The position numbers and the translations under genes are program-made. A model generated the notes under the pieces. The model worked only from the letters and a program-made list of their open reading frames with translations. It had not been told where the DNA came from and ran no database searches. A DNA stretch of 62,068 nucleotides, the filler included, from Collodictyon triciliatum (taxonomy: Eukaryota), in the NCBI GenBank assembly GCA_043381765.1. It is 7 parts of 7 records of this genome, joined end to end, with 100 filler letters (N's around TTAATTAATTAA, not from the genome) between each part and the next. Parts side by side here need not be neighbours in the genome. Positions count along the whole stretch, not along the records: positions 19,572 to 29,250 come from JBHJMP010002927.1; 6 more parts are not named here. One strand, given 5' to 3'. Below are positions 1 through 62,068 of the stretch, in pieces; positions within the stretch are counted from its first letter, which is position 1, and the number at the start of each line of letters is the position of its first letter.

Positions 1-19596: not shown

Positions 19597-22500
19597 GTTG
19601 AAGACATCCCAGTGTGGATAACTCGGCTTGTCAAGCTCATGGACTTACAAATCGAGCACGGAGGTGCCATCAGCGTAAAGCGGTCTCCACGAGGAATCAC
19701 AGCTCTTCCATGCTGGACAAACCAGAATAAGCTTGATGGGATGAAGAAATCTATTTCTGAATCACTCAAAGGACTGGTATACTCAATCATTCACTCCAAT
19801 TGCAACATCACAACACTCGACTTATCCATGATTGAGGACTACAAGCAATATGAGAGCATCGATATATCCAACAATAAGGTACTTAACACGTTTACGTTAT
19901 CTGGACACTTTCAAGCAGACATATTAAAACACGGTATTTATCATAGCTATCGGCATTACCAGAAGATATCTCAGGACTGACCATTCTCAAGCGATTGAGA
20001 TTATCACACAACCAGGCATGTTTATCTATTATCTATACGAAATCAAACAATTTATCAACGTATCACTATTTTTTTAGGCTTAATCCCAGTACAATTGTAC
20101 CTATCGTCGGCGCATATCAAGTAACTATATATAAATCCAAAAAACACAATAGCTATTCGAACTTCCGGTCGGCATGTCACTACTAGGCAGCCTCAGTTAT
20201 GTAGAGCTTGGAAACAACAAGGTAACAACCATTATCAACGAATATTAGAGAATATGTAAAGAATCCCCAACAACAGCGCTTTCTTACACAACTCTATTTC
20301 AGTTCACCTCGGTTCCCTCGTGCCTCAGCGCACTGACAAGTCTACAAGGCCTTCTACTCCATAGCAACCCGGTATGTTGCGTGCATGAAGAATAGCAGCA
20401 CGTTTTTTTTTCTCATGAGATGTTATATATAAACGAGAATATAATTTTTTAATTCTAATATACGTATGATAGATTGAAGACATCCCAGTGTGGATAACTC
20501 ATCTCACAAAACTGAACGACTTACAAATCGAGCACGGAGGCGTTATTAGTGCAAAGCGGTCTCCACGAGGAATCACAGCTCTTCCATGCTGGACAAACCA
20601 GAATAAGCTTGACGGAATGAATTTATCTGTAGCTATGTCTCTTATGAAGTTGCAGTTCGTCAAGGTTCAATCTAATTGTGGCCTGGAAGACCTGTCGCCT
20701 CTCATTAACAGCTGGGTCGAATATGAAGTGTTTGATCTATCGCACAATAAGGTTTTTTCTCTACGTATCTAATTTTTAGCCTTTAATTACTTTTGCATCT
20801 TTTAATCTGAATCACACCCTCATTTACAGATTTACACTATCCCGGAAAACATATCTCTGGTCAAAAGCATGAAAAAGATTGAATTGAGTTTTAATAAAGT
20901 ATGCAATATGTTTGACTTAACTCATGAGCATTTATCCTTATTTGGCATACAAACTCTTATTCCTATGTCGAAGCATTTCAACCTTTTTTGTGTAAATTAT
21001 TATAGTTGACAAGTCTACCCACTTCTTTTTCGAAGCTAACACAGCTAGAGGTTTTGGTTTTGTCTAATAACAAGGTAGTGCTATTCCCGAATTATGAATA
21101 CATTTGACTATTGAAGGAATAAAATCTGACTGGAATATATATAACTGAAATTACTGCAAATGAATTACATGGCTACATTATAATTAACAACCCATTTTGT
21201 TGTCCTGAACCACTGATCTAAACAGCCAGTTTGATTTGATGAATTTTCTGTTTGAAGATTTTATTATATATTAAAAGATTATTAGCCCTAACATCTTTAT
21301 TTATGTTACCGAAGTTATCCGGACTTCCTAACTGTATATCCAACTTACGTGCTTTATCATCCTTTTTTTTAAACGGAAACGAGGTACTGCAATAATAGTC
21401 GCTCTTAACCCTTGTTTTCACATTTTTACCAATTCGATCAAAAGAAAATGAAATTTCATGGAACAATTTTTAACCCTAGGTAGAAGATATTCCGGTATGG
21501 ATAACTCACCTCACAAAGCTCATCGATTTTCAAATCGAACATGGAGGTGTTATTAGTGCAAAGAGGTCTCCGCGAGGAATCACGGCTTTGCCATGTTGGA
21601 TAAATCCTAAGAAATTTGATGGAATGAATAAGCCAATTTCAGAGTCACTCAAAGGACTGGTATACTCGATCATTCACTCCAATCGCAACATCACAACAAT
21701 CGACTCATCTATGATTGAGGACTACAAACAGTATGAGAGTATCGATATTTCAACCAATAAGGTGATTAACTATATTCTTTTTTTAAGTAAAAAGAAAAAT
21801 AACTTTAAGCATCAAGCACTGAACAAACTATAATAAATGACTAATGATCAAAAATGTGGTTTCTTTAGCTGTCCCAAATTCCTGAAGATTTTAAAAGACT
21901 TGCCATTCTAGAACGATTGATTCTCTCAAACAATGAGGTTTTTTTTTTATTGCTGGTCACTTCTGACTATCTTATATATTATAATTGCCAAAGTCTATTG
22001 CTTACCGATATAAAATATCAGCTCCATGAACTTCCTTCGGGTATATCTCTGCTGACAAACCTGTTACATATCAACCTTGATAGCAACAAGGTAATGATAC
22101 TGAGTAGTGGATTTATTAAACGAACGAATGAGCTTTTTTTTTTTTATTATTAAAAATAAAAAAAGAAAACAATTAATACGTCATTCTTAAAGAAATCCTT
22201 TCAAATTAGTTTACCTCTGTTCCAATGTGCCTGGGGACACTAACGAATCTTCACAAGCTTTCACTTCATAATAACACGGTACTACCTGATTTAAGTCACA
22301 TGCTGCGTGTATAAATATAATGGCTTGTGTGGTTGGGAATCGATGTGTCCTCATATTCCTCCTGACCTTTTAGATTGAAGACATCCCAGTGTGGATAACT
22401 CGCCTTGTCAAGCTCATCGACTTACAAATCGAGCACGGAGGCGCCATCAGCGTAAAGCGGTCTCCACGAGGAATCACAGCTCTCCCATGCTGGACAAACC

Positions 22501-25500
22501 AGAATAAGCTTGATGGGATGACTTTGTCTGTCTCAGAGTCACTCAAAGGACTGGTATACTCAATCATTCAATCCAACCGCAACATCACAACAATCGACTT
22601 ATCCATGATTGAGGACTACAAGCAATATGAGAGCATCGATATATCCACCAACCAGGTCATTTGAATTCATTTCCATTTATAAAAAAGAAAAATTCCCAAT
22701 ATTCGTTAATCTATTTCATTAGTAATTGATTGTAACTAACCCCTCTTTAAAAAATAAAATAAACAGATATCTGCATTACCATCAAACATATCAAGCTTGA
22801 CGAACCTCACATATCTCAGCATCAGCAACAACAAGGTAGATAAATATTGGAATACATATGCAGGTAATAGGATGCGTCGCACATCATAGATTATAGTGGA
22901 CTCACAAACGCATACACACTTCAGCTCGACACCTTTCCTGCAGCCATCTGCACGTTAACACTCATTGTATCACTTGATATATCCACCAACCAGGTCATTT
23001 AAAGCTCTTTTGTTTAATTTTACTCTATGAAAAAAAAATACAACAAAATTCCTGATGCATAATTATACTCAACGGGTGCTAACACATAAAAAATTGTAAA
23101 TATTAATCAATCTAGATATCTGGTCTACCTCAAGAAGTTTCAACGCTGACAAATCTGACCAAACTTAACATTAGTGGCAATGAGGTTAAAGATAGAAACT
23201 AAAGGAGAGTCAATTTACATGATAAATCAGGGATATTTACTTATAAAAATCATAGTTTAAGTTTGTGCCTGAGGTTATTTGTCGGTTTAAGGGATTGAAG
23301 GCTCTTAACCTCTCAAACAACCAGGTTTTTTTTATTCATGTCACTCACCTGATAACTATTAACACGTTTGATTGATTAATTTCAAAGACTACGCCATTAA
23401 AGCGATATGATTTATCGCCGATTGAACTATTATCTACTTATTACTTATGATTATGGGCGCATGTGCTTCATGACTTTTTGTGTCAGATTACTTATTATTC
23501 AGAATGGTTCGAGTGCATGACTTCTCTGGAAGAGTTAGGAATGTCTGGGTGCCGGGTTGGTTTTTTTCTTCCTTTTAATTTGTGTGAGATGATGGATATT
23601 TTGGCTTTGGTTCGCTAGATGCCGGGTGAGTTATATTTTCAGGGTCAATATCTTTGAATGGAAATTAAAATCAAATTATATTGCTAAAATGACAACCCGA
23701 CAAATAGTTTACCAGTGTACCATACGTTATCGCCAAGCTGGAATGTCTCCAGCGTCTGGATATGTCAAACAATCAGGTTCTTATTTGTCTTTTTTTTTTT
23801 TAAAAAAAAAAAAGAAAACTAAATATTTCAATCTGGCGATTCAATTTATCCAATCAAAATTTTATTGTCGTATAGATAGAGAAACTGCCATTATTTCTGG
23901 GAGCAATCAAAGGCCTCAGAAGTGGACTGATAATAGTTGGAAATCCAACCAAAAATATACCCGAAAACATTATTCAACAGAGCTCTGAAGCAGTCCACGA
24001 TTATTTAGCCGCCTCGATAGATGGCACATCGAAATGGTCTAAAGGAAGACTACTGTTGCTTGGGGAGGGTGAGACAGGAAAAACAACCCTTACAAAGTCT
24101 CTTAGACAATCATCTTCTCAATTTCAGTCAACAATTGACGAAAAACGACAAAGAACTGATGGTATTGAACAAGTTGAGCTTAACGTCCATGACCTTGAAC
24201 TTCATGAAAGAGAAGCTCCAATCTCTGTTCAGGTTTGGGACTTCGGTGGTCAGGAGGAATTTCAAGTAACACATCCATTCTTCTTATCATTCGGTGCGCT
24301 TGTTCTGATTCTCTACAGACTCGACCGAGGAAAGGACAAGAACAACCTCAGAAGATGGCTAAAAATGCTGGATGATTTTGCTCCTGGATCCAAGATTATA
24401 CTTATCGGAACCCATCTCGATGAAGAAGTAATCAAATGTAGGCAAGAGATGGAGAAGGAAATTAAGGACATAAAAGAAAGGCATGTTCGTCACACATTCA
24501 TCGAAACAGACCTCATGGTGAGCAACAAGGATGGAACAAGTATTCTTGAATTGAAAAAAACCATTTATCAAGGGATGATGCAACTAGACATTCTGAATAA
24601 GGAAGTTCCAAAAGTATATATTGGGTTGAAAGATTACATAGAGTCTAAATCACACCGTATGAAATATGAAAACATCACCGATATATACCATTATGCTGAA
24701 AAGCAACTAAAAATAGATCAGAACCAATGCGAAAGCGCCCTTCAATTTTTACACGACCTCGGATCGATTGTGTGGTACTCTTCACTGAAAAACTCCAAGG
24801 GCGTCGTATTCTTAGACCCCGTTTTTCTCATCAATATTTTCCGTTGTGTCTTTAGTTTCAAAGGCATTGGAAAGAATACGAACGGGATAGTCATTATTGA
24901 AAAGTTGAAAAATAAAATAACATCAGAACTTCAAACCAAATTGGATGATGCGTTTTTAGGCACAATAATTGATATTTTTGATCACTTTGGCCTAGGGATA
25001 CAATACAACAAAGAGTGTATTGTGTTTCCTTCACTTATGGAGAAATGCAAAAATGTTACTGTGCTTTGGAGTGAAAATGCAGAGCCTCATTGCACATCTG
25101 AAAATCATGTCGAAATGAAAGCCGATAGTGAAATTCAGCTTTCAGATAAAAGCAGTGTAATCACACAAGCCCTTCGCCTCACAAAAGGAGCACCCATGGA
25201 TGTTCAATACGAGGATGTCTTTTTTAAGGATGCTGCTCTCATACATGTTCGAGCATCGCCAAACCAAAGGCCGAGTGAATTTCAATTGTCTCACGGTGAA
25301 GATTTTATTGTTTTTATACGCATGTATAGTAATGTCATTTCTGTTAAAATCAGGAAGTATGTTACTCGCTCTCATGACATCGATGAATCTGTATCTACTT
25401 TCGATCTACTTGATTTCTTTATTCAAAAGATATCGTCTCTCAGAGCTAACTTCATTCGCTCATGTGTATTTGAATGTCCAATATGTCGAGTGGAAGGACT

Positions 25501-28390
25501 GGTAAGTCGTGTAGAAACCCAAACGAAGCTGAATGAATCAGATAATGTGAAATGTGAAAAAGGGCATCTGCCTTGCCCAGACGCCATTAGACGGGGACGC
25601 GTCTTTATGGAGCAAGGTAGGGTCTCTAATTGAGCATTTAACATCCATGTCATCGTAAAATATCTTTTCTTGATTTATTTTTTCTCATATTTTGATCATA
25701 TGAAGGATCTGAACAATAAATCCAATAATTAAGGTTCATCAAAATATAGGTTATGAATTACCTAATAAGAAGAAAAAACCCCCAAGAGAAAAAAATGAGA
25801 GTAGAGTTGAAATCATCTCCATTGACCGTGAGCTGAATCATATATGGATTGAATGTCAGATTGAATTACTCGAACACATCGGACAAGGGTCTTTTGGACG
25901 TGTATATTTAGCAAAATATGCTAAAAAGAGAGCCGTTGTTAAGATACAAACCGTCGCTGAGAATGAAAAATACGATTTGAATGAAGTTGTTCAATCTCTT
26001 ATTTACGAAAGCCATTATCTGTATGAATGCCGAGAATGTAAGCATATAGCGAGGTTATTTGGTGTTTACCGTAAGGACGATGAATTCTACATGATTATGG
26101 AAAATGCGGGCATTTCACTGAAAAACTTGTTGGAAAGACAGAACATATGGCTTCACGTTGATCAAATCGCAAGCTACTCAAAACAAATATGCCAGGGACT
26201 AATTTTCATGCATTCAAAGAACCTATATCACGAGGATTTGAAGGCGGATAATGTTGCTGTTATCGATGAAGTTGTAAAAATAATTGATTTTGGCATTGTC
26301 AGTCGCCGCAGTCCACAAAAAGTCGGTTCCAGCCTACCCTCTCGATTCGGTGAAGATAAGCACTATGGAACATGTAACTGGCAAGCACCAGAAATTCATG
26401 ATGTCGTATCTAAATCACTGTTAGAAGAGCATGATGATGAAAACGTTGGTCATCGTGGAGAATCGAGCAATGTCTATGCATTGGGGATGCTTATTTGGTT
26501 CATGTTTTCGGGTATGGAACCATTCAAAAATGAGCTGGAATCTCAAAATTTGACCATCAAAGGGTCACGACCCGTGATACCAGAAACGGTCCCACCTGAG
26601 TTCAAACACTTAATCAAAGTCTGCTGGAAACAAAACTACAAACTTCGCCCCAGCCTGAAGCGCGTTTCAAAATACTTAGACTTAATATCGACGAGCGAAA
26701 CAGATGCTCCTGTAAAAATGATGGATTTGCTTCCTTCGAAGTATTCATATCTATTGGATATGTACCTTGGTGAGTTTGTTGAGTGGCTTACGGACCACAG
26801 ATTTTCAGATTTGGCGGATAAGGTGTTCAGGCAGAATTGGGGAGAAATACGTAGTGTTGGTGAAAAATTTAAAAGAATTCACCATGAAACATTGATAGCA
26901 GCATACCACTTGAGTCCGGGTGATGTGAGTTCATTTCTAAAATTATCAGAGGAATATGGTTACGAAAACAGCTCCAGTCGGGAAAGAAAGGAAGTCAAAA
27001 AATTTACCCATTCTCAATTAATAGAACATATTAAGCTGAAATCTGACGAAAGTTCAAACAGATTGCTGGAGAAAGTTAAAACTTTAAGACTCAATGGTGA
27101 CATTATATCCAAACTCGACCAAAAATCTGTATGTGATAAACATTCTGTTTCAAAACAAGAAATACTCTTTTTTGTTCAAGTATTCAATGAAAAAATCAAA
27201 CGAGAGGAACAGACGAGACCCCTCTATTCCGTGCGAGCGAGTATTCAATATTTACCTATGGATTGTGAAATAAGTCTAGCAACTTCCCTGTGTATCACTA
27301 AAATGAAAGAATTTGAAAGGATTCCCGAGTCTATAAAGACTCTGACCCAACTGAAGCATCTCTCTTTGCACTCGAACAAGGTGATAGATTCAAATTAATG
27401 AATTCTGAATTACTTTCTGCCTTTTTAACGATGAAATATTATGCTTAATTTTTCTAGCTGGTGTCTTTTCCAGAACAATGCCTCGCCTTGACAAATTTAG
27501 AGTTCCTGGATTTATCTGATAACAAGGTTTTTAATAGACTAATCGGAATAAACATAATTGAGAACCAGGCTCCAGCTTGTCTGTCAGTATGTCATATATT
27601 AATAATAGTTAAATAAAACAATCTTACTAGATATCTTTCCTGCCTCCTGAGATATCTGTGTTAGCTAGCCTCACTCACCTGATGATTTATGGAAACTCGG
27701 TTTGTTTTCGATGCTATATCATTTTACAAATTTTATTTTATTTTAGTTTAGTTTATTTAACTATTTATTTAATCCGATAGCCGATTTATTTCATTTTATT
27801 TTGTTTATTTTTTATTTAATCTAATTGTCCATTTTTAGATATATGAAATACCCAGAGAAATATCTACACTTTCGAATTTAAGAGAACTTGACATGTTCAA
27901 CCTGCTGGAGGAGACCAGTATAAAAAGAATTCCACAAGGAATCACGAATCTCCCCTGCTGGATGCAACTTGCCACGACGATGCATAAAGGAATGACACTA
28001 TATGACCATGTACCATTTTTATAAATAGACAAATGCATGGTTGTCATTTCAAATGCATATATTGATTCATAACTGTCTTTATTTTATCTCGATTCGCTAT
28101 AGGTCGAGCCCCTTCAATCATACTCGTCCTCGATGACAGATGACCAGCAGAGCTCATCTTCATTCGACCACTTTTCGAAACCAGTAAAAGATATGGACAG
28201 CACTGAACTTTGCTCGTATCTGGAAAAAACTAAAGTCCTTGATGATTTTGCAACTATTATGCGAAGTATTAAAGCCACTGGGAAACAATTCTTGGAGTTG
28301 ACGGAAAAAGACTTAGTTTCCTTTCCATTTCAGTTAAAGGAAATTCAATCTAAGCTAATTATGAGTTTGATTGAGAAGGCCAAACGATGA
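19597..28390 (+). CDS. Roco protein: LRR array-Roc GTPase-COR-TKL-type kinase-SAM-like-LRR-SAM; 5' partial; 25 exons reconstructed
   Basis: 17 exons of 69 nt each encoding one LRR; four 279-282-nt exons; Roc GEGETGKTT, RTDGI, VWDFGGQEEF, IGTHLD; COR ALQFLHDLG, VFLDP, CPIC..CEKGH; kinase GQGSFGRV, VVK, HEDLKADN, DFG, GTCNWQAPE; C-terminal SAM-like VKDMDSTELCSYL...TGKQFLELTEKDL. Confidence 0.93.
23558..23619 (-). mobile_element. Antisense truncated LINE 3' end inserted at a Roco LRR splice donor, 8-bp TSD TGCCGGGT
   Basis: Reverse complement TCTAGCGAACCAAAGCCAAAATATCCATCATCTCACACAAATTAAAAGGAAGAAAAAAA aligns with 28971-29028; TSD at 23550-23557 and 23620-23627. Confidence 0.85.
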
Positions 28391-28481
28391 TAAATTCATC
28401 TGTTTCCTCCACTTTGATTTCTCGACCATAAGACCAAGCTTTCCATCAGCCTCTTTTACCTCGTGATTTCTCTGATAATTA

Positions 28482-29030
28482 GTTCTGGAAAAGAATAAAA
28501 CAAAACATTTCACCATTTCTTGAATGTAAAGTTGAGTATATAAAACTCCTATCTTTAGTCCTAGTGCGGCAAATGATTTTCTCGAGAGAAACTACATCAA
28601 ATCTGCATCCAAATGCAAAAACATTCTGGGCAGTGACGCGAGGCCATTTGCTATGGACTGTGTGGATAGCGCGCATATACTCACACAAAGCAAGACTCAA
28701 CAACCAGCCACCCATTCCTGATAATAGGCTGAATGACATCATACAAATCCCTTCTCTCAACAGCTTCCTTCGCCACCTGCACGTTCTCTACTACTCAGAC
28801 TCTGTGAGAAGAGACATGTGGAAAGAGACTGAGAAAGAGATTCAACCTCGCCTTGTATCTCTCGTGCAGGCGCAAGACCCAGGCTACAGGCCAAACTGCA
28901 GGATGCAATTCCTGATTACCGACTACTTCTCCGCCACCCAGCCACCAAGTAGCGTCCATGCATACAAAGGCTAGCAACCAAAGCCAACATCTCCACCATC
29001 TTGCACAAAATTGAAAGGAAGACTAAAAAG
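28482..29030 (+). mobile_element. 3' portion of non-LTR retrotransposon (L1/Tx1-like ORF2 C-terminus plus short 3' UTR)
   Basis: ORF FWKRIKQNI...FWAVTRGHLLWTVWIAR (W-x-x-W-x-x-R motif typical of L1-clade ORF2 ends) stops at 28974, followed by the ~50-nt tail found in three other TSD-flanked copies. Confidence 0.72.
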
Positions 29031-29062
29031 ATATCATGTTTCAAACTAAGAGATAAAGTAAA

Positions 29063-29250
29063 GCGGTTCTTTTTTTTTGAACGCTCCTGGTGGCTATGGT
29101 AAAAGATTCATAATCAATTCGATACTTGCAAGAGTCAGGGAATATAAACAAATTGTCGTCGGAGCGGCATCATCAGATATAGCTGTAACTATAAAGCAAG
29201 GTAGAAGAACAACTGGCTCTGTAATTAAGATTCTATTGGATATTTCAACT
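29063..29250 (+). mobile_element. Degenerate Helitron-type PIF1 helicase fragment
   Basis: FFLNAPGGYGKRFIINSILARVR...IVVGAASSDIAVTIKQGRRT resembles the Helitron motif FLDAPGGTGKTFL...VASSGIAA.LL.GGRT with disabling substitutions. Confidence 0.8.
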
Positions 29251-29350
29251 NNNNNNNNNNNNNNNNNNNNNNNNNNNNNNNNNNNNNNNNNNNNTTAATT
29301 AATTAANNNNNNNNNNNNNNNNNNNNNNNNNNNNNNNNNNNNNNNNNNNN

Positions 29351-30693
29351 AGTAAACCAACAGAGACCTCGGTGATGATCTACCAACTACCGCTGGACGT
29401 GTGGCCGCAACTCCTTCGTGAGGAGCTGAAGCCGTTCAGACCGACCCACGTGGAGGTCAAAAAAGGACAAAGGCTTCTTCACAGACACGGCCGTGGTGAA
29501 GCTTTTTTGCCATAAGAACCAGCTCCCTGCAAAGTTTACGGTCATGGGCAAAAAGTGTCCAAAGTGCATCCTCAAAGAGCGTCCGCCAGCCGCGAACAAC
29601 GAACGACAAGTAAAAGCCCCGCAAAAGAATACACCTGCCAAGCAGACAAGCAGCAACGGGTCAAGGAAGCCAAGGCCAGGCAACAATTGAGTCCACAAGA
29701 CTCACAGCAGATACGCGCATACGGCGACAGCGACGACGACATGGAAGGAAATCTCGGTTCCTCTTCAGAATCCTCGCACTCGAGCCCTCCACCGACATTG
29801 GACAAGCCCGCACATCGCAAGACCTAAGAGCAGCGCATCTCCATACCCCGGAATAAATCCCCCCTTAAACTACCCATTCAGACCGACGTGAATATGGTTA
29901 ACATAGGAGGCATCAAGGCAGTCTTCGTTACTTATCCGAAAGGATACTCCAAAGCGAAGGCAAACAAGAACCAGCGCCCACCAAAGATAGTCCGTTTACC
30001 CCGCCCCAGCTCGTCACACTGAGAACCAAGGAGCAAGAGCAAACAGCACAAGTCGAATCCAAGCTTAGAACTCCACACACTAAAGACAGACCGAGCAAGC
30101 AGGAGCATATGTGTCTAAAACCACAAACGCGTATCCATACTCCGGTTAAGCAAAGTCCACTGCCGGCTACGCATGGCTCCGAAACCAGGAGACGGTCAAG
30201 CGCCACTTCCGATAATACCAGGCAAATAACGATGTATCGCTTTTTGTCTGAGTCACCCAGCAAGAAACGCAAGGAAAGTGACCCGTTGTCCCCTCAAAAG
30301 ACTCATCCAGTGTAATGAAATAGGATGTAAATCTTGTCTGAGATAGATGGTTGAACGGACTCGTCGGAATCGATTTGAGAAGTAACTGCCATGTGCGTAC
30401 TTTCATCGACCCGACAACTTTATCCGCTCTTCTGTCAGTCTCGAATACAACCAGAAATCGCGTTGGGGCTGATTCACCTCGGGTAGAATAGTCTGCGTGT
30501 GAGAACAGTTGTCTCCATTCTGTATTGCCTTTTTTTTTTCCCTTCCACCTAAAACACAAAACCTCCATCCGCACAATCGGGGGGTTTTCCACTGTCTTGT
30601 CCACAGCTCATTTTTTGTTCTGGGGGCGAAAAGCGGTTTCCTCAGAGTTATCTTGCCTCAAGAAAAACCGCTTGAAAGTTAAAAAAAAATAAC
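29351..30693 (+). mobile_element. Degenerate interspersed repeat with ORF1/gag-like remnants, conserved ~350-nt noncoding 3' part and A-rich end
   Basis: 30076-30670 aligns with 58655-59250; frameshifted ORF pieces GFFTDTAVVKL...LPAKFTVMG and NMVNIGGIKAVFVTYP; basic S/P-rich tail. Confidence 0.6.
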
Positions 30694-30905
30694 AAAATGC
30701 ACTTGCTAGCGATGGGACACTGTCTGGATGAAGTGGTGAGTATTCACCAACACGCTACCCCCATACACCCACAAGTTTAAATTGCTGAAATACTTCACAC
30801 TTTTTGGCGTGAAAGTTGCATCGGTTCCTTCTGAAGAGGCGCAAACATGCAGATTTTACAACGTAGCTGTGACGAGAGGCTGTTTCTGCGCAAAGAGTGC
30901 AAAAA

Positions 30906-30979
30906 TGGTCCTGCCCGGGCTCGAACCGGGGACCTTGCGCATGTGAGGCGCACGTGATAACCAACTACACCACAGAACC
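30906..30979 (-). tRNA. tRNA-Val(CAC)
   Basis: Reverse complement GGTTCTGTGGTGTAGTTGGTTATCACG-TGCGC-CTCACAT-GCGCA...CCCGG-TTCGAGC-CCGGG-CAGGACCA followed by TTTTT. Confidence 0.96.
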
Positions 30980-31023
30980 TATCCTTGGAACTTTATAAAA
31001 ATTATAGTAAAATAATATACACG

Positions 31024-31362
31024 TTTCCTTTCATACATATTTTCCTTTCATACATATTTTCCTTTCATACATATTTTCCTTTCATACATATTTTCCTTTC
31101 ATACATATTTTCCTTTCATACATATTTTCCTTTCATACATCTTTTCCTTTCATACATCTCTTCCATTCATACATCTTTTCCTTTCATGCATCTCTTCCTT
31201 TCATACATCTTTTCCTTTCACACATCTCTTCCTTTCATACATCTTTTCATTCTTTCATTTTCTTTTCCTTTCATACATCTTTTCCTTTCATACATCTTTT
31301 CCTTTCATACATCTCTTCCATTCATACATCTTTTCATTCTTCCATTTTTCATTTTCTTTCTC
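31024..31362. repeat. ~19-bp minisatellite (TTTTCCTTTCATACATAT / ...ATC variants)
   Basis: Degenerate tandem units. Confidence 0.9.
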
Positions 31363-31885
31363 TAAAGTGCATTCATAAGATTTGAACATATACCAGATGC
31401 CAGCCAAAGGTGGCAACAAAAACCAAAACACCCATGAAAACACAACACTCCATCTCAGGTTGTTCAACATGCATCCACAAAGCTCTGTGGCGCCGTGGCG
31501 CTCGCACTTTCTCTGCTTTTCACTTGCATAAAAAAGAAACGCCAAAATAATCCCTTCAAGAGTGTATACAAGAGAAATGAGAGTTTTTTTAAAAAAAAAG
31601 TTTCTTTTTCCAACATAGTATCACAATGAAAATATTCTAAAATTGTTGGGTAAGATGTGGATATACAACCACACATTCACAATTACCACGTAGGATAACA
31701 ATTCCTTTCTTTTTCTTTTTTAAATAAAAACGAGGCAACATGCAGCCTCAATCGGTGCCTTCTGTTATTTCGCGGCCACTATTTAGAAAATATTCCAAGA
31801 GAAAGCACGAAAAAAAATCCAAAGAAAAGAGAAGAAAAAAAGGGTTGCATTCGAATATGATTCATTTGGATGGTATCAGATATGT

Positions 31886-34800
31886 CTACGTTTTGGCAGG
31901 GGTTGGAGTCGTTTGAGCCGAAAATTTGGTTTGATACCAGTCCGATAGACTTGTGGAAGCTTGGACGTTTTCCAGCGACTCGATGCATTGATTGAAATGA
32001 TGGATGTCCGCGAGCAATCTATTGATTAAACGTCTTGAATAATTATGATTCATTAAAAAAAAAAAAAGACGATTATTTCCTATTGAAACTAATAGTATTT
32101 ACGGTTTTTATTATCTTTTTTTTATAGTGAATCAAACGCATTGCATCCAAAGGCGATTAAGGCTGCTATTTGATTTTAATGCAAAAATGGACTGTTATAA
32201 AAGTAGTATTTTTTCCCACACCTTGCGCGTGAAATCGTGGTGGTCATGTCGCAATCAGAAAAGAATGAAATCAGCCTCGAGTTGTAGGTTGTGATAATCC
32301 TCGAAAACACAAGCTGCATTATATGGGCAAGGTTGATGAGAAACGGTGGCAGGATACCATGAGTATGTGAATACATTTTTTTTCTGGTATAAGGCATCAG
32401 TAATTGTACCTGCATCTGAGCTTTCTGGAGAATTGGGTTGAGAAGTTTATGAAGAGTCACAATTTTTTTTGTGAGCTTCTTCATGTAATCGTTTGGTTTT
32501 GGTTGTGTGTCATCACTCCATGAAAGTTCCTATAAAAAAGCACAGAGAAAGAGAGAAAGAGAGAAAGAGAGAAAGAGAGAAAGAGAGAAAGAGAGAAAGA
32601 TAAAGAAAGATAAAGAAAGATAAAGAAAGATAAAGAAAGATAAAGAAAGATAAAGAAAGATAAAGAAAGATAAAGAAATATAAAGAAAAATATAGATAAA
32701 GATAAAGATAAAATGAAAAATCAGATTTAATAACGAAAAATTAGGCAATTTGAAAATGTCAATGACATTATATAGCTGGGGCTGTCTCTGTATTTGGACC
32801 AATCGAACCTGAATTCCTTTGCAGAGCGTCTCCAAGGCGTCTCTCATAATTGCGTTCAGTTTGGAAAATATTTCCTGGCGGTGTTCGTTGCAATCCTAAG
32901 TTGACAACCGAACCAAACACTTTGAATCGAATAAAGGAAGAAGAAAAAACAACCGAACCAAACAGTTGAGCTCCATCGATATAAGTTATAATATAATTTA
33001 ATACGTCTTTCAAAACCAAGCTTATTATGTGCTAAATAACTCATAAAGAATGATTTCAATTTTGAAGCAGCGCCCCATAAAAGAACATACCTGCTCAACG
33101 CGGTCGAAATCTGACAGCAAAACCATTTGTTTGGGGGTGAGCCTTTGCTGGAGATTGCGCTTGAATATAGGAACAAGCAAAATCAGAACACTGACAACCT
33201 GTGAAGACAGAGCTATACAGAATTGATAAATTGATACTGAGTGAGCACGAATATAGATGTCTTGCAGCTATATCTGTTCCTTTATAGTGGACTATTTATC
33301 AGGCCTTTTGGCTTCTATACCGCCAATATTTGTATCGAACCTAGGTGAGATGCTGTGATGCTCTTGAGACCTGCTATCTGCAAAGCCCCAGCTCCAAGAA
33401 CGAGCTGACATGTCCTTGAATTAAAAACCTTACGTATTTCACAAATTAGCATAAGTTCACAATCTCAATCCTCATTGTACAAAAAGGTGGTAATGAGGAA
33501 ACAGGGTTGCTTTGTTCATCTACAGGAATAATAATCATATATATAAACAACCAATTACATTACAGACAAGTAACTTAGTAAACCTTTAAAAGTTCGATTG
33601 TCCGCTGCAGAATATCAGTGACGAGAAATGGGAAATCAATAAGAATTTTCTATCAATAATTTTTTCTTGCGTTAGTATCATACATAAAAAAGTGTAAAAA
33701 ATAAAAACAAAAACACGGTTTCCCTCCTAAATTAGAATTATCAACCTTGTATGTGTATAGAATGTGTAAAAGCATCAAAACGCTTCCAACAGTGGGATAA
33801 CCAAGTCCGTCAATAACCAAGACCTTAGAGGATGCATCAACTATAAATGCCAGATGTTGCATGGTTCCAATCAGATAGTAATTATTTATCAATTAAAAAG
33901 AAAAGAAAAAGGAAGGCCTCCTATGGAGAATTATTTCTAAAGTAACTGAATTCTACAAAGAGCTTTGAGAAGATTGTTTTACCATGGGCTTCCGAGTTAG
34001 AATAGTCTTCATCGCTGTGGTAACCCGATTCAGATTCATCATCGACGAACCTATGAAAAAGACTCAGTTGGTTAAAATAGGGCCAAATTTAAAAACTGAT
34101 GCCACCAAGTAGTTATAAAACGTATATATTGATCGGATATTTAGTACGGTTTCATAGGAGCAATAAGCTTCTGGAATATTTGTTGATATTCATGAGGAAC
34201 ATCGGCCTAAGGCAAGTACAGTAATACCAGATTACGAAAATGGATTGATGGATAGACTTAAACGATGATTCATTGGTCATTCATACAATTGTGAGTGTAT
34301 GTTACATGAGTTTGGACACAATGAAAATTACAAATAACTATGCACAAAATAGTATACATATATATATATATACTGAGAGATTACTTGAGACCATATTTCT
34401 TGCTCTAATGTATTTGTGATTGTGCTCATTTTTTTCTGGTGGTAGTTGTCCAAGAACGATTTGGCCTGCAATCGAAGCGTAATTATTCATCAGAAAACCC
34501 CATTAAACAGTTGATATTTCAGATTACCTGAGAGACAACATGACTAATTTCATGTACCCCTTTATTTGGGCTCTAGTCTAGTTCTATATTAAAAAGAAGA
34601 AAGAAGAAGAAAGAAGAAGAAAGAAAGAAGAAGAAAGAAGAAAGAAGAAAGAAGATAAATACCTGCAAGAGCAAGCGATTCCGGAGGCTGGCCATGGACT
34701 TACCAACAATCTTTTCTGTAGATTGAGCAAACTTGAGGCATGCGTAATACGAATTTGAGAATTCTCGATGGGTTAGCCGAGAATGTATATCAGTTCGATA

Positions 34801-37800
34801 GTGCACAATTCTGGTACAATGTCCATGTGCGTGTTCAGCTGCGCTTTGCAATACATCCTGACTATCCTGCATAACCTAAAATATACGCACAATATAGAAT
34901 CAATCTGGGATGGAGCACACTATCGAGTCAAGATGTCACATTACAATTTACGGTTAACAAAGGCGAATCCTTTTTATCTTATCATACTTTATCATAGTAC
35001 GCAATCAGAGAATTATATTTCATCGTGGCTAAAGCAGAATCCTAATCATTATTTTAATTTATGCATATTAGCATTGTGTGATGCTTCGCTAGCGTAAATC
35101 AAAATTGGTACACACGATTAAAGCTTTAACATGACAAAAGAAATGCGCAATATTCTTTTTCATACGTCGATATTCCCGTTTATCGGCGCGGAGGTTAGTG
35201 ATTGAAAGTCTTCTGCTTTCATTTGTACTCCAATGTCTTTGGATACAGATTCTGCGGCGCACGACTGTAGAAAATTATTCTTTACATACCATATACTTTT
35301 CGTCTCAAAAATTAAGGATTTAAAAAATATTCAAGAGTTGTGACGAGGATAGAAACATTTTAAAAAAAAACCAACGAAATCATTCTTATAAAATTTGCTC
35401 GTTTAATACCTTCATCCTGTCCAGTATTGCGACTATGAGTTGATGGATGGAGAGAGCTCGCTGAATGATTTGGGTAAACCGCAGAAATAAAGCTAGTTCA
35501 AAGGGAATAAACTAGTCATTGATTTTCAGGTTGAAGATAAGAATATGGATAAAGTTGTAATCATTGAAACAGTTGTTAAGAAACCTGATATCAGGGTAAG
35601 GAAATCTTCCTGGGCAAGTTCCTTAACTAGGTCAGCTGTTCTGGATGGGTAAAAAATGGGCTTGTAAAAATATTCACATCTAATACCCAACCATCAATTC
35701 TATAGATCGATTCTAAAAAGAGAAGCCATAAAAATGAAATGATATGACAAATAGTAGATATTAAAATGAGAACAAAACTTACTTTCTCTTATCACCTTTG
35801 TAAAATTAGATGTAACGTTAAATACACATGCACGGTGAAAATAAGATGATTAATCACAAAAACAATTATTCAATTTAGATTGTATTTCAAATAATACATG
35901 GTTTCATGCTGCCACTTAAAGGAAACCTGAATTGTCTGTTGGGAGCGATATCTTTCCAGTTTGATTGAACATTAAGAAATGGTCTGCTACCACCTAATCA
36001 AAAATTAGTAAATGCGGATAGTGAATGATTACTTTGAAACATTAAGTTCTCAAGTATAAGAAAGAGTAAAATTAATAATCAGACCTCTTTGAAGGACATC
36101 TTAAGTTCGTTTAATACAGCTTCTTTGTAGGACTGATAGTGGTTTTTTTTTATATCAATCGATCAGGATTCAATATTAGCGAGTTGCAAAACATTGTACA
36201 CCCGGTTAGTAAAATTAATACATTAATATTGTAAAAATAAATAAAATAAAAAATAAAAAACCTGTAGACCGACAAGTAGCTTTCCCATTTTCAGTAAGCC
36301 ATGTATTGTGGGCTCGAGAGAATCCTAATTATTTTCGAATTATAAACAATACTTTTAAAAGAACTACCATAGAAATTGAGATATTGGGAATGTAAAATCT
36401 TAGTGTCAAAGCTTCAAAATTAAGATATGGCAATTTACAGGCAAATGGTCAAAGGGGAGACCAGAATCAGAGCCTAAGACTACGGTATTAGTTTGTTAGA
36501 ATGGGATATGCGACTCCACATCTTAAGTTTCTCATCGTTTTTTTAATTGTAATTTTTTAACTCGTTCTTTTCTGTTTAATTTTCGAGTACAGGGGTACAT
36601 AGAAATGTAAATTAATGAGTGTACCTGATGACTGCAAGAAATCGGCCATCATCATTTTTTCAATCAAGCTTGACATCTCTTCCAGCTGGAGTCCTAAGTG
36701 CCTAAATGTCGAAAAAAAATCATCTAGAAATCCATAAAATCTAATTGTGGGATGTTAACAAAGGACATATTTTTGGTTTCTTTTCAACAGTTTTAATAAA
36801 AAAATATATATATATAAAAAAAACGAGTTTACAGAATTTCCAACAATAAAATAATTGCTGGTATGATATTTTTCTTGCATTCCGCTCATTACTTAAAACT
36901 TTGAACCCCAGCGAGTTCAGAATGAAGAATTTGTTGTGCTGTCGAAATCAACTCAATAGCCCCTGCAAAGTCGGACTTTGGGTACGTAAAAATGAAAGAA
37001 AAAAGAAAAATTAATCGAAAATTGATGGAAAAAATTGCTTGATAGGAATAATATGCGAAAAAAATTTTAAATAGGTAGTATAAAATTGGTACTGTAGATA
37101 GAAGCAGTTGTATGGTGGGTTGTGTTTGTCTTATAGTAGATATTAGCTTCAGCTATTGAATATCGCAAAATAAATTGTATGAGAGGAAAATGGATAATTT
37201 ACACAATTTATTAAAATAAATATGCAATAATTTATTTAATATCTTATTTTTTATACTGGTAATATCATTATACCATACTTTTCTGTAAAGAACGAGCAAG
37301 TTTGCTTTCTTTCTTCTTAACTGGGCGATTTGAAGAGGTTCCCTGACCATCACATTATCTATTGCCTCCAACTTGCCCCTACGGCACAGAGAAAATCATA
37401 GAATGATAGAAAGATTTTTTAAAAAAAATTATAGAAATATGTGTTTGATATAGCAAAAGATTGAATGATATTTTTTTAATAGAAAAACAAAGAAAAAAAG
37501 TTTGGTGAAACCAATTCTGATGATTTAGTACGGAAATTCAGAAAAAAAGAGAAAAGAAAATAATTACTTCTGTGTAAAAACAAAAACAAAAACCTTGTGG
37601 CTGATATTCTTTCACATATTCTTTGCACTTCACCGTTCAGTTGCTATGTCATACATTCCAAAATTGAAACTTTTTTAGTTTGAAAAAGTATAGATTCTAT
37701 AGAGGGAAAAGTATGACAGGACGAACCTGAAGGCTTGATAACGCCGAGAAGAATGAGGCTGAGCGCCTTGATATTTGTTTGGAGAGTTCTATCTCAACGG

Positions 37801-38870
37801 TATCCAGATATTGGGCGTACTGTATAGATTTTGCATGTTGATAAGAATTAATGTAAAGTGTGGTTCTGTTGCAGTTTTCTTTCAAGAACTGTAAATTATA
37901 GGTAGCATAATAAAGGCATGATAATGATGCATATAAAGGAAGCAGAAATTGCATAATTTATTCAAACAGTAAAAGAGGAGAATCGATTATGTAATCAGGA
38001 AGGGCTTTATTTTTCGTACTGTATCATAATGGTGCATGGGGTTGTTTGCATCAATAAGTTGATTGAAATAATCTGCTCTTGCCAGAGAAAAATTTGGATC
38101 GAAGAATATCTACATGAAATGAAGGACACTGTTTGTGATATATATATATTGGATTTGCGAAGAGTGAATTGGCATATTATATGATAAAATGTTACCTCTG
38201 GTACTCCAAGAAGGTCGGGTGTTGGGATATCCAGTGTCGTTTGATATTGCTTCTGATAATGCCTTTGAATCTTTCGAATTTTCTCAAAACTCTTCCATTT
38301 CTTTTTTTTTTAAAAAAAAAAATAAAAAATTTTTTCAAATTTTAGAAAAACACTATTAAAATGCTATAAAACGTATAATATAATTAAATTTATAAGAAAT
38401 GGAATTAAAGATTCAATCGAATCATAAAGAGTGATAAAATATAAAAAAATTTGGAAAAAATGAAAAGAGATGATTATTATTTGGACTTTAATCCCTTGGT
38501 TTCTTGATTCAATCCAGTTGATTATTATATATAAAGGTACTATACTTCTTGTATTGACTGGACGTATTCTCTAAAATCCGACGATTGAATATCTTCCAAG
38601 GGAGTTAATTGGGGAGGAACAGGAGCAGTTTCATAAAAGTAATCGTAAATCGACCATTCTGCCTTTTATTCATTTATTAATTCAGAAGCAAGATACAAAA
38701 TGCTTTTTTTTTCTTTTAAGATTCGCCATACCACTTCTACATTTCCAAGAAGCATTGTTTCATACATATGGATAAATATTTGATCATAAAAATAAAATTA
38801 CCTTCGCTCGAGGATCATTTATGAGAGACGATAGACTTTGAAGCTGTGACGAGGAACGCAGACAGTGTGC
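31886..38870 (-). CDS. VPS54: GARP complex subunit Vps54, many exons, 5' partial
   Basis: QSLSSLINDPR; QYLDTVEIELSKQISRRSASFFSALSSLQ; YPTVGSVLMLL; VLGAGALQIAGLKSITASHL (Vps54 signature); stop TAG at 31886-31888. Confidence 0.9.
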
Positions 38871-38886
38871 ACTGTAACGAAGCCAA

Positions 38887-38957
<71 letters not shown>

Positions 38958-39129
38958 AAGAAAGAAAGAAAAGATAAATATACAAGCAGGTAAATAGACA
39001 TGAGAAAAAAATGACAGTTGGTCAAAAGGNNNNNNNNNNNNNNNNNNNNNNNNNNNNNNNNNNNNNNNNNNNNTTAATTAATTAANNNNNNNNNNNNNNN
39101 NNNNNNNNNNNNNNNNNNNNNNNNNNNNN

Positions 39130-39201
<72 letters not shown>

Positions 39202-39212
39202 AAAATGAAACA

Positions 39213-42200
39213 TACGATGAGTGGTTTGTCAGAATGGACTTGACCCATATGTTAAACTTGTAAGTCATGGTATGATTCATTTGTTGCATATTGCTGAGAG
39301 CGGCGATCAAAGGTGGAATGCAGTACACAGGCAGTGCCTTCACAGTCCCTTCGATCGAGGAATCGGGTACTTGGGCAATGGATTTCTCTAGTAGCATCTT
39401 TGTAGCATGTCAATGACATAGCAGTTTGTTTGTTTGTTTGTTTTTAAAAAAAAAGAGGGATACCATGAAAAAAAAAAGACAGTTTTTTGTGGAGGATGGC
39501 GGCCTGCCAAAGATTGGAAATATACACGGTCTAATACAAGTGTAATGCAGGAACCTTGTTTTTGGATTGGACTGCAGCTGCGATGATGTTACAAGCCGTC
39601 GAATCCACTTGGATGAAGGCTTCTGCTTCAGATGTGAGATTTGTGTCTTGCAAAACAATTTGTTGACCAAAAGACATCGATTCCTTCTGCGTTTCCATTG
39701 CTTGGGGTTCCATCGTCATCGTATCGATATCCTCGTTGCCAACAACCATCTAGTTTTATAACAAATTCATTAGTCATGTGATATCAGCGAAGCATAGTGC
39801 TATACAATTATCAACACTCACGAATTCTTTTTTTAAAAAAACCTCACATGTTTTTGGGATGAGAGAACCTTCCCAGTATCCTTCACTTGTCCAAATTCCT
39901 GTACAGTTTAGTGTAAATATATTTATCTAATCTAATCATTTCTTCCTTTTTTTTCATTTTAGAAAAAAAAATAACGATGCAAACTAAATATAGGAATATT
40001 TGGGATATCTAAGGTTTTAATTGAGTTTCAGAATTACTTTGACTTTTTCCTTTTTGGCTACAAGACTTATGTCTTTGACATGAAGTTGGATTCTGGATAT
40101 GTATTTTTCACCGTCCATAATATTCTGTGTCGTATCAAAGTGTTGACATTTTGAATTTCTTTTTTTTTTTAAAAAAAAAGAAAAACATATTTCAGAAAGC
40201 AACATGCGCTATTACGGTATTATTAGCAACTGAACTAATGAAGAAATTAAAAAGACCTTTAGTGCGTATCTGGGAAGTGTAAAATCTCCATAGATAAGAC
40301 ATATTTTCGACGGATGAATTGGTTTGAAAGCAAATATGCCGATTGATTTGACTGAATCTGAATTTTCAACCTTTACTATCACTTTAGCGTATGAGGGCGT
40401 TAAATCTGAACTCCCCAGCTTGTGGTTCCAGACAAATACAACACCAAAATGAGAGAGGCCGTAAAGCGTGACCGAATTCGTCTCCTGATATGAAAATGAA
40501 ATGAAATAAATAAATGCATTAATATATAAGTGAATCTTTACCCTTAAAGTCAGGGTGGTCGTCGCTTCGCGACGTAAAGCATGTCAATTAAATTGGAACA
40601 GACTTGGTCATAATGTGCGTGCAAATAACGGGCTCCGCTATGAGACATAAAATCTAAACCACAAAGAATTTAATGACGTATAAGCAACGAAGTGTCAAAG
40701 TACTGAATACGATGATACATCCGCACACAAATGAAATGATTCATGGGTAGTATCTGATTTCAAATATTTAATACTTGCAATTGAAGCATTAGCTTTCCTG
40801 TGGCTGGGGCTGAGCGACCAGAGAGATATGATTTCGTCTCGTGTGGCTGAAAAAAGGTATTTTCCGTTTTCTGTTGTCGCCAGAGCTGTGATTTTGGAGG
40901 AATGGCCGGGTATTTTATGGAGAACCTTGCATCATTTAAGTATTAAATAAATCAATTTAGTGCCTCTCTGGGTCGAATGCACTTAAACAAAAAGGAAAAA
41001 AAAGCATATTTTCCTGATATTTTTGATACCAACCTTTCTTGAAACGATATCGTAAATTCGAATAGACGAGTCGGCCACTATCAGTTGTGAGTCGTTAGAC
41101 GATAGTAAAATCCTGCTTACAGGGGTTTGTTCTTGGAAAGTACTGGTTGACAGAGGTATTTAATTAATTTTTTTCATAAAATAGGAGGCGTAGTTGTGAA
41201 TATGTAAGAACAAGTCAAAGCTTTTTTTTTTTTTTTGGAGATGCAAAAAAAAATTTTTCTAAAAGACTTAACATATCTGAGAAATTAAACATTAAAACAT
41301 TGAAAACATTTATTTGCTTCTTTATGAGCATGTAACCAACTGAGCAATTTGGCCATTCAGTAGATTCCATTGGATGATAGTTCCATCCATTGAAGAGGTG
41401 AACAAAAACTGCTTCGAGCGAGAGAATACGATGTCGGTTACCCTGTGGTGGATGTCAAGTGCTTTAGTTCTCTCAATTTGCAGATGGGAAAAACTCAATC
41501 TTGAGACATTTACAAATAGTAAAGAGAAAAAAAAAAGTAAATAAAGAGAACATGATTGATATGAAACCTGCATATTCGAAAATATCAAAGAAATGAGGAG
41601 ATAAAAACATCTGGTCTCAAAGGCATAGTATTTCAACAGGGACACGGGTCTCAAATTCGAGTGAGAATAGCAAGAAAGGGAAGGAGGAAACCCGAGGCTG
41701 ACTTTTTCGTGTGCCCTTTCATCTTTGACCCGAGAGACTGTTTGAACGAGCCGGTGGAGAAGTCGTAGAGAACCACGTTTCCATGGTAGGCACCGGCGGC
41801 AATCAAGGGCTGATTCGAAGTGGCAGCAGAGCCTTCGGAGGACGCCTTGTGGGAAGTGAGGAGGGCAAGGAAGAAAGCGCGAGGCGAGTGAGTGAGTGAG
41901 TGAGTGAGTGAGTGATTCGGCCGATCAGGCTGCTGGCAGGCAAAGCGAAAGCCACGCCGCGTTACATGAGCCAAAGGGAAGAGAGAAGAACCGCATAGGC
42001 GTCGCCCCAGGCCAGGCAGGAGATGTTTCTGGTGAGATGGTGGGGATCGTCAAGGACGCGCAGGAAGGAGCACGAGTCTTTGAGAGAGTAGCAGCTGATC
42101 AGGCCGTTCGCCCCGCAGACCACGAGGGTGGACAGATCGGGGCTGAGGCAGGCCAGGGAGATGCCGGACGGTTTGATGCCGGCCACCTCAGAGGCTGCCG

Positions 42201-42222
42201 GCTTGGGGGCTTTGGCGGCCAT
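39213..42222 (-). CDS. WDR43: WD repeat protein 43 / Utp5 (SSU processome), 3' partial
   Basis: N-terminal WD40 repeats (ISCLAWG; IAAGAYHGNVVLYD; GHTKKVTDIVFS..LFTSSMDGTIIQWN) and Utp12-type C-terminal domain LLEKSI...IEGTVKALP...WVKSILTNHSSY. Confidence 0.82.
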
Positions 42223-43681
42223 TGCTCTCTTGTCCTTGGGTGGGACGTTTGTCAGTTGCTCAAAGTCTCCCTCTGTCTCTCTGTCTCTCTTTCTATCTCT
42301 CTTCGGCAGCACGGTTCACGGCTCACGAGCGTGTTGGGCTCCGGCCAACTGCTTTTTTTTTTTGTTGTTGTTTTTTTTTGTTTTTTGTTTTTTGTTTTTT
42401 TTTGTGGTCTGCTTTATGATTGGCCTCCAAGCAAGGATTCGAAGGGTATTTGTTCGTTGCGCTGTTGCGATATTGGTCGGCGTGGCTGGTGGCAGCTACA
42501 TCCTGGGCATGACCCACTCAATAAAAAAAATGCCTCGCCTTGCAGAGTCTGCATCGATGGAATCAAAGGGAAATTAAATTAGGATTAGTGCTGCTCTGCG
42601 AGAGAGATGGGCATCTAGAAAGCTACCCGTGGCTCTGGAACGTCAAGCGAGACGTCCGTTTTTAGTTGGCCGGCTGGCAAACATTCGATGGTCTGGATAC
42701 GCTAGATTTCTTTGCCGCGGAGCGCCGTTCTATTTTGAATGCATCCGTATATCACTACCTGATACGCATCGGCCTTTGATACAAACGTTGCGGCAAATAC
42801 TGGGAGAAGGAAAGCTTAATCTTGTTTTCTATTTGCTTTCCTGGTCGAATCGAGACTCGGGCGCTGTGGCAAATATTTCCCCCGATTAAATGCTTCTGCC
42901 TCATTTGCGTCACCAAGGTGAAGATTACAACCAAGTGCAATTGCCATCATGCCTGATTTACTCGCAATAACCCTCCATTCTATGAAATGCATCGCCTCCG
43001 TGTGCAAATCTTAGTTATGACCGATACAAATGCCTGCATCGCAACGTAACATGCTGCACATGTGAAACGCATCCTCGTCGGATGTGGCACACACACCCCG
43101 CCGATGGCATGAATGGGTTCATACGCAGGAAAATAACTAGCGTCATGAGGCAGAAAAAGGTTCGTGCATGATTTTGCACCTTTGCCATCGGATTCGGGCC
43201 AAGTGCTGCGGGAAGGAGCTCGTTGCGCGTAAGCCCAACCTTCGCAAGTACCCAGATCATGAATGAAGTAAAAGCACCCTACTCGACTGGTTTTTCGATA
43301 GAGGCTGGATTCCTTTTTATCAATGCCGCCCGTCCTTTTGGTTCGCAACTTGATAGGACTGCGGCACTCGAGCGGGTTGGGTGCTTCAAGAGACAGCATG
43401 ACGGGGTCGCCAAGCAAAATCAAACCCACGGAGCGCAACACGAACGACAGAATTTGACACTCTCTGGGTTCTGACGTCCAGGCACAGACACGCCCAGCAA
43501 AAAGAATAAGACGCAGGGAAGAGCGGATGCTGGCCCAGTCGGGGTGAGTCGGAAGCGTGTGGATACACAGCTACTCGATAGGCGAGAGAGATCTGAGTGC
43601 AAGCAAGAACAAATGAAAGAAAAATAGAGAAGGAAAAAGGGAAAGGAAAAAGGGAAAGGAAAATGAACGAACCAAAGCAGG

Positions 43682-62068: not shown

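Follow-up and report, generated by a model that had tools for sequence, protein, structure and literature searches.

Mosaic long LRR exons in a ROCO gene of Collodictyon triciliatum point to exon-limited gene conversion

Results

A 5'-truncated ROCO gene on an unplaced contig

The window, that is the whole stretch of DNA analysed, comprises 62,068 nucleotides of the Collodictyon triciliatum assembly GCA_043381765.1, with its pieces arranged in order of falling size and joined by linkers of the form N44-TTAATTAATTAA-N44. One piece, an unplaced contig of 9679 bp (~9.7 kb), carries a 5'-truncated gene with the domain order LRR-Roc-COR-kinase-LRR-SAM, and its main features are as follows.

19472-19571 and 29251-29350: linkers on either side of the contig
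19572..29250, + strand: the contig, one piece of the concatenated record (linkers, Pfam domains and an RNA extension that runs off the contig)
23876..25630, + strand: last LRR, Roc GTPase and COR-A (Pfam)
25713..27395, + strand: protein kinase domain (Pfam Pkinase, 8.3e-40), linker and first C-terminal LRR (27312-27377)
27839..28009, + strand: a fifth, diverged half-unit that closes the C-terminal LRR block (tblastn E = 6e-5; RNA joint)
28103..28387, + strand: SAM-like C-terminal exon (Pfam SAM_2, E = 0.0019, 18.8 bits, which lies under the Pfam cut-off of 20.5 bits)

The open reading frame at 23876-25630 matches Roc (6.5e-21, residues 58-182) and directly thereafter COR-A (1.6e-10, residues 245-363), and P-loop and DxxG-type motifs can be read in its translation. 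A gene with Roc followed by COR belongs to the ROCO protein family, and LRRs N-terminal of Roc together with a kinase after COR constitute the order of the LRRK-like subgroup (LRR, Roc PF08477, COR-A PF16095, Pkinase PF00069). Unlike the ROCO and LRRK-type kinases, the gene ends in C-terminal LRRs and the SAM-like exon, and no ankyrin, armadillo or WD40 repeats were seen in it. The contig starts 25 nt upstream of the first long LRR exon, and an RNA-derived contig (X1 record 1) adds 217 nt upstream of 19596, beyond the contig. The 3' end of the contig is a high-depth repeat.

Four long LRR exons alternate with single-LRR exons

Upstream of 23876 lie 18 LRR exons, four of them long and 14 encoding a single LRR; in all, 16 exons are 69 nt long, in phase 0, with one LRR each.

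19597..19878, + strand: long exon copy 1, with four putative LRR coils in 94 aa (RNA joint 19878/19947 in X1; X1 contig pieces over 19596-19866)
19947..20371, + strand: small LRR exons of unit 1, namely 1a 19947-20015 (GC donor), 1b 20153-20221 and 1c 20303-20371, 69 nt each, phase 0 (X1 joints 20015/20153, 20221/20303 and 20371/20473)
20473..20751, + strand: long exon copy 2, 93 aa (RNA joints 20371/20473 and 20751/20830)
20830..21383, + strand: small LRR exons of unit 2, namely 2a 20830-20898, 2b 21006-21074 and 2c 21315-21383 (joint 2a/2b in X1; 2c without RNA support)
21480..21761, + strand: long exon copy 3, 94 aa (joint 21761/21869 in X1 and X2)
21869..22278, + strand: small LRR exons of unit 3, namely 3a 21869-21937, 3b 22022-22090 and 3c 22210-22278 (joint 22278/22374 in X4)
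22374..22655, + strand: long exon copy 4, 94 aa (X2 pieces over 22427-22612)
22518..22538 in copy 4, + strand: central divergence peak, exon columns 145-165, codons about 49-55; in copies 1-3 the same columns lie at 19741-19761, 20617-20637 and 21624-21644
22638-22662, + strand: 25-nt perfect repeat of 22976-23000 (blastn self-comparison, E = 1e-7)
22767-22835, 22925-22993, 23116-23184, 23256-23324 and 23708-23776, + strand: further single-LRR exons
near 23451-23615, + strand: LRR-like exon, borders approximate

The borders that a first-pass annotation of this DNA had given for the four long exons are exact, each exon being preceded by AG, followed by GT and open in frame 0, with 279-282 nt coding for 94, 93, 94 and 94 aa in copies 1 to 4. 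The units are 876, 1007 and 894 bp long, and the long exons lie 0.9-2.8 kb from one another.

RNA-derived contigs join the exons serially as 1-1a-1b-1c-2-2a-2b, with the first four joints supplied by one X1 contig of depth 7.57, and seven joints of symmetrical LRR exons were confirmed in this way. Mutually exclusive use of the long exons as alternative exons is thereby ruled out, as the X1 joints link 1-1a-1b-1c-2 and then 2-2a-2b.

The long exons are mosaics of one another

The patchwork sharing described in the first-pass annotation was recovered in full on alignment. Between copies 1 and 4, 10 of 94 residues differ, and both have RLVK and AISVK where copies 2 and 3 have HLTK and VISAK; WTNQNKLDGM is common to copies 1, 2 and 4; and the half from SESLKGLVYSII to IEDYKQYESIDIS is common to copies 1, 3 and 4, the second half of copy 2 being diverged. 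At the nucleotide level, nt 1-147 are almost the same in copies 1, 2 and 4, and nt 169-282 in copies 1, 3 and 4, which leaves the first half of copy 3 and the second half of copy 2 as old segments, with 51-59% of their third positions different. Copies 1 and 4 are 92.6% identical (dS 0.16). Third-position differences follow the same division: 12/49 in segment I and 22/37 in segment III for pair 1-2, 25/49 and 7/38 for pair 1-3, and 4/49 and 3/38 for pair 1-4.

Within its young, 1/4-like first half, copy 2 holds two patches that match copy 3 (columns 29-45 and 69-80). The patch at columns 69-80 contains three third-base changes that are residue-neutral on their own (GTT, ATT, AGT), which favours common descent over convergence at the amino acid level. 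Of the 21 differences that separate copies 1 and 4, 9 fall in the central 21-nt patch (scan statistic p = 0.00025), whose informative sites favour the partition 13/24.

Statistical tests reject a single tree for the exon. Maximum chi-square breakpoints fall at columns 149-165 with p = 0.0002 for pairs 1-2, 2-3 and 2-4 (5000 permutations), p = 0.024 for 1-3 and p = 0.013 for 3-4, so that five of six pairs are significant; pair 1-4 has no significant single breakpoint by the same test (p = 0.10, 5000 permutations). The 24 informative sites include all three partitions, 14/23 (13 sites), 13/24 (6) and 12/34 (5), in a clustered arrangement (p = 0.008), with unequal support between the exon halves (p = 0.0009), and conversion-like fragments were detected at p = 0.0002-0.039. 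Changes private to copy 2 and to copy 3 trade places between the halves, 4 and 21 vs 52 and 4 (Fisher 9e-12). It should be noted that these tests draw on only four sequences of 282 nt and that the permutations treat sites as exchangeable; some of the permutation p-values are inflated because of rate variation along the exon. Young segments have a GC3 of 144/261 and old ones of 38/86 (p = 0.08), a weak sign of GC bias that appears in the first half only and counts non-independent copies. Against an outside-family profile the second halves score 19.4-24.0 bits, which does not tell ancestral variants apart.

One could argue that no exchange took place and that old duplicates are held alike by purifying selection on the protein alone. 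Selection is clearly strong, given a dN of about 0.09 beside a dS of about 0.96 between copy 3 and copies 1/4 over the whole exon and the conservation of the unit in Diphylleia rotans; where the old segments are similar, purifying selection is what has kept them so. However, selection at the amino acid level leaves synonymous sites free to change, and synonymous identity in these exons is specific to pair and segment, with first-half third positions differing at 4/49 for copies 1-4 and 25/49 for copies 1-3. Nor can site constraint produce the reciprocal halves of copies 2 and 3, as it would act on every copy alike, and we regard selection as the sole cause as very improbable.

Constraint could instead act on the exon DNA itself, as a small-RNA target, as splicing enhancers or through RNA structure. 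For Ectocarpus ROCO genes, miRNA targets have been predicted in the LRR exons (PMC3341825), and the most conserved stretch here is a 60-nt run over the PCW core (columns 81-140). Yet copy 3 has 13 changes within precisely these columns while keeping the core residues, and such a constraint would need to differ by copy and by half, which makes a nucleotide-level function an extremely improbable explanation.

RNA contigs recover copy-specific variants and exon joints

A third concern is that the assembler switched between repeat copies and thus created chimeric exons. The contig is unplaced, begins 25 nt before copy 1 and ends in the high-depth repeat, and copy 1 has exact runs in common with copy 2 (60 nt) and with copy 4 (54 nt) that offer sites for such a switch; RNA unitigs end inside the 60-nt run, and no single independent piece covers both halves of copy 2. 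Exact runs shared with copy 3, by contrast, do not exceed 29 nt, and X1 record 5 (21599-21759) crosses the breakpoint of copy 3. As for copy 2, even a swap within the 60-nt run would leave its old second half attached to a young first half, since the run occurs in young first halves only. With the copy-specific variants and all tested exon joints also recovered from RNA contigs of two studies, one of which may be that of the source organism, we consider an artefact highly improbable.

Introns and small exons do not share the similarity

As the first-pass annotation had stated, flanking introns are dissimilar: in Smith-Waterman comparisons, 30 of 30 homologous pairs did not exceed 100 shuffles (maximum z 2.4), and blastn self-matches end 3-9 nt outside the long exons. 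Its claim that the small exons diverge also proved correct; they are far more diverged than the long ones, at 38-47% nucleotide identity, with units 1 and 3 the closest at 63% (131/207 nt, 39/69 aa). The two exon classes conflict in their trees, copy 1 being nearest to copy 4 among the long exons and unit 1 nearest to unit 3 among the small ones, and the small exons of units 1 and 4 have 47% nucleotide identity, 33% amino acid identity and a dS of about 1.9. A tblastn search of the contig on both strands, with 21 exons as queries, detected no LRR exons left in introns as relics or in inverted orientation, the best match outside exons being E = 0.024 over 7 residues.

These flanks bear on unequal crossing-over, or recent re-duplication of a unit, as the origin of hybrid exons. 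Unequal exchange is commonplace in tandem arrays, and the unit lengths (876, 1007 and 894 bp) do differ. A recent crossover would nevertheless duplicate adjoining introns and small exons, whereas 0 of 30 intron pairs are alike and units 1 and 4 have small exons with 47% identity; no copy-number or flank duplication accompanies the young segments on the contig, the part of the array upstream being out of view. This origin is therefore very improbable.

Discussion

We propose that the four long exons have undergone intragenic gene conversion, confined to a selectively conserved exon in which enough homology survives, and consider this likely. Exon-limited conversion had been suggested in the first-pass annotation, and it stands as the best-supported reading in view of pair-specific young synonymous sites, conflicting trees and unlike introns; the accompanying idea that all four copies are homogenised holds segment by segment, but not for the first half of copy 3 or the second half of copy 2, which are old.

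The seven-LRR units would have been duplicated long ago, so that introns and single-LRR exons became saturated with change, while purifying selection kept the long exon similar enough for non-reciprocal homologous repair to act on it. Three or more events, or tracts that differ in age, may be envisaged. The youngest would have linked copies 1 and 4 across almost all of the exon; a second, patchy one would have run from a donor of the 1/4 type to copy 2, in its first half; and in a third, older one the 1/4 type and copy 3 would have exchanged sequence of the second half. The 21-nt central patch, just past the PCW core, would have escaped, either by lying between tracts or by selection protecting copy-specific residues. 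Tracts would end inside the exon or at its edges because homology is absent beyond, and the limitation to exons needs no special mechanism, as only selected sequence retains homology at a level that allows conversion. The 25-nt repeat, which at long exon 4 and, identically, at small exon 4b takes in the last part of the exon and the first 7 nt of the intron, crosses an exon/intron border and shows short ectopic copying at work in the array.

Both the kind of process and the one-LRR-per-exon architecture of ROCO genes are already known. A review from the Innan group (PMC3924837) describes conversion persisting only where purifying selection retains homology, with unalignable non-coding flanks, coding-restricted concerted evolution in yeast whole-genome-duplication pairs, and divergence peaks maintained by selection, e.g. 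in opsin exon 5. A narrow divergence peak within a homogenised tract is found here too, although the partners are repeated exons of one gene, 0.9-2.8 kb apart. Ectocarpus LRR-ROCO genes, as portrayed by Zambounis et al. (2012; PMC3341825), have one LRR per exon, symmetrical exons of 72 nt and exon shuffling; the term gene conversion has 0 occurrences in that paper. Symmetrical single-repeat exons (69 nt, phase 0), DNA exchange among repeats and candidacy as a recognition receptor are common ground. In contrast to the Ectocarpus genes, the present gene has 282-nt four-coil exons and a kinase after COR, lacks relic or inverted LRR exons in the introns of this contig, and exchanges sequence within homologous exons rather than moving exons. 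The fungal het-d/het-e (HNWD) genes, for which Paoletti et al. (2007; PMC1805685) report concerted evolution of WD40 repeats with hypervariable positions, likewise encode an NTPase-type signalling protein with a repeat domain at the C- or N-terminal end, its units exchanged within the gene and few positions variable. Unlike here, HNWD repeats are near-identical, are exchanged between 10 genes and have been shown to be under positive selection; the Collodictyon gene has four copies in one gene, partially homogenised.

The locus is a compact and statistically clean case of selection and homology-dependent repair shaping a repeat protein, in which, within 3 kb, introns are saturated, short exons have diverged and long exons appear to exchange tracts up to the edge of homology. 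A bolder idea, which we think unlikely, is that the long exon serves as recognition cassette in a class of ROCO receptors yet to be described, present here and in Diphylleia rotans, whose scaffold is kept uniform by conversion while 5-7 residues after the PCW (codons about 49-55) are shielded and set ligand specificity. If so, the gene would follow a regime of homogenising the frame and keeping the tip, like fungal HNWD or brown-algal ROCOs, and a deep-branching lineage of protists could possess an immune-like or self/non-self sensor. Should specificity reside in the central patch, the gene would add to the evidence from brown-algal ROCOs and fungal NLR-like proteins that receptors built of repeat cassettes evolved repeatedly in lineages other than animals and plants.

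The 94-aa exon encodes an old LRR super-unit, predicted to comprise four coils and marked by an invariant P-C pair; this unit of ~94 aa marks a ROCO subfamily. As had been surmised, it is undescribed, at least in Pfam: the exon does not reach the Pfam LRR gathering score, copy 4 hits 0 families, and copy 2 gives LRR_4 at 15.1 bits (cut-off 27). The unit occurs almost only in ROCO-like transcripts of Diphylleia rotans, plus a few environmental fragments; a search of metagenomes for related loci found none. These transcripts are the nearest relatives, at 31-36% identity, with DUF4062 and no kinase listed, and units within one relative protein are 25-47% identical (18 pairs, 5 proteins) vs 60-89% here.

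KRSPRGITALPCW had been taken for an insert, possibly an LRR island or capping module; it turned out instead to be the conserved core of the super-unit, recurrent in Diphylleia rotans. A classical cysteine-cluster cap (LRRNT/LRRCT) was rejected, with 0 Pfam cap families and only one invariant Cys, as was a looped-out island, since the unit is internal and repeated and a relative's model shows strand and helices in line with the solenoid. In that confident model, of the two-unit relative P0089, most of unit 181-274 has pLDDT 95-97 and forms a continuous solenoid with a low-confidence loop, and by this prediction the motif is an irregular LRR coil within the solenoid; the exon folded alone, outside its spliced context, is predicted at pLDDT 55. 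Codons about 49-55 adjoin the low-confidence loop. The best Foldseek neighbours of P0089 are LRR solenoids (E down to 1e-17) of the SHOC2 type (PDB 7sd1, 4u06, 5il7), from which it differs in a global TM of only 0.27-0.37, the irregular coil, the invariant P-C pair and the loop.

The half-unit at 27839-28009 has 43% identity to long-exon residues 1-51 and the same ..KR.P.GIT.LPCW core, and an RNA joint (28009/28103, X2) connects it to the SAM-like exon. The order of half-unit and SAM is found here and, by eye, in the relative P0084, and judging from sequence it is possible that the first half of the unit serves to terminate an LRR block ahead of SAM.

Exon structure and splicing

The four large exons of the gene on the piece at 19572-29250 are located exactly where the first-pass annotation had placed them, and each is preceded by AG, followed by GT and open in frame 0:

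19597-19878, copy 1, 94 aa
20473-20751, copy 2, 93 aa
21480-21761, copy 3, 94 aa
22374-22655, copy 4, 94 aa

The patterns of motif sharing that had been described for the copies are all present in the sequence as well. Three phase-0 exons of 69 nt, with a single LRR apiece (designated a to c within a unit), come after each large exon, and the resulting tandem unit comprises seven LRR coils and recurs with periods of 876, 1007 and 894 bp.

Splicing was followed in contigs from RNA or probable-RNA runs, referred to as sets X1, X2 and X4, the last from a relative. X1 contains the joints 19878/19947, 20015/20153 (with a GC donor), 20221/20303, 20371/20473, 20751/20830 and approximately 20898/21006; joint 21761/21869 is found in both X1 and X2, i.e. 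in two studies, and 22278/22374 in X4. Since the X1 joints chain exons 1 and 2, these are included in series, and their use as mutually exclusive alternative exons is ruled out. None of the RNA-derived contigs supports exon 2c (21315-21383) or the joints 21383/21480, 3a/3b, 3b/3c and 4/4a, and gene stretches lacking RNA cover are uninformative about the assembly. Record 4 of X1 runs unspliced from 21006 to 21195 and so past the donor at 21074, which points to intron retention or to an alternative end. One X4 contig lies on 19627-19878, continues with the terminal 32 nt of exon 3c (22246-22277) and then with the start of a large exon (22374 onwards); this may be a graph chimera, or it may reflect an upstream unit that is not seen here or a different homogenisation state or arrangement in the relative.

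Downstream of the array, the Pfam matches are Roc (6.5e-21) and COR-A (1.6e-10) at 23876-25630, a protein kinase (8.3e-40) at 25713-27395 and, weakly, SAM_2 at 28103-28387. By these domain matches the gene encodes an LRR-Roc-COR-kinase protein of the ROCO type that has additional LRRs at the C-terminal side, the block of which is closed, directly before the SAM-like exon, by a further element:

27839-28009, fifth, diverged half-unit, 43% identical to residues 1-51 of the unit and with the same core motif

For the Roc-COR part, the closest relatives are three proteins at 31-36% identity, all of which belong to the Diphylleia rotans transcriptome in EukProt.

A mosaic among the four large exons

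Over the whole exon, nucleotide identity is 92.6% for copies 1-4, 81.6% for 1-3 and 80.9% for 3-4, and 69.9%, 69.5% and 64.5% for 1-2, 2-4 and 2-3, respectively. The first-pass annotation had called the copies homogenised; this fails for the exon as a whole, as dS is about 0.96 between copy 3 and copies 1/4 (with dN of about 0.09; dS for copies 1-4 is 0.16), and it holds for segments, which are near-identical in certain pairs. Much of the likeness of the large exons is due to purifying selection. Selection alone fails to account for the pattern, because synonymous identity is pair-specific. A function at the nucleotide level is a further rival explanation, and an improbable one.

In alignment columns 1-147, copies 1, 2 and 4 are near-identical (4/49 third positions differ for 1-4, and 12/49 for 1-2); 21 changes in this stretch are private to copy 3, which differs from copy 1 at 25/49 third positions. 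In columns 169-282 it is copies 1, 3 and 4 that are near-identical (3/38 for 1-4 and 7/38 for 1-3), and copy 2 is distant, at 22/37 third positions. Within the first half, two patches (columns 29-45 and 69-80) group copies 2 and 3 against 1 and 4. The patch at columns 69-80 includes three third-position changes common to copies 2 and 3, each silent by itself, which speaks for common descent of this sequence rather than convergence on amino acids. Copies 1 and 4 differ at 21 positions, 9 of which are concentrated in columns 145-165, where the halves join (scan statistic p = 0.00025), and the informative sites there favour the grouping of copies 1 and 3 against 2 and 4.

Permutation and fragment tests were applied to the mosaic; they rest on four short sequences and take sites as exchangeable. 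Maximum chi-square analysis (5000 permutations) places breakpoints at columns 149-165, with p = 0.0002 for pairs 1-2, 2-3 and 2-4, 0.024 for 1-3 and 0.013 for 3-4; for pair 1-4 the breakpoint is not significant (p = 0.10). GENECONV-style longest-fragment tests give p from 0.0002 to 0.039 for the six pairs. All three possible groupings of the copies (1 with 4, 1 with 3 and 1 with 2) occur among the 24 parsimony-informative sites, at 13, 6 and 5 sites, clustered along the exon (p = 0.008), and their support is unlike between the halves (11/2/0 vs 2/4/5, p = 0.0009). Changes private to copies 2 and 3 number 4 and 21, respectively, in the first half and 52 and 4 in the second, a reversal of roles between the halves (Fisher 9e-12). 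With breakpoints, fragments and partitions discordant in this way, one consistent tree across the exon is rejected.

Could the mosaic have been produced by chimeric assembly of the repeats? We consider this unlikely: copy 3 has no exact run longer than 29 nt in common with another copy, an RNA contig spans the copy 3 breakpoint, and after any switch within the 60-nt run common to copies 1 and 2 a young first half would still precede an old second half.

Introns and small exons

The claims that flanking introns are dissimilar and that small exons have diverged both stood. None of 30 homologous intron pairs beats 100 shuffles (maximum z 2.4), and blastn self-hits stop 3-9 nt beyond the edges of the large exons. 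Unequal crossing-over or recent duplication of whole units therefore fails as an explanation, since the introns are unrelated. The small exons are 38-47% identical at the nucleotide level, except those of units 1 and 3 (131/207 nt, 39/69 aa, dS about 1.25). Hence, in the small exons unit 1 is nearest to unit 3, whereas in the large exons copy 1 is nearest to copy 4, which, as judged from sequence comparison, is a second, independent incongruence.

In the blastn self-comparison a 25-nt perfect match links 22638-22662 with 22976-23000, that is, the ends of large exon 4 and small exon 4b, each with seven intron bases. This repeat across an exon/intron border looks like micro-conversion and gives a slight indication that sequence is copied ectopically in the array and that introns are not exempt.

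Proposed mechanism

With a single tree rejected, introns dissimilar and small exons diverged, exon-limited gene conversion, as originally proposed, is the best account of the data. We regard intragenic conversion limited by homology as well supported, on the basis of one contig and four copies. Saturation of the small exons and introns shows that the units are old. Across these old units the 282-nt exon would have been held similar by selection, so that heteroduplex between copies would be possible only there and conversion tracts would begin and end within it; the 69-nt exons would be too short and too diverged to join the exchange. Judging by the differences in synonymous distance, the events appear to differ in age: the youngest would involve copies 1 and 4, the next would have brought 1/4-type sequence into the first half of copy 2, and the oldest would be an exchange with the second half of copy 3. 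A profile from outside the family scores the four second halves alike (19.4-24.0 bits) and so gives no direction of exchange. By the same profile, the visual impression that the second half of copy 2 is "more ancestral" was discarded (19.4 bits vs 21.3-24.0 for the others). As a test of GC-biased conversion, the GC3 excess in young segments is a trend only (p = 0.08).

The 94-residue unit

The exon matches no Pfam family at threshold. Among 1.84 billion representative sequences it finds 33 proteins at E <=1e-3, 10 at 1e-10 and none at 1e-30, and the 29 of the 33 that were looked up comprise 17 Diphylleia rotans transcripts, 7 unnamed ORFs on contigs of 517-952 bp and 5 others. The latter, bacterial or long unnamed proteins (P0085, P0106, P0093, P0103 and P0111), were set aside, as they match only the middle of the query, in 3-11 repeats; P0085, which was checked residue by residue, is a Big_12 protein of Ig-like repeats and lacks the P-C-W signature, and the other four were judged by analogy with it. 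A metagenome search with the single exon found no loci, and four loci from a metagenome search with alignment A3 of the unit (L001-L004) were rejected, having 58-69% GC and matching only 12-35 residues of the search pattern. A sequence search of the PDB with the single exon returned just two matches at chance level (E about 0.03), and the PDB match of profile A1, another alignment of the unit, was dismissed because it covers ordinary-LRR flank columns only. Generic LRR clusters were all that the protein atlas gave (0.91-0.93, recognition low), and they serve at best as a lead.

The whole unit recurs in Diphylleia proteins, five to six times in P0003 and three times in P0002. P38 and C39 never vary; P5, L14, G23, P31, L37 and L60 are almost invariant. 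Units within one relative's protein are 25-47% identical (18 pairs, 5 proteins) vs 60-89% in the window gene, and by this comparison the window copies are unusually alike for the family.

Folded alone with a 20-row alignment, the exon reached a pLDDT of 55, too low to interpret. The model of the relative P0089 has a mean pLDDT of 81 (95-97 over most of the first unit, 69 at residues 221-230), and in it the unit is predicted to extend the LRR solenoid in an irregular way. It would open with a normal coil, followed by a short strand at R-A-P, helices over G-I-T..L-P-C, a less confident loop and then two further strand-helix coils. Structural neighbours of this model are SHOC2, Leptospira LRR proteins, internalin and the LRR domain of a bacterial Roco protein, with E down to 1e-17 and TM of only 0.27-0.37. 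On our own reading, the central divergence peak of the window exons would align just after the less confident loop.

The flagged motif had been suggested to be an insert, LRR island or capping module. Given the recurrence of the unit in Diphylleia and its in-line position in the solenoid modelled for P0089, it is neither an insert nor a cysteine-cluster cap; it forms the conserved core in a super-unit of LRRs that is itself old. The first half of the unit terminates LRR blocks before SAM both in the window gene and in P0084. After the last codon of the unit, the Diphylleia rotans transcript P0097 continues with the next LRR; P0096, also a Diphylleia rotans transcript, and P0099, on an unnamed 900-bp contig, continue with unrelated sequence beginning with V. 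As far as the protein sequences alone can show, an intron at the phase-0 position of the window gene would fit all three.

Comparison with known systems

Phenomena of this kind are known already, and the novelty of the LRR super-unit is modest. Papers on intragenic homogenisation reportedly exist for spider silk genes.

The nearest published system is the LRR-ROCO family of Ectocarpus, where one LRR is encoded per 72-nt exon and "exon shuffling" is reported (PMC3341825). The single-repeat-exon design is common to both; however, in Ectocarpus exons are moved (PMC3341825), whereas in the window gene sequence is replaced within homologous exons. Relic or inverted LRR exons in introns, a hallmark of the Ectocarpus genes, were not found on the window contig. 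Concerted evolution of old yeast paralogues is confined to coding sequence (PMC3924837), and the window exons are similar in that tracts would be confined to selected coding sequence. The same source describes a narrow divergence peak within the converted tract of opsin exon 5, which the central peak of the window exons resembles (PMC3924837). The WD40 repeats of fungal het-d/het-e offer a functional analogy, with a homogenised scaffold and variable tips (PMC1805685).

Contig and setting

Rather than a single locus, the 62-kb window comprises separate contigs ordered by falling size (9686, 9685, 9679, 9679, 9664, 9661 bp etc.) and joined by stop-linkers of the form N44-TTAATTAATTAA-N44:

9687-9786, linker
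19472-19571, linker
29251-29350, linker
39030-39129, linker
48794-48893, linker
58555-58654, linker

Adjoining pieces are not physically linked, and thus no context is to be read across the linkers. Copy 1 begins 25 nt after the first base of its contig, so that the gene is truncated at its 5′ end; record 1 of X1 extends a further 217 nt 5′ of 19596, in sequence absent from the contig. The 3′ end of the contig (28600-29250) is a very high-depth repeat in RNA-derived contigs, with depth in the thousands, and 29062-29250 codes for part of a PIF1-like helicase (Pfam 3.4e-8). These features point to an element of the Helitron type, whose presence would account for the contig ending there. The preceding contig ends in a long (TAA)n microsatellite (19366-19471) and has an internal gap of 582 N (17935-18516).

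Other contigs carry two tRNA genes:

7550-7621 (+), tRNA gene, Rfam 51 bits
30906-30979 (-), tRNA gene, Rfam 61 bits

They also contain long open frames at 5709-6680 (-) and 53355-55898 (-), one of which has a DUSP-domain match of 28.1 bits, just below the Pfam cut-off of 29.3, and the other of which, at 847 aa, has only a weak FAM184 coiled-coil match.

Follow-up and report, generated by a model that had tools for sequence, protein, structure and literature searches.

The locus analysed here raises the question of whether a gene whose leucine-rich repeats (LRRs) are carried one per exon serves to generate a repertoire of receptors. The gene, a Roco (LRRK-like) kinase gene of Collodictyon triciliatum, lies in a DNA window of 62,068 nucleotides, and a first-pass annotation had read its exon cassettes as a combinatorial receptor-diversification system. 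As the whole explanation, we consider it likely that the gene is intact, expressed and truncated at its 5' end by the assembly, that its product is cytosolic, and that the exons reflect an old exon-duplication layout with constitutive splicing.

The domain order is LRR–Roc–COR–kinase–LRR–SAM over at least 2042 amino acids (aa). A single open frame of 2042 aa runs through all 25 exons, with 24 modelled introns. The 5' part of the gene is cut off by a contig boundary at 19572, marked by runs of N. The AG acceptor in front of the first exon on the contig shows that the gene has further exons upstream, beyond the contig. One RNA-derived contig (X2 record 9) extends 5' of position 19596 by 217 unmatched nt. 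The exons, all on the plus strand and labelled L (large) and s (69 nt), are the following.

L1, 19597-19878, plus strand: 282 nt, 94 aa, phase 0; irregular LRR module with core RSPRGITALPCW; first exon on the contig
s1, 19947-20015, plus strand: 69-nt LRR exon (LSALPEDISGLTILKRLRLSHNQ); GC donor
s2, 20153-20221, plus strand: 69-nt LRR exon; junctions RNA-supported
s3, 20303-20371, plus strand: 69-nt LRR exon; junctions RNA-supported
L2, 20473-20751, plus strand: 279 nt, phase 0; mosaic
s4, 20830-20898, plus strand: 69-nt LRR exon; junctions RNA-supported
s5, 21006-21074, plus strand: 69-nt LRR exon; one RNA contig continues into the following intron
s6, 21315-21383, plus strand: 69-nt LRR exon
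L3, 21480-21761, plus strand: 282 nt, phase 0
s7, 21869-21937, plus strand: 69-nt LRR exon; paralogue of s1, 65% nt identity
s8, 22022-22090, plus strand: 69-nt LRR exon; paralogue of s2, 58% nt identity
s9, 22210-22278, plus strand: 69-nt LRR exon; paralogue of s3, 67% nt identity
L4, 22374-22655, plus strand: 282 nt, phase 0
s10, 22767-22835, plus strand: 69-nt LRR exon
s11, 22925-22993, plus strand: 69-nt LRR exon
s12, 23116-23184, plus strand: 69-nt LRR exon
s13, 23256-23324, plus strand: 69-nt LRR exon
s14, 23487-23555, plus strand: 69-nt LRR exon, degenerate, without Pro and ending G-C-R
s15, 23708-23776, plus strand: 69-nt LRR exon
Roc-COR exon, 23876-25616, plus strand: single exon with the last N-terminal LRR, Roc and COR; ends in a phase-1 donor
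Kinase exon, 25750-27380, plus strand: single exon with protein kinase, linker and first C-terminal LRR
s16, 27458-27526, plus strand: 69-nt LRR exon, after the kinase
s17, 27631-27699, plus strand: 69-nt LRR exon, after the kinase
Half-module exon, 27839-28009, plus strand: 171 nt; first half of the large-exon module (…RIPQGITNLPCW…); module HMM i-E 2.7e-06
Last exon, 28103-28390, plus strand: linker and SAM-like domain, then stop codon

The Roc domain was matched in Pfam with an E value of 6.5e-21 (residues 58-182 of the Roc-COR exon product), and its nucleotide-binding motifs GEGETGKT, DFGGQ and THLD are intact. COR-A follows directly C-terminal of Roc (E 1.6e-10, residues 245-363 of the same product); no separate COR-B match was obtained in the Pfam search at E <= 0.01. 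The next exon encodes a Ser/Thr kinase (Pfam Pkinase, E 8.3e-40), the two frames being joined across the single phase-1 intron; as annotated, Roc-COR and kinase each occupy one exon. The catalytic motifs GQGSFG, AVVK (with a VAIK-like Lys), HEDLKADN, DFG and APE are intact, and HEDLKADN marks the kinase as non-RD. The C-terminal LRR block is closed by the half-module exon, a fifth, half-length copy of the large-exon type. The SAM-like C terminus reached an E value of 0.0019 with SAM_2, at 18.8 bits under the curated Pfam cut-off of 20.5; P0121 and P0234, two homologues from Diphylleia, have similar ends. No membrane-span-like segment was found in the visible 2042-aa product, and WD40 and ankyrin gave no Pfam match in the visible part of the protein, whose N terminus lies off the contig. 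At its end the contig itself carries a high-copy repeat together with a fragment of a PIF1 helicase.

All 15 of the 69-nt exons annotated in the first pass proved to be open and preceded by AG, each encoding 23 LRR-shaped residues. Their donors are GT in 14 cases and GC after 19947-20015. All 15 are of phase 0 and end after Asn-x; throughout the LRR array the intron position is directly after Asn-x of LxxLxLxxNx. A scan of both strands of the window for AG, a 69-nt open frame and GT or GC, followed by a fit to the LRR pattern, yielded 136 candidates on the plus and 131 on the minus strand. LRR-like were 17 of the former versus none of the latter, and all 17 lay inside the Roco gene; s16 and s17 are the two beyond the 15. 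The gene holds 17 phase-0 exons of 69 nt, and the four 94-aa modules are exceptions with several repeat-equivalents per exon. The annotated order, three units of one large and three small exons followed by a large exon and six small ones, was correct. The small exons of units 1 and 3 were likewise confirmed as positional paralogues, the identities listed for s1/s7, s2/s8 and s3/s9 comparing with 25-61% for other pairs, and the variable residues lie between conserved leucines, where divergence had been noted. As all introns of the LRR array are of phase 0 and all exon lengths are multiples of three, loss or duplication of any LRR exon would leave the reading frame intact.

The conserved, irregular 94-aa LRR module encoded by the large exons has no Pfam match and gave 33 matches among 1.84 billion representative proteins. 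Its structure was assessed on an AlphaFold2 model of the Diphylleia homologue P0234 (mean pLDDT 85.5), which is 42% identical over the module and is not the Collodictyon protein itself. The model forms one solenoid, with LRR proteins as the best Foldseek matches and a strand spacing of 23 aa in the plain repeats and of 13, 32 and 24 aa inside the module. The large exons evolve under strong purifying selection, with a dS of 0.97 and an ω of about 0.09 for L1/L3. Between L1 and L4, 21 of 282 nt differ (dS 0.16), and their flanking introns and neighbouring small exons are unrelated. Similarity among the large exons ends at the exon borders, with flanking introns scoring no higher than shuffled sequence, and the L1/L4 pair looks homogenised within exon limits. 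L2 is a mosaic, its first 150 nt being near L1/L4 and its second half divergent.

Between the small exons of units 1 and 3, dS was 1.25 and dN 0.36. When positions were classed, scaffold positions gave a pN of 0.11 and concave-face positions a pN of 0.49 against a pS of 0.47. Concave-face change thus matches the silent rate, at an ω near 1 where relaxed and diversifying selection are inseparable because 15 codons with saturated dS are compared.

The nearest relatives come from Diphylleia rotans, which has many members of the family and whose transcripts made up 16 of the 23 family clusters looked up. The 94-aa module is likewise present in P0121-P0123, P0234, P0236, P0242, P0244 and P0254 (EukProt EP00002) at 36-45% identity. 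As in Collodictyon, it alternates with plain LRRs, of which 2-4 lie between modules in Diphylleia; their number varies among relatives by whole repeats, with spacings near 140, 163 and 185 aa. The Diphylleia Roco relatives are 31-36% identical over Roc-COR, and the SAM-like C-terminal end also recurs. In the three Roco relatives, COR is followed by DUF4062 and AAA-type NTPase domains, where Collodictyon has the kinase. Among 21 family proteins ending soon after an LRR, 15 continue with V… directly after Asn-x. These tails fit a retained phase-0 GT intron, and the Asn-x intron position is therefore implied in Diphylleia. In at least one relative, the module itself seems to be interrupted by an intron. 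Since the LRR-exon layout is shared with these relatives, it is old.

Several of these observations bear on germline exon shuffling as in Ectocarpus, by which the gene would belong to a birth-and-death family with fast turnover, its members being candidate immune receptors. LRR exons would often change place or orientation, be copied to other loci or disappear, and the conserved large exons would supply the homology at which unequal recombination or gene conversion exchanges the variable triplets. The close L1/L4 pair amid unrelated neighbours, the mosaic L2, an L1-like exon with L4 bases at 19800-19801 in reads, and the shift of module spacing by whole LRRs are consistent with such a process. 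So are the coupling of the LRR array to kinase, Roc, RING, SAM or DUF4062 plus AAA NTPase among relatives and the non-RD kinase, for which RIPK1 (4.7e-19) was nearest, with TTK and STK10 also among the matches to solved structures listed. Non-RD kinases are reportedly linked to pathogen receptors. However, neither the exon scan nor a six-frame profile search detected a relic, inactivated or reverse-strand LRR exon in any intron of the locus. In the latter, a profile of the 17 exons was run against all six frames of the window and gave 19 matches at i-E <= 0.0013 (the 17 exons, the LRR spanning 27321-27380 and the beginning of the exon at 27839), every other match having i-E >= 0.84. The retention of exon order in units 1 and 3 through a dS of about 1 and the purifying selection on the large exons also argue against shuffling, which we regard as unlikely.

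Rather less probable still is a reading in which intracellular LRR sensors of a so far undescribed plan form a family specific to the lineage of Collodictyon and Diphylleia, with germline cassette exchange of recognition surfaces. If it were true, conserved 94-aa anchors, kept alike by exon-confined gene conversion, would separate fast-evolving sets of single-exon LRRs. Recombination in the anchors, and possibly regulated exon choice, would reassort the variable sets between units or paralogues, and the signalling ends attached to the arrays (kinase, STAND NTPase, RING, SAM) would be interchangeable. The logic of a constant cap and variable cassettes in lamprey VLRs offers a loose parallel.

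A repertoire of LRR surfaces could also arise from one gene by combinatorial alternative splicing, the in-frame 69-nt exons being skipped or chosen. The symmetric 0-0 phase and three-fold length of every LRR exon and the high variability of the concave-face residues would suit this, as would the many Trinity isoform numbers of the Diphylleia family genes (up to i25). Precedents are given, in the available parts of the papers, by alternative LRR-exon transcripts of Ectocarpus ROCOs (PMC11378527) and by LRR-exon alternatives of NLRP3 (PMC6642158). Splicing was followed in RNA contigs assembled from two public runs, X1 and X2, a form of data in which rare variants are lost. Spliced contigs confirmed 8 of the 24 modelled introns (19878/19947, 20015/20153, 20221/20303, 20371/20473, 20751/20830, 20898/21006, 21761/21869 and 22278/22374), the remaining 16 being without cover. 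The GC-AG intron 20016-20152 was confirmed by the contig joint 20013>20151 (+2). X2 record 11 joined L1-s1-s2-s3-L2 in genomic order with zero mismatches. Splicing is not always complete, since X2 record 12 spans 21006-21195 and thereby reads from s5 into part of the following intron. X1 contigs on the Roc-COR exon showed no joints. At 20 listed sites they differed from it (9 of them silent and 11 replacing, with one stop created), and part of the RNA signal therefore originates outside this locus, in a closely related paralogue or a copy in decay.

Among the X1/X2 contig joints, which cover those 8 of 24 introns, no whole exon was skipped between canonical sites. The sole long jump starts at 19878 and lands at 22246, within an exon and at a site that is not AG; the lengths, which add up to 519 (252+175+32+60), and the zero depth beyond 22487 suit a transcript from a different unit or a paralogue. 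Ten Diphylleia isoform clusters differed by truncated ends, retained introns and indels of 15, 17 and 49 aa, the last a retained-intron-like insert, and none of the ten showed a 23-aa cassette difference. As far as seen, the LRR exons are spliced constitutively in genomic order, and combinatorial splicing appears improbable. The first-pass interpretation is thus partly supported: the Roco assignment, the exon structure and the scope for dropping or doubling LRR exons in frame hold, whereas a working combinatorial diversification system is not supported, the material searched having yielded no skipped-exon contigs, no relic or reverse-strand LRR exons and no Diphylleia cassette isoforms. That the locus is a non-functional remnant or assembly artefact, a collapsed or chimeric repeat family on a short unplaced contig, is hardly credible: the contig has just 9679 nt, comes from a large set of unplaced, equally sized pieces connected by linkers and has the repeat-bearing end described above, and a related transcript contains a stop codon, but the open frame over 25 exons with canonical splice sites, the zero-mismatch contig from L1 to L2 and the low ω of the large exons oppose this, and the units are not a collapsed repeat because all four differ from one another throughout.

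For the constitutively spliced Roco kinase gene with an old layout that we favour, the following origin and function may be proposed. In the LRR super-repeat, a large exon with one 94-aa module is followed by three, once six, 23-aa LRRs on 69-nt exons, and the layout is probably the footprint of growth through tandem duplication of exon-plus-intron units. It still permits gain and loss of whole repeats and exon-confined gene conversion over evolutionary time. The conserved modules would hold the scaffold, and the small-exon repeats would bind a partner or ligand with their rapidly evolving concave faces. Roc-COR, as the switch, and the kinase would receive the binding signal, with oligomerisation through the SAM-like end.

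LRR arrays with one repeat per exon are already known from brown-alga ROCOs, Tetrahymena and human NLRs, where an NLRP3 exon holds two repeats. A close parallel is described, in the available parts of the papers, for the LRR-ROCO genes of Ectocarpus, Saccharina and other brown algae (PMC3341825, PMC11378527), whose products are proposed candidate receptors. There, too, each N-terminal LRR has a short exon to itself, the exons are equally long, the introns share one phase and one place in the repeat, and variable residues lie between the conserved Leu. In contrast, those exons measure 72 nt instead of 69 nt, and their pattern GxxP…LxxNxLx has its border after NxLx in phase 2 (PMC11378527), compared with Asn-x and phase 0 in Collodictyon. 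The brown-alga genes are described as LRR-ROC-COR only, whereas the Collodictyon gene adds kinase, C-terminal LRRs and a SAM-like end, and has the 94-aa module recurring after every third repeat. Relic or reverse-strand LRR exons in introns, given as a hallmark of shuffling in Ectocarpus (PMC3341825), were not found at the Collodictyon locus. Brown algae also belong to another lineage, the Collodictyon gene being nearest to the Diphylleia rotans transcripts.

Tetrahymena LRR genes, as far as the available text goes (PMC6564038), are likewise protist arrays from clonal duplication of one exon-intron unit, with extreme uniformity of intron phase and, in some cases, fusion to protein kinase domains. 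Tens of thousands of such exons occur genome-wide. They are exactly 90 bp and of phase 2, against 69 nt and phase 0 here, and Roc-COR is not reported ('Roco' occurs 0 times in that text). In vertebrate NLRs such as NLRP3, the available parts of PMC6642158 and PMC11352923 likewise describe frame-preserving LRR exons with a border at a constant repeat position, so that frame and fold survive exon loss. However, a 171-bp NLRP3 exon encodes two repeats of 28-29 aa, compared with one 23-aa repeat, and skipping of NLRP3 exon 5 was shown experimentally, whereas none was seen in the X1/X2 contigs.

The order LRR-Roc-COR-kinase is that of LRRK2 and other Roco kinases. LRRK2 is the best solved relative of the Roc-COR stretch, residues 53-396 aligning with LRRK2 1331-1681 (E 6.4e-24). 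It shares the THLD form of the G4 motif. The ankyrin, armadillo and WD40 parts of LRRK-type Roco kinases were not seen in the visible part of the Collodictyon protein, whose C terminus instead comprises LRRs and the SAM-like end. No LRRK kinase was present among the best 60 solved-structure matches listed for the kinase domain. The kinase was probably joined to the Roco protein independently.

The exon layout of the Roco gene was checked by searching the whole window for 69 open nucleotides preceded by AG and followed by GT or GC. The + strand yielded 136 candidates and the − strand 131; the LRR pattern was found in 17 of the former and in none of the latter. These 17 consist of the 15 small exons named in the first-pass annotation and two others downstream of the kinase, at 27458-27526 and 27631-27699. 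All 15 named exons were confirmed as open, 23-aa units with AG upstream, followed by GT in 14 cases and by GC in one (19947-20015). The assignment of phase 0 was also correct and applies to every intron of the LRR region. The four large exons, L1 to L4 (282, 279, 282, and 282 nt), each encode a 94-aa irregular LRR module and form a direct-repeat family with 63-93% identity. The gene model comprises 25 exons, including one that starts at 27839 and ends at 28009, in a single open frame of 2042 codons with TGA as its stop. Introns are 68-240 nt long with a GC content of 0.28, compared with 0.40 in the exons. Here and in the Diphylleia protein P0234, the LRR block ends in a half module ahead of the SAM-like end.

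In the predicted product, Pfam matches were obtained for Roc (6.5e-21), COR-A (1.6e-10), and Pkinase (8.3e-40). The match to SAM_2 was weak (0.0019) and under the Pfam cut-off, and no Pfam match was found in the large exons. The motifs GEGETGKT, DFGGQ, THLD, GQGSFG, AVVK, HEDLKADN (non-RD), DFG, and APE are present. Among solved structures, Roc-COR was closest to human LRRK2 (6.4e-24), followed by a bacterial Roco deposited as "Rab family protein" (6hlu, 3dpu); for the kinase, RIPK1 and TTK (about 5e-19), not LRRK2, were closest among the matches listed. When Roc-COR was searched against proteins of similar length, only prokaryote-like Rocos with about 25% identity were returned. Because its most hydrophobic 19-aa stretch lies within COR, the visible part of the protein looks cytosolic, as judged from its sequence.

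The module was investigated further by comparing the 94-aa product of L4 with 1.84 billion representative proteins, which yielded 33 matches at E ≤ 0.001. Five were set aside as likely repeat-driven false matches: P0235, P0253, P0256, and P0261 carry Big_12, fn3, or FG-GAP, and P0243 has no Pfam family. The remaining proteins contain the same module, with the rough consensus …ELPxxITxLxxLxxLxIExxGxxxVxRAPxGITxLPCW…SEALxxLxLY…W…xDxSxNx. When 23 of the module clusters were looked up, 16 were transcripts of Diphylleia rotans and 7 were contigs from NCBI or JGI, 517-952 nt long. The three best relatives of Roc-COR (31-36% identity) are also from Diphylleia; in them the module alternates with plain LRRs, and DUF4062 and an AAA-type NTPase follow COR in place of the kinase. 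In other family members the array is fused to a kinase, Roc, a RING finger, or a SAM-like end. Module cores are spaced 162-163 aa apart in the gene under study and near 140, 163, and 185 aa in the relatives, corresponding to one-LRR steps. When metagenomes were scanned for further genomic copies with the four window modules, 540 patterns matched and none of the matches was confirmed. A second scan, with a degenerate DNA pattern of R[AS]PxGITxLPCW, hit a single contig, L001, which has no LRR in its frames and was taken as a chance match. A literature search on this family in Diphylleia turned up LRRK2 and Roco papers, and Diphylleia was not named in any of the matches listed.

The fold of the module was assessed in an AlphaFold2 model of P0234, which is 42% identical to L4 over residues 2-93. 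The mean pLDDT was 85.5. Short strands are spaced 23 residues apart in the plain repeats. In the module, which also has two short helices, strands lie at 94-96, 107-109, 139-141, and 163-165, at intervals of 13, 32, and 24 residues. The module is thus predicted to remain part of the LRR solenoid, with irregular steps. The best Foldseek matches were LRR proteins (Leptospira LIC10831, SHOC2) with TM values of 0.34-0.39 and rmsd of 8-11 Å; low TM values would be expected of a solenoid whose regular curve is bent by the module.

Divergence within the gene was determined separately for the two exon types. For the large exons, dS was about 0.96-0.97 with ω of 0.09-0.10 in the pairs L1/L3 and L3/L4, and only 0.16 in L1/L4. 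Small exons of unit 1 compared with those of unit 3 (a unit being a large exon with its following small exons) gave a dS of 1.25 and a dN of 0.36. By position class, pN was 0.11 at scaffold positions and 0.31 at the rest. The five concave x positions had a pN of 0.49 against a pS of 0.47, an ω of about 1 that comes from 15 codons at saturated dS. The resemblance among large exons stops at the splice sites. A recent duplication of whole units was rejected as the cause of their nucleotide conservation, since the introns are unrelated: all local alignment scores of seven flanking intron pairs lay within those of shuffles, and downstream of L1/L4 the score was 6 compared with a shuffle mean of 9.6. 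L2 resembles L1 and L4 in its first 150 nt only. From the near identity of L1 and L4 amid unrelated surroundings, together with this partial similarity of L2, we infer that gene conversion confined to the homologous exon probably acted.

Splicing was examined with contigs from two public sequencing runs, X1 and X2, with small shares (0.07 and 0.06). Neither run is on record as RNA; as the contigs are spliced, they derive from RNA. Spliced contigs confirmed 8 of the 24 introns, at the junctions 19878/19947, 20015/20153 (a GC-AG intron), 20221/20303, 20371/20473, 20751/20830, 20898/21006, 21761/21869, and 22278/22374. Cover is absent over 16 introns, the kinase, and the C-terminal exons, so that there is no information there either way. 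One X2 contig (record 11, 368 nt, 0 mismatches in the listed piece) links the end of L1 to L2 by way of the small exons s1, s2, and s3, in genomic order. In another (record 12, 21006-21195), s5 continues into its own intron, which is therefore retained. This intron is the longest of the array (240 nt), and in-frame read-through hits a stop within a few codons (21075-21195). Retained introns are common in the Diphylleia relatives too. X2 record 9 has 217 unmatched nt 5′ of 19596, consistent with a continuation upstream of the contig by the end of a further large exon and three additional 69-nt exons.

X1 record 1 (519 nt) aligns to 19627-19878, then to 22246-22277, and then from 22374 onward. 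Exon skipping was rejected as an explanation of the jump from 19878 to 22246, because there is no AG acceptor and because the lengths (252+175+32+60) and zero depth beyond 22487 do not fit a skip. The record fits a transcript of another, similar unit. Over Roc-COR, the X1 contigs have no joints, as expected of a single exon, and differ from it by about 2-5%, with 20 listed sites within 23931-25404, 9 silent and 11 replacing; the change at 25385 turns a Glu codon into a stop. These differences indicate additional transcription, from either a close paralogue or a copy in decay. In both runs an L1-like exon (sites 19689 and 19800-19801) was seen with the bases of L4 at 19800-19801, at a depth of 26-39 compared with 7.6 at the true L1-s1 junction. 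This points to other copies of the large exon beyond the contig, or to a recombinant allele. An intronic T/A-rich low-complexity stretch at 22133-22173 had contig depths of 1660-3290 in both runs, most likely by cross-mapping of simple sequence.

From the modular exons, the first-pass annotation had concluded that they serve a combinatorial receptor-diversification system. With a profile of the 17 small exons, no match in introns or on the other strand passed i-E 0.84 in six frames of the whole window; apart from those exons, the profile recovered only the terminal LRR of the kinase exon and the beginning of the exon at 27839. A 23-aa isoform difference was sought in 10 Diphylleia clusters and none was found. 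The differences present were truncated ends, a 49-aa retained-intron-like insert, a gap of 15 aa, and a swap of 17 aa. A modular design that keeps the frame is upheld, as is change by whole repeats over evolutionary time. Combinatorial use is not, given the lack of 23-aa isoform differences and relic LRR exons and an X1 jump that is not a skip.

Of 49 family proteins examined, 21 end ≤70 aa after the last LxxLxLxxNx, and 15 of these 21 tails start with V directly behind Asn-x and are not LRR-like. Such V-initial tails are expected from read-through into a phase-0 GT intron. Spliced and unspliced pairs occur in the family (e.g. P0237 and P0267), and several of the tail-bearing proteins are encoded on short genomic contigs. 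The tails suggest that intron positions are shared with Diphylleia, and the one-repeat-per-exon plan would then predate the split between the two organisms. Between P0123 and P0233 from Diphylleia, the 49-aa insert, found in two isoforms, lies inside the module at residues of about 600-650. The module thus seems to be split by an intron there, unlike in the gene under study.

Linkers of N44 + TTAATTAATTAA + N44 stand at 9687-9786, 19472-19571, 29251-29350, 39030-39129, 48794-48893, and 58555-58654, at intervals of ~9.77 kb, and the intervening pieces get steadily shorter, from 9685 to 9661 nt. The window therefore consists of size-sorted unplaced contigs joined by a stop-codon linker. The gene lies on its own 9679-nt contig (19572-29250), so that neighbours across the linkers have no genomic meaning and its 5′ end is cut at the contig start. 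The end of this contig (28483-29250) holds a high-copy transcribed repeat, with a summed contig depth of 2400-3100 and many variants in both X1 and X2 at 28624-28946, and a PIF1-like helicase fragment at 29062-29250 (Pfam 3.4e-08). The two may represent a Helitron-type element. An Rfam scan of the window gave no matches other than two tRNA genes (51 and 61 bits), both outside the gene:

7550-7621, + strand, tRNA gene (Rfam), on another contig of the window
30906-30979, − strand, tRNA gene (Rfam), on another contig of the window

Composition between the contigs is strikingly patchy. Inside otherwise AT-rich contigs, the stretches at 8495-9730 and 41908-44572 are rich in GC (0.51-0.53) and have open frames on both strands; one of them has a Myb-like repeat by eye, adjoining low-complexity runs. 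A 582-nt N run lies within a contig at 17935-18516 and is either sequence that was withheld or a gap in the assembly. A SAC-phosphatase-like ORF was seen at 45964-46431 on a contig other than that of the gene.

If the plain reading is true, the gene adds a further independent LRR array with one-repeat exons and uniform intron phase to those of brown algae, Tetrahymena, and vertebrate NLRs. This array comes from a deep eukaryotic lineage that has been little sampled and is part of an LRRK-like kinase. The gene also reveals a conserved LRR module of 94 aa for which Pfam has no model, and contrasts, in a single gene, a rigidly conserved scaffold exon with fast-changing, predicted binding exons. 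It offers a test case for whether LRR exon modularity serves splicing- or recombination-based diversification or is a mere by-product of repeat growth.

The one-repeat-exon principle is already known from three systems. Brown-alga ROCOs have LRR exons of 72 nt in an LRR-ROC-COR arrangement only, with shuffling and alternative transcripts reported (PMC3341825, PMC11378527), whereas the exons here are of 69 nt and a kinase and a SAM-like end are added. The Ectocarpus account takes relic or reverse-strand LRR exons in introns as a sign of ongoing shuffling (PMC3341825); this sign is absent here, as the profile search of the window found none. In Tetrahymena, nearly 50,000 exons measure exactly 90 bp, and the introns that separate >96% of them are in phase 2 (PMC6564038), compared with 69 nt and phase 0 in this gene. 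In human NLRs the LRR exons preserve the frame, and exon 5 of NLRP3 undergoes skipping (PMC6642158, PMC11352923). Four features of the present gene are new: its lineage, a phase-0 unit of 69 nt that is bordered after Asn-x, the context of kinase and SAM-like end, and a conserved, undescribed module inserted at regular intervals.

Follow-up and report, generated by a model that had tools for sequence, protein, structure and literature searches.

A 62-nt fragment of a LINE-type retroelement lies antisense within a kinase gene of Collodictyon triciliatum, at a splice donor that its insertion duplicated. The intron that received it is older than the insertion, and our verdict is that a retroelement inserted into an intron in an ordinary way and neatly duplicated the donor; a gain of an intron is unproven and unnecessary. 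The simplest and most likely outcome, to which we assign a probability of roughly 65% from features of the sequence, is that the enlarged intron would be spliced from the donor at 23556 to the acceptor ending at 23707 and that the protein would be unchanged.

Anatomy of the Insertion

The window, by which we mean the whole stretch of 62,068 bases that was analyzed, is a chain of pieces of ∼9.7 kb each. Joints are at 9687–9786, 19472–19571, 29251–29350, 39030–39129, 48794–48893, and 58555–58654; each consists of 44 N, TTAATTAATTAA (an all-frame stop spacer), and another 44 N, and adjacent pieces are not necessarily neighbors in the genome. The insertion and the host gene are both wholly within the piece at 19572–29250. 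Long (TAA)n/(AAT)n microsatellites occur at 1236–1300 and 19375–19471, one of which extends into a piece boundary. The features at the site of insertion are as follows.

23487..23555, plus strand: LRR exon, 69 nt, phase 0, ending S-G-C-R
23550..23557: copy 1 of the target-site duplication, TGCCGGGT, comprising the last six exon bases and the donor GT now beside the exon
23558..23619, minus strand: 3' end of a 5'-truncated, poly(A) non-LTR retroelement, 62 nt, antisense to the host gene (window self-comparison)
23620..23627: copy 2 of the target-site duplication, TGCCGGGT
23708–23776, plus strand: next LRR exon

The two copies of TGCCGGGT are a perfect 8-nt duplication and directly abut the 62-nt insert on both sides. 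The insertion point in the host is between positions +2 and +3 of a donor, with six exon bases and the GT copied. Along the plus strand, the exon closes with TCT GGG TGC CGG; beyond it come GTTGGT at 23556, the 62 nt, ATGCCGG, GTGAGT at 23626, and the AG at 23706–23707. A previous, sequence-only reading of this DNA had described a duplication lying across the exon/intron junction, with the donor GT doubled, and had taken GTGAGT as the probable original donor. The first is what we find, the second follows from the logic of the duplication, and all of the positions it gave were correct when the sequence was re-read.

Across the window, TGCCGGGT occurs twice, both times at the edges of the insert. 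The word alone is not rare, as 12 of 100 window-wide shuffles had at least two copies of this 8-mer; what is beyond chance is that two copies border a segment of a repeat family. The insert aligns to the opposite strand of 28971–29028 (83% over 59 nt; E 9e-10), and the family match stops 1–3 nt from the inner edges of the duplication. When read antisense, the insert has an A-rich terminal run, the same as in three other copies. Approximately 6 of 48 aligned positions, counted by hand, differ between the insert and the other tails, which suggests that the insertion is not brand new, though a difference in subfamily could also explain it.

Family and Identity of the Retroelement

Three other copies of the family are present in the window.

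28603..29029, plus strand: longer, 5'-truncated copy of 427 nt, with the end of an ORF, a 3' UTR of ∼55 nt, and a short A tail
1070..1121, plus strand: tail-only copy, 52 nt, with a 14-nt duplication at 1056–1069 and 1122–1135
about 1593..1631, plus strand: tail-only copy, 39 nt, with an 11-nt duplication (10 of 11 identical) at 1582–1592 and 1632–1642

The longer copy is downstream of the stop of the host gene, and the stop codon of its own ORF, at 28972–28974, is ∼55 nt ahead of the tail. The tail-only copies near 1.1 and 1.6 kb are in a different piece from the host gene; the tail match in the first covers 1070–1116, at 93.6% identity to the copy at 28.9 kb, and in the second 1594–1632. Counting the insert, the window holds three short copies, all with flanking duplications (8, 14, and 11 nt). 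Tail-only copies of 39–62 nt with target-site duplications are thus a recurrent product of this family, and their recurrence is a signature of abortive target-primed reverse transcription.

Public contigs extend the description of the family. The region 28588–29100 is matched by many distinct contigs in four public runs, with up to 20 at a single position in the run that we call X1. After 29029, other family copies in these contigs pass into poly(A). Upstream of 28603, contigs in two runs carry on with sequence unlike that of the window, which indicates that the longer copy in the window is itself 5'-truncated at 28603. A variant among the contigs, an extra G at 28975, is present in the 62-nt insert too.

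Only the C-terminal end of the element ORF is present in the window, and a Pfam search with the ORF of the longer copy yielded no families. Among 1.84 billion representatives, phmmer found five relatives of this ORF at E ≤ 0.001. Of these, four were scanned with Pfam (a 52-aa relative was left out) and two have zf-RVT (PF13966), with scores of 36.4 and 27.8 bits relative to a curated cut-off of 27.5. In these relatives, the domain immediately precedes, on the N-terminal side, the portion aligned to the window ORF. zf-RVT is a zinc-binding module found at the C-terminus of non-LTR reverse transcriptases. Its presence in the ORF relatives makes the identity of the insert as a LINE 3' end well supported by sequence comparison and, together with the 83% match to the longer copy, upholds what the sequence-only reading had proposed. 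The Atlas neighbors of one ORF relative are zf-RVT clusters, which we regard as a lead only. Neither RVT_1 nor an endonuclease domain was found among the four scanned relatives, word-based protein searches for relatives of the element ORF with greater length yielded none, and Pfam detected no reverse transcriptase in nine other long ORFs of the window. An exact scan of metagenome contigs with 23 nt of the element had 0 matches.

Very high summed contig depth in X1 and X2 was seen elsewhere in the piece. The stretch is at 22134–22169, on a T-run/A-run inside an intron; loose contig ends of poly(T) lie before 22134 and the zone of high depth spans 22084–22354. It probably reflects low-complexity sequence or else a further short tail of a retroelement. 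In the self-comparison of the window, 22134–22169 had no match to the element family studied here.

Host Gene and Age of the Intron

19597..28390, plus strand: host gene, ROCO/LRRK-like kinase, 5'-incomplete in the piece, 25 exons, 2040 codons

The architecture of the predicted protein is, in order, LRR exons, Roc-COR, a kinase domain, further LRR exons, and a C-terminal exon that looks SAM-like when read by eye. Pfam identified Roc (6.5e-21), COR-A (1.6e-10), and Pkinase (8.3e-40) in two large exons. The combination of LRRs, a Roc GTPase, COR, and a protein kinase in a single protein places the gene among ROCO/LRRK-like kinases. Its best relatives in databases are LRR-Roc-COR proteins from eukaryotic transcriptomes, with 31–36% identity; C. 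triciliatum itself is absent from the transcriptome collections searched. A comparison of the Roc-COR exon to metagenome contigs produced 230 pattern stretches and 0 confirmed loci. The gene model lacks a start codon, and the contiguous piece begins at 19572. With 23555 joined to 23708, the coordinate-based chain of 25 exons is 6123 nt in length and has a single stop, which is terminal; the frame is therefore open across all 25 exons when the intron is removed from 23556 to 23707.

The sequence-only reading had viewed the locus as a snapshot of intron gain or of turnover in splice sites. Intron gain is not needed to explain it. All 15 exons checked, from 20473 to 23776, are in phase 0 (eleven of 69 nt, one of 63 nt, and three of 279–282 nt), and the single-LRR exons of the gene share one end point within the repeat unit. 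This regularity of exon ends indicates that the intron following 23487–23555 pre-dates the insertion. Without the insert and one copy of the duplication, this intron is 82 nt; it is now 152 nt and within the range of 68–240 nt of introns in the gene model. No empty, pre-insertion site was found in the window or among the matches to metagenome contigs, and the window has no paralogous copy of exon 23487–23555.

Other features of the gene were also observed. A module, in which an exon of 279–282 nt (IEDIPVWIT...) is followed by single-LRR exons, occurs four times, starting at 19597, 20473, 21480, and 22374. Within 19597–22655, a contig of X1 has a joint at which it goes back 407, as expected from internal repeats. 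One host intron has a GC donor (CAG|GCATGT, at 20016–20017) instead of GT. Another contig of X1 skips 22278–22372, with GT..AG ends that are exactly those of the modeled intron, and yet another, of which 10 letters do not align, begins at exon 23876. X1, a run whose kind is only guessed, thus appears to contain spliced transcripts from a close relative that is ∼98% identical in exons. A search of public sequencing runs listed six, all with small shares (0.05–0.10) and none recorded as RNA. Contigs of runs X1 to X4 were placed on 21000–29100 and none covers 23168–23709, a blank that is not evidence on either the junction or an empty site.

Long ORFs elsewhere in the window have weak Pfam matches, all below or near curated cut-offs.

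5709–6680, minus strand: DUSP domain, weak match, 2.9e-06
41322–41924, minus strand: WD40, weak match, 6.7e-06
53355–55898, minus strand: FAM184-like coiled coil, weak match, 4.5e-04

These ORFs are probably exons of unrelated host genes in other pieces.

Splice Sites and Their Predicted Use

Donor and acceptor sites were scored with weight matrices built from the 23 other introns of the same gene, modeled by hand, and the scores are a rough guide only. Ranks are the number of the gene's 23 other real sites that score lower, with leave-one-out. All sites are on the plus strand.

23549: donor GTGCCG, −0.7 bits, equal to the lowest of the 23 real donors
23556..23561: donor GTTGGT, now exon-proximal, 4.5 bits, rank 4/23
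23616..23618: TAG, in frame if the exon extends to the downstream donor
23617..23618: candidate acceptor AG from the truncated 5' end of the element, 5.7 bits, rank 14/23
23619..23625: hypothetical 7-nt micro-exon ATGCCGG (sequence and register test)
23626..23631: ancestral donor GTGAGT, now 70 nt into the intron, 3.9 bits, rank 4/23
23706..23707: the intron's own acceptor AG, 2.3 bits, rank 3/23

The donor GTTGGT is a composite, with GT from the duplication and TGGT from the 3' end of the element. It had been called the weaker of the two donors, which the scores do not bear out (4.5 vs. 3.9 bits for GTGAGT). Moreover, 7 of the 23 other donors in the host gene start with GTT, compared with 2 that start with GTG, so that GTTGGT is not a weaker donor by the gene's own standard.

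We suggest the following course of events. A LINE-type element would have entered in antisense by target-primed reverse transcription at positions +2/+3 of an existing phase-0 donor. Reverse transcription would have halted after ∼62 nt, such that only 3' UTR and tail were inserted, and repair of the staggered cut would have duplicated 8 nt, namely the last six exon bases and the GT. The exon thereby still has an adjoining GT, with positions +3 to +6 (TGGT) supplied by the tail of the element, and the old donor GTGAGT lies 70 nt further in. Splicing from 23556 to 23707 is predicted to remove an intron of 152 nt in place of the earlier 82 nt and to leave the protein unaltered. The sequence shows the anatomy of the insertion, the family to which the insert belongs, the prior presence of the intron, and an open frame under this route; the mechanism of target-primed reverse transcription and the donor actually used by the spliceosome are what we infer, and GTGAGT, which is nearer to the acceptor, could compete with the donor at 23556.

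Competition between donors bears on the first alternative, in which splicing would continue to rely mainly on GTGAGT at 23626. The exon would then be longer by 70 nt and, after 20 additional codons, be read into the TAG at 23616–23618. We consider this unlikely. Were it so, the allele would be hypomorphic or have recently become a pseudogene, with nonsense-mediated decay and minor use of 23556 as possible buffers. The ancestral donor is intact, the 82-nt intron behind it is unchanged, and its score is close to that of GTTGGT. Where competing 5' splice sites are about equally strong, preference often goes to the site closer to the 3' splice site. Set against this, the frame is open in the rest of the gene (2040 codons, 25 exons), and the ∼6 of 48 differences in the tail suggest an insertion that is not brand new, unless they reflect a subfamily.

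In the second alternative, which was raised by the sequence-only reading, two introns rather than one would be removed. A 70-nt intron at 23549–23618 would be excised and the micro-exon at 23619–23625 would be joined to the next exon via GTGAGT, changing GGG to GGA. As had been claimed, this route and the single-intron route both encode S-G-C-R, which we confirmed from the sequence and with a register test. Of nine registers in which removal of 70 nt preserves the peptide, 23549–23618 is the sole one with GT..AG ends; the acceptor supplied by the element scores higher than 14 of 23 real acceptors and higher than that of the intron itself (5.7 vs. 2.3 bits), and the length of 70 nt is just over the minimum of 68 nt in this gene. 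The donor is the difficulty, for GTGCCG matches the worst of the 23 and is 5 bits under the donor only 7 nt downstream. An exon of 7 nt with a short intron on either side makes a difficult substrate for splicing, and by a rough estimate (9 × about 1/256), chance alone would produce one such register among nine in a few cases per 100. That a retroelement fragment gave rise here to an intron in the manner of introners, leaving the protein as it was, is a doubtful account of this locus, with a low probability.

That no insertion occurred, and that the 8-nt repeat and the family similarity are coincidence or local duplication, has in its favor the shuffle frequency of the 8-mer but is very improbable in view of homology to three other copies that stops at the inner boundaries of the 8-nt repeat, the A-rich tail, and the other short copies with the same architecture and their own duplications.

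Comparison with Known Systems

The insert resembles 5'-truncated LINE insertions in having an A-rich 3' tail, variable 5' truncation, duplications of 8–14 nt, many copies, and ORF relatives with zf-RVT. It is also antisense in a gene, an orientation that is typical for LINE insertions within genes, and runs collinear to the 3' terminus of a longer family member, the 427-nt copy. It differs in that it is extremely short, at 62 nt of UTR only, and in that its location at +2/+3 of a donor results in a duplication that copies a splice signal.

Antisense retroelements of the Alu type are exonized via a poly(T) tract. Here, too, a T-rich tract is followed by AGs, at 23587–23588 (2.9 bits) and 23617–23618 (5.7 bits). 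In contrast to Alu-type exonization, these are 33–70 nt from the donor of the exon, at or below the length of the shortest intron (68 nt), and a cassette exon is hardly possible. We rejected a cassette exon with either AG as acceptor and 23626 as donor, as the upstream intron would be 33 or 62 nt, which is less than 68 nt, and the frame would break.

Introners, as described in the excerpts of PMC11282704 and PMC9860276 that we used, are introns derived from transposons, in which a target-site duplication supplies a splice site; in the same excerpts, they are mostly DNA transposons with TIRs that form introns at new positions in many genes. Relative to that description, the likeness is that the element and duplication together provide a GT and an AG in a register that permits protein-neutral excision. 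The difference from introners so described is that we observed a single retroelement fragment in an already existing intron, for which separate excision is not required. The regular phase-0 boundary and GTGAGT with its 82-nt intron are still there, and the site is therefore not one at which an intron arose where none existed.

In the excerpt of PMC12403724 available to us, [D1,2] stwintrons have an outer donor that is interrupted by an internal intron between +1 and +2. The locus is similar to that description in its interrupted 5' donor and two donors in series. It differs in that the split is between +2 and +3, and the 70 nt in that register have ends of TG..GA rather than GT..AG; we rejected the stwintron reading on these grounds.

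Significance

The locus is a clean, single instance of the way in which a target-site duplication can rescue a gene when an element inserts into its splice donor: the exon end and GT are restored by the duplicated bases, and the final bases of the element complete a donor that is predicted to be usable. It illustrates, too, a way in which a new intron could in principle originate from a retroelement. If the micro-exon were in fact used, the locus would represent intron birth from a non-LTR retroelement caught in the act, through splice signals assisted by a duplication, which in the literature excerpts cited above is described mainly for introners that are DNA transposons. As judged from the sequence, this lone insertion, in a single gene and within a pre-existing intron, illustrates known principles rather than altering them.
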